Assembly (NCBI GenBank): GCA_964255285.1 | Contig: CAXUUL010000054.1 | Coordinates: 1-44,254, forward strand | Direction of reading: 5' to 3' | Length of the DNA: 44,254 bases | Origin: Ionaspis alba | Lineage: Eukaryota | In this document: in pieces, positions 1-44,254 of the stretch | Layout of the letters: the number at the start of each line of letters is the position of its first letter | Position numbering within the stretch: position 1 is the stretch's first letter | Made by a program: the position numbers and the translations under genes | Notes under the pieces: generated by a model | What the model was told of the DNA's origin: nothing | Seen by the model: the letters and a program-made list of their open reading frames with translations, nothing else | The model's database searches: none

Positions 1-823
1 GCCTTTTCGCAAAGCATTCTCTTCTCCCCCTCCCAACCCTCGGTCCTCCTCACCATTCCAACCTTGAAATACTTCCCACCCTTTCCACCATCAAAAGTCT
101 TGCGCCACCGCTCTACCGTCTCCCGCACCCTAGCCCTTCCTTCTCGCCATGCTCTTTCCCGTTGGACCTTCCATTCCCTCCTCCTCTTCCTCTTCTCCTC
201 CAAACCGCTTGCCTCCTCTGTAGCAGGCTCTTCATCCAACTCAAACGGTACAAACATTTCCTCTACTCCTCTCAAGTCCCCTGTAAGATCCTCCTCAAAA
301 CATCCCGTCACAAAAGCGCGCGTAGCATCTCTACCTGCGAAAAAGTGATAGGATCCGCCCGGACCATAGATGTGGGGGGATGCGGAGACATCATAGATTG
401 TGCCGTTGAGGGCAAGGTAAATAGGTAGATTGGGCGCGGTACCGTTGTAGATACTCAAGTCTGCTTCTGTGAGGTGGAGGGAGCCGCGCTAATTCATGGC
501 AGCATCAGCTAAAGGCCATTCAGAGGAGGAACATCATTATGGTGGATAAGGGATTAACGGACCAGCTTTGCTCGAATCCAAGGCATGCGCGTGAAGCTGG
601 GGCGATGGCCCCAGAAGATGGAGTCATTGGTCACAAAGTAAGAAAGAGTGGAGGACAGGAGGAAGAGACCGGCTAAGACGCGGAGAACATCGAGAACAGA
701 GAACCGGGTCGGGGAAGTTGCCTTATCATGCCCAATACTCTCGTCAACGATGGACGGGGAATTGTCTGAGATGTCGCCCTTGGCTGAGCCGGTGTGTCGA
801 GATCTGAGCTCTGATGCTGGCAT
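1..823 (-). CDS. Membrane-associated cytochrome b5-like heme/steroid-binding (MAPR family) protein, 3' end runs off window
   Basis: Exon 823-563 encodes an N-terminal TM helix. GT..TAG intron 562-489 with GCTGAT branch. Exon 2 reads LTEADLSIYNGTAPNLPIYLALNGTIYDVSASPHIYGPGGSYHFFAGRDATRAFVTG, the MAPR heme-binding signature. Confidence 0.9.
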
Positions 824-1064
824 GATATGGCTTCCTCATAGAAAATGCGTGCAAAGGTTACCTCGAGGATTATGATACCCTGAGGATTGCCCTAAGGTTT
901 CATGTTAAGTGCTTACTCGCGGCTTCTGGCACTTAGACGGACGAACAATCACGAGGGAAAGCTGGATTGACTATTTACGCACGGCCTAGAATAGAGACAC
1001 AATCTCGGATAGTATAGTGCCGACTCTATCCCTCTGCGACGATGATACAAGAAGCAGATTCCCA

Positions 1065-2646
1065 CTATATAAGAGCCAGTACCTGAATTAGTGCGTCCCG
1101 AAGATACTGCACATTCAAATCGATCACAGGTTTCTCCTGCGCAAATCTCGCCTCCCTCGAGAACCCGATCAGGACAAGAAATCTATAAGGAATTAGCAAC
1201 GACGACGGTTGGTTTATTTGAAAGAAAACCCACTTATTCATCTCCTTCAGATACAGACAATACCCTTTTATCCCACTTATGAAGGACTCAGCGTTGCCTT
1301 CTTCAATTCGTTTGACAGCACCGTCATCGCTCCTATTCTCCTTACTGGAGTTCGACTGGCCGTCGCCGTTTTCCAGTCTCGCCCTGTCCCAGCCATATAT
1401 CTCCGATAGATCAATAATGGTGTCAATGTAGTCCGAGCACAATGTGTAGCCAACTAGATCCACCGGTGAAGTGTCAGATGCTATATAAAGCTTAGACTGG
1501 ACGTCGAAGAGGTACAACTTCTGCATTTTGCAGGACCCCGCAATAGTGTTGAGAAGAGCTTCAAAGGTCGGAAGCTGAGGGTTCAGGAGTTGAAGGACCT
1601 TGCTTAGGGCCTCGTAGATGCTATCATCGTACACAGATGTTGGATAGAAACTGACTGGTGGGTTCTCCAAGCCGGCATCATTCAAGTCGTCCATGATCCT
1701 CTGAATAATGTCCCTGACAGTGTCTTCTCGGTAGTCAGTACTAAGAGAATCGACCTTGTGAATGAACACCGAGTATTTGATATCAGGATAAAGTTGCTGC
1801 AGCTGTAGAATAGTGTCTGTGAGTCTAGCTACCGATTCGAGATAATCATCCTGAGCATCAAGCACCCAAACCATGGCGCCCGCAGAGCTGAAAATACTTT
1901 CTGTATCAAAATTTGTCTCAAGGAAATCGATCTGTCCCGGCAAATCCCATATCTGGAAATTCCTAAAAGAGCTTGTGATGTGAGTGCAAATACAGATAGC
2001 AGATCCGAGCGTGACTTACTATAAGGCATGCTTTTTTATGACAATCGTGGCTGGTATGAAAACGGTCTCAGTGGGAGGTAATTTGTATAGGACAACATTG
2101 ATGATGGACGATTTACCGCTCCTTGGACATATCTCCAATCAGCTGAGTGGCAAAAGCGCTATCTGAGTCGAGAACACCAACCGTTTCAGGCCCATAAATA
2201 ACAAACGCTGCTTTTGGGAACTTGAGGGATTAGGTGACAGGTCGGGAGCGGAACTTGATCCATTGGTCTTGGATGTGGACTGAGGCAATCGTCAGTATGC
2301 TAACAGCACAATATTGATATGTCGCCGCTGTAGGCTCATATTGGCAGACAGTGCTCAATTTAGAGGTAAGGAGACTCAGAACGTAAGTCGTTTGGTGCCA
2401 ATTAGATAGCAGAGTTCTTCCCTTTGACAACATAAGGGAGCAGTGCCTTTCAAGTTCTCTGGATCGGAAGCCACTTCTTTTGGGACGCTTGTACTTGTCA
2501 TCAACCGCCAGAGAAGGCCTGCTAGGAGCATCGGATGCCAGTCTCAAGTTGGACAGGCGATTCGGTACCCTTCGTGTAAAACAAATGCAGGTGATTGTGA
2601 GAGATGATGATCTTACCTCTTGCGGAGCACTGCCGTACTTGGACAT
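1065..2646 (-). CDS. GTR2: Rag GTPase Gtr2/RagC-D family
   Basis: Spliced exons 2279-2182, 2121-2020, 1971-1234, 1182-1065 give LLFMGLKRSGKSS (P-loop), QIWDLPGQ, FIHKVD, TSVYD and a roadblock-type C-terminus. First exon 2646-2617 (MSKYGSAPQE, GTAAGA donor) is phase-compatible but less certain. Confidence 0.9.
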
Positions 2647-3554
2647 GGTGGTAGATAAAAAAGGTTTGTCGGTCCCCCGGCGTCGTTTTGCAGCCGTCAC
2701 GAGGTGGTTTCCCTGGTTTCAAGCCCTGACCATAGGCCCTGGTCACCACACTCTGATCTCCTGAAGCCTAAGATATGTTGCTGCGGGAGTGCTTTGGAAT
2801 AAGCTGGCGCTGGGGATGCGACGACATTAAAATAGACACCGGACTTGGTTGTAGTAAGAAGCTTGTGAATCACGAATGAGGATGCATATCCATCAAAATG
2901 CCGAACCAAATTGCCTTGCTGCCCGAGGAAGAAGAAAGTCGAGTGGGCGTCAAGCCTGAAATATGCACTGACAAGACCACAAGCTTTGAACAGTGAACCA
3001 ACGAGACGGTTACGATATCTTCTGCGGTCTGGACTGTCAAGAAGCGGCTATCAGAAGGTGTGCGGTCTGGTGACCGAGATTGGAGAAGGTGAGTATAATT
3101 GCTCCAGTTCAGACCTAAGGCAGGTGGACAGAAACCGTTACCGAGGATTATTAGCACGATTCGGGGGAGGCGGGGGATCCTTCAAGAGGGTGGTCCCTCA
3201 TTCATTTCGCCCCGCTTCACCTAGATCTCTTTCGTTGCTGATGATACTAAATTATGCTCGACTGCAGACCTCAGTACTGCCAGACTTGTGGCGGGCTCTG
3301 CGTGCTGGACACGCGAGCGAGGTCCCTAAGCCTTTCATGACTACCTGGGAGAGAGCTCAAAGATTACTTGAGTTACGATTTCGAGGCGCAATGAGCGTGG
3401 TTTGATGTTCATTCTTCTGGGGAGGTGCAATATTATATCGGTCAATTCGCTCACGGACTTAGTACAACCTATCGACAGCTGTGAGGCTCGGAGTCGTAGT
3501 TCACCACTGGCCATGGACCACTCGGTGTTTCTACGATCAAGACTCTTTCCACTG

Positions 3555-4450
3555 TTACTCGATATAGCCATCTTCCCTCCAGACCCCGCTCCGACCACCT
3601 TCTTTCTTCACAACCCTCACACTCTCGATCCGGCATCCACGATCGACCCCTTTACACATATCCACAACTGTCAGTGCGGCGCCCAATACAGCCGTCAATG
3701 CTTCCATCTCCACCCCGGTCTTGCCATGACATTGTACTCTTGTCTCAATTCTGACGCCTCCAAAGACACCAATAGGCTGATCCTTGTCCCGTAATTTGGC
3801 TTTCTGGTTGCTGCCTCCGCTGTTCTTAGCCTCTGCTTCTGCGGTTTTGGTACCAGCCATATCGTGCCTCTCCAGCTTGTTCACCATGTTGGCACTCTTG
3901 CTGCAAGCATATTCACTATCAGTCTCCTTTCCACCGACCAAGTCTACCAGAATTTTTACACCCTCAATTCCGATCCCACTATGACAAAGCGGAACCCAAT
4001 CTGCTGTCTTTTTGGCGGCCATGATACCTGCCACACGTGCCACAGCCAGGACATCACCCTTGCGGAGGCTGTTGAAACGGATCAAACTGTACGGGGAGGC
4101 ATTGGAGAAGATGACGTGCCCCACTGCGGTGGCAGTACGGTGGGTGGGGGCTTTATCTGAGATAGGAATGACATGGATTTCGGAAGTAGACGTTAGGTGT
4201 GGCAGAGAAGAGGGCTTGGAGACTGGAGATGTTGCGCTAGTGGACCGTTCGGATCGGCTGGGAGCGCTTGATGAAAAGGTGCGACCGAAGCGCTGACTCG
4301 GTGTGACTGAAGGAAGGAGATAAGCTGGGATAAATGTTTGGAGTCGTCCTTGCCCACAATGTGGAGTCGAGATCAGCTGTTGTAGAGCATTGGTGGAACG
4401 GACTAAGCTGCTCAGAGGTGGCCATCTTGCCATAGACAGAGGCACGTCAT
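3555..4450 (-). CDS. moaC: MoaC/MOCS1B cyclic pyranopterin monophosphate synthase domain (second half of MOCS1/cnxABC-type locus)
   Basis: KGDVLAVARVAGIMAAKKTADWVPLCH, GKTGVEMEALTAV, VVDMCKGVD, VVKKEGGRSG motifs. Frame is joined to MoaA by intron 4580-4451; an in-frame ATG is present at 4433. Confidence 0.93.
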
Positions 4451-4572
4451 CTACAATACTTGGGTAAGTAAATTTTTCACCGAATATTTGCCTTAGTGAC
4501 AATGAAAATAGGGTGGAATGGTGGGACGTGGGTTCTAATTTCATTCCAGTGGTCTCAGTCAATATGCAAAAC

Positions 4573-5898
4573 TTACCCACCAATTAAGATCATGGGCCGA
4601 TTCTTCATATTCTCCAGCTCTCCCATTCCAGCATGCTTCTCCTTTTTCCTTTTCACAGCCAATCCGATGACTTCCAGAAGCTCTCTTTCTTGTTGAGCCT
4701 TCTCCGACAAGCTTGTGCTTCCTGGCAAAGCCAGCGGCCTGTCCATCTCCACTCTCTTCATGGCTTTCAACGCTTCTTCGTCAATGGGCTCTCCGCCATT
4801 GTACTTCCTCAGCAAGTCCCGAAGGCTGACCTCCGTATTTCCAAATAGACAGACTTTCAGGTTACCATCACTCGTAATTCGTAATCGATTGCATGTTCCG
4901 CAGAAGTTCTCCGTCATACTGGTGATAAATCCAATCTTCCCCACAAATCCAGGAATCTCGTATGTCTTACTAGTCTCGTGCTTACCGTCCTTTACTTTCC
5001 TGACACCTGGATATTTGGTTCTTATCAAGCCGAGCATCTCCTCATAGCCCATCATCTTCCCCTTGCTCCATTTGTTCCCGTCAAACGGCATATACTCGAT
5101 GAATCTTACCTCCACCTCTCTCTCTTTTCCCAGATCCACAAATGGCAAGATCTCGCGCTCGTTGACTCCCCTCATAACAACGCAATTGATCTTCAGCTTT
5201 ATGCCTGCCCCGAGACGATTCATCTCAAGTATTCGCTCGATACTCTTCATTACAGCTTCGAACCCCTTTCTCCTCGTCATAATCTGGAACTGAAATGGGT
5301 CAAGTGTGTCAAGACTCAGATTCACGCCCGTCAATCCTGCCTCGACCATACTGTCCAGCTTCCTATGAAGTGCAATCCCATTCGTGGTAAGACACAGCTC
5401 TTTCAGCCCATTCCGGCGAAGGTCTCCGATGCTGTGCATCAAGGGCAATATGTCGCGGCGTATGGTAGGTTCTCCGCCTGTCAATCGGATCTTGGTGACG
5501 CCTTGAGAGACGAAAAGAGAGGAAATGTAGATTATTTCGGGGGTGGTGAGAAGGTGGGCTGGTGGCGAGAGTGGCACACCTTCTTCGGGCATGCAGTACA
5601 AACACCGAAGATTGCAGCGCTCGGTTATGCTGATGCGGAGGTAGTCGTGCTGGCGAGAGTAGTTGTCGGTGAGGAAGGCAGAAAAGGGTTTGGCGTTCCG
5701 GAGGTCCGTTCTTCGAGAAGATGATGGAACTGTATGCTGTGTATATGGCGCAGGGGCAATATGTACATCGTGAGATGGTTGTGCTGCCGCTGCAGCGCCA
5801 ACAATTCCCCGAATGCGGGGATGAACATGATTAGGATAATGGCAGCTTTGGACAGTCTGGCTGAATCGACCTAGGAGCCGTATGCCTGAAGAAGTCAT
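4573..5898 (-). CDS. moaA: MoaA/MOCS1A GTP 3',8-cyclase (radical SAM) with mitochondrial-type N-terminus
   Basis: [17 protein letters not shown] (CxxxCxxC), [17 protein letters not shown] second cluster motif, C-terminal RPMILIGG*. First ATG in frame at 5898 ([14 protein letters not shown]). Confidence 0.96.
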
Positions 5899-6325
5899 GA
5901 CAAAGGAAAAGACCACAGGGTTGACTATGTATACTAAGCATGATGGTATGTTAGGCAAATGAAAGGAAGAATTATACTCCTCTGAGGTTAGTTAGTCCTG
6001 TCAGTTTTCGTCGGTTGAGGTGTCACCGATAAGAGATCATTTAGCGGATAGCCTGCGGGGAGATCGCCCACTAGAACCATTGGACCTTAACGGTTCAACC
6101 CCGCCGAACTCCTGGACGGGTGTGTTTGTCGACGCCACTCATTGCGATTATCAGCCTTGTCACTATGAGCGCTGTCTCTCAGCCTCGCAGGCGACACCGC
6201 CTTGAAGGTGGGTCTGGGTCTTCCGTACCTGATTTGAGTCAGTCTCTGCATATCAGGACCGATGTACATGTGCTCCGTCTCTGGTCAGGGTACATGTCAG
6301 AGAGTTCCAGCGCACCTAATTCGTC

Positions 6326-8718
6326 ATGTCGTTTGGTTTCGCTGTGGGCGACATACTCGCCGTCAGCAGCTTTGCTTGGACTCTTTACCGCAGCTGCAAA
6401 GGTGCTTCCAGCGAATTCGAGGAAGTCAGTCGTGAGGTGATTACTCTGCACACCACAATCAAAGAACTGGAGGAAGACGCGAGAAATCCAGACTCGCTAC
6501 TCAATCGTGAAGGAACAGGCAGGAAGTCGGAGATTGAAAGTCTCCTGCGAAGTTGCATGACTGTACTTCGGGAATTGCAACGTCTAGTGAACAGATACAA
6601 GAGCCTCGGGACGAACCACAAAAGAGCTTGGGACAGAGTCAAGTTTGGTACGGAAGGTATCCAAAGCATCCGAGAAAAGCTCACATTTCACACCGCTTCT
6701 ATCACGCTGTTCCTGACGAGCTTGGGAACGAGTGCATTAGGTAGAATTGAGAAAAAGCTCGACGGATTGGTGGCAGAGATTAGAGCTGGGAAAAGAGAAC
6801 CTTCAATCCTTACACTCGGGGAAGAAGACGATGACGCGGATGACGATTCTATTTGGCGGACTTTAAAGAGCGATCTGGCAGAAGATGGCTTTACGAAACA
6901 GGAGATAGAACAGCACAAATCTGATATAATAAGCTATTTGAGGGCTTTGGTACAAGATGTAGATCTTGAAGAGCGCGGAGGGGGTCCTGGATACGAGAAG
7001 AAATCCGAAGTCAAAAACACGGTGGCAGCATCACCACATCAACCACCAGCACCATCAGCTGAGACTGTGTATAGTGATTCCGGAAAGGAGAGCGGCGTGT
7101 CTGGGATACATAGTGTGAAGAGCATCCCACTTGATACAGACGAAGACAGTCATCCAATCCAGGGACCCTCTGTGGACCAGAATGTCACAAAGGATCGATC
7201 AGGTTCGCCTTATTATGAGGAAACTCCGAAGAAAGAAAACGATGGGCACAAGATTTCTCCAAGCATTGCTCCCAACCATGCTTCCTTTACAGAAGACTAC
7301 CTCCGATCGTCTATGTCTCGACCTTGGGAGGTACGAAAGACAAGCAAGTACGCCCAAGACCGTTTTCTGTATCATCAGTCCAAAGACTCCTCCACATCGG
7401 GCTCAAATCACTCGTCCGAGTGTTCTCCGGGCCCTATAAAAAGAAAGCAAACTAGATCACCGAAATTGAAACCCGCACCAGCATCAATGAAACGTGCAGC
7501 GACAACCCCCTTTTTTCGACGACGCGCCGCGGTTCCACAACCAGATAGAAAGGAGCTGCAACTCGACTCAAAGCAAAAAGGAATCAACATACCTTATCCT
7601 AGAACCTTCCGCAGATCATCGGACGAACCTCGGATGCCCATTATAGATCAATATTCCAGTAATGCAAGCCGTGATGATGAATCCGTCATTAGATCTCTTT
7701 CAAACAAAAATAAAGGCAAATTCGATGCAGAGGATGAGCTTGGACAATTATTTGCAGAGGGCAGTTCGCGTTTCCGATGCTTCCCTGCGCCTTACGATTT
7801 CCTACCATTAGGAATTATTACGAAGCAACCAAGATCTGAACAAACATGGTCGATATGGGCTGTTGAGAACGACGAAGTGACGGGACTCGGATCTTTGTCT
7901 TCCTCGTTGGATTTTGAAACTCAGCACGCCAAATCTTATATAATAACTTCTAGGAATGCTCCGTTTCCTCAAAGAAACGATGGCGATTCCGGTAACCTTC
8001 AATCCGAAGGCTACTTCGATTTCACGCTTGGCAATACCGATGTCTTTACTGAGCACAATCGCGGCAAACCCAATGGATCGAAGCCCATCGATCACAACAT
8101 GAACGGCAGGATAAGACCAGAAGACCGTGAAATCCTCACAATAGAAAAGCCTCTACTGATGACACTTGAAGAACTCTATGCGGGGAAAACGAAAAAAATG
8201 AAAGTTACCCGAAGAATTATCGACGCCGTGTCTGGACAGAAGGAGTTTGAAGAAAAGGTGGTGGTGATGGATATCAAACCGGGGTACCACGCCGGAACAA
8301 AGATAAAGTTCAGGGGATTGGGTGACGAGGATGGGGAAAGCGTGCAAGATATCCACTTCATAGTTTCTGAGGTCAACTATCCTACGCGCAATAACAGCTT
8401 CATTGATACTGATATCGTCGACAGAAAGAACACCCAGTCTTTCAGCGTCAAGGCAACGATCTCAGAACACTTCTAACAATTCCCTTGAAAGAGGCATTGA
8501 CCAGCTGGACGCGCACTATCTCGACAATTGACGGAGAACAGCAGACCATATCTCGTGCGGGTCCGACCCCACCTGGTTATGAGATCCGGTTGCCCAATAA
8601 AGGGATGCCGATCAGTAAGGACCTACCACGGAGAGGTGATATGATTTTGGAGGTGAATGTTGAATTTCCTACCACGCTCACGCCAAAGCAGAAGTCCACC
8701 TTTGCGGAAATGCTATGA
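6326..8718 (+). CDS. HeLo-like (Helo_like_N) domain fused to Sis1-type Hsp40 C-terminal (DnaJ_C) domain, no J domain; ~779 aa
   Basis: N-terminus MSFGFAVGDILAVSSFAWTLYRSCK..WDRVKFG is typical of fungal HeLo-like domains. C-terminus PLLMTLEELYAG..IKPGYHAGTKIKFRGLGD..DIHFIVSE|KEHPVFQRQGNDL..LKEAL..GMPISK..RGDMILEVNVEFP spans GT-AG intron 8372-8424. Confidence 0.85.
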
Positions 8719-8885
8719 TCGCCCTTTGGCTACATCACGAACGTTATCGATTGATGTAAAATGCAAGCGATATAGTACTGCATACCAGCTGTAGAATGGT
8801 AAATATATACAAAGAATCTCGCCTTCGATCCGTCGTGACGCTTCATCATAATATCGTGAGTGAGAGTGCACGGTATGCCAATTCC

Positions 8886-10270
8886 TCAACGCTTCAGTGA
8901 CCAAGAAGACTCCACCGCCCTCTCAACCCGGATTCCCTGTAAAGGAAACTCCGATTCCGACTTCTGAGAGTTGTCTCTTCGGATATCCGTGGCAATGTCG
9001 TTTCGGGTTGCCTGATAATGGCCAACTGTTGCATGCGACCATGCATCCTGCTTAGAAAATACCACTTCGCTACGAGAGCGCGACGGCTCTTGACCACTTA
9101 GCCTGCCAGTGGATGACTTGACCGAGGTCGAAGGCCAGCCATGCCGTTTCGAAGACGGCGGACTGCTCGAGCTAGTCCGACTGTTGCTAAGTTTGCTGGT
9201 GAGCCGGCTGAAGGCATGATTGCCTTGGACAAGAAGTGGTCGGATTGTTGGTAGGCAGGCGGATATGACCCCGACGTAGATCTCGGTGGTCGTCCAGATG
9301 ACGTCGCCCATTTGTTCGACTGCAGAAATAAATCTTAGGTTAGTCCGGTCAAAAGCAAGATTCAGTCCGGTCTGGGTTCTTACCAGTAGGATCTGTATGT
9401 GCCGTGGGCTGTGTGATGACAGCGACTAAACGAATAACCGATACGACGCAGACACTGCCACGGCTTGTAAGCGTTCATTCTGAACATCAAGAATCTGTAG
9501 GAAGCCTACAAGGCGCCCAGGAAGAACGTGAGCATAAGTTGTATTCGTTTGGAAGTAGACATCTTTAATCCCCAGACCATTTTGATGGGCAGGCAAAGAA
9601 TGACAATATCCAAGAAGCTGTTCGATGCTGCCGAGGCAATGAATAAAGCAAGTTGGTTCATGCAGTTTCCTGGCTGGGTGATGGTCCAGAACGAACTGAC
9701 TGGAGCGCATTCGAACAATGTGAGGAAGAAGGTGACAACGAACCAGATGAGGACCACAGTGGACACAATGTATACGATGATCTCGAAGGGCCGGACTTTG
9801 AAGATTCGATAATACATCAACAGAATAGAGATCTTGATGGTTGTGACACTGCAGAGATAGACGAGGAAGAAAATCAAAGATTGCTATAGCACCTTAGCAC
9901 TGAGCATTGCCTATAGATATCAGTATATGCTACCTCGAGATACGCTTCAATCTTGGCGAAGGCGTGAGAGACTCCGAGGCCCTGCGAGATACCGAGTACG
10001 CCATGAGCAAACATAGCGCAGCAGAGGAACTTGATATTAGTGAGCAGAGTATGTCAAGGCTCGTGGGTCTCCTCAAATTACCAGGCTGAGAACGATGGTG
10101 TAGTCATCCCACCAAAGACGTGCTTTTACCATAGACCTGGCGTAAAGGCGTAGCAGTACAGCAATGGTAGCAAGAACCAAAAGGACAATTTCAAGAGCAA
10201 GCAAACGTTCTTGGGCGTTATTCAAGGGCTGCCCTAGATACCCTATTGGAGACCGAACGACAAGTTCCAT
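8886..10270 (-). CDS. Pth11-like (non-CFEM) 7-TM rhodopsin-domain membrane protein
   Basis: Five exons (10270-10082, 10029-9934, 9883-9510, 9454-9384, 9319-8886) with GT-AG introns. Motifs LRLYAR..LWWDD, KISILLMYYRIF, DIVILCLPI..VWGLKM, WTTTEIYVGVISACLPT. Confidence 0.88.
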
Positions 10271-11527
10271 TTTCCTTGACCTTGACAAGAGTGGATTGGG
10301 GGTGCTGGCTGCTCGCGTAAAGCAGATGATACGGACTTCGAAGAGAACAAGACTCAGGCAGGGCAGATACGATAGTTGGGAGGAGGTCGCCCCGTCTTTT
10401 ATGGACATCGAGCTCAAGAATAGAATATTGAGATAGTATGTCATATCGTCCCATTCTCTTTGCAACCTCAATCGTGCATGTCACCACGAGGCTGACTCCC
10501 AGTCAATACGCCGCAAATCGTAAGGCAGCATCGGACATCAAGTAGAGATAACTCGTTTGCACAGCCAATGAACAATTCGCTGGACACGTCTTAGATATGC
10601 AGCTACCTCGTAATGATGTTTCAGCGAGAGGAGAAGATCGTGGGGGCCAGGTTGAAAGGCATGCAATGGCAAGGAACTGGATTACAGGCAAAACACCACG
10701 TGCATGCCAGAAGCAAAACCTTGGAGTCAAAGATAAGTAAACTACTCACAGTCTTCCCAGCTTGACGGCCCCAGTAAGAAAAACCGGCCGAACAATGGAC
10801 ACAACCTTCTTTCATTCTTTCTCCGGCGAAGAGTCTCTAGACCAACCGAAGATGCGTTGACAGAGCAGAACCTTCGAAGTAGCAGTCTCCGTCCTAGACC
10901 CAGAATGGCAACTTACCAACTCCCCCACGAGAAAAGCAGTCTGTCAAGAAGTGATCGACATCACTGCATTGGCAACAGCGGAGAGATACACATGCTGGAT
11001 ATTTTAAGGTACAAATTAGAGTATCATTCGCTAAATTCTGCAACGTTAGAGGCTGTTTAGCAAGCGAAGAATCGTCCAATAGGCTGGAAGGTTTAACGCC
11101 AACGAACTATCCCTCGGCACGAACGAGTAGTTCCCGGCGGGAGAACCACGAGGCTGGCCCGTCCAGCGTTTTCAGTGGCTCGATGCGAGTGTTTGGTCTC
11201 GTAAACGCAGGAGGATGACTTGCAGCGGAAGTAGCATGATGCATGAATTTAATATGGAGGGTACTGCTGGCAAGTGGCACAGCTTGTTCTCTCTTTTGTC
11301 TCCTATGCACAATGAGGAGGCAATAGAGGTAACGTGCATGGAATGGAGGGTTTGGCTGGGTCAGGCCATCGTATTGATGGTGAAGGCAGAATTGGGAGAT
11401 AGGGCATCGTTGACTGGTACGCCAGGAGGATCGATAAATTGCCAAGCATGTTCCGCGGGGTGTGACGAGGTCGACTTCGAAAAACTTTCCATCAATACCA
11501 TAGAGATTCAGGAGGGCATTCCCCATC

Positions 11528-12465
11528 ATGGCTCCAGAGAGTATCTGGGCAGACCAGCCCTTCAAGCTTCTAGAAACACCAGGGAAAACACAGTCTGTGG
11601 GTGCTCACTAAGACGGCTTCAGAAGGCGGTCCCATGGTGTACCAAACCTCATGACTAATGAGTTAACCAGCTGAAAGAGCCCGTTGTCTACGTAGCCTCG
11701 CACATGGCTCTCGTCCACAACACCTTCATCCGCGGTCTCAACACAATCTATCTCCAGGCCCCTTACATACCCCCCGATGACCCTTCCCTTGTCAAAGACT
11801 TCCTCACCTACTGCCAATGCTGGTCCGCCCTTGTAACTCTCCACCACAAGCACGAAGAAGAATATCTTTTCAGCGCCCTCGAAGAGCGTATTCCCGCGGC
11901 CAAAGGTATCTTTGCCGAGAATGTTGGCCAGCACGAAGAATTCCATGAGGGGCTTCTGCAGTTTGAAAAGCATTGTCAGGAAGGACTGGCGGGGACCTCG
12001 ACGTTTAGTGCTAAGATTATCAGGGAACTGATTGATCGATTTGCTGAGCCTCTGATGCGTCATCTGAAGGACGAGATTCCAACTTTAATGCGGCTGCAGG
12101 AGAGCGGAAAGACGGAGGAGGTCATGAAGATACATGAAGAGTATGAGAGACGTGTGAGACAGAACTTGGATGCTGTATGTCATCCCTCTCCAACTGCTCA
12201 TCTATTCATTTAGAGTTGGGTCTTTCAACGCAAATACTGATTGGGCGAACAGGCCAAAATTGGACCATTCACTCTAATCAATACAGATAAGACCTTCGAA
12301 GGCGGCGAGCATCCGTACCCAGTCATGCCATTCTTCGTGCCTTACCTTGTGAAGTACGTGATGGCAAGGAAGTATGCAGGTGCATGGAAGTTTGGATCCA
12401 CGGATTATTTCGGAAAACCGACGACGCTATGGATGCATGGTCGAGAAATGGCTCCTCAAGGATAG
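11528..12465 (+). CDS. Hemerythrin/HHE cation-binding domain protein
   Basis: Exons 11528-11596, 11671-12174, 12253-12465. WADQPFKL..MALVHNTFIRGLNTIYLQA, HHKHEEEYLF, QHEEFH and HLKDE supply diiron-type His/Glu ligands. Confidence 0.87.
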
Positions 12466-12633
12466 CAAGGTTCATACCGAAGCTCTGGTGTCTTCCTTGA
12501 TGATCTTTAAGAAAACCAACTTGGATCTGGCGTCAGGCAGTAGGGTAGCTAGAGCAAATTGTGATGAGCCAGCTGCCATCCGAAGCTGCAGTGATGTTGA
12601 GAATGAAAGTCTAACGAAAGCGATCTATTCGGT

Positions 12634-14635
12634 CTAAGCGTCTAATTTGAGCCGCTCAAGCAGTGCATCAATCTTCCCTAGCAGGATCTGGTAATTGATA
12701 GCATCACCGGCGAACTCATCCCCGGCGAGCTCGCCGTCCAATGTTCTCACAGCTCCGTTCAGAAGCTGACTTTCCATATCCAAGTCTCTACCTCCGCTGT
12801 TCTTGATCTTGTGATCTGCAACCGTACCGAGGTCAATCCCCTCGTCTTCTTGGGCCTTACCATGCCCAGAATCAGACATCATGACCTCGGCACCAATATC
12901 TGTTGTGATCTCGCCGTTCTCATCCATCATCTCTTCAATGCCCGAGTCCTCGAACCGCAGCCTGAACCGTTCAGAAAGATAATGACGGATGTCATCGAGC
13001 AATTCTATGCTGTCCGTCTCTTGCCTGCTTTTGATCCTTGCGGCACTCTCTCTTATCAAGTCAGCGAAGTCTTCCTCATCGATGTAGCGTTCCAGTCTAT
13101 AAGCGAAGTAGCGGGCTGCAAACTCTTCTAGACGTGGCACTCGTGTGAGCCAGCCAGCGCGCAGAACATCGTAAATATCAATCGGATCGTCTTCCTCGTC
13201 TGTGGTTATGCCAGTACTTGCATCCGGTTGTGATGGTAGAGTCGTCATAGCGCCATTCCCTAGAGTGGATATGACGACAGCGGCTTTGACTTTCAACTTG
13301 TCGATGAAAAGGAGATCTGCAGCATACAAAACATCGACAGCAAGATCTAGGGAGAACTCTGCTCTTTCCGTATAGAGATAAGTAAGGACGACTTGTAGGA
13401 CTTCCGGTGAACAGCCAATCGGGATTATTTGGAGATGGGGTGTAACTTGGGCTTCAAGAAAGGAGGAGGAGAACATGGTTTGAAAATACTCGGAACGGAG
13501 CAGCATAGCACGATGCGCAGGAAACACAGTGGATAGATGACGAGAGCGAGATCGAGATGGAGACCGAAGCCTCGAAAGCGGACCTATAGGAATGCCGTCT
13601 GTAATCGGTGTAGCAGTACCGCTTCGATCCTCACTGCATTCCTCCTGTGGATCATCTGCTTGGAGCAAGACGTCTGCGAAAATAGCGTTGTCTCGATCCC
13701 ATTTGATCTCGTTCACTTTTGATGTGTCTATCATGATCTTGTGTTTCACCACGTTCTCTGTAAACCAAGCATCAAGCTGATTTCTCCCTTTCTCTACCTC
13801 TTCCGTCCTGTTCTGCCGTGCGAGACGGCGATCCGAACTCTCGAGTATACCATCCCAGAGACTACGAATCTCTAACTGTTTGCTGATTTTGTCTATTCCT
13901 TCAAGGATATCCTCTTCTGTGTATCCAGTCCCTGGTCCGCCTCCAACATCGTTCGGGATTTCGCCCAAATAGACGTATCTGATTGCCACCTCGAAGGCTT
14001 GGGGGGGAATGGTCGGGGGCAATTTCCAGGAAGTCGTGTCAGGGGCGTTGCGAAGTTTCTTCTGAAAGTATGGCGATCTTGCAGATAATATAAACTTATG
14101 GAGATTGAAAGATCTGCCCGTGGAGGTAACCACAATATCGGACGTCTTGGGATGCTCTCGTAGCAGAAGCGAAGTGATGTGCGAGGCCAGTGGTTGCAAA
14201 GGATCTGTGGATTTCGAGTAATCATATGCCAGAAGCAGGTTCCGTATTCTGTCGTTGAGGGCATTGTAGAGACATCTCTCGCCCTGGAACGTATCACGCT
14301 CACATAGCGCTCCTGACTCAAGCAGTAGCTGGACGACTTCGTAGTGACCACAGAGGCTGGCCTTTGATGCTTTAGTGGTGATTCAGAAAAGCAGTCTCTG
14401 AACGGAAACGCACCAGTATCAGTGGAGTATAATCAAATTGATCTCGAGCGTTTATGTTTGCTCCATCAGTGATCATCTCCTGGCACACCTTGAGATCCCC
14501 TCGTCGGCATGCTTCGCACAATAGGCGAAATGGTTCGCTGACATCGAGGGGACTGTCTTCTTTGAGTCGGCCATCCTCGATGAGCTTCTTTTCTTCGTGG
14601 AGACTTGCTTCAAGCTGGTCCTTCCTCAATATCAT
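12634..14635 (-). CDS. Ankyrin-repeat plus double BTB/POZ protein (ABTB1/Btb3-like putative Cullin-3 adaptor)
   Basis: Exons 14635-14414 and 14361-12634. ANK motif LCEACRRGDL..NINARDQFDYTPLIL|ASLCGH; BTB motifs FNLHKFILSARSPYF and FPAHRAMLLRSEYF. Confidence 0.9.
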
Positions 14636-15208
14636 GTTATAGCTATGGGGTCAATGCCTTGGTGTGGCAAAGCGAAGGCCATGGTATCATGCTGGGAGGG
14701 TACAGAGTTTCCGGAACAACAATGACGATGAGTTTTGTGCAGCCAATCAGGAGTGTGGCGATTTGCCTGACCGACTTCAGGAACACATATCCATAGTCCC
14801 CCTCTCCTTGCTTCCTGACTGTACCAAAGTATCAACTCAGCATACCTACATTATGATGTGACAGGTCCTCAATACTAAGAATGAATTCAACTATGTACAT
14901 GTGCTTCATGAGCACTGGAGATGTAACTAAGCCAAGCACGATATATAACGTGGCTACCTGATGCTATGAGCATCTCAGGCTGAGCCGTGAGCCGAAGATT
15001 CAATTCGTCTCGTCATCTCTTCTTTCGGACGCTCGTTAACGCAAACTTTCTTCTTTTCTTCCCGCTTTCGCTGATATGCATGCACACGCAAAGCACTCAA
15101 TGTCCATTAGCATTCGTAACAACCGTTCTTATCCGCTAACGCTCCAAACGCCATTACACCACACCTCACCAAAGGAAGATGGCTGCCTCCGCATTGTAGA
15201 ATGCAGAT

Positions 15209-16531
15209 TCAGGCTTTCAAGGTTGGGCTGACAACCTCAATGCTGCTAACATCGCTTTCCACTTTGGGTACTGGCTTAGCCTTCATTAGCGGCCAGTGAC
15301 CATTCTTCTCGTTGTATCTCATTGCAAGGAATGTGATGATAACGACAAGCCAGTACATGTTGTACGAGATGACTGAGCCATAGGTGGCAGAGTTTTGCCA
15401 GCCGAACAAGGCTGTGAAAATCCCCCAACCTCCTCCGCCATTAATTTGAGGATTGCAGCACTAACATTGTCTGTCAATCCCACGACCGAAATTCTAAACG
15501 TCTTGGGAAAAATCAAGGCTACTCACATTGACATGCCACACACTTTTACGAATGTCATAAGATCCAGGTCCCGATCCGGATTCAGAGGAGTCACCACCAG
15601 TGACCGCATTCCACTGATATCTCTTAGCCTTGAGTCATATTAATCGGTGTAAGGATGTCTTACCTTATGAGTTTCGAAAAGCCAGACAGCCTTTGAGAAG
15701 AGCCCCGCAGCTACCAGATACAGAAAACAGGTGGAAATGATCAGGAAGGTCTGAATTGAGCCGACATTGCCGCCTCTACTCCTCGTTAGGCTCAGCCCAT
15801 GCAGGATTGAAATGGGGCTCACTTGTAGATGAAAAAGCCGACCAAGCATCCAAGTCCGATGCCACTCAAGACAGCGAGTGGAAAGGAAGTGGCGGGAAGG
15901 CCCAAGCTCACGCCTCCCATGAAGATGACTGCTTCCAGTCCTTCCCGAAGGACCGTGATAAATGGAAGGATAAACATGGCATATTTCTCGCACCAGATCT
16001 TGAACCTAGTGCCTGCACTGCCACGGCTGGTACTGTCCTTGGACTCGAGGGCTCTTGCTAGCTTCACTCGCCATTTGTCCTGAAGTTTAGAGATACGAAG
16101 AAGAGCGGCACCCATGAGCGTGATGATGATGGCAGCAATCAAGCTGAAACTCCCTTCCCAGACATCCTCGGTGCCCGACCAGTGATTCTGGCCGAGTCGA
16201 TAAAAGGCACCGATGATGCCTCCACCAACTATCAGACATATCAATCCCCCGAGGCCAGTACCGAACCAGACCTGAGAATTGTTAGTGAAAGGGCGTTACC
16301 GATACAAAGCGATCAGCAATTCTACCTGGCGTCTTAGCCTTTTGTATGTAGTCCTATCTCGATCAGGCCCGAGACTTTGCTTCAGAAACGCCAACAGAAT
16401 TGAGACAATGACACTTGTTTCGAGAGTCTCACGAAGACATAGGAAGAAGACTGGTCAGAAAGTCAGCATTGAATAGATCTACAGATACTTGGGTCACGAT
16501 GCTGACCTGGTGCAGCGAACACGCTCGACAT
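15209..16531 (-). CDS. FTR1: High-affinity iron permease FTR1
   Basis: Six exons starting [19 protein letters not shown]. Two RExLE motifs (RETLE, REGLE), [21 protein letters not shown] and [11 protein letters not shown]. Confidence 0.95.
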
Positions 16532-16670
16532 CTCCGCAACACTGACTATCTACAGGGAGAGAGGAGACCTATATCACAATGGACGGAGTCTCCGGCAAGT
16601 CTATGGGAAAGGGCACGAGCAGTTGGGGAAAATGGGGTAAGCGAAGATCAGATATGGTGGTTGGGGACAG

Positions 16671-17788
16671 ATCAGATAAAGGTCGAGGTGAGAACGGTTT
16701 TTGTCCGTTGAGATTATCTGATCGTGCTAAAAGACCAAGGTCCAGGGATGCACTAGCTTAGCGTTCTCTTGGCGTGGACATGGGCAAAGAATTCACACCG
16801 CCAGGAGAAAAATCAGTTGCCAGGATAGATGCTGCTCCGAAGATGCACATAAGAGCCAAGCAAAGAGGAACGAGGATGCAGGTGAGTGCTGAGTAAATGC
16901 ACATTGATTAGGTGCATTATTGGAGTGATGAAGCAATCATGTGGAGTCAGCCGCCCCGGTATCGGAACCGTGTTCGCCGAGCGATGAGGAGTGGCCAGAT
17001 CGGAGCTTTCCATCTACTGAACGCGCAAGTTACGAACTCTCTTTTCAGCTCTCGTATGGTGTCTGCTACCAGCCTCCTTCTCACCGATCGAGACCATTTG
17101 GCCAATTCAGCCTTTCTCCGCTCTTATTGCACTCCTCCGGCCACTTGGCAGGCACTTTCAAATACATTCCAAGCTTTTTTATCTGATTTTGCGCACGTTG
17201 TGCACTTACTTATCACCTGGGGTTGTCCTCGGACTTCTGTCGACCCACATCATCGGCTGGGATCCTCTGCTGCTCAAGCGTGCCTTGGCAATCCTGTCTC
17301 ATGTCTTATCAGATCATCTAATCTCTCACCGGAAAAATCCCATCATCCTGGTCTTGTCCTCTCATTGGTCACTTAATCCCTCAGACTTCGACTGTGGATA
17401 TCAGCGTCATTCCATTACCGACAACACCCGAATCCGGCGCATCGTTCCTAAGCCAGGGATACGACGTCCTACGGAAGCTCCTTTTGTCCTCAGCTTCCAC
17501 TTGCGATTGAGGCAGAATTGAATGATACCTTCCAAGTTTCCACTCAAGCTCTTTCGAACCCGTGGGTGTGGAAGTCACAGCATTGCTCCAATACAAACAC
17601 CGCATGCTGCCGAGGCCATCACATGCACCAATTTCCTTGGCAGAGCGGTCTTACATACCCGTTGCTCTTGACACCTACCACCAACGCTGTTGATCAGCAC
17701 CGCTAACGGCTCCTGCTCCTTTGGAACGCTTTACCCGCATCCGCCTAATGCTCATTTGAACCTTTCTGGGACTAGCACGATCAGATAA
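16671..17788. promoter_or_regulatory. Cluster of five ATCWGATAA iron-GATA repressor (SreA/Sre1/Urbs1-type) sites in the divergent FTR1-FET3 promoter
   Basis: ATCAGATAA at 16671-16679 (+) and 17780-17788 (+); TTATCTGAT at 16714-16722 and 17179-17187; TTATCAGAT at 17306-17314; near-match ATCAGATAT at 16647-16655. Confidence 0.8.
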
Positions 17789-18078
17789 AACTGTGTGGAC
17801 GTAACGCATACTTCGTCGATTATTGAACAGAATTAAATCTACAACTCTTGGCTACGAAGGTGAGCGGGACTAATTCCCAGACGCCTTCTCAGCACCAGCA
17901 GATATCACAAATTCCGAGAAGAAGGCGGCTCAGGAGGTCGCACATTGGCAGATGCAAGCCTGACGCTCTTTTTAGTACAACTCGTTACCAGTTCACCTCC
18001 AGATTGCACACTTTGGCAAAAAGGCACAGACTTGATACCTGAACAGTTTCAATCACTAAACAATTCTGTCTCCTTACT

Positions 18079-20241
18079 ATGGTTTCATTCGATCTTGGAG
18101 TATCTTTGCTGCTCATTCTCTGCAATTCTGCAATTTTCGTTCGGAGCGCTACCGTGACATATGATTTCAATATCACTTGGGTCACTGCGAATCCAGATGG
18201 AGCCTTGGATCGTCCAACCATTGGCATCAACGGTCAATGGCCTATTCCACAGATCACTGCTACCGTTGGGGATCGTGTGGTCGTCAACGTCGAGAATCAG
18301 CTGGGGAATCAGAGCACAAGTTTGCACTTCCACGGGCTCTTCATGAACGGAACTACCCATATGGACGGGCCAGTAGGAGTCACTCAGTGCTCCATTCCTC
18401 CAGGAGGGACCTTCAAGTATGACTTCAAGGTAAGTAACATCTCAGTAGAGGTCAGCGATGTTGCTAAGGTGGTCAGGTTGAACAAGCCGGCACATACTGG
18501 TACCATTCCCATGCCAGCGGACAATATCCAGATGGTCTACGAGGTCCATTAATTGTGCATGATCCCAAATCGCCGTACAAAGGACAGTACGACGAAGAGC
18601 TTATATTGACCCTCTCGGATTGGTACCACGATCAGATGCCCGGTCTGCTGTCAACTTTCATCAGCGCAGTCAATCCTTCAGGTGCAGAGCCAGTTCCCAA
18701 TGCCGCATTGATGAATGAAACACGCGATCTATCTGTGATGGTAAAGCCTGGGAAGACTTACATGGTCCGTATGGTCAACATGGGCGCATTTGCCGCTCAG
18801 TACTTCTGGTTCGAGGGGCATACGATGCGCATCATTGAAGTCGACGGCGTCTACACTGAACCTGCTGAAGCAAACATGATCTACATTACGCCAGCTCAGC
18901 GATACAGTTTCCTGCTCACGACGAGGAATGATACTTCATCGAATTTCGCGATTATTGGCAGCATGGACAAGGTGAAGCCATCAAATTCATTGAAAGACTA
19001 GAAAAATCGCTGACGCTCCTCTAGGGGCTGTTCGATAAAGTCCCTACGACACTAAATCCCAACGTCACAGGATGGTTGGTCTACGACGAAGCCGCCTCTC
19101 TCCCAGAACCGACCATTATCGATAAATTTGCGCCATTCGACGATTTCACCCTCGTACCCCATGACGGTCTCGAGCTGTACGACAAAGTCGACCATAGCAT
19201 CACCCTCAATTTCCGCATGGGCATGCTCGGAGACGGCGCCAACTAGTACTTCTCTTCCCCCCTCACCCATTCTCATCCGGCTAACCCACTCCCAGCGCCT
19301 TCTTCAACGACCAAACCTACACCCGTCCCAAAGTCCCCACTCTCTACACTGCCATGTCATCTGGTTCCCTCGCCACGGACGTCTCCATCTACGGCAGCGC
19401 GACAAACTCTTTCATCCTCAAGAAGAACGACGTCGTAGAAATCATTCTCAACAGCGAAGATCCGGGCAAACACCCCTTCCACCTCCACGGGCACGACTTC
19501 CAAACCATCGTCCGCTCCACCGAAGATTCGGGGCCATACGTCGGCAACAAGACATTCCCCAAGGTTCCAATGCGCAGAGATGTTTTCGTGGTCGAGCCGA
19601 AGGGGAACATCGTGCTGAGATTCAAAGCCAATAACCCAGATAAGTTTCCCTGAACCTCGACTCTTGAAAAGTCTAGCTCACGAGTAATTCTACGCATCTG
19701 GCTCTTCCACTGCCACATCGAATGGCACGTCAGCTCCGGCCTCGTCGCGACGATGATCGAAGCACCCGAAGAATTACAAAAGTCCTTGACGATCCCCGAA
19801 GACCATCTCAAGGTCTGTAGAGACCAGGGTGTAGCGACCATCGGCAACGCCGCGGGCAATTCGCAGGATTTCTTGGACTTGAAGGGTGAGAGATTGCCGC
19901 CGCCGGATCTGCCGGCTGGATTCACTGCTCGTGGGATCGTGGCACTGGTNNNNNNNNNNNNNNNNNNNNNNNNNNNNNNNNNNNNNNNNNNNNNNNNNNN
20001 NNNNNNNNNNNNNNNNNNNNNNNNNNNNNNNNNNNNNNNNNNNNNNNNNAAGTGCGTTCTTGGGGCTCGCGGTCATTGTTTGGTAAGTCAACTCTCTTTG
20101 GCAGCGAACAGTCGTGAAAGATGTGGGTAACAGTGCTGACGTGGATGTGATAGGTATGGTGTTGGGGAGATTGGAGCGAGTGAGGTGGCAGCTACGAAGA
20201 GAACGATTGAGCAGGCGGTCGGTGCGACGGCTTCGAAGTAG
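18079..20241 (+). CDS. FET3: Multicopper ferroxidase FET3
   Basis: Signal peptide; [18 protein letters not shown] and HCHIEWH copper motifs; GAEPVP and NSEDPG Fe-site acids; C-terminal [25 protein letters not shown]. Exons 18079-18429, 18477-18971, 19025-19245, 19296-19639, 19694-20082 (contains N gap), 20154-20241. Confidence 0.95.
19640..19693 (+). other. Putative non-canonical AT-AC intron with U2-type signals in FET3
   Basis: ATAAGT...GCTCAC..TTCTAC, 54 nt. Removal joins AAC CCA G|GC ATC TGG CTC TTC CAC TGC CAC = NPGIWLFHCH; retention gives an in-frame TGA at 19651. Confidence 0.75.
19950..20049. other. Scaffold gap (100 N placeholder) inside FET3 TM-coding segment
   Basis: Run of 100 N; flanks GIVAL / SAFLG imply only a few codons are missing. 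Confidence 0.95.
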
Positions 20242-20595
20242 GAATTAGGCATGTGGAACAGGTCGATTTTGATTGTTGGAGCAGAGGCGTGAATTACGGC
20301 TTGAACAGCGTTATGAAAAAGCGGGTTTGATGTGTTATGTGTACATAGGTCTTGCTTGCTTAGCTCTGTAATAGATCGTGAGTGATTAGTTTACAGCCAT
20401 GCCTGACAATTCGCTGCGCTGTTTCCTTGCTAGACTTCCCACAGTCATGATTTTCTTGGAGCCATTTCCATTCGTCTTGACCATTGAGACTCCTTGCCGT
20501 GAGTCTCATCTTCGAGTCTGTCATGCCTCAAATATTTTCTTCACAACTCGTATCCAAAGTACCGATTACACAATAAAGCCCGTTGGACTATACCG

Positions 20596-22113
20596 CTAGA
20601 CTACTTCAACGCATAGTCCACCATGGTGAAACTTTCGTCTGTGGAAATCTAGATTGTCTCTCGTGTAGATTTCGGCGCAACCAGGTGCGAGACACGCATA
20701 TAGGATTGCGGAAGTAGCGTATGTGGTGTAGGAGACCTTCGAATATTCTTCATCGAAATCGGGGTTTGTGGTGTTGAAGAACGACAGATCCTCCACCGTG
20801 GGAGGAGGGGGTGGATGGGTCTTTTTCGCACGAACACAAACCCTAACATTTCTAAATAAGGCGATGTCTTCGTCAACGAGGTGGTCATTGCTACCATCCT
20901 GGTTGTCGAAGATCTGCTCCGTGTCAATTCTCAACTGTCCTAGCGGGGCTTGGTCGCCATCTGGTACAGGGGAAGCCACTGCTTTGGCTTTTCTGGTAGG
21001 CTCGACAAACCACACCCTGCAGCGAGAACTAAAGCCAAAGTTAGTGCTCCATAAGAAGTTTCTCGTTTGGACGGATGGCCTCCGTTGGAATTGGGCGTAC
21101 CACGTGTAGCCCCCACCCATTGCCGCACTGAATGTTTCCGATACACATTGAGGCATGGGACAACGTTCTTGAGAATTGAACTCTTGCCCCACGATGGCTG
21201 CCATCTTGATATGCGCTCCTGGTAGGAAGCCCGCCCACTGCTCATTCGTGATCGATGAAGCCGCGTTTCTGACGTCGAAGAGTTCATATTGCTTGGCGAG
21301 AACCAAACGATGACCGGGACCGCTCCGGAACTGGTCTCTGATAATGGCTGTGACCATACCGTAGTTGTATTCGGATGGGATTGGTAGGACACGACCTAGC
21401 GCATCTTCGAACTTTACAGGCTCTTGAAACCAGGTAAACCTGTGATCTGGAGGAGGTAGTCGGGTTTGCGTGTGAAGCACGATATCTTGGATTTGGAGAT
21501 TCGACTGCAAAATATGGTTGGCAAGATCGAGAAAACTGTTAAGCTGGGAAGCTATATTGATGTTAAGAGTCTGGGAGAACTGGGAGAGAAACAACTGTTG
21601 GCTCTGCAGCAACGCTGATTGAGTTTCTTCGATTCTCTTGACAAGATCATTCCGGTCTTGAGCTGACTGATCCGCAGCCATGGTCAACATTTCTAGACCA
21701 TGAGCCATCAACATCATGTTGATGCTTCCAATGTGTATATTTAGATAATTCCGCAGCTTCAAGGCCTCGTCCTTCTTGGAGAGGCCCCATCGTATTTTTG
21801 TCTCCAGGTTCGAGATCTTGCCTCTTGACGGACCCAATCCGAGGCTTGCTTCGTACTTCTTGATCTTGGTGAGAAACTCAGCTAATGGATGTTTGCACAT
21901 CAGAGCAGCACATTTGATGGCATTGATCGCCGGCTCTTGGTCTCCACCAAGCGGAACCTTGAGCTTGTCGACATGTTGCAAAGCTCGCTGAAGGTTTCCT
22001 AGTTCACGGAGGAGTTCCTGATACTCGGCTGGCGAGTCACGAAGGGTGGCGACGACATCCGTAATGAGTCTCCCCACGGAAATGAAATCACTAACTGAAA
22101 AGCCAAACGACAT
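20596..22113 (-). CDS. HeLo-like N-terminal domain + fungal ubiquitin-like domain + Zn ribbon + C-terminal C2H2-like finger
   Basis: MSFGFSVSDFISVGRL.. N-terminus; WFQEPVKFEDALGRVLPIP..GPGHRLV..YELFD..FLPGAHIKM ubiquitin-like block; CPMPQC..GYTC|SRC after removing 72-nt GTACGC..CTAAC..TAG intron 21100-21029; terminal CLAPGC..HRRKFH. Confidence 0.8.
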   Translation of the reverse strand: MSFGFSVSDFISVGRLITDVVATLRDSPAEYQELLRELGNLQRALQHVDKLKVPLGGDQEPAINAIKCAALMCKHPLAEFLTKIKKYEASLGLGPSRGKISNLETKIRWGLSKKDEALKLRNYLNIHIGSINMMLMAHGLEMLTMAADQSAQDRNDLVKRIEETQSALLQSQQLFLSQFSQTLNINIASQLNSFLDLANHILQSNLQIQDIVLHTQTRLPPPDHRFTWFQEPVKFEDALGRVLPIPSEYNYGMVTAIIRDQFRSGPGHRLVLAKQYELFDVRNAASSITNEQWAGFLPGAHIKMAAIVGQEFNSQERCPMPQCVSETFSAAMGGGYTWYAQFQRRPSVQTRNFLWSTNFGFSSRCRVWFVEPTRKAKAVASPVPDGDQAPLGQLRIDTEQIFDNQDGSNDHLVDEDIALFRNVRVCVRAKKTHPPPPPTVEDLSFFNTTNPDFDEEYSKVSYTTYATSAILYACLAPGCAEIYTRDNLDFHRRKFHHGGLCVEVV

Positions 22114-23077
22114 CGTAAGCAGATCCGCGACTCGAGGAATGGTAGGCCATGCAAATTGGAAAACAAGACTCTGCAGAGGACGGTCTTCGAAGTTGTGCCA
22201 TTGTTGTGGCTCAGCCTCGCCTTTAGCCTTGTGTAACAGCGGAAGCTTGGAAGGGCAATGCCGAATGGAAGTCCTTCAGAGAGCCTCGACGTTTTGTGTA
22301 TTGAGGCATCTGAAGGGCATGCTCGTAGGTATCGGTCTGATGCTCTATACCCTCGAGGCCGACCAATGCCAAGCGACGATGCTAGCAGCTCGAGTAGACT
22401 TGCTTTGCTTGATGATATTCTCGACTCGGCCTGCATGGACTAACTAACTCACCTACGACGGAGACGCTATCTCGATCTTCCAAGGCATCATCACGTCACT
22501 GCCATCGATTGCCAGGCTCTTCCGTCATCATCGCATTAACCAATTTCCCCAATTGCGCGTACCTTTATCCTGGACCCCAAAGCCTGTACCTCGACACAAA
22601 ACGATCATCGCTTTCTTCACATCGGATCATAGCATTATTTTACATGTGATTCTTGTTCCTGGTATCCCGTTCCGTCGATCCATTGCGCCGGCTGGGAAGC
22701 ATTCATTCGTCCCTGGACCCTGACCAGAGCCCGACCAGTGGAAATAGTATCGAAGTTCCAGAGCGGCAGTTGGGTGTCGATCTTTGCCCTGCTGAGACAA
22801 CCCGTTGACGTGCGCTGCACCGCCACTGCAGTTCTGGATTCCAGATGCCCATGACTTGGTCACCCCGAAAAAGTTGAATAGCATTATTCGAGATCGACAT
22901 CAGGAGGTAGATCCGGCGAAGAACGAGCTGAAGATTTAAAAATAATTCCTATCCTTACCTGGCGCTCTCTCGTTCTCTACAAATATCATAGCATCTCCAA
23001 CTCTTGCCTCTCGGCTTTCCCTCCAACCACAAACCGCGCCCCCACCATCATCGTCATTGCTTTCTCGAGTTGCAGCC

Positions 23078-25282
23078 ATGAGCTCGCCTCAGAGCGACGC
23101 TCCTGACTCAAACTCAGGGTCCTCTACGGATGCCGGCATGGCTTCTGTTGGGGACTCTGTCCAGACGGCGGACTTCGCTCATCAGCAATCGCTGTCACCT
23201 CCACCCTTGCGAATATCGACAGCCCGCTCCTCTTCCGACACACCAGTAACTTCCAGCATGACTGCCTCCTCTACGCCTCTCGGTACTCTCAACGCAGCCC
23301 GAAGACCGGGTCCTCCTTCCGTTCGATCAAGCGTAGGAGGTGGAGGTTTACCACAAGACATGCAGGCAAAGATGAAGGCATTCCACCTATCGAGACAAGG
23401 CGCCCCACCTGGTCAGAACGCTCGAACAACTCCAGGCGCCCCACAACCAAGTGCTGGCGCTCCTATACCAAATGGTGCTATTGGAGGAGGATTGAAGATG
23501 GGAGGGAGCATGGCATCGGGTCCAGTGGGTGGACCTATTGCGGGTGGCCCGGCTGGTTTCCGGTTACCACCAAATGTACGACCACAATTCCCTAATGTCA
23601 GCTCTGCCCCAGTCATACCAAATACCTCATCGATGAGTCCGAAAATGGGGTTGGCTGCAAAAAGAGGTTTGAATAGGGGGATGAAGTTGACGGATGCCAT
23701 GNNNNNNNNNNNNNNNNNNNNNNNNNNNNNNNNNNNNNNNNNNNNNNNNNNNNNNNNNNNNNNNNNNNNNNNNNNNNNNNNNNNNNNNNNNNNNNNNNNN
23801 NGACAAACCAAAGAAACCAGAGACTGCCTTCAGCAAGTATTCCGAATTCGTCGACACTGCCACGGGCACGTTGAATTTCAAGGGCAAGGCTACAATACAC
23901 GGACAAGGCATCGATTTCTCCAGCGGGACCAGCTTCAACATATCATTAGACGAAGTCGACACCCTCGAAGAGCTAGGCAAAGGCAACTACGGGACCGTCT
24001 ACCAAGTCCGACACAGCCGACCACGAATGCGACGACCTGGTCTCGGTCTCAAAGGCAATGTCGCTCCGTCCCTGCCCACAACCACCTCTTCATCTTCTTC
24101 CTCCACCATAACCTCACCAACCACCCCTCTCCTCCCCGAGTCTCCCGAAAGTCTCTCTCGCACCAACACCGGCGGCTCCGGCAAAACCACCGGCCTCGTA
24201 ATGGCAATGAAAGAAATCCGCCTCGAGCTAGATGAGGCCAAATTCGCCGCCATCATTATGGAACTCGACATCCTCCACCGGTGCGTCTCGCCCTTCATTG
24301 TCGACTTCTATGGTGCGTTCTTCCAAGAAGGCGCCGTCTACATCTGCATGGAGTTTATGGACGGCGGCTCCATTGACAAGTTGTACGGTGATGGCATCCC
24401 TGAAAACGTCTTGCGGAAGATCACACTCTCGACGGTCATGGGTCTCAAGTCCCTGAAAGATGAACACAACATCATCCATCGGGACGTCAAACCCACGAAT
24501 ATACTAGTGAATAGCAGAGGCCAGGTCAAGATTTGCGATTTCGGCGTCAGCGGGAATCTGGTCGCTAGTATCGCAAAGACCAATATCGGCTGCCAGTCTT
24601 ACATGGCGCCCGAGCGAATCGCCAGTGGCGGCGTTGCCCAAGCAGGTGCAAACCCAGGCGGTGGGACATATAGCGTGCAGAGCGATATCTGGTCGCTGGG
24701 TCTCAGCATCATTGAGTGTGCCATGGGTCGGTATCCGTACCCTCCCGAGACTTACAACAACATCTTTAGCCAGTTGAGCGTGAGTTCCCTCCCTTTCTCT
24801 TCCACCCTCCACGCAAAGCGTGTATGCTATATCAAGCGCGACACTAATTATATCCATGGGAACAGGCAATCGTCGACGGCGACCCCCCCGACCTCCCCTC
24901 CACCGGTTTCTCCGACCCAGCACGCGAATTCGTCCGCTCCTGCCTGCACAAAATCCCTAAACAACGCCCTACCTACGCCATGCTCATCCGGCACCAATGG
25001 CTTTCGCCCTTGCTCAAACCCCCCACCATCTCGGAAGAAGAAGACGAGGATGAAGAGCAGGAGTCGACGCACGAGGGGGATGCGAGCAATGTGGTCCGTG
25101 GTGTGCATACGGCTGATAAGGAGGTTGCGGCTTGGGCGTTACAGGCCATGGAGAGGAGGAGGTTGGGGAAGATGGGGAAGAGTGAGAAGCCGGCGCTGCA
25201 TGCGGTTAGTTTGGATCGGGTGGGGAGTCCGGAGAAGGAGGGGGTGAAGAGTGATGGGTGGGTTGCTGCTGGCAGTGACTGA
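23078..25282 (+). CDS. PBS2: HOG-pathway MAP kinase kinase Pbs2
   Basis: LEELGKGNYGTV, MAMKEIRLELDE, IIHRDVKPTN, DFGVSGNLVASIAKTNIGCQSYMAPERI; intron 24780-24865. The apparent frameshift is caused by the 100-N gap at 23702-23801. Confidence 0.95.
23702..23801. other. Scaffold gap (100 N placeholder) inside PBS2 N-terminal region
   Basis: Run of 100 N with coding frames offset by 1 across it. Confidence 0.95.
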
Positions 25283-26252
25283 GGATGGGAGGGAGAGGCA
25301 GCGTTTGTGATCGTGGTGGTGAGAAGGCCTGAAGAGAGTATGAGGGGAGCGATGGGTATGGGTGGTTGAGAGCGAGGAGAAGGGGAAATTCAATAAGCGG
25401 TACATAGATGCATTTTCTGACCGGGGCTTGAGCGTGGTGTGTTGGTGGGGGGTTCCGCTTTCATTATTTTTTGAGAGAAGGTTGTGGATCACAGGACACA
25501 ATTCAGACGCGAGTGAGGTGGATTTAATGGATGGATGGATGTAATTCGTGTTCCTCATCCTATATGCAAGCGTGTGGTTTTTGAGATTATCGAAGGATTC
25601 TTTGTTGTTCGCTGCTTCCCGTGACGGCTTCTTGTCATGTGGGTATTGATTATATTGAGAGATGAGGGAGAAAAAATGTTGCCGTTTGGGAAGAGGTAGT
25701 GGCAACTTGGTCAGTTGAATGTTGGAAGTGCCTTGAGCCGTTTCTAGGCTCAGTTTAGTGTGAAGAATTGGTGTCACTCTAGGCATCGGTCTCATCATAT
25801 AAAGTCTTGCAGCTCCGCATTCGAGGCACTCCCGCATTAACAAGATATGCGATACCATGAATGATCACTTTCGAGTAGGAGGACTCATGAGACGAATGGC
25901 ATACAAGACTATCTAAGAGTACCTAGCATGAGTAGGCTAACCAGAACATCAGAAAGAATTCAATGCCCAAAGTCTACCAAAGGTTCATGTGTGCAGTAGT
26001 GTTACTCCTGAAGTCAAGCAGCAAGTGAGTGACAGTCCCGCGTGGGATAAGTATCCGAAAATCAAAGACAAAGCACGCAGGTCTTTTTTGAGAATCTGAC
26101 AATGCATGCATAACACGAACCGAAAATCAAACCTCATAAGACATTATCATCAGAGCATGCGTGGTCGTTGAAGGTCCTTATCCCATCCAGAGAAGGCACG
26201 GAGAGTTTCACAACGAGAACCAGATAGCCGTTTCAACCGTGCTGGAGAAAGA

Positions 26253-29200
26253 CTAGACGTAGAACATGGTCTCCTGCAGGTCAGCGTGGACACCAGCGGA
26301 CCACGGTGCGGTAGACCAGACGAAGGGCGCTTGGTCCCCGGGAGGTGGCGCAAGTGCATCCGAGAGGTATGCACGTCCACGTTCGCAAAGTTTGTCGGCA
26401 TAGTAAGCCGGCGGACAGATGGACACGGCTTTAGTGGCACGACCGTAGAGGTAGCACAAGTTGTGAGTCTATATAGAAAGGGTTAATAAGTAGAGGTGAA
26501 GAAAGAGGCTGTATTATCCCAGAACAACTTACAATGTGCTCGAAGCTGTCAGCCGTGAATCCAATCTTGTCCTTGATGATAGTGTAATGAGCAGGACGTG
26601 CCGTGCCTTGCAGGCCGTGATGAGCTTGGATATAGACGTCCCATTGCCTCTCGCTGGTGATGCCACGGTCAACCACAAGTCCATTCTTAGGATTGCCGTT
26701 TATTTTTGGACGTTGACCATGAGTCGTATTTGTATCCGCATCCCGAGTAGGAAAGAAACGCGTGTGGTGTCGTTTGCCAACAATCGCAATGGTGATCTTT
26801 GGTTTGACCGCACCCTTAGGATAGGTTCTGTTGACAGCACTGTCGAGTGCTGGTGCTTCCTCTTCGAGCACGGTTTTGAATTGTCCCTCTGATACTCCAT
26901 CCCGATAGACCAGAATATTCAGAGGCAGATTATTCTGGTTGTATTTTTGCCAAACACGGAGTCGCTCAATGATCATGTCTGCTAACGCGCTGACCATCTC
27001 CTTTCGGCTTTCCTGGGCACGAATGCTCGCCGGCCATTGTGCACAATCTTTATTGATGCTTGCCACTACACCGGCGATGCTGGGGGCACCCTCACGACTG
27101 CCGGGAGACGGATGAGTGACATCTATGCCAACAACCATTGTCTTTCCCTGAGCGAGCATGCCCATATCATTAGCCGGTAATAAATGGTTGATCCCACCTC
27201 GCTTTAGGTTGAACTTCATAGCAACATTTGCCATGTATGATTCCCCGCCCTTGGTCATCTTGGCCGGTACAGAACACACAGTATGGAGACCATGCTTGGT
27301 ATCTCCATATACCTTCAGCCTCTCGTAGAGAACGCTATGCTGCTCTGGAAGCACAATCCAGACCATTTTGATACCCTGCTTGCGCAGAGCTGCAAATTTC
27401 AAGTCAAAGAACCTTGCAAGGTTGCCTTTGTCAGGATCGCCCTTTGGCGGTCTTTGGACTTGTAAGATGCCTTCACTCTGTCTTGGACGCTCCACGGTAG
27501 ATCCTGATTTCCTCATCATTTCTTGCAACATTTGCACATAGTTCTCGAGTCTCCCCTCGAGAGGATCCCTCTCTCCCCCCCACTTAATTTGAAAGTAGGT
27601 CCAGTTGTTGATGATGGCTCCTTTGCTGAATCTGAGGCTGGCTATGTTCCATGAGCCTTTCGAAATCATGGCCTTCTGCCTACCGGCATATTCGACGGAA
27701 GGGGAAGGAAGAATTCGTCCAGGGACTGTCAACATTTCGGGGACAATGTTGAATCCAAACATAGCCTGAATATTCCGGATCAGTATACCCATGCAGCTAC
27801 ACTGTTCCCAAATGTTTTGTCAACTTACAGGACCATCCTGTTGCGAGGCCCCTAGCCCGAGAAGCCGAGCACCTTCACCAACAATGTATTCTCCATTCGT
27901 ACGTGGATCGCGTGCTGCAAATTTGATCATCTCCCCCGTCTGCTCCCCGTTCAGCTTCTTCCGGGCCGGCTGCCCGGGAAGCACTTCGCAGAGCTCGGCG
28001 GGCATGAGTGTCGGATGCTCGGCGTTTCCAACATTGACTAGAGGGGCCTTGCTGGCCTTGAGCGTGATCCCGTACTCTACTGCCTGATTAGCCAAGTACA
28101 TGCAGGGAAGGAAATGTCACATATATGTTTCGTACTTTTCTTAAAGTATGTCGACACAGTAATCTTCTTACTCTTGTCAATTTCTTCGCAAAAGAACTCG
28201 TGGTTATCAGCACACTCGCCGCCCTTTGCAGTCCCGAAGATGGTTTTCTGCACCCTGGGTAGCTTCGTGTCCTTCGGCAAATGAGTCAGCTTCACCCGAA
28301 CACCCTTCAGGAATTTTCCAACAGCCGCAACTGAGGTGCCGTTGCTGTCTCTGAAGTGTGTCATAACTTGAAGCAACGGTCCAGGTTCATAGAATGCCGC
28401 CGTCACAGCATTCACGTTAAGAACCAGCCTCGCTGTTGCCAGTCTAACACTGGAGAAGTAACCTCGGAGAGCAACTACACAAGACTCACATCAGTCTTTG
28501 CCTGGGAGCATCTCCGGAGGTCGTAGGCGATACTTACTCAGACCACCCCTTATATCACCCATGAAAGCGTCCACTGGAAAGAATCTTGTGTTCCTCGTAG
28601 CAGATGTTACAGTGTCAGAACTTGCTGGCTTGCGTGCCATAACAATGTTCAGTACCTGGAGAACATCATCTCTGTTGTCGTAGACCATCTCGCTATCTTT
28701 TGAGTGGATGTAGTCCATGAGCTGTTGCACATTTGCAACACTCTTAAATGAGATACGAAAGATGTACTTGTCGGGGTTGTTCGGTTTTGGACCTGGTTGG
28801 TCGGCTTCATGGTATACCACGGTTTCTTCCTTATGCTCGTCGTCTTTCATGGCCAAACGCTTGACAGTGACAAGGTTTGATCGGTAGTCGGTCGCAATCG
28901 CGGGACGAATATCATCGAGTAGGGGACATCCATCGAGAAACATTTGGAATGCACGTTTCAGCTTGCGGGCTGCAATCGTACCAATGGCTTTGCCTTTGGA
29001 GTCCAGGACTGTAATATCATACCAGTAAAGCTGCAGGTCTGCTTTTGGTAGGATCTCAAAGAAGTTCGTTCGAAGGATGATCGGCGTACCCTTAGTGCCA
29101 TAGCCTGGTCGACGCGCGATATTGACAGAACCATTGATACTCAGAGCCGATACTGACGGACCTTTCGAACTCACGATCAACGCATCCTCAGCTTTCGCGA

Positions 29201-29521
29201 CCGCGGGGGACGGGGCCGGTAAGGGTTCTCCAGTACTACATAAGAGTGGTTAGATTCTGCAAAAACATGCAAAGAGTCTCCGGGTTGATACCAGAAGATG
29301 TGGTCAGGAGTACCGGGGAAACGAGATGGTCGAGCCTGTTGTTGCTGCTGGCGCCCAAATTGCTGGCCCCTGTCTTGTTGACGGTCATCACGTGGTGCTT
29401 GACCTCCTCCTCTACCTGGAGTCCAGTTCCCTCCACCACCACCTTTTTTACCTTGACCGCCACCTTTCCCTCCAACCCCTCTACCGCCACCTCTACCGCC
29501 ACCTTTACCAAGGGTACTCAT
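26253..29521 (-). CDS. Argonaute (QDE-2-like), N-PAZ-MID-PIWI
   Basis: Six exons (29521-29292, 29235-28538, 28474-28136, 28076-27829, 27765-26533, 26468-26253). RPGYGTKG..LRTNFF, ALRGYFSSVR, PAELCEVLPGQ, GIDVTHPS, YRDGVSEGQF, GKRHHTRFF, QGTARPAHY, CPPAYYADKLCER, terminal MFYV*. Confidence 0.95.
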
Positions 29522-29940
29522 GGTTGGAGAACGTGTGACAGCAGTGAATGGGTCAGTGAGGTCTCCCCAAAGCAGGACCGTAGTCCTCGTCAAACAAGGA
29601 TACTCTTAATTGCAACGTAACACACGGTGAGTGAAGCTCAGAGCTGGGCGAAGCAATTCAAGCTCCACACAAGCTGAGGTACATGTAATTGCCTTGAGTG
29701 TTGACTAGACAATGCAAGATAACCAAGTAGACTATCGATGCAAGATAAAGTAAGAAGCTTGTATGAATACTCAAGATTGAGTCAAGCCAGTGAAGCTAGG
29801 TATCAACCAAAATAAATGCCACAACGCCAGGTGCACGATGTGGATGGAAGATGTTGTTGTGATGGTGGATAGAGAAGGAAGGAGAAGGAAGAGGAAGAGA
29901 GGTGGAAGTTCGAGCTTAAGTACCTCGAGAGGCAGGAACA

Positions 29941-30150
29941 ACACGCGGGTAGGTGCTTGAAGTGGGGAGGCGCGATCTGAATTCACTGCGGATGGNNNNN
30001 NNNNNNNNNNNNNNNNNNNNNNNNNNNNNNNNNNNNNNNNNNNNNNNNNNNNNNNNNNNNNNNNNNNNNNNNNNNNNNNNNNNNNNNNNNNNNNNACACG
30101 CGGGTAGGTGCTTGAAGTGGGGAGGCGCGATCTGAATTCACTGCGGATGG
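29941..30150. other. Scaffold gap with duplicated 55-bp contig overlap (assembly artefact)
   Basis: 29941-29995 is identical to 30096-30150 on either side of 100 N. Confidence 0.9.
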
Positions 30151-31443
30151 AATGGAAGGAGTGTCGGGTTGGTATGATATATGTGAATATCAGCGGAAGG
30201 TGTTGAGGTCAGAGCTATTTGGCAGGCCGTTCTACAAGGTGTGAGCTCTACGGCCAACGTGGATTGAGGGTAACCTCATCTGATTGATTGAGGCAGGCTG
30301 CCAGTGTGTTGTGCAAGACACGTGACGCTGCAAGCAGCCAATCTGTCATGTGAAGCTCAAAGATACAGCATGGAAAAGTGTTGAGGTTTGTCTCAAAGTG
30401 TTGACGTTACAAAAAGTTTTAGTCTATCAAAGTAAACAAAGTCATTTATATATAGCCGCAACGGCGTCCGGACTGTTGTTGTATGCTACGGGATTTTGTT
30501 TCATCACTATTACTTCGCGTGGTATTACATGTACTACCATTGATACCCTTCACTTTACACAGGCGAAGCTCTGTCTATTCTAAGAATAACATCCTAGCAC
30601 CTGTAACACATTCATACCTATTCTATTTCTTACCGGATCAACACAAAGATGTTGACGGGAACGCCTGATGAATTCAAACATCCAGAAACCATTCAACCAA
30701 AATTCCAATATCAACATATAGTGCATCGGGCCTTCTCTTCAAGGCAGGAATAAAGGCTTCTATGATCGGCAAATTAGTCTCCTAATACGGGTGATAGGAA
30801 AAGACGCGGAACAGTTGTTGGCAGAGTTATGTACAACTCCTATGAACGATCTTTTGCCGGGTAGTTACATGGTGTAGTGGCCGAAGACACCGTCGTAGTC
30901 GTAGCACTCAACACAGTCCTAGCCGGGGAATGGTAATTCCGGTTGGAAACTACCAGATGCAATGAAAGAAAAGGACAGGCAGTGCAACCAGACGCCAGCG
31001 ATACCTAGATTCCTCTTCAAGATAGCCGTACTATTGCCTTCTTGCGATTATGGTCCTTGTCAATTGGTCACGTAGAACAACGAGGAAGGCGAGCTGTGAC
31101 GTGGAGCACACTGCATATTCATAAGCTGATGAGGTGCCAACGTTTGAAGTTCACAATCAACTTAGAACACGGAGCACAAACAGGCAAAGCATGATCATGA
31201 AACATTGTAGGAAGAGTAAACCTTGACTTCAAGAGGCCCCTTCCAACAGCCCAGCTCAAGTGAGCACGTCCAACACTAGCGCCTCCAGGGCCAGAATCGA
31301 GCTTAGAAGCAACTCCCAAACACCTCCCAGCCCTATACAAAAAGGCTGTACAAGAAGCTTAGTTCGGCTATTAGAAGCTGTAGTAAAGAGACACAGTGCT
31401 GTACAAGACACGTTATCCATTACCACTCCCACCACAGCAGATA

Positions 31444-33019
31444 CTACCGGCTGCTCTCCATTCCCAGAATCCCACCAGTCCGGCCGTGCATCGTGACTCG
31501 TTCTCTTAAGCCTCTGAGACTATCGCTCTGCGTCAGAGAGCTAGCTGTCCTCCGCCTGTTGCTCTTGCGAACCATACTCCTAGCCTCTTTCTCCTCTTGC
31601 GCTTCTTCTCGCAGGATCTGGGCACCACCGTCTCGATGATCTTCGAGAACTTGCTCGCGGGAGCCGGCCGCTTGCTTCTCGGCTTTGCCTTTTGGAGCTA
31701 CTGGCTGCTGGTGCTCAAGAGGTATGTTGCACAAGTCCACAGAATCCCGGAGCTCGTTGGCGTAGGGTCGGTGGTTGTCTGTAGCACTGTCTGATGGTAA
31801 TGGTTGAGTAATTGTTGTATTAGAGTTCTCCTGGTCGACCTTTCTTTGTGCGGCATTTCGAGAGCGCTCGTAGCGTGATGATACATCCCCGCCTGTCCAT
31901 ACCGTACCCAGGAGTCGGTCCCAGAAGGTGAAGAACGGCTGTGAGAAGTTTGTCTGTTTCGTTGTTAGTAATGCAAATCACTTAATGACCAAGCTTAAGT
32001 TTACCTTGATTCCCCAGCTTTGATGATGCACATCGTGGTAGCCGGCATTATTTGACGTCAGGTGCTGCAGGGGATCCCATGGCAAAGCATAACCACAATG
32101 ATCATCAACGGTTTTGAACGTGGAGCATGTGAAGAACCACATGCCTTGGCGTGTGCTCATACCGGCGGCCTTGAAAGCAATACTGGCACCAAGTGTGTCT
32201 AAGAGGAAGCCTTCCAAAGGGTGATTGTATAGAGCTCCAAAGGCGTATGGAACGTAGAGTCGATGATGGCGGGAATGGATAGTCGCTGCTACTTTTTAGT
32301 ATATAATTGGTACATAGAAGCAGTGTTTGCTTACTGTATAGCCATTTGTTCATGTGCATGGCGCGGTGAAGGAAGTATTGCCAGGTATCCACAATGAAGA
32401 TGGCTAGTCCGAACTGAAGAGCGGGAACGATGTACCAGTACATTGCCTTTGCCGCATATATCTCCCATGTAGCGAAGTTTGCGATCATCGTCTCATGTCC
32501 ATCGGTGATCTGGACCATCTGGGTCAGAGAGGGGTATAACCCGCCGGAGATAGCTCCAGCAACGGTTGGGTATGATCCAGCAATGTTTTTAGCGAGCTCG
32601 TTGGCGTTGACGCTGACTAGAGACAGCAGCCCTGGCAGCACTCTTTGCATGATCCGGATCCTCCTTGCCCATACAGCCACATCATATTCTTCTTTGCCAA
32701 AGAAATCATCTGGCTCCGTCATTCCCAGCAAGGTCCCGACCACTGTTTGTACCACTTGCTGGATAAGAACATCCCTGACGACCTCCCATCTGGACACATG
32801 ATTTCTCTTCAATACTTCTGCTGGTGTATGTAACCTGTATTTGGAGAAGTAATCCTTAACGTCGATCCAATGGAAGAACATAGACAAACCCCAGTAGGCA
32901 GCAATTGGGAGTAGGAGGGTGAAAAGCTTGTCAGGAATAGGGGCGACCAGCGGCGGTAGAGGAGTAAGATGATATTCCGGGAGAGGAGGAAGATCGTATA
33001 CGCTGGTAAGAATTGCCAT
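31444..33019 (-). CDS. SUR2: Sphinganine C4-hydroxylase (fatty-acid hydroxylase superfamily)
   Basis: Exons 33019-32335, 32285-32005, 31953-31444. His boxes HRAMH, HSRHHRLYVPYAFGALYNHP, DDHCGY, YHDVHHQSWGIK|TNFSQPFFTFWD. Confidence 0.95.
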
Positions 33020-33568
33020 GTTAGGAAAAGGTCTCAACTGGCGCTGAAATCTGTAGATTGTCCGTGGCCCCTTGTTGCCGCCAGTAGCTGTAAAGATTTC
33101 AAGGGGCCGCTTCCAGCAGCACAGTTGCCGAAGATCGCGTACAATAGGATATCGTAGAGGTCAAAGACTGCAAAGGGAATAAAAAAAAAGGAGTGACAGC
33201 TTCTGCAATACCGGTAAGAAGTTGAACAGTCTTTCGGATGTCAACGGGAGATTAGTCCGGAAGTCGAATTATTGTATGAGAGGCTGAGTATCTGCAGGCT
33301 CATCGCGTCAGCAATCGCCACCCGCAGATTGTTCCGAGGAGGCGGCGCCGGATGTTCCGCTTTCATGCTATTATGAATAAGGCTTAGTCTAAATCATGGC
33401 CCCACCATTCTCGATTCCAATTGCCAATGAACATTTTTCGTCTTCATCCGTACTTTGACACTCGCGCTCGACCTTTTGAATTCAGAAGCGCATGCAGCTC
33501 TGTGCTTGATCGATTGCTCGTTGTATCTGCGCATATTTGCACTCCTTTAGAAGACCACAATCTCCATT

Positions 33569-34444
33569 ATGATCATCTACAAGGTAAGCAATATACACGG
33601 TGTACCCCTCCTTCAGATCAGTTCAAGGCTGGAAGCATTTCGAACATGACGCCTACAGTCCATAAGCTCTCTGAAACAGAATCTCCAATAGACCTGACCC
33701 TAGTACTGTCATATAGGATATCGTCAGTGGGGATGAGATCATCTCAGACACCTGGAATCTGATAGAGAAGGACGATGCAGTCTATGAGATCGACTGCAAG
33801 AAGGTCACCAAAGGGACGGATAAAGTTGGTCAGTTGAAATCTACTCCTCTAATCCCATATTAACCCCATCCACCCCATCCAACTAAGCTCAATATTTGTG
33901 GAGGCTGACATGTTGTGCAACCTCCCAGACATTGGAGCAAATCCATCGGCAGAAGAGGCGGAAGAGGGATTGGATGAGACTAGCACACAAGTTATCGACG
34001 TTATAGACGCCTTCCGTATGAATTTCCTTGGTGACGAAGCATCGGGCACTCGTTTGTTCGGTACCAAGAAGGATTATATGGGTCAATTGAAGAGTTTGTC
34101 CTCGGGTCTTGTTGGAGTGGTTTATGATACTGATTTGAAACAGCTTACATGAAGAAGGTCGTGGAGAAGCTTAAAGAGAGCGGCGCCGATGAAGCCACGG
34201 TCAAGAAGTTCCAGACCGGGGCCCAAAACTACTACACCAAGACGATCGCACCAAATTTCAAGGACTATGACTTCTACGTGGGCGAGTCCATGGATACGGA
34301 CGGAATGTATGATGTACCCAACACTCGGTCCTGGTAAGCGGATACTGATCCAGTGATAGGGTTGTCCTCCTCAACTACCGCGAAGATGGCATCACACCAT
34401 ATGTGACGATCTGGAAGTATGGGTTGACGGAGATGAAGGTTTAG
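33569..34444 (+). CDS. TMA19: Translationally controlled tumor protein (TCTP) homolog
   Basis: Five exons reading [71 protein letters not shown]. Confidence 0.95.
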
Positions 34445-35667
34445 TGGATGAAATAGATATGGCTGGGTATAGGATCTTCGTGTGTGCATTTATGATGTGT
34501 TCGCTGATAGGTCTCTCGTGGGATCATTACAAAAGAACACATGTTTTCTTGAATCTAGATACCAGTTGATGCTCGATAGGTGTATATCGTGAAGTGTGAT
34601 CTGAGATTGTGTAAATCTGCGTGAAGGTTAACCTAACAATATGAAGAATGAATGCACCAGGTATACGGCGCTGTAAGACTGCATGTCTAGTTCTCGTGGA
34701 GGAGACGATATAAAATTCAGGCAATTTCGACAATCCAGGCGTTATCTTAGTACTCCATATCCGCCTGAGTACTTTGACCTCCTATCTAGTCAATGTTTAC
34801 AAGCAATGCGGGGAAGATTGATGAAATTTACCTCTGCCGCGACGACGAAGACAAGAAAGCAGAGTGATGAAGTTGTCGTCCTTCCACTCCAACACTCCTC
34901 GTCATGAAGCGAGGCAAAGTCTCCAGGTATTCTAAGAGTTTGATTGGCACCTCTCGAGCTCGGAAAAGTGATAGTGACACAAAGGATGACCGCTTCGCTC
35001 GGTAAACGCCCAAAGGAAAAAAAGCCGTCTCTGCTCTCACCATCGATCGGATCACTGTCCTGAAGGCTGTATGTGCAACCTCTTAGCAATTGCATCATGC
35101 ACGAGGTGGTAAGACAAGAAGATAGTACAGGCTGCGTGCTCTCACAGAACACAAGGATATAGCACGACATGAAGGTGCAGAATACCTTGCACGAAAATCA
35201 TGCACCACTCGTGCAGCATCGGTTCCACGAACTCCCCTCACTAATAGTCAGCAACGGACGCATATTACAGAGTACTCAATCCAATCAATTTCGAATTTCC
35301 TCCCACGAAATGAAGTGGCTTCCCTCCTCTCCGCTTCCAGCAAAGGCCATCCTGACCTATCGTGCCCAGCCCAGGAAAGGGGACCTGATTTGACGTTCCT
35401 TTCCCCCCGAAACGAGTGCCGAATGGTTGGCTCGCACAATGGACAGGGGCGCAAGGTCCACCCGATCGCTCCGGTCTTCTGCATCCAGCTCAGGCACGAA
35501 TCCCGGCCTTCCCGCCAAAAGAAAGCAGGGAAGCCGTGGGGAGCCATTGTCATCTTCGACGTAGTGGGTATTTCTTTTTGCTGGGTTGGTTGTTCTATTG
35601 GGAAATTGGATGTTTTATCAAATTAATACTGCCTGGTGCAAAGTGCAACGCGCGCGCGAAGCACGAA

Positions 35668-35706
35668 GATAATCATGATGATGGTGATGATGATGATGAT
35701 GATGAT
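35668..35706 (+). repeat. Imperfect (GAT)n microsatellite
   Basis: GAT AAT CAT GAT GAT GGT followed by (GAT)7. Confidence 0.85.
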
Positions 35707-35807
35707 CACCGCTGCAGGCAGTGTACGACTCAACTTCCCCAATTGGGTCAAAGGAGAGCAACCTGTTTCTGCGGAAGTGGCGCCGGATCTGGTTCCTGTT
35801 TTCTTCG

Positions 35808-36017
35808 TTCTTGGCTCCGTTGTCCTGCGCTGCAACGTGTGTTTTGGTATTTAGACTTTCCGNNNNNNNNNNNNNNNNNNNNNNNNNNNNNNNNNNNNNN
35901 NNNNNNNNNNNNNNNNNNNNNNNNNNNNNNNNNNNNNNNNNNNNNNNNNNNNNNNNNNNNNNTTCTTGGCTCCGTTGTCCTGCGCTGCAACGTGTGTTTT
36001 GGTATTTAGACTTTCCG
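35808..36017. other. Scaffold gap with duplicated 55-bp contig overlap (assembly artefact)
   Basis: 35808-35862 is identical to 35963-36017 on either side of 100 N. Confidence 0.9.
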
Positions 36018-36155
36018 GTGAGATTAGCAGCTTTCTCCCATTCGGCGATTCGCTGCTGGAAGTTAACGCATTCGGGGTCCCTGGTGGGTTGCCAGGGCGC
36101 CGTTTTCGTGTGATCGATGGGCGCTGGTACGCTACCACGTCTAAGATGTACGAGT

Positions 36156-36175
36156 CCAGCCAGCCAGCCAGCCAG
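36156..36175 (+). repeat. (CCAG)5 microsatellite
   Basis: Five tandem CCAG units read directly. Confidence 0.85.
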
Positions 36176-36685
36176 CTATTTGTGTCTCTTCTGCAATTAT
36201 TGGTACCAATGGATGCTTTCTGCATCGAGCGAGTGATTGACGTGCATTGCCACTTTTCCTGCTTACGGATGTGTATTTGATCAACAGCGTCGCCGCGTGC
36301 TTTTCTTTACATTGAGTGTTTTGTGAAGCGTTGTGAGAGGTGGGCGCTGTTCTTTGTGCATAAGCTCTGTGTCAACTCCTTCTGCGCCATTCAAGGAAAT
36401 TGGACGTGTCGAACTTTGCCTTTCAATACATTGAGCCATCTCCTGTGCTTATGACTGTCGATTCCGAGGAGAACGGTGGTGCACGACTTGAGCGTGTCCA
36501 ATCAAAGCGAGGGCTTGCTTGGGAGGTCGTGCTACAGCAGGAGCGATCCCCTCCGCAGAACACAGGCTCTTCCACTTGGGGAAATTCTCTCTTAATCTCT
36601 TTTCTTTCATTGAGGAGGTATATACAAATTTTGGGACTCCGCGCCTTGACCGTGACGGGGCGATTAAGTGGATATAATCAATGTC

Positions 36686-38577
36686 ATGAGCTCTACAACG
36701 CTCGTGACTTTCCTTGTGTATGTGCTCATTCATCATGTTTTCCATCTTGCCAATCCGCTGAGAACAACTAGACAAGTACCTCAGACGGTGACTACTGTTG
36801 AATTGCTTGGATCATGGGACAACTTCAGGAAGCCCTACCGAATGGAGAGGGATTCTCGAACAGGGCCTGGACACTGGCGTGGATGCCACTCCTTCACTGA
36901 TATTATCTGCGACGGTGACTTGGCTCAACTACCTAACGGTCGGAATGGTGGTCTCAAAATGGGAGGAATGTACTGGTACTATGTACGGACTGCGCACGTT
37001 GGGCAATCAGCACAATCAGCTGACGAGTATTGATACAGTATCGGCTTGACGATGATGTTGAATATCACAATCCAGTGGAGGCATCGACTACTTCCTGTCC
37101 ACTCCTACCGGGGCAATTGGTCAACGTTCTTGATGTGCCCGTACAATTGAAGGACGAAATGGCGCTTGGTTGGCAGAGACCAGAAAGCTCATCTAGTTCG
37201 CTATGCTTTACGCTCAACCCGGAGGACAAGTATCTCACTCCGCATCCTCCTGAAGTCGGCGACTACTCTCGACCACCGACACCAGCACCTTGTTTGGACG
37301 ATATGTATGGAGAACATGAAGAAAGCTCTCCAGAACCAGCAAGAGTGGTGCTTTCAGCTGGAGACGAAACAGTTGTCACCTTGACCAAACAGCTCGTCGA
37401 CCTTTCCATTGAAGTATCGAAGGTAGATATAAAGGAGCGTTTCACTAAGTCTGCACCAGGTCTAAGGCCACCTTCTTTGCTTCTGGGATGGCCTCGGCTT
37501 TGTCGTGCTCGCTCAGCCGGAGCTAGTCAGAGACTCCGATTCAATAGCAGCAGGGAACAGAACCAGAATAGGACGAACTTGTTGTCAGCCGACAGCTTGT
37601 TCCTACCACTCAGCACGGAAGAGAATGGGCCGGAGAATGTCACAATCTCGACCACCACAACGATCACAGTATCCGAAGGCCCTTACACAGGAAGGCTTTC
37701 AAGCAATGTCCAAGTATCACCAGGTCTAGAATCTTCGACAGCGCAAGTATCCAGCTTTATCGCCGCAGAACCATGCGAGCTGCCGACAATAGAGGACCAC
37801 ATTCCTGAGAATCAGGAGCACTCGTGCCCGTTCCCGCCAGAACAAGAGAAAAACATAGCGAACGCCTGCACATCTCCGCAAAGTCTAATTTCCGAGCTTT
37901 CAAGCACGATACCAGTTGCTGATCCCAGGTCTATTGCTGTCCATGAAATTACCACTGAATTGCATGCTCGGGATCAACCACACTCCCCGGAAAGTTGGAC
38001 GACAGCCACCGACTTCCCCACCAATCCCGTGCTCCACGACCCTCTATCGCATCGCAGCAGCTCTCTCTTCTCTCCCGCTCTGAGCATTTCAACGTGCTAC
38101 ACAGGATCCATGTCGCCATTCCGTCTCTCCCAACCCGAGACGCCGGTCCTGCCTGATTTTGCTAATTTTCTCCTCGAGCCCACTAAGATTCTGGACGCTT
38201 CTTCGCATTTCCATAACGCTACTGAGGATTACCACACCGCTGACGTTGCAGCTACCACTCGTGCTTCGGCGCACGACTTTTACTCCAGCCCTCAGAGTCT
38301 TCATGACTCCGCGGACCGCTTTCACGGGAATGATCGCTTGTTCAGGGACAGCGGATTCAGTGGCTATAGCGTCTCCGAAGCGGAACACGCATCCACACTG
38401 ACTCTCCGCCACAAGCCCTCCGGATCTGCCAAAACTCCCACCGGGGACGGATCCTTAGGACGGAAGACCGGAAAAGATTTTGTCGATAGCTGGAACGACG
38501 GCGCGGAGAACCATCCGAAGACTGCTTTGCAGGAATTATTCGAGGAGTTGGGATATCTGGGGAGGGTGATCGACTAG
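36686..38577 (+). CDS. Fungal protein with N-terminal AMPK-beta/CBM48-like (Ig-fold carbohydrate-binding) domain and long Ser/Thr/Pro-rich tail
   Basis: VELLGSWDNFRKPYRMERD..GHWRG..GGLKMGGMYWYY|YRLD..NVLDVP; introns 36718-36771 and 36983-37038; ends LQELFEELGYLGRVID*. Confidence 0.75.
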
Positions 38578-39412
38578 AAGGAAGCGTGTCGGTGTTCATT
38601 TGTGTAAACAGTGATTTTTGCTGTCGTTTTTGCTATTTTTGGAAGCGAGCGATCTGAAAACGGGCGTTTTGGGCCGCATATACCCCCCCTAGCGACGCAC
38701 TCGATTTTCTGGGATTCTTGCAGCGGGAGCTAGACGCTCTGAGTGCTATGTATGGAGTATATGTTTACCTTGTCGAGCTATGTATGGCGGACAAGACTTG
38801 TATACTTGAAGGAGGAAGGAGAGGATGGTGATAATGGATGGTCATAGTGCATTGTGGTATTTCTAACAGCTCACGACATACACGTTCTGTCAATTTCATA
38901 TATCGAGGTCTATTCATTGTGCACATGATGGCGTTTCTCCTTGTAACGCAGTGTGGCGTGCGACTGAAATCGACTGACTATTCACGCCACCAATTTCTAC
39001 TCGTGTCCGCTCGTCACGGTCCTCCCAATGGTTCCCTTCTCCTCGGCAGCCCGTATGGGAAGCCGCCAGTGAAACCAGGCGTGCAGTTTTGTTCGGCTCG
39101 GCTGATGGTTCTGATGGGCAACAAGTTCGACAATGGATCATGATGCGGAGGGGGTTCCAATGGAATGATATGGTACTGCAGATCCATAGAGAGGTCGTCA
39201 GCTTCAGAGGAGTGAGCCCGGGTCGTACGTAGAATGGCTTAGGGCTGTGGATTGAAGGTTAAGCACATGATGGGCTTCCAAAAATTGGGCGAAAAAGGGT
39301 TATTTGGGGTAGATTAGAATGGTACTGACCTTGAACGACGGTGGTGGGACCGATCCAAGGTTTGCAGACAGGAGTTACGATTAGACTGAGTGGCTGAGGT
39401 CGCACGACGTCC

Positions 39413-41380
39413 TTATCCCACAATATACTGATTTCGCCTGAGGACTATAGCTTTGCCATCCTCTTCTATCCCACGGCAGCCATGAAGGCTCCTTTTTTCA
39501 GCGATTCGCCATGTGCCTTCCGGCGCATCAGGAACCGGTTCGAGCGTCCACATCCTTGCGAGTGTGCTGCACACAGAACTAGCTAGAGCTGCTGGCACAG
39601 CGAATATATGATTAGGAGAAGCTGGGAGCTGAGATGCTATCGTAATGGCCTTATTGTTAGCTGTGACACCTAAGGTATGCCATATCGGTTCGCGGCGGAG
39701 CTCCAGGAGGGGCAGTGCCCTGTACTTTATTGAAAAGACAAGGTAGTTTAGGAGTTGGTTTTTGAGGCTTAAGAGATCCGCTATCTCGAGATCTTGGGCG
39801 GCGTGGTCCTGAAATAGATGGTTGAGCGCAGTAGACCAGAGAGGATCACATTTAGCGATCGAGGCAGTGGAAAGCGGCTCCACGTTCGAGGTTGCAATCT
39901 CCTTCCAAGCATTCGCCATCCATGGGATCCCACTTTCGATAGCACAAGCCAGGACTTTGATGTTTCGCTCGTAATAGGTATGGAACATCTCTGTGCTGCG
40001 ATCAAGAGACACGAAGAAGCCGTCAATCATGTTCAGGAGGTCTTCATGTTGCTCAAAGCACTGTTGCATGAAATTTCTCGCTTTGCTAAGGGACTGAGGA
40101 TTTGGAAGGTGTTGGTCGCTATGATACGTGTAGAGATCCAAACAAATCCTAGAAGGCTCTAGGATTGATACCTGTGTGTTCAGTGGAAGTCTCGGATGCA
40201 TTGCGACTAGCGTGCCGATATCAGCTCCATCAAGCCAGTGAAGCCAAGATCTCGTTTGGAATGGAGGATCCAAAGCAAGCTTGGGCCCAGTCATACAGAG
40301 CATGGAGGCGTCCCCTGCAGCAAAAGCAAGGACCAATAAGATCCACTGCGATCGGTGAAAACTCTCCGCCTGCCCCTCGAAATATAGACCAAGATGAGAT
40401 AAGTTGAGGGCAATCGAAATACGGTCGCTCAGGAGAGAAGATTCCAGAGTCATAAATTGTGGGAAGAGCCGCATGAGAGGTTCAACAAACGTCGGACGTT
40501 CTGAAGGACGGTTGGAGGATTGCGACGAATCCTTGACAATCACTGTCATGATTTGAATCATTGAATACAGCTTTTTCCATGTTTCCTCATCGCCACGATA
40601 GCCGCGAATAGCTAGCATGAAAAAGTATGCGAGCTGTTCTGTTTCCATAGCGACGACATGCTTGCTCGTGGGAATGAGAATGATAGAGTCCTTGCTGAAA
40701 ATGTATTCCTGGATGCACCAAGCTCTTGTAAACCATCTTGCAGAAAAGATCTTCAGGAGAAGATTGACGATCAGGACAATCTCTTCGTCCTTAGGGTGCG
40801 ACCATTCTGGCCGGCTATCAGGGACCTTATGCTCGGTGATGAGGACATCCTCGTACCCCTCCAATAGAATATCTTCAAGGACGATGACGACGAGGCGGGC
40901 ACTTCTGTAGATGATATCCATGGATGCTACGGCAAGGACTTTTTCATCGACATCCTCCTGGTTGATGCACTCGGCATCGATCCAGACACCCTCGGCGTCT
41001 GATCTTCGCAGATCGAATAGACTTTGCAGCATAATGAACGAAATAGGCCAAACATAGCCATCGTGCCTGTGCTGGTGGAATCCTGGAGCTGGACTCCAGT
41101 CATCACTGTGCCAACAATAGCTCAGGGCGATGAAGGATGTAAACAACTTCGCTGTAGGCACTGGAGACTCCCTGTCCATAATCAAGATCCTCAGGGGAGT
41201 TTCGAACCCGATGTTTTCTTTCAATTGAAATTGACTAGCAACAACAGGATCTATTTGCCTCAATCGAGCTAAGACCGTGGAAGGCTCGGTATCTGGAGGA
41301 CGGGAGGCATTGATAGCATCCTGTAGAAGTAGAAGCTTGTTTTCTTCTGTGACCGTGCAACGGTAAATCGAAGAGGGCAT
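39413..41380 (-). CDS. HET-domain (heterokaryon incompatibility, PF06985-type) protein, 655 aa, intronless
   Basis: FIALSYCW, VWIDAECINQED..EK..AVASMDIIYRSARLVVIVL and RWFTRAWCIQE are the characteristic HET blocks. Confidence 0.9.
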   Translation of the reverse strand: MPSSIYRCTVTEENKLLLLQDAINASRPPDTEPSTVLARLRQIDPVVASQFQLKENIGFETPLRILIMDRESPVPTAKLFTSFIALSYCWHSDDWSPAPGFHQHRHDGYVWPISFIMLQSLFDLRRSDAEGVWIDAECINQEDVDEKVLAVASMDIIYRSARLVVIVLEDILLEGYEDVLITEHKVPDSRPEWSHPKDEEIVLIVNLLLKIFSARWFTRAWCIQEYIFSKDSIILIPTSKHVVAMETEQLAYFFMLAIRGYRGDEETWKKLYSMIQIMTVIVKDSSQSSNRPSERPTFVEPLMRLFPQFMTLESSLLSDRISIALNLSHLGLYFEGQAESFHRSQWILLVLAFAAGDASMLCMTGPKLALDPPFQTRSWLHWLDGADIGTLVAMHPRLPLNTQVSILEPSRICLDLYTYHSDQHLPNPQSLSKARNFMQQCFEQHEDLLNMIDGFFVSLDRSTEMFHTYYERNIKVLACAIESGIPWMANAWKEIATSNVEPLSTASIAKCDPLWSTALNHLFQDHAAQDLEIADLLSLKNQLLNYLVFSIKYRALPLLELRREPIWHTLGVTANNKAITIASQLPASPNHIFAVPAALASSVCSTLARMWTLEPVPDAPEGTWRIAEKRSLHGCRGIEEDGKAIVLRRNQYIVG

Positions 41381-43003
41381 ATCGCAAGCTCACTTAAGTT
41401 CAAGAAATACCGTGGCCTTGCGATGATCAGATTGCGAAAACTCGACTTGAGGTTTTGACTTGGTGTTATCACTTCATGTTAGGAGGGAGGCAGCTGTTCC
41501 GATGAGGCCAGCTGAGGCAGAATCCTAGAGGGATCGTACATGCTTCTCCCAATCACATGACTGTTCATCCGATAGGACGAGGCAGATTTCCAGACCTTCA
41601 GGCCAGAAGCTCTCGTAAGAGTATGAGGCATAAGTCATCTCCAAGTCCCTGGTCTTGTTATCAACCATGAACCGCTGGTTACAGAACATAGGTCATAACA
41701 TTGAGCATTTCAAAACGATCGTTATTACCATTGTTCAGACACTTAATAATGATACTTTAAGATTACTCGCAACATGTTGTTGATGATCAAAATGGAATAA
41801 TGAGGTAGACCACGAGAGGAGATTGCCAAGCCGGAACGAAGGACTAAGAATTCTTAGCGGTGTCCAATAATGGCTGAGACTACATTCACTTACCACGCTA
41901 GCCTGGAGTGTAGAGTAGGAATTCTGCAACAGCTACTCTGATACGCCAGATGGCAGGTTTGGCAGGTTGGAAGGTTGTTCAACTATGCTCCAACGACGAT
42001 GAACAAGGCGAAGATCGAGACGAAACACAAACGGGGGCTTCTCAGACGCAACCCGGAGGCGAACCGCCCATTAAGGTGAAACTTGCAATTCTGCGCAATG
42101 CAAATTGCTGTCGTGGCATTGGAGATTCAACGGTAGGGACGAGTATGCAAGCTTCTGTGGAGCGGCTGGCTTAAATTCAGTTGGGAGAGATGTTCGGGTC
42201 AACACAAGATACCACGACTCTTGCAAGGGCAGATAGACGACACGACGAGTACACACGCGCGGACTATCAATAATAATGTCTCCTCCACTATCATTATCCC
42301 ATAATACAGATCCGTCGCGGAATGGAGTTTCGGTCTATGATTCGGCATTCAAGGCCGAAGATGCGACACGCAAGCTCCGAAAGCGCATTAACCAGTTCCA
42401 GCTGGCGCCATCCTGCTCACTGCTGCCCTCTGCTGCACTCCCTGGCGCTCGGTGTCCCCTTCAGCGAATGACGGGCCGCTGCTGGGTGGCAAAGGCGCTG
42501 TTGATTGGATGAGACAGTGACTAAGCAGGGTCATGGAGGGTTGCTGCGCAATACAACGTCACACTAGGCGAAGAGGACGGTGCGGGCTGTGCTGCAGTCT
42601 GGGACCTGCTGGGCTGCTCTGCCAAGGTCCTTTCCGCTCTCCCTTCTGTCAAGTCTCAATCTTCTTCTGTTCTTCATCCGACAACGACTGCACTGACGAC
42701 TCCCTTCATCTGATCATTTCAAGATTCCTGTCCCTCCAAGGCATTCAAGTCTTTTGTCATTCTCGACATTGACAATCATTGCCACCGGCTCAGTACAGAA
42801 CAAATCATTCTACCACCCAAGCGACCGAGAAGCCTATTCATAGCTCAACGGTCCAATTTTAACCCTACCGTCCGACCGAATCCCCAGGCAGCAACGAGAA
42901 CGTTGTCGACCATCTCGACCACGAACTCCATCAACATCCTGAGGTTCCTTGATTACAGACTTCTCCATCTTACACGCAGCATTGCGTGGACTCTTTCTCA
43001 ACC

Positions 43004-44254
43004 ATGACTTTCAAGCAAGAGTCACACGACTCGCTTGACATAGACCGTTACATTGATTTCGATCAAGTCGTCTATCCGTCTCCATCCGCTTCATCCTCAT
43101 CCTCTCGAGGTAAAGCTATTGCGACGCCTGAATTCGCAATTGTCAATCCGAACACCGCTGTCGTCCAGTCGAAACCAAGCTCTCAACCGACCTTCTCTGG
43201 TCCGAGTCATCAATATGACAACTACAAGCAACAGACTGGTATCCCACTGGGAGCTTTGGCCAACACATTGGCTGTTCCTCAACCAAGCAGCTATGCTTTT
43301 GGTGGTGGTTTCCAGCAAGGCTTTAGCATGCCACCAAGCGATGGCTACTTTGGAGGGATGAGTACCACCGACATGTTCGACTTCAACGCCATGCCTGCAC
43401 ATACTCCATCGTTCAGCAATACGATCGATGTCGACATGGACTTTGACTCCCCCATCACGGATCTGTTCACATCGAACATGAGTACGCAATCATCGACCGA
43501 CTACATCGATCCTCATGCCATTGGCGGACAAGAAGATCTGTCACCCACCAGTCCACCAGCACAGAACAACGTCCGTCCCTGGCCAGGGATGCATCAACAG
43601 CAAGCCGCTGCGGCTAAAGCACAGGCTGCCCAACAACAACAGAAGCAGCAACAGCAACCCAAGGTCGAGGCTCGTCATCAGATTGTCGCACCTCCTCAAC
43701 GGCAATCAGCTCACCGTCCCTCGGGCAGCTCGACCCGTCCACCCAGTGATCCCATCGTCGAGGAACGCATCTCTCGTCTCCTCAACCAGATGAGGCACAA
43801 CAGCGATGCCTCCTCCCACGACGACGCCTCGACGCCTACAAACAGCTCTCAACAGCACTACTCGCGTCAACGCAAAGACGAAGAAGACATGGACGAAGAC
43901 GAGCGTCTCCTCGCCAGCGAAGAAGGCAAGAAACTCAGCAGCAAGGAGCGTCGCCAACTCCGCAATAAAGTCTCCGCTCGTGCCTTCCGTTCACGAAGAA
44001 AAGGTATACCCCATCTCTCTCCCCCCATTCCAACCACTCCTTTGGCTAACGAAATCCTTTAAAGAATATATCGGCCAACTCGAAGGCGAAATCGCCGGCA
44101 AAGCCAAAGAAGCCGACGACCTCCGCGTCGAAAACGAAGCCCTCAAAGCCGAAAACACACGCCTCACAGACCTAACCCGAATGCTCCTCTCCTCCCCCGC
44201 CTTCTCCACCTTCCTCAACGACCTGAGCAGCAACGGCGTTCCCTCCCTCCCCAC
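43004..44254 (+). CDS. bZIP transcription factor (Aspergillus LziP-like), 3' end runs off window
   Basis: EEGKKLSSKERRQLRNKVSARAFRSRRK|EYIGQLE..LRVENEALKAENTRLTDLTRML; intron 44004-44064 with GCTAAC branch; Q-rich segment upstream. Confidence 0.88.

Follow-up and report, generated by a model that had tools for sequence, protein, structure and literature searches.

Helical bundles of the HeLo, MLKL and CC kind puncture membranes in fungi, plants and animals, and HELLP kills through membrane targeting. A kinase is considered to be the trigger of MLKL, and NLRs or amyloid templating those of HeLo-like bundles. In class B proteins, a helix of the G/F region holds the output domain, which is released when the EEVD of Hsp70 docks on CTD-I. 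In passages of the fungal NLR literature, PF17111 is treated as a pore-forming HeLo-like family and a short helix between helices 3 and 4 is described as a feature of HeLo-like domains (PMC9815663). The substrate-binding domain of HSP70 binds the N-terminal domain of MLKL and promotes MLKL polymerisation in the absence of ATP (PMC7469681). A search of the literature found no description of a HeLo-like domain fused to an Hsp40 or Hsp70 part. In passages of two fungal NLR papers (PMC4986451, PMC12258605), "chaperone" refers to HSP90 co-chaperones and BCS1 and not to such a fusion; the words Hsp70, DnaJ and chaperone are absent from PMC9815663, which concerns PF17111. Both building blocks of the gene described here are well known, and it is their joining that was not found described within this search.

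The window, the whole 44,254-nt stretch of Ionaspis alba DNA that was analysed, contains a two-exon gene on the + strand (6326-8718) with a spliced product of 779 aa and a single terminal stop (Table 1). From the N- to the C-terminus, the protein consists of an N-terminal module (N-module) of ~218 aa, a linker of ~340 aa, a degraded G/F motif, and Sis1-type CTD-I and CTD-II with their tail. A PF17111-related bundle on a long flexible linker thereby stands in place of the J domain of a class B Hsp40 and of most of its G/F region. The original prediction of a single frame leading from a HeLo-like-type N-terminal bundle via a long linker to a Sis1-like CTD agrees with the two-exon gene, the AlphaFold2 model and the Pfam matches.

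Table 1. Features of the fusion gene; positions are those of the window
Feature	Residues (aa)	Position	Strand	Remarks
Exon 1		6326-8371	+	starts with ATG
N-module, predicted four-helix bundle	1-153	6326..6784	+	AlphaFold2 model; sub-threshold PF17111 match
N-module, helical extension	154-218	6785..6979	+	conserved; phmmer relatives, AlphaFold2 helices
Linker, Ser/Pro/Lys-rich	219-560	6980..8005	+	open frame, low identity to P0002
G/F-region remnant	561-596	8006..8113	+	contains YFDFTLGNTDVFTEH, aa 563-577 (8012-8056)
CTD-I	597-682	8114..8371	+	Pfam DnaJ_C, E 3.4e-8
Intron		8372-8424	+	53 nt, phase 0, GTCAAC...GACAG
Exon 2		8425-8715, stop codon 8716-8718	+	frame differs from exon 1
CTD-II	683-762	8425..8664	+	Pfam DnaJ_C, E 2.3e-16
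C-terminal tail FPTTLTPKQKSTFAEML and stop	763-779	8665..8718	+	FPTTLTPKQKSTFAEML coded by 8665-8715; aligns to canonical tail FPtsLta.QK.kLkeIL

A conserved fungal fusion gene without a J domain

The fusion is one real, conserved gene of a fungus, probably a lichen-forming Lecanoromycete, with its gene structure, domain identities and J-domain loss established. The reading frame has no stops over 682 codons, of which 342 belong to the linker. The unspliced ATG ORF, 6326..8476, would give 716 aa, lacking CTD-II, and runs through the GT...AG intron, whose donor GTCAAC is non-consensus. Contigs from two sequencing runs retain the intron and represent DNA. The 53-nt intron and the single-transcript structure of the fusion gene are predicted by homology. 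It is noted that a GT-AG intron (phase 0, 50-85 nt) lies at the junction between HF[IV]VxE and KxHP in 55 of the 56 split loci among 80 canonical metagenome loci (the remainder being 23 contiguous and 1 partial). The window intron, following IVSE, occupies the same position, which answers a check on Sis1-type genes proposed with the original prediction, and the junction is also found in P0006, a fusion relative with a spliced NCBI gene model. Since this intron position is common to canonical Sis1-type genes, the chaperone half was copied from the genomic gene of a class B J-protein. Within the 80 metagenome loci, a J domain lies upstream in 61 and an N-module in none, so the scan of this set revealed no fusion locus.

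The DnaJ_C family (PF01556) is matched by aa 607-680 of exon 1 over profile positions 2-70 and by aa 1-82 of exon 2 over positions 73-152 (E-values in Table 1), and the two halves thus abut at the splice junction. When compared to a canonical C-terminal profile built from 111 canonical class B C-termini, aa 597-779 align to positions 4-185 of 185 (215 bits, E 6e-67) with one 1-residue insertion. CTD-I and CTD-II are complete as aligned, with no frameshift or stop, and the complete Sis1-like CTD pair with the tail FPTTLTPKQKSTFAEML expected from the original prediction is present. Sequence matches of CTD-I in the PDB are DNAJB13, DNAJB1 and Sis1. The window CTD is 45-53% identical to the 111 canonical class B proteins and keeps 69 of the 108 columns (64%) with a conservation of 90% or more among canonical genes, the canonical minimum being 84%. 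Non-neutral evolution of the CTD, on which the original prediction also depended, is indicated by the comparison with the closest relative, P0002, in which CTD-I is 53% identical to that of the window and the linker 28-31%.

Neither the HPD tripeptide nor a match to the J domain PF00226 at E<=1 is found in the window protein, and positions 1-171 of the canonical profile (J domain and G/F region) have no match in the six frames of the 44-kb window, in line with the predicted lack of both. Without a J domain or HPD, the protein is by definition not a J-domain protein and cannot stimulate the Hsp70 ATPase. As for Hsp70 docking, the Lys-Lys-x-Lys motif TKKMKV (aa 622-627, 8189-8206) is retained at EEVD site II and aligns to TKKMKI of DNAJB1. 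At EEVD site I, one of the two lysines is kept, K659 being equivalent to K217 and H655 to K213 in the presumed DNAJB1 numbering. K181, K182 and K184 of DNAJB1 are named as contacts of the Hsp70 EEVD in passages of PMC11722011. The CTD may still dock the EEVD tail of Hsp70, and it may also dimerise through its own tail, as judged from the sequence.

The linker is rich in serine, proline and lysine (51, 31 and 25 of its 342 residues, respectively) and contains no Pfam family above cut-off. The predicted G/F remnant with YFDFTLGNTDVFTEH is indeed present, but in a degraded form. GGFSFSNPExIFxEFLRG occupies the equivalent position in most fusion relatives and in the consensus of canonical class B proteins, whereas the window copy (aa 562-580) is degraded, and the canonical class B profile aligns to the window protein only from aa 577 onward. 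This profile covers the G/F motif in 6 of the 17 other fusion relatives (P0002, P0006, P0023, P0086, P0126 and P0140), but not in the window.

The N-terminal module

The N-module starts with the family N-terminal motif MSFGFAVGD. Its AlphaFold2 model, based on a 53-sequence alignment (pLDDT 88.1, pTM 0.78), places bundle helices at aa 7-24, 29-53, 58-93, 99-105 (short) and 110-153, and extension helices at aa 159-165, 173-186, 191-196 and 198-218. We are confident in the four-helix-bundle fold as modelled, which lies at the very N-terminus of the protein and has the short helix between helices 3 and 4. The HeLo-like N-terminus had been expected to span aa 1-155; the bundle stands, but the boundary does not, because the conserved module extends to ~aa 218. 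Relatives found by phmmer match aa 1-217 as a single unit, and W177 in the extension is near-invariant among the aligned relatives. A match of aa 191-206, within this extension, to TubC_N is well under the cut-off (E 0.14, 12.7 vs 26 bits).

M1, S2, G4 and D9 are near-invariant among N-module relatives, and aa 2-20 form the most hydrophobic 19-mer in the entire 779-aa protein. Among 176 relatives scanned, 115 have a match that begins within N-module profile positions 1-5, and 102 of these 115 begin no more than 5 residues from the protein start. With 86% identity to P0002, the N-module is, in sequence comparison, the most conserved section of the protein.

The match of aa 10-133 to PF17111 (PigL_N in Pfam, formerly HeLo-like) scores 15.3 bits (E 0.013), below the gathering cut-off of 27.2 bits, and the N-module is therefore termed PF17111-related rather than a Pfam-level member. 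Four of the 176 relatives pass the cut-off, namely P0099 (31.1 bits), P0108 (28.2), P0165 (29.3) and P0169 (27.2), and the window N-module matches them in phmmer with E-values of 5.5e-42, 3.4e-38, 2.0e-32 and 3.7e-32, respectively, so that its homology to proteins passing the PF17111 cut-off is significant at the sequence level. A PF17111 match is listed in 38 of the 176 relatives (limit E 0.01 in the first 80 and 1e-4 in the remaining 96), extending as far as profile position 197 of 209 in P0030. More widely, 2231 N-module relatives are found at E<=1e-3, and the closest ESM Atlas clusters carry PF17111 or SesA, with PF17111 in 13-95% of their members.

A Foldseek search of the N-module against the PDB gave no match at E<=0.001, and unrelated helical bundles match the modelled fold at least as well as MLKL and plant CC domains do. 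It should be mentioned that a HET-s/HeLo chain is absent from the fold match lists, which is not evidence against relatedness. The N-module alignment profile matched only designed proteins and chance entries among PDB sequences.

Relatives and sister fusions

The combination of N-module and DnaJ_C is present in 18 of the 176 family proteins scanned, i.e. in 17 cluster representatives besides the window protein. Alignment of these fusion relatives to the canonical profile starts no earlier than the G/F region, and the J domain is never covered. Another 20 of the 176 join the N-module to HSP70, one of them (P0049) also with BAG. Examples are P0017 and P0022 of Endocarpon pusillum and P0008 of Circinaria calcarea, for which the source names are limited to "hypothetical", "Hsp70 protein" and "Fungal N-terminal domain-containing". 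The N-modules nearest to that of the window are those fused to a degenerate Hsp70, and the N-modules of these sister fusions are 47-58% identical to the window N-module. Their Hsp70-like partner comprises the nucleotide-binding domain and part of the substrate-binding domain. In P0008, GIDINFDYC is aligned to GIDLGTTYS of Kar2 and DVRIDGCD to DLGGGTFD, two stretches of Kar2 that we take to be phosphate-binding loops. Named relatives belong to the lichen-forming Endocarpon and Circinaria, plus one Leotiomycete (Phlyctema).

In a FastTree phylogeny of the N-module (154 rows), all 20 HSP70 rows fall in a single clade (support 99), to which the clade of the window is sister (86), and a 45-row clade (support 80) contains all 20 HSP70 rows together with 11 of the 13 DnaJ_C rows. 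In the wider family, the N-module is joined to ankyrin repeats, G-alpha, PAH, Myb, bZIP, C2H2, KA1 and a ubiquitin-like domain. At the E-value limits applied (0.01 in the first 80 and 1e-4 in the remaining 96), the 176 relatives are free of NACHT and NB-ARC matches; no NLR-type domain is seen in the 20 longest window ORFs, and inspection by eye of the tails of 28 short relatives reveals no obvious amyloid motif. The setting in which fungal HeLo-like executioners usually occur is therefore absent from this material.

The fused CTDs evolve much faster than canonical ones, with an end branch of 1.79 vs a median of 0.13. A tree of CTD-I only (87 columns, 54 rows) gave no resolution. In the full-CTD tree, made with 42 of 82 distinct rows (P0098 and P0127, which are too divergent, and CTD-I-only fragments were left out), the CTDs of the window and P0006 are apart, with a 100/100 branch between them, and are joined in 0 of 200 bootstrap trees. 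Each is nearer to the canonical genes of its own fungal class. However, an AU test with the two CTDs held together gave an lnL difference of 8.05 and p 0.245, which is not rejected. A single origin is thus allowed, and for this reason we no longer claim that the fused CTDs arose independently or through gene conversion.

Possible function and known systems

The original prediction proposed a sensor-executioner or an integrated decoy. The sister fusions to Hsp70-like and BAG lend this proposal indirect support; it is weakened by the modelled fold, which matches MLKL and CC domains no better than unrelated bundles, and by the relatives, with no NACHT/NB-ARC, no obvious amyloid motif, and DNA-binding and other partners in the wider family. 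Considering these observations, the best explanation appears to be that the output of the N-module is coupled to Hsp70 docked on the J-less class B CTD, a reading that we hold tentatively, at a little short of an even chance. The CTD pair would dimerise through the tail and dock the EEVD tail of cytosolic Hsp70, and CTD-I may also hold misfolded or amyloid clients. Hsp70 ATP hydrolysis would not be triggered by a protein lacking the J domain, so that the fusion protein would act as a docking platform and not as a co-chaperone. Docking could bring Hsp70 beside the N-module, or the N-module onto Hsp70-decorated aggregates. As the output, the N-module, once freed or crowded, would self-associate, and its hydrophobic first helix could engage the membrane in a manner modelled on HeLo/HELL, MLKL and plant CC domains; membrane killing by the N-module would follow by analogy with these proteins. 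Because an Hsp40 CTD, BAG and an Hsp70-like domain share only Hsp70, bringing Hsp70 next to the bundle is favoured over an aggregate sensor alone.

It is also conceivable, if unlikely, that the control logic of class B proteins has been kept with an MLKL-like executioner in place of the J domain, such that engagement of Hsp70, or its exhaustion on aggregates or prions, gates membrane permeabilisation. If this is true, the fusion, together with the pseudo-Hsp70 and BAG sister fusions, would point to an old, conserved coupling of four-helix-bundle executioners to Hsp70, of which the animal HSP70-MLKL interaction would be another remnant.

The N-module may instead be a helical targeting or partner-binding domain rather than a pore former, in a scaffold or regulator that does not kill. 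We regard this as doubtful but possible, and the same applies to its variants: a J-less holdase, a tether that keeps Hsp70 or its clients parked at an organelle or membrane, or a subunit that pairs with canonical Sis1 via the tail and tunes it. The generic four-helix-bundle fold, the now neutral name PigL_N of PF17111, the kept tail consensus of canonical Sis1-type proteins and the lack of an NLR or amyloid context (176 relatives, 20 longest window ORFs, 28 tails) are all compatible with a non-lethal role. Furthermore, the partners Myb, bZIP, C2H2, PAH, G-alpha, ankyrin and KA1 would fit a killer no better than a module with a general role in regulation or targeting, and these, with the ubiquitin-like domain, are odd partners for a killer. 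However, a near-invariant, strictly terminal N-terminus and a most hydrophobic first helix are traits of bundles that act through the first helix, the N-module is far better conserved than the chaperone half, and PF17111 is treated as pore-forming HeLo-like in passages of the fungal NLR literature (PMC9815663).

A decoy or guard, in which crippled chaperone parts mimic the host chaperones attacked by a virus, prion, toxin or competitor effector and act as bait, so that binding of the attacker fires the N-module, seems improbable to us. Both chaperone partners do look inactivated, through the J domain lost in the window and the altered phosphate-loop motifs of P0008, and the fast evolution of the fused CTDs (end branch 1.79 vs canonical median 0.13) would suit a bait, but it also fits relaxed constraint. 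Similarly, the closeness of the window and P0006 CTDs to canonical genes of their own classes could suggest renewal from the host gene, which is unsupported as the AU test (p 0.245) does not reject a single origin. The DnaJ_C forms have no nucleotide-binding switch domain, and we know of no attacker that targets the chaperone parts of the fusion, which also counts against a decoy. That two neighbouring genes were read as one, or that the gene is a decaying pseudogene, is very improbable. The non-consensus donor, the degraded G/F motif and a transcript structure that rests on homology would be in keeping with such an artefact. Against it stand the open frame of 682 codons, including the 342 of the linker, the same architecture in 17 other cluster representatives, including the spliced model of P0006, and a CTD that runs end-to-end without frameshift or stop, with CTD-I conserved well above the linker.

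If a bundle is indeed wired to parts of the Hsp70 machine, this would be a new type of trigger, linking folding stress, prions or chaperone attack directly to membrane damage. From the three different Hsp70-system partners it can be argued, in "Rosetta stone" fashion, that bundle and Hsp70 act together, an argument in keeping with the part that HSP70 is reported to play in MLKL polymerisation. The fusion also shows how a J-protein can lose its J domain and serve anew as a docking module. Any connection with lichens and lichen stress tolerance is no more than a thought.

We have compared the fusion protein to the known systems that it most resembles. Similar to HeLo-like/HELL proteins (PF17111, e.g. 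HELLP), it has a strictly N-terminal bundle, in which the first helix is hydrophobic and a short helix sits between helices 3 and 4. In contrast to HELLP-type proteins, it has no C-terminal amyloid motif, its PF17111 score is sub-threshold and its partner is a chaperone fragment; no neighbouring NLR is found among the 20 longest window ORFs, nor NACHT/NB-ARC in the 176 relatives. The similarity of the N-module to MLKL and the plant RPW8/CC domains (NRG1, NRC2, Rx) is no better than its similarity to unrelated bundles. With class B proteins (Sis1, S. pombe Psi1, DNAJB1), the window protein shares CTD-I, CTD-II and the tail end to end, the intron position, the Lys-Lys-x-Lys motif and a degraded G/F remnant; it differs in lacking the J domain and HPD, in keeping 64% of near-invariant columns and in its long branch. 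The Hsp70-like and BAG+Hsp70 (P0049) sister fusions have an N-module, a linker and an Hsp70-system part in the same order as the window protein, the partner being an Hsp70-like domain with altered phosphate-loop motifs in the sister fusions and an Hsp40 CTD in the window.

A J-less class B chaperone half

The 779-residue window protein ends in the C-terminal half of a Sis1-like Hsp40. A profile was made from the C-terminal 185 residues of 111 canonical proteins carrying both a J domain and DnaJ_C, and its positions 4-185 align to the window protein, apart from a single 1-residue insertion (E 6e-67, 215 bits), bearing out the complete CTD-I/CTD-II and tail of the original prediction. The tail, FPTTLTPKQKSTFAEML, is alignable to the canonical tail consensus. 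The absence of a J domain, also predicted, holds: the Pfam search gave no PF00226 match in the window protein, the 779-residue product contains no HPD tripeptide, and positions 1-171 of the canonical profile, which cover the J domain and G/F region, found zero matches across six frames of the whole window. None of the fusion relatives aligns the J-domain part of the canonical profile. In P0002 (the closest relative), P0006 (Phlyctema vagabunda), P0023, P0086, P0126 and P0140 the alignment starts at the G/F consensus, GGGFSFSNPESIFAEFLRG; the G/F remnant predicted for the window protein is present as a degraded copy only, GYFDFTLGNTDVFTEHNRG. In DNAJB6, helix V of the corresponding region blocks the J-domain face that binds Hsp70, as described in a passage of PMC10624832.

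The closest solved structures by sequence are Cryptosporidium Hsp40, DNAJB13, DNAJB1 and Sis1. At EEVD site I, one of the two lysines is presumably retained (K659), the other being H655. In CTD-I, TKKMKV pairs with TKKMKI of DNAJB1 in the alignment; passages of PMC11722011 give the site II EEVD contacts as K181, K182 and K184 in DNAJB1 and K199, K202 and K214 in Sis1, and state that the triple mutant of the latter loses binding to both EEVD and alpha-synuclein.

A single frame had been predicted through both halves. The 682 codons to IVSE are indeed continuous, but the last part lies in another frame after an intron, which was found directly after IVSE as anticipated. The spliced translation has one stop, at its end. 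Since the DnaJ_C profile is divided between the exons (see table), the two pieces join at the splice junction. At +5 the donor does not have the customary G, and the putative splice leans on homology, which is strong. In X1, a DNA sequencing run covering part of the window, a second 220-base contig (depth 33.7 versus 105.3) carries 14 differences, five of them coding at the end of CTD-II (N760K, E762K, T766E and one silent) and nine in the 3' untranslated region; it is a second allele or strain.

Features of the window and of its encoded proteins
Feature	Position	Strand	Details
ATG-started ORF	6326-8476	+	716 aa; final 34 codons are intron read-through
Intron	8372-8424	+	53 nt, GTCAAC...GACAG; after ...IHFIVSE, GAG codon at 8369-8371
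Coding part after intron	from 8425; stop 8716-8718	+	different frame, KEHPVFQRQGNDL... up to FAEML
G/F remnant	aa 562-580	+	
Canonical C-terminal profile	aa 597-779	+	
DnaJ_C (PF01556), exon 1	aa 607-680	+	profile 2-70, E 3.4e-8
DnaJ_C, exon 2	aa 1-82 of exon 2	+	profile 73-152, E 2.3e-16
TKKMKV	aa 622-627	+	
Linker island	7781-7807 and nearby	+	
X1 second contig	8628-8847		
MoaC-like and MoaA-like ORFs	3555-4583 and 4573-5991	-	abutting
P0417, second bundle gene	20596-22113	-	505 aa
ULD_2 (PF22893) in P0417	aa 230-308	-	E 6.1e-11
HET-domain ORF	39413-41389	-	E 8.7e-20

Origin and constraint of the fused CTD

Eighty loci were retrieved from metagenome contigs by searching with the CTD-II alignment. 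A J-domain match lies upstream in 61 of them and an N-module in none of the 80, so these are canonical genes. Fifty-six are split at profile position ~88/89, 23 are contiguous (many on transcript-sized contigs) and one is partial. In 55/56 split loci the interruption is a phase-0 GT-AG intron, 50-85 nt long (median 59), at ...HF[IV]VxE|KxHP..., the CTD-I/CTD-II boundary in canonical Sis1-type genes of filamentous fungi. This junction is the window's own, with four canonical loci identical at HFIVSE|KEHPLFK, and the NCBI gene model of P0006 is spliced there as well. The shared junction, whose comparison the original prediction had proposed, shows that the ancestor of the fused CTD was a class B gene copied in its genomic form. 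The intron is missing from L031, L039, L059, L060, L071 and L073, six loci whose contigs measure between 6 kb and 2 Mb. Many metagenome-called fusion proteins stop a few residues past ...EEV, which is read-through into GT. P0216, P0256 and other short entries (218-235 aa, DnaJ_C only, NCBI name "HSP40/DnaJ peptide-binding protein") could represent either truncated gene models or J-less CTDs that exist on their own.

Among 108 near-invariant columns, each at least 90% conserved across the 111 canonical proteins, the window protein retains 69 (64%) and P0006 80/106 (75%), against at least 84% (median 99%) for the canonical proteins themselves. The end branches of the fused CTDs are 1.79 and 1.30 versus a median of 0.13. 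The window protein and P0002 are 86% identical across the N-module; for CTD-I the value is 53%, and for the linker 28-31%. Together, these values show a CTD under selection, not neutral, in line with the original prediction, and more loosely held than canonical Sis1; the N-module is the most constrained part. The window CTD shares 55% identity with the canonical sequences closest to it, but just 40% with the P0006 CTD. In a careful CTD tree, a 100/100 branch lies between the two fused CTDs, which were joined in 0/200 bootstrap trees. A single origin is nevertheless not rejected by the AU test (p 0.245), and the fusion may have arisen once or several times. Short linker islands are common to the window protein and P0002, e.g. 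FPAPYDFLP versus FPRPYDFML, and a basic stretch, PIKRKQTRSPKLKP...KRAA, resembles a nuclear localisation signal.

The N-module and its partners

With aa 1-220 as the query and 1.84 billion representatives as the target, phmmer found 2231 relatives at E<=1e-3, of which 1282 reach 1e-10 and 167 reach 1e-30, with matches spanning aa 1-217 as a single unit. The module is strictly N-terminal: of 176 family proteins scanned, 115 match from the profile start, and in 102 of these it begins within the first five residues, with the family motif M-S-F-G-F-x-x-G-D. PF17111, called "HeLo-like" in fungal NLR literature according to a passage of PMC9815663, scores below threshold in the window protein (15.3 vs 27.2 bits); among the 176 relatives its cut-off is passed by 4 and the family is listed for 38. 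Some relatives show weak SesA or Rx_N matches, and the closest ESM Atlas clusters are PF17111 or SesA. The AlphaFold2 model (53 sequences; pLDDT 88.1, pTM 0.78) has four long helices, with a short one separating helices 3 and 4, and then a small helical extension that reaches aa 218. The predicted HeLo-like N-terminus is therefore supported by PF17111-linked relatives and a four-helix model, but its own score is sub-threshold and the unit extends well past the ~155 residues proposed. All fold-search matches, executioner bundles included, fell under the level informative for helical bundles; the modelled fold is compatible with executioner bundles and is no proof of kinship.

In the Pfam scan of the 176 proteins, where some matches are below Pfam cut-offs, partners are HSP70 (20), DnaJ_C (18, all confirmed with the canonical C-terminal profile), ankyrin repeats (10), PAH (4), C2H2 (3), KA1 (2), and G-alpha, Myb, bZIP and SH3 (1 each), with NACHT or NB-ARC in 0/176. 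Among the 150 matches listed in an N-module-only search, DnaJ_C occurs in 15 and HSP70 in 9. In a FastTree of 154 N-modules, with moderate supports, every one of the 20 HSP70 rows falls in a single clade (support 99), sister to the window's clade (support 86); a 45-row clade (support 80) holds 20/20 HSP70 and 11/13 DnaJ_C rows. HSP70-fused relatives are found as P0007-P0022, P0044, P0045, P0049, P0069 and P0176, and P0049 additionally has a BAG domain (aa 299-372) ahead of its Hsp70 part. In P0117 the N-module is fused with an entire G-protein alpha subunit (PF00503, aa 309-636, E 2.3e-69). For the Hsp70 part of P0008 (Circinaria calcarea), the alignment with Kar2/Hsc70 covers the nucleotide-binding domain and continues into the substrate-binding domain. 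At residue level, viewed in P0008 only, GIDINFDYC and DVRIDGCD stand against GIDLGTTYS and DLGGGTFD of Kar2, in what we take to be phosphate-binding loops. Given the lost J domain and these altered motifs, both chaperone partner types look like binding modules rather than working enzymes.

The neighbour genes are ordinary (Gtr1/RagA, MoaC, MoaA, BTB protein, kinase, Argonaute, HET-domain protein), and MoaA shares 76-82% identity with proteins assigned to Xylographa, Trapelia, Lambiella and Circinaria, which makes a Lecanoromycete the probable source of the window. Since some named relatives hold MoaC and MoaA within one ~700-745-aa protein, the two abutting ORFs are possibly a single spliced gene. 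The HET (heterokaryon incompatibility) domain is cell-death-type and lies 30 kb off. P0417 starts MSFGFSVSDF, matches N-module profile positions 1-136 (E 1.1e-11) and carries a ubiquitin-like domain; by sequence it holds a paralogue of the bundle, joined to a further kind of partner.

Possible modes of action

BAG binds the Hsp70 nucleotide-binding domain, and Hsp70 is all that an Hsp40 CTD, BAG and an Hsp70-like domain share. Read most simply, bundles of this N-module clade would work beside Hsp70. The J-less CTD could serve as a dimeric dock that binds the Hsp70 tail and clients and would be unable to drive the Hsp70 cycle, with the N-module as output, acting through its invariant, hydrophobic first helix once freed or crowded. 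That this output is scaffolding or regulation instead of killing carries substantial weight, since the fold is generic, the NLR/amyloid context is missing (the window's 20 longest ORFs hold no NLR-type domain, and the tails of 28 short relatives, read by eye, no obvious amyloid motif) and the wider N-module family includes DNA-binding partners. Some weight also goes to a decoy role.

The fusion proteins are already in public databases under automatic names; among the papers searched, none was found that describes the fusion of a HeLo-like domain with parts of Hsp40, Hsp70 or BAG. For a bundle working beside Hsp70 there is a precedent in MLKL, whose N-terminal domain is stimulated to polymerise, independently of ATP, by the substrate-binding domain of HSP70 (PMC7469681).

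Follow-up and report, generated by a model that had tools for sequence, protein, structure and literature searches.

A probable major-class AT-AC intron directly ahead of the HCH copper motif in a FET3-type ferroxidase gene, with counterparts in related fungi

The window, by which we mean the whole 44,254-nucleotide stretch of DNA analysed here, carries a multicopper oxidase gene of the FET3 type, which starts at 18079, and, on the minus strand, a divergently oriented FTR1 iron permease gene. The features of the two genes are as follows.

15643..16295, minus strand: FTR1 iron permease gene, in two ORF pieces (Pfam PF03239, E 2.5e-36 and 2.3e-06)
18079..20241, plus strand: FET3-type multicopper ferroxidase gene (gene model, Pfam, match to yeast Fet3p 1ZPU)
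18079-18429, 18477-18971, 19025-19245, 19296-19639, 19694-20082 (gap inside) and 20154-20241, plus strand: FET3 exons
19694..19949, plus strand: start of exon 5 up to the gap, encoding the (G) and then the motif strand (gene model, Pfam)
19950..20049: assembly gap of 100 N within exon 5, 257 nt downstream of the intron discussed below

All six exon frames are open, and Pfam searches with the exon translations returned Cu-oxidase_3, Cu-oxidase, and Cu-oxidase_2, corresponding to three cupredoxin domains; exon 5 encodes HCHIEWH, so the HCH copper motif is present. Among solved structures, yeast Fet3p (1ZPU) is the top relative: exon 2 matches it with an E value of 3.6e-54 and exon 4 with 5.2e-35, whereas laccases match far more weakly (best E 4e-31 and 3e-11 for the same exons). 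The alignments to 1ZPU place a glutamate opposite chain residue E164 and an aspartate opposite chain residue D388. These positions would correspond, through a 21-residue signal-peptide offset, to the acidic iron-binding residues of yeast Fet3p, which we take to be E185 and D409 in precursor numbering. Together, the domains, the preference for 1ZPU over laccases, the acidic residues, and the pairing with FTR1 identify the predicted product as a Fet3-type ferroxidase. The residues on both sides of the assembly gap fit the membrane-anchor segment of relatives, GIVALVFSxxxAFLGxAVIxW, the middle of which is lost in the 100 N; judging by alignment with the relatives, probably no more than a few codons are absent from the ...GIVALVFSxxxAFLG... 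portion.

The fourth intron of this gene has unusual ends, and its features are listed here.

19637..19645, plus strand: 5' splice site CAG/ATAAGT, the U2-type consensus CAG/GTAAGT with A at +1
19640..19693, plus strand: intron 4, 54 nt, phase 1 within the Gly codon of NPG, with 5' AT and 3' AC
19651..19653, plus strand: in-frame TGA encountered upon intron retention, the protein then ending in NNPDKFP and lacking both the HCH ligands and the membrane anchor
19676..19681, plus strand: presumed branch site GCTCAC; the branch A is base 19680 and lies 13 nt before the 3' end of the intron

A sequence-only reading of this DNA had placed a 54-nt AT-AC intron between NNP and GIWLFHCH, and our analysis bears this out. 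Positions 19640-19693 read ATAAGTTTCCCTGAACCTCGACTCTTGAAAAGTCTAGCTCACGAGTAATTCTAC, preceded by ...AATAACCCAG and followed by GCATCTGGCTCTTCCACTGCCAC; their excision makes NNP, G, and IWLFHCH contiguous, and the junction 19639^19694 would join ...AACCCAG to GCATCTGG. In the Pfam Cu-oxidase_2 profile, exon 4 stops at position 110 and the tryptophan of exon 5 falls at position 113, so the split glycine and the isoleucine that follows it occupy positions 111-112 exactly and the profile is closed. Yeast Fet3p (1ZPU) is uninterrupted at this point, reading ...ADNP456 and then GVWFFHCH. The truncation ahead of the HCH ligands that had been predicted for a retained intron is likewise what the frame gives. 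By contrast, the earlier proposal that 19644-19676 is the sole in-frame GT-AG alternative did not hold: 16 stop-free in-frame GT-AG pairs exist around the site, each of which removes or adds conserved strand or motif residues, and NNPGIWLFHCH is obtained from excision of 19640-19693 only.

The signals within the intron are of the U2 type, as had been proposed, both in the donor and in the presumed branch site. The GCTCAC of the window aligns without gaps to GCTGAC at equal distance in two related loci (L004 and L007), and the branch motifs of relatives are CTGAC or CTAAC, 10-13 nt ahead of the 3' end, with TTGAC at 8 nt in L005; the CTCAC of the window is a weak variant that departs from the CTRAC of its relatives. 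At 54 nt the intron also resembles its neighbors in size, the remaining four FET3 introns measuring 47, 53, 50, and 71 nt, all with GT-AG ends. U12-type introns are marked by a ATATCCTT 5' splice site and a TCCTTAAC branch site 10-15 nt from the 3' end. The 54-nt intron begins with ATAAGTTT and contains neither a ATATCCTT-like donor nor a TCCTTAAC-like branch box at that distance.

The two terminal bases appear to be genuine. A Logan contig from run X1 (record 5, 637 nt, word depth 91.6) spans 19526-19949 and differs from the window at 19830 and 19831 only; because it agrees at both ends of the intron, A19640 and C19693 stand, as the earlier reading had supposed. Over 1871 bases compared, X1 and the window differ at 11 positions, and X1 may represent the same sample or a close relative, its independence being uncertain. 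A search of sequencing runs listed no RNA run containing the gene, and among the X1-X4 contigs none joins 19639 to 19694; X3, a run guessed to be RNA, yielded two contigs closely matching the window, both inside exons 1 and 2, so that neither bridges an intron.

The same intron had been marked for a search in orthologs, and it is found there. Our DNA comparison covered all 80 metagenome loci, the counts of which are phylogenetically non-independent. At the identical phase-1 site, seven of the 80 carry ATAAGT...AC (L004, L005, L007, L050, L051, L062, and L069) and two carry ACAAGT...AC (L006 and L041). A complete GT...AG intron occupies the site in 12 loci, two further loci have a GT donor but are cut before the 3' end, one has a GT-AG intron shifted by 2 nt, and the remaining 56 lack an intron there. 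With the window included, the first and last bases are A...C in 10 cases and G...G in 12, with no mixed pair. All 10 A-first introns (nine loci and the window) follow an exon ending in CAG, with CCA as the proline codon, and have AAGT at +3 to +6, the donor being ATAAGT in eight and ACAAGT in two. The CCA codon is used next to six of 14 GT introns and in 14 of 55 intronless genes, an enrichment in the A-first group with Fisher p values, uncorrected for kinship, of 0.006 against GT introns and 1e-5 against intronless genes. Elsewhere in the gene, the carrier loci have GT-AG introns. Exon 5 is intact in the AT-AC carriers, with omega of 0.09-0.18 in the six of 10 pairs that gave a computable dS, the remaining four being saturated for dS; judged from these ratios, exon 5 of the carriers is under purifying selection. 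The clade of the window comprises 17 rows, 11 of which have lost the intron, and GT-AG is found at the site in other clades.

Public predicted proteins tell a similar story, with the proviso that our comparison used 120 listed of 1106 matches, which are non-independent and show gene-model artefacts rather than DNA. Twenty-five of these 120 read NPD(K/M/E/N), the in-frame reading of G/AT..., and among the matches listed these come from Lecanoromycetes, Dothideomycetes, Xylobotryomycetes, and Pezizomycetes, among others. Predicted carriers include Lasallia pustulata, Mycoblastus sanguinarius, Alectoria fallacina, Usnea florida, Xylographa species, Neodothiora populina, and Tuber brumale. Another 10 have NPG followed by intron sequence, which implies a GT donor, and in 81 the motif segment is contiguous. 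Where both ends are visible among the matches listed, eight proteins show D...R (last base C), three show G...G, and none is mixed. The description "rare natural" in the sequence-only reading was therefore an understatement, since many relatives possess this AT-AC intron as well. Four full-length Logan ORFs (P0050, P0052, P0065, and P0077; 598-609 aa, longest contigs 2.5-7.6 kb) have contiguous NPGIW, and we suspect that they are transcript assemblies of Parmeliaceae relatives. Two of them closely match genomic models from Alectoria and Usnea that bear the intron, P0095 being 92.9% identical to P0077 over 465 residues and P0110 94.2% identical to P0065, but since the species differ from those of the models, the Logan ORFs give no direct proof of splicing.

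We consider 19640-19693 to be very probably a genuine major-class (U2-type, type II) AT-AC intron. Since relatives in several fungal classes share it, there is hardly any doubt that it is real and spliced; because exon 5 is under purifying selection in the carriers, we infer excision at 19639^19694. U1 and then U6 would recognize CAG/AUAAGU, which is consensus at all positions but +1, and U2 would base-pair with the GCUCAC that lies 13 nt short of the 3' end. With C as the last base, the second step would accept an A-first intron, an A-C contact taking the place of the usual G-G non-Watson-Crick contact. Exact removal would yield the full-length Fet3-type ferroxidase, partner of the neighboring Ftr1 permease. 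The available text of one source describes both the existence of U2-type AT-AC introns and, in yeast, the rescue of a first-G-to-A change by a last-G-to-C change (PMC1557818), and that of another describes U12 splicing as missing in Ascomycota/Pezizomycotina (PMC2846911). A search of Rfam over the 44-kb window returned no matches, a result for the window only that has no bearing on the rest of the genome. Across Pezizomycotina the site is AT-AC in several lineages, AC-AC in one, GT-AG in others, and intronless in many, and the AT-AC state is apparently old and inherited rather than a private accident. Its persistence would be explained most simply by a two-site lock, in that a change at one end alone would cripple an important gene.

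Several other readings deserve weighing. Errors of sequencing or assembly at both ends of the intron are hardly credible: the 100-N gap does lie 257 nt downstream, but the X1 contig has identical bases at a word depth of 91.6, the same ends occur in nine loci of other assemblies, and two errors would have had to fall together on precisely the two terminal bases. Equally remote is a U12-type intron removed by a minor spliceosome, which the AT-AC ends by themselves would suggest. The 5' end is ATAAGT instead of ATATCC, a TCCTTAAC-like box is missing and the branch is CTCAC (CTRAC in relatives), the GT-AG homologs at the site carry ordinary U2-type donors, and the literature, as far as the available text of PMC2846911 goes, has no U12 splicing in Pezizomycotina. 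Use of a cryptic GT-AG or GC-AG pair giving a variant protein (e.g., 19644-19676, 33 nt, or 19612-19671, 60 nt) is very unlikely. Stop-free in-frame pairs do exist, and annotation pipelines picked analogous ones in relatives, with products such as NPDNSRIW, NPDEASRIW, and NPDMS...SRVW; each pair, however, alters a stretch that runs unbroken in the Pfam profile and in 81 of the 120 listed relatives, GTTTCC and GTGCTG make poor donors, and 33 nt is shorter than every other intron of the gene (47-71 nt). These three candidates were rejected. We also regard as very improbable a defunct or decaying gene copy in which both splice ends have mutated and the intron is never removed. The branch motif is indeed weaker than that of relatives, but six exon frames are open, the four other introns are canonical, the FTR1 partner nearby is intact, and the two altered bases form precisely the combination that is mutually suppressing, which relatives share.

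A further possibility would add to the AT-AC intron reading rather than replace it, namely that the AT-AC ends are kept because slow or conditional splicing throttles Fet3 output. This putative role seems unlikely to us, though less so than the readings above. Retention leads to a stop ahead of the copper ligands, AT-AC has lasted across lineages saturated at synonymous sites, and yeast double mutants with A first and C last are reportedly only rescued, not restored to wild type, all of which count in its favor. Against it, 11 of the 17 rows in the clade of the window lack the intron and other clades have GT-AG at the same site, and this loss or replacement in close relatives argues against an indispensable regulatory role. 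The two-site lock, moreover, accounts for persistence without any function, so that a regulatory role is not needed. A more far-reaching version, to which we likewise give only a small chance, holds that AT-AC is the ancestral state of FET3 in Pezizomycotina, predating the split of Pezizomycetes, and that it has been kept by the lock together with putative slow or conditional removal that tunes ferroxidase against Ftr1.

The reading of 19640-19693 as a major-class AT-AC intron can be set beside several known systems. Parker and Siliciano reportedly found in 1993 that first-G-to-A and last-G-to-C changes in a yeast intron suppress each other. The FET3 site shows the same pair of changes, and its covariation (10 A...C, 12 G...G, 0 mixed) is the natural counterpart of that suppression; the yeast introns are laboratory mutants, whereas the FET3 states are natural and long-lived. 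The FET3 intron resembles GC-AG introns in combining a terminal mismatch with a stricter remaining 5' site (CAG/AYAAGT in 10 of 10), but the deviation lies at +1 (and the last base) rather than at +2, and the ACAAGT donors of L006 and L041 combine both. With U12-type AT-AC introns it has only the terminal dinucleotides in common, lacking the ATATCCTT donor and the TCCTTAAC box, and its host group, unlike the hosts of U12-type introns, is reported in the available text of PMC2846911 to be without a minor spliceosome.

Further known systems are U2-type AT-AC introns. Those of vertebrate SCN4A/SCN5A, as described in the available text of Sheth et al. (2006; PMC1557818), likewise pair AT-AC ends with an otherwise major-consensus 5' site and have borders conserved over long evolutionary distances, as does the FET3 intron. 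The FET3 case differs in being fungal, in sitting in another gene, and in having hosts with very short introns; according to the same text, splicing by the major spliceosome is experimental for the vertebrate introns, whereas for FET3 we infer it. In Fusarium graminearum, AT-AC and AC-AC introns occur in FGSG_08743, FGSG_10073, and FGSG_01223, and seven non-canonical sites, AT-AC and AC-AC introns included, were confirmed by Sanger sequencing (Zhao et al. 2013; PMC3577648, available text). The likeness to F. graminearum extends to membership in Pezizomycotina, short introns, and both types of end, with AT-AC found in the window and AC-AC at loci L006 and L041; the gene identifiers differ, and the available text of that study describes no conservation between species. 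U2-type AT-AC introns as a phenomenon are thus already known, Fusarium included, and it is the conserved FET3 case that is new; we found no paper in the open-access literature tying an AT-AC intron to FET3 or to multicopper oxidases.

The FET3 intron would illustrate, in nature and over several lineages, the rule by which the major spliceosome couples the first and last intron bases: one site is AT-AC, AC-AC, or GT-AG and never mixed, in fungi reported to be without a minor spliceosome. It also has a practical side. Because gene finders reject the AT-AC intron, about one-fifth of the listed FET3-like protein models (25 of 120) either stop short of the copper ligands or contain spurious residues in the HCH region, and such faulty models bias the inventories of iron-uptake genes of lichen-forming and other ascomycetes. 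The AT-AC FET3 intron is ready material for a splicing-efficiency experiment, and if the reading of an ancestral, tuned AT-AC state were true, the occurrence of AT-AC, AC-AC, and GT-AG at one site would constitute a natural series on the interplay of the first and last intron bases.

The intron under study lies in a six-exon gene on the + strand of the window, whose exon translations match the Pfam families Cu-oxidase_3, Cu-oxidase, and Cu-oxidase_2. Yeast Fet3p (1ZPU) is the top solved relative of the encoded protein, with laccases far behind, and an FTR1 iron permease gene lies upstream in divergent orientation across a spacer of ~1.8 kb, an arrangement that is the classic FET3-FTR1 pair. 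On the basis of the Pfam domains, the match to 1ZPU, and the divergent FTR1, the gene is identified as encoding the FET3-type ferroxidase of a reductive iron-uptake pair. The FTR1 gene, found in two ORF pieces, would contain at least one intron. The exons of the gene model and the neighboring genes are as follows.

Gene model of FET3 and neighboring Pfam-matched genes
12637-14382, - strand: long ORF, BTB/POZ-domain protein (Pfam E 7e-25)
15643-16295, - strand: FTR1 iron permease gene, two ORF pieces (Pfam)
18079-18429, + strand: FET3 exon 1
18477-18971, + strand: FET3 exon 2
19025-19245, + strand: FET3 exon 3
19296-19639, + strand: FET3 exon 4
19694-20082, + strand: FET3 exon 5, holding a 100-N gap at 19950-20049
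20154-20241, + strand: FET3 exon 6
20599-22275, - strand: long ORF, protein of 559 aa carrying a ubiquitin-like ULD_2 domain (Pfam E 6.5e-11)

The gap falls within the membrane-anchor segment, and because relatives read GIVALVFSxxxAFLG across the anchor, the true loss is probably no more than some four or five codons.

Intron 4 (19640-19693, 54 nt) begins with ATAAGT and ends with CTAC; the other four introns of the gene (47, 53, 50, and 71 nt) are all GT-AG. Translation through a retained intron 4 gives NNPDKFP and then a TGA stop at 19651-19653. Exon 4 ends at position 110 of the Pfam profile and the Trp of exon 5 matches position 113; once the intron is excised, positions 111-112 are taken up exactly by the split Gly and the Ile. 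The 1ZPU chain reads ADNP456 followed by GVWFFHCH. We listed every GT/GC/AT...AG/AC pair near the site whose removal keeps the frame and leaves no stop; of these, only excision of 19640-19693 restores the motif NNPGIWLFHCH. The sequence-only reading had named a single in-frame GT-AG alternative, a count that the enumeration raises to 16, and each of the 16 damages the conserved strand or the motif.

Both terminal bases, A19640 and C19693, are reproduced in a Logan contig from sequencing run X1 (637 nt, word depth 91.6), which spans 19526-19949 and differs from the window there only at the adjacent positions 19830 and 19831. Across 1871 compared bases, X1 and the window show 11 differences, and X1 may come from the same sample or a very close one. 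The other nine differences lie within 150 bases (19135-19285, the end of exon 3 and intron 3), a cluster that could represent local polymorphism, another haplotype, or a different strain. No contig of runs X1-X4 joined exon 4 to exon 5 across intron 4, and the search for sequencing runs listed no RNA source. A low-depth X1 contig carries AATCCAGGT immediately 5' of ATCTGG, so the intron is absent from that homologue. In run X2, a contig from another organism has a loose end before window position 19699, reading TTGCTGACCAGCACCAC, then GTGTG and the motif TGG; the arrangement resembles a further intron ending in AC, its CTGAC branch site lying 10 nt upstream. The match of two run X4 contigs starts at 19692, two bases ahead of exon 5.

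To compare the site among relatives, we used aligned exon-4 homologues to scan metagenome contigs, which gave 579 pattern matches and 475 confirmed relatives, and classified the best 80 of these 475 at NP|G, reading manually ten that the motif script missed. Seven loci carry ATAAGT...AC introns (L004, L007, and L062, 52 nt; L069, 66 nt; L050 and L051, 67 nt; L005, 86 nt) and two, from different assemblies, carry 52-nt ACAAGT...AC introns (L006 and L041). A complete GT...AG intron is present in 12 loci, a GT donor with its 3' end beyond the locus in two, and a GT-AG intron displaced by two bases in one; 56 are intronless at the site, some with introns nearby and one cut 7 nt past it. Counting the window, 10 introns are A-first/C-last and 12 are G-first/G-last, with no mixed pair among these best 80 of 475 relatives. 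The other introns of the carrier loci are ordinary GT-AG. One uninterrupted tblastn segment covers query residues 19-470 in L005 (1331-2842), which therefore lacks introns 1-3 and keeps its 86-nt AT-AC intron. The introns at approximately L006:1564-1616 and L041:2843-2895 read ACAAGT...CCCAC, with exons 95% identical between the two loci, and reading both sequences revealed no frame-preserving GT-AG alternative. This AC-AC form is the AT-AC form altered further by T-to-C at +2, a parallel to GC-AG. Carriers have a CTGAC or CTAAC branch motif that lies 10-13 nt from the 3' end, except for L005, where TTGAC lies at 8 nt; the motif of the window, CTCAC at 13 nt, occupies the same position as the CTGAC of L004 and L007. 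The observation of an AT-AC interruption in the FET3 motif is confirmed.

In each of the nine carrier loci, exon 5 is open and carries on (I/V/A)(W/Y)LFHCH in frame. Comparisons among the window, L004, L007, L006, and L041 show synonymous sites at or close to saturation; exon-5 dN is 0.02-0.25, and exon-5 omega is 0.09-0.18 in the six of 10 pairs with computable dS, with exon 4 in the same range. A protein ending NNPDKFP* would be without three His ligands and the type-1 Cys; because truncation would cost these copper ligands while the downstream exon stays constrained, we infer that intron 4 is precisely excised, as the constraint is otherwise hard to explain.

The flanks of the A-first introns are strict. 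All 10 have the Pro codon CCA, so that the exon ends in CAG, together with AAGT at +3 to +6; CCA is used in 6/14 GT introns and 14/55 intronless genes (Fisher p = 0.006 and 1e-5, respectively, ignoring relatedness). The GT donors vary (GTGAGT, GTATGT, GTAAGT, GTAGGT, GTACGT, GTAAGA, and GTGCGT). Tighter consensus next to an atypical terminal base is described for GC-AG introns (PMC1557818), and the CAG and AAGT pattern points to recognition by U1 and U6, i.e., the major pathway. Sheth et al. describe U2-type "AT-AC II" introns that fit the major 5' consensus except at +1, including SCN4A/SCN5A introns conserved from human to pufferfish, report that in yeast a last-G-to-C change rescues a first-G-to-A change, and mention filamentous-fungal xylanase genes as earlier suspected carriers (PMC1557818). 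Bartschat and Samuelsson describe Ascomycota/Pezizomycotina as without U12 splicing (PMC2846911). Intron 4 has all the sequence features expected of a U2-type AT-AC intron and lacks those that mark the U12 type, and comparison with relatives bears out the assignment, so we consider it very likely that this is a U2-type AT-AC intron.

The same intron disturbs public gene models. With exon 4 (114 aa) as the query, 1106 longer proteins matched, of which the best 120 (60-73% identity, mostly lichen-forming Lecanoromycetes) were examined. The contiguous motif NPG(I/V/L/A)W..HCH occurs in 81 of these 120, and 25 read NPD, then K, M, E, or N, then non-homologous residues, as expected for in-frame reading of G|ATAAGT, G|ATATGT, or G|ATGAGT; a GT donor would give NPG, and 10 have NPG followed by intron-like sequence, which indicates GT donors. 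Named species with the NPD reading include Mycoblastus sanguinarius, Lasallia pustulata, Xylographa trunciseda, X. vitiligo, Sarcosagium campestre, Candelaria pacifica, Sarea resinae, Cirrosporium novae-zelandiae (Xylobotryomycetes), Neodothiora populina (Dothideomycetes), and Tuber brumale (Pezizomycetes). At this level, intron ends are read from gene-model artefacts rather than DNA: all eight D-type models in frame across the 3' border have Arg before (I/V)W (C|GN, last intron base C), all three such G-type models have Gly (G|GN), and none of these 11 mixes first and last bases. Two models, P0082 and P0114, run out of frame through the whole intron, and their back-read codons imply CAC and TAC before the exon. 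Within the range P0003-P0117, 25 of the 120 listed FET3-like models stop at or read into the intron (NPDK...), and several others force a GT-AG pair that inserts residues before HCH (NPDNSRIW, NPDEASRIW, ...SPRIW). The non-canonical intron causes systematic, widespread mis-annotation of public FET3 models.

A quick, unrooted maximum-likelihood tree of 74 loci and the window, omitting six loci with <380 of 555 query columns (L011, L014, L018, L020, L037, and L044), places the window in a group of 17 rows whose other members are L004, L007, and L005 (AT-AC), L006 and L041 (AC-AC), and 11 intronless genes. L069, L050, and L051 form a separate AT-AC group that branches early, the AT-AC locus L062 sits elsewhere on a long branch, and GT-AG forms fall in other groups. 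Constraining all 10 A-first rows together is 80 log-likelihood units worse (AU p 0.019, an optimistic value, as the constrained group was chosen after the tree was seen). Either the AT-AC state is old, with several switches to GT-AG or losses, or it arose more than once. If the NPDMS read-through of Tuber is genuine, the state would reach the base of Pezizomycotina.

The sequence-only reading had proposed that AT-AC splicing may throttle iron uptake. Retention would indeed disable the protein, but most of the closest relatives of the window have lost the intron and others carry a GT-AG form, so it is dispensable. The two ends alone are enough to explain persistence: if reversion at either single end were harmful, the AT-AC pair would be locked in place, with no need for a regulatory role. 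We regard the regulatory reading as unsupported and improbable.

Among fungi, Zhao et al. report three such introns from Fusarium graminearum, two of them AT-AC and one AC-AC, with seven non-canonical sites Sanger-confirmed; the AC-AC combination of L006 and L041 is listed there for one gene (PMC3577648, Additional file 12). Frey and Pucker describe AT-AC as a minor class among fungal annotations (PMC7072748). Our search of the open-access literature found none linking an AT-AC intron to FET3, ferroxidases, or multicopper oxidases; "AT-AC" matches were mostly polyketide-synthase domain strings. U2-type AT-AC introns are thus already known, and the FET3 intron adds a recurrent case with an AC-AC derivative. 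In FET3, the AT-AC intron is a recurrent and probably old feature at the level of the family, with perfect covariation of its two ends.
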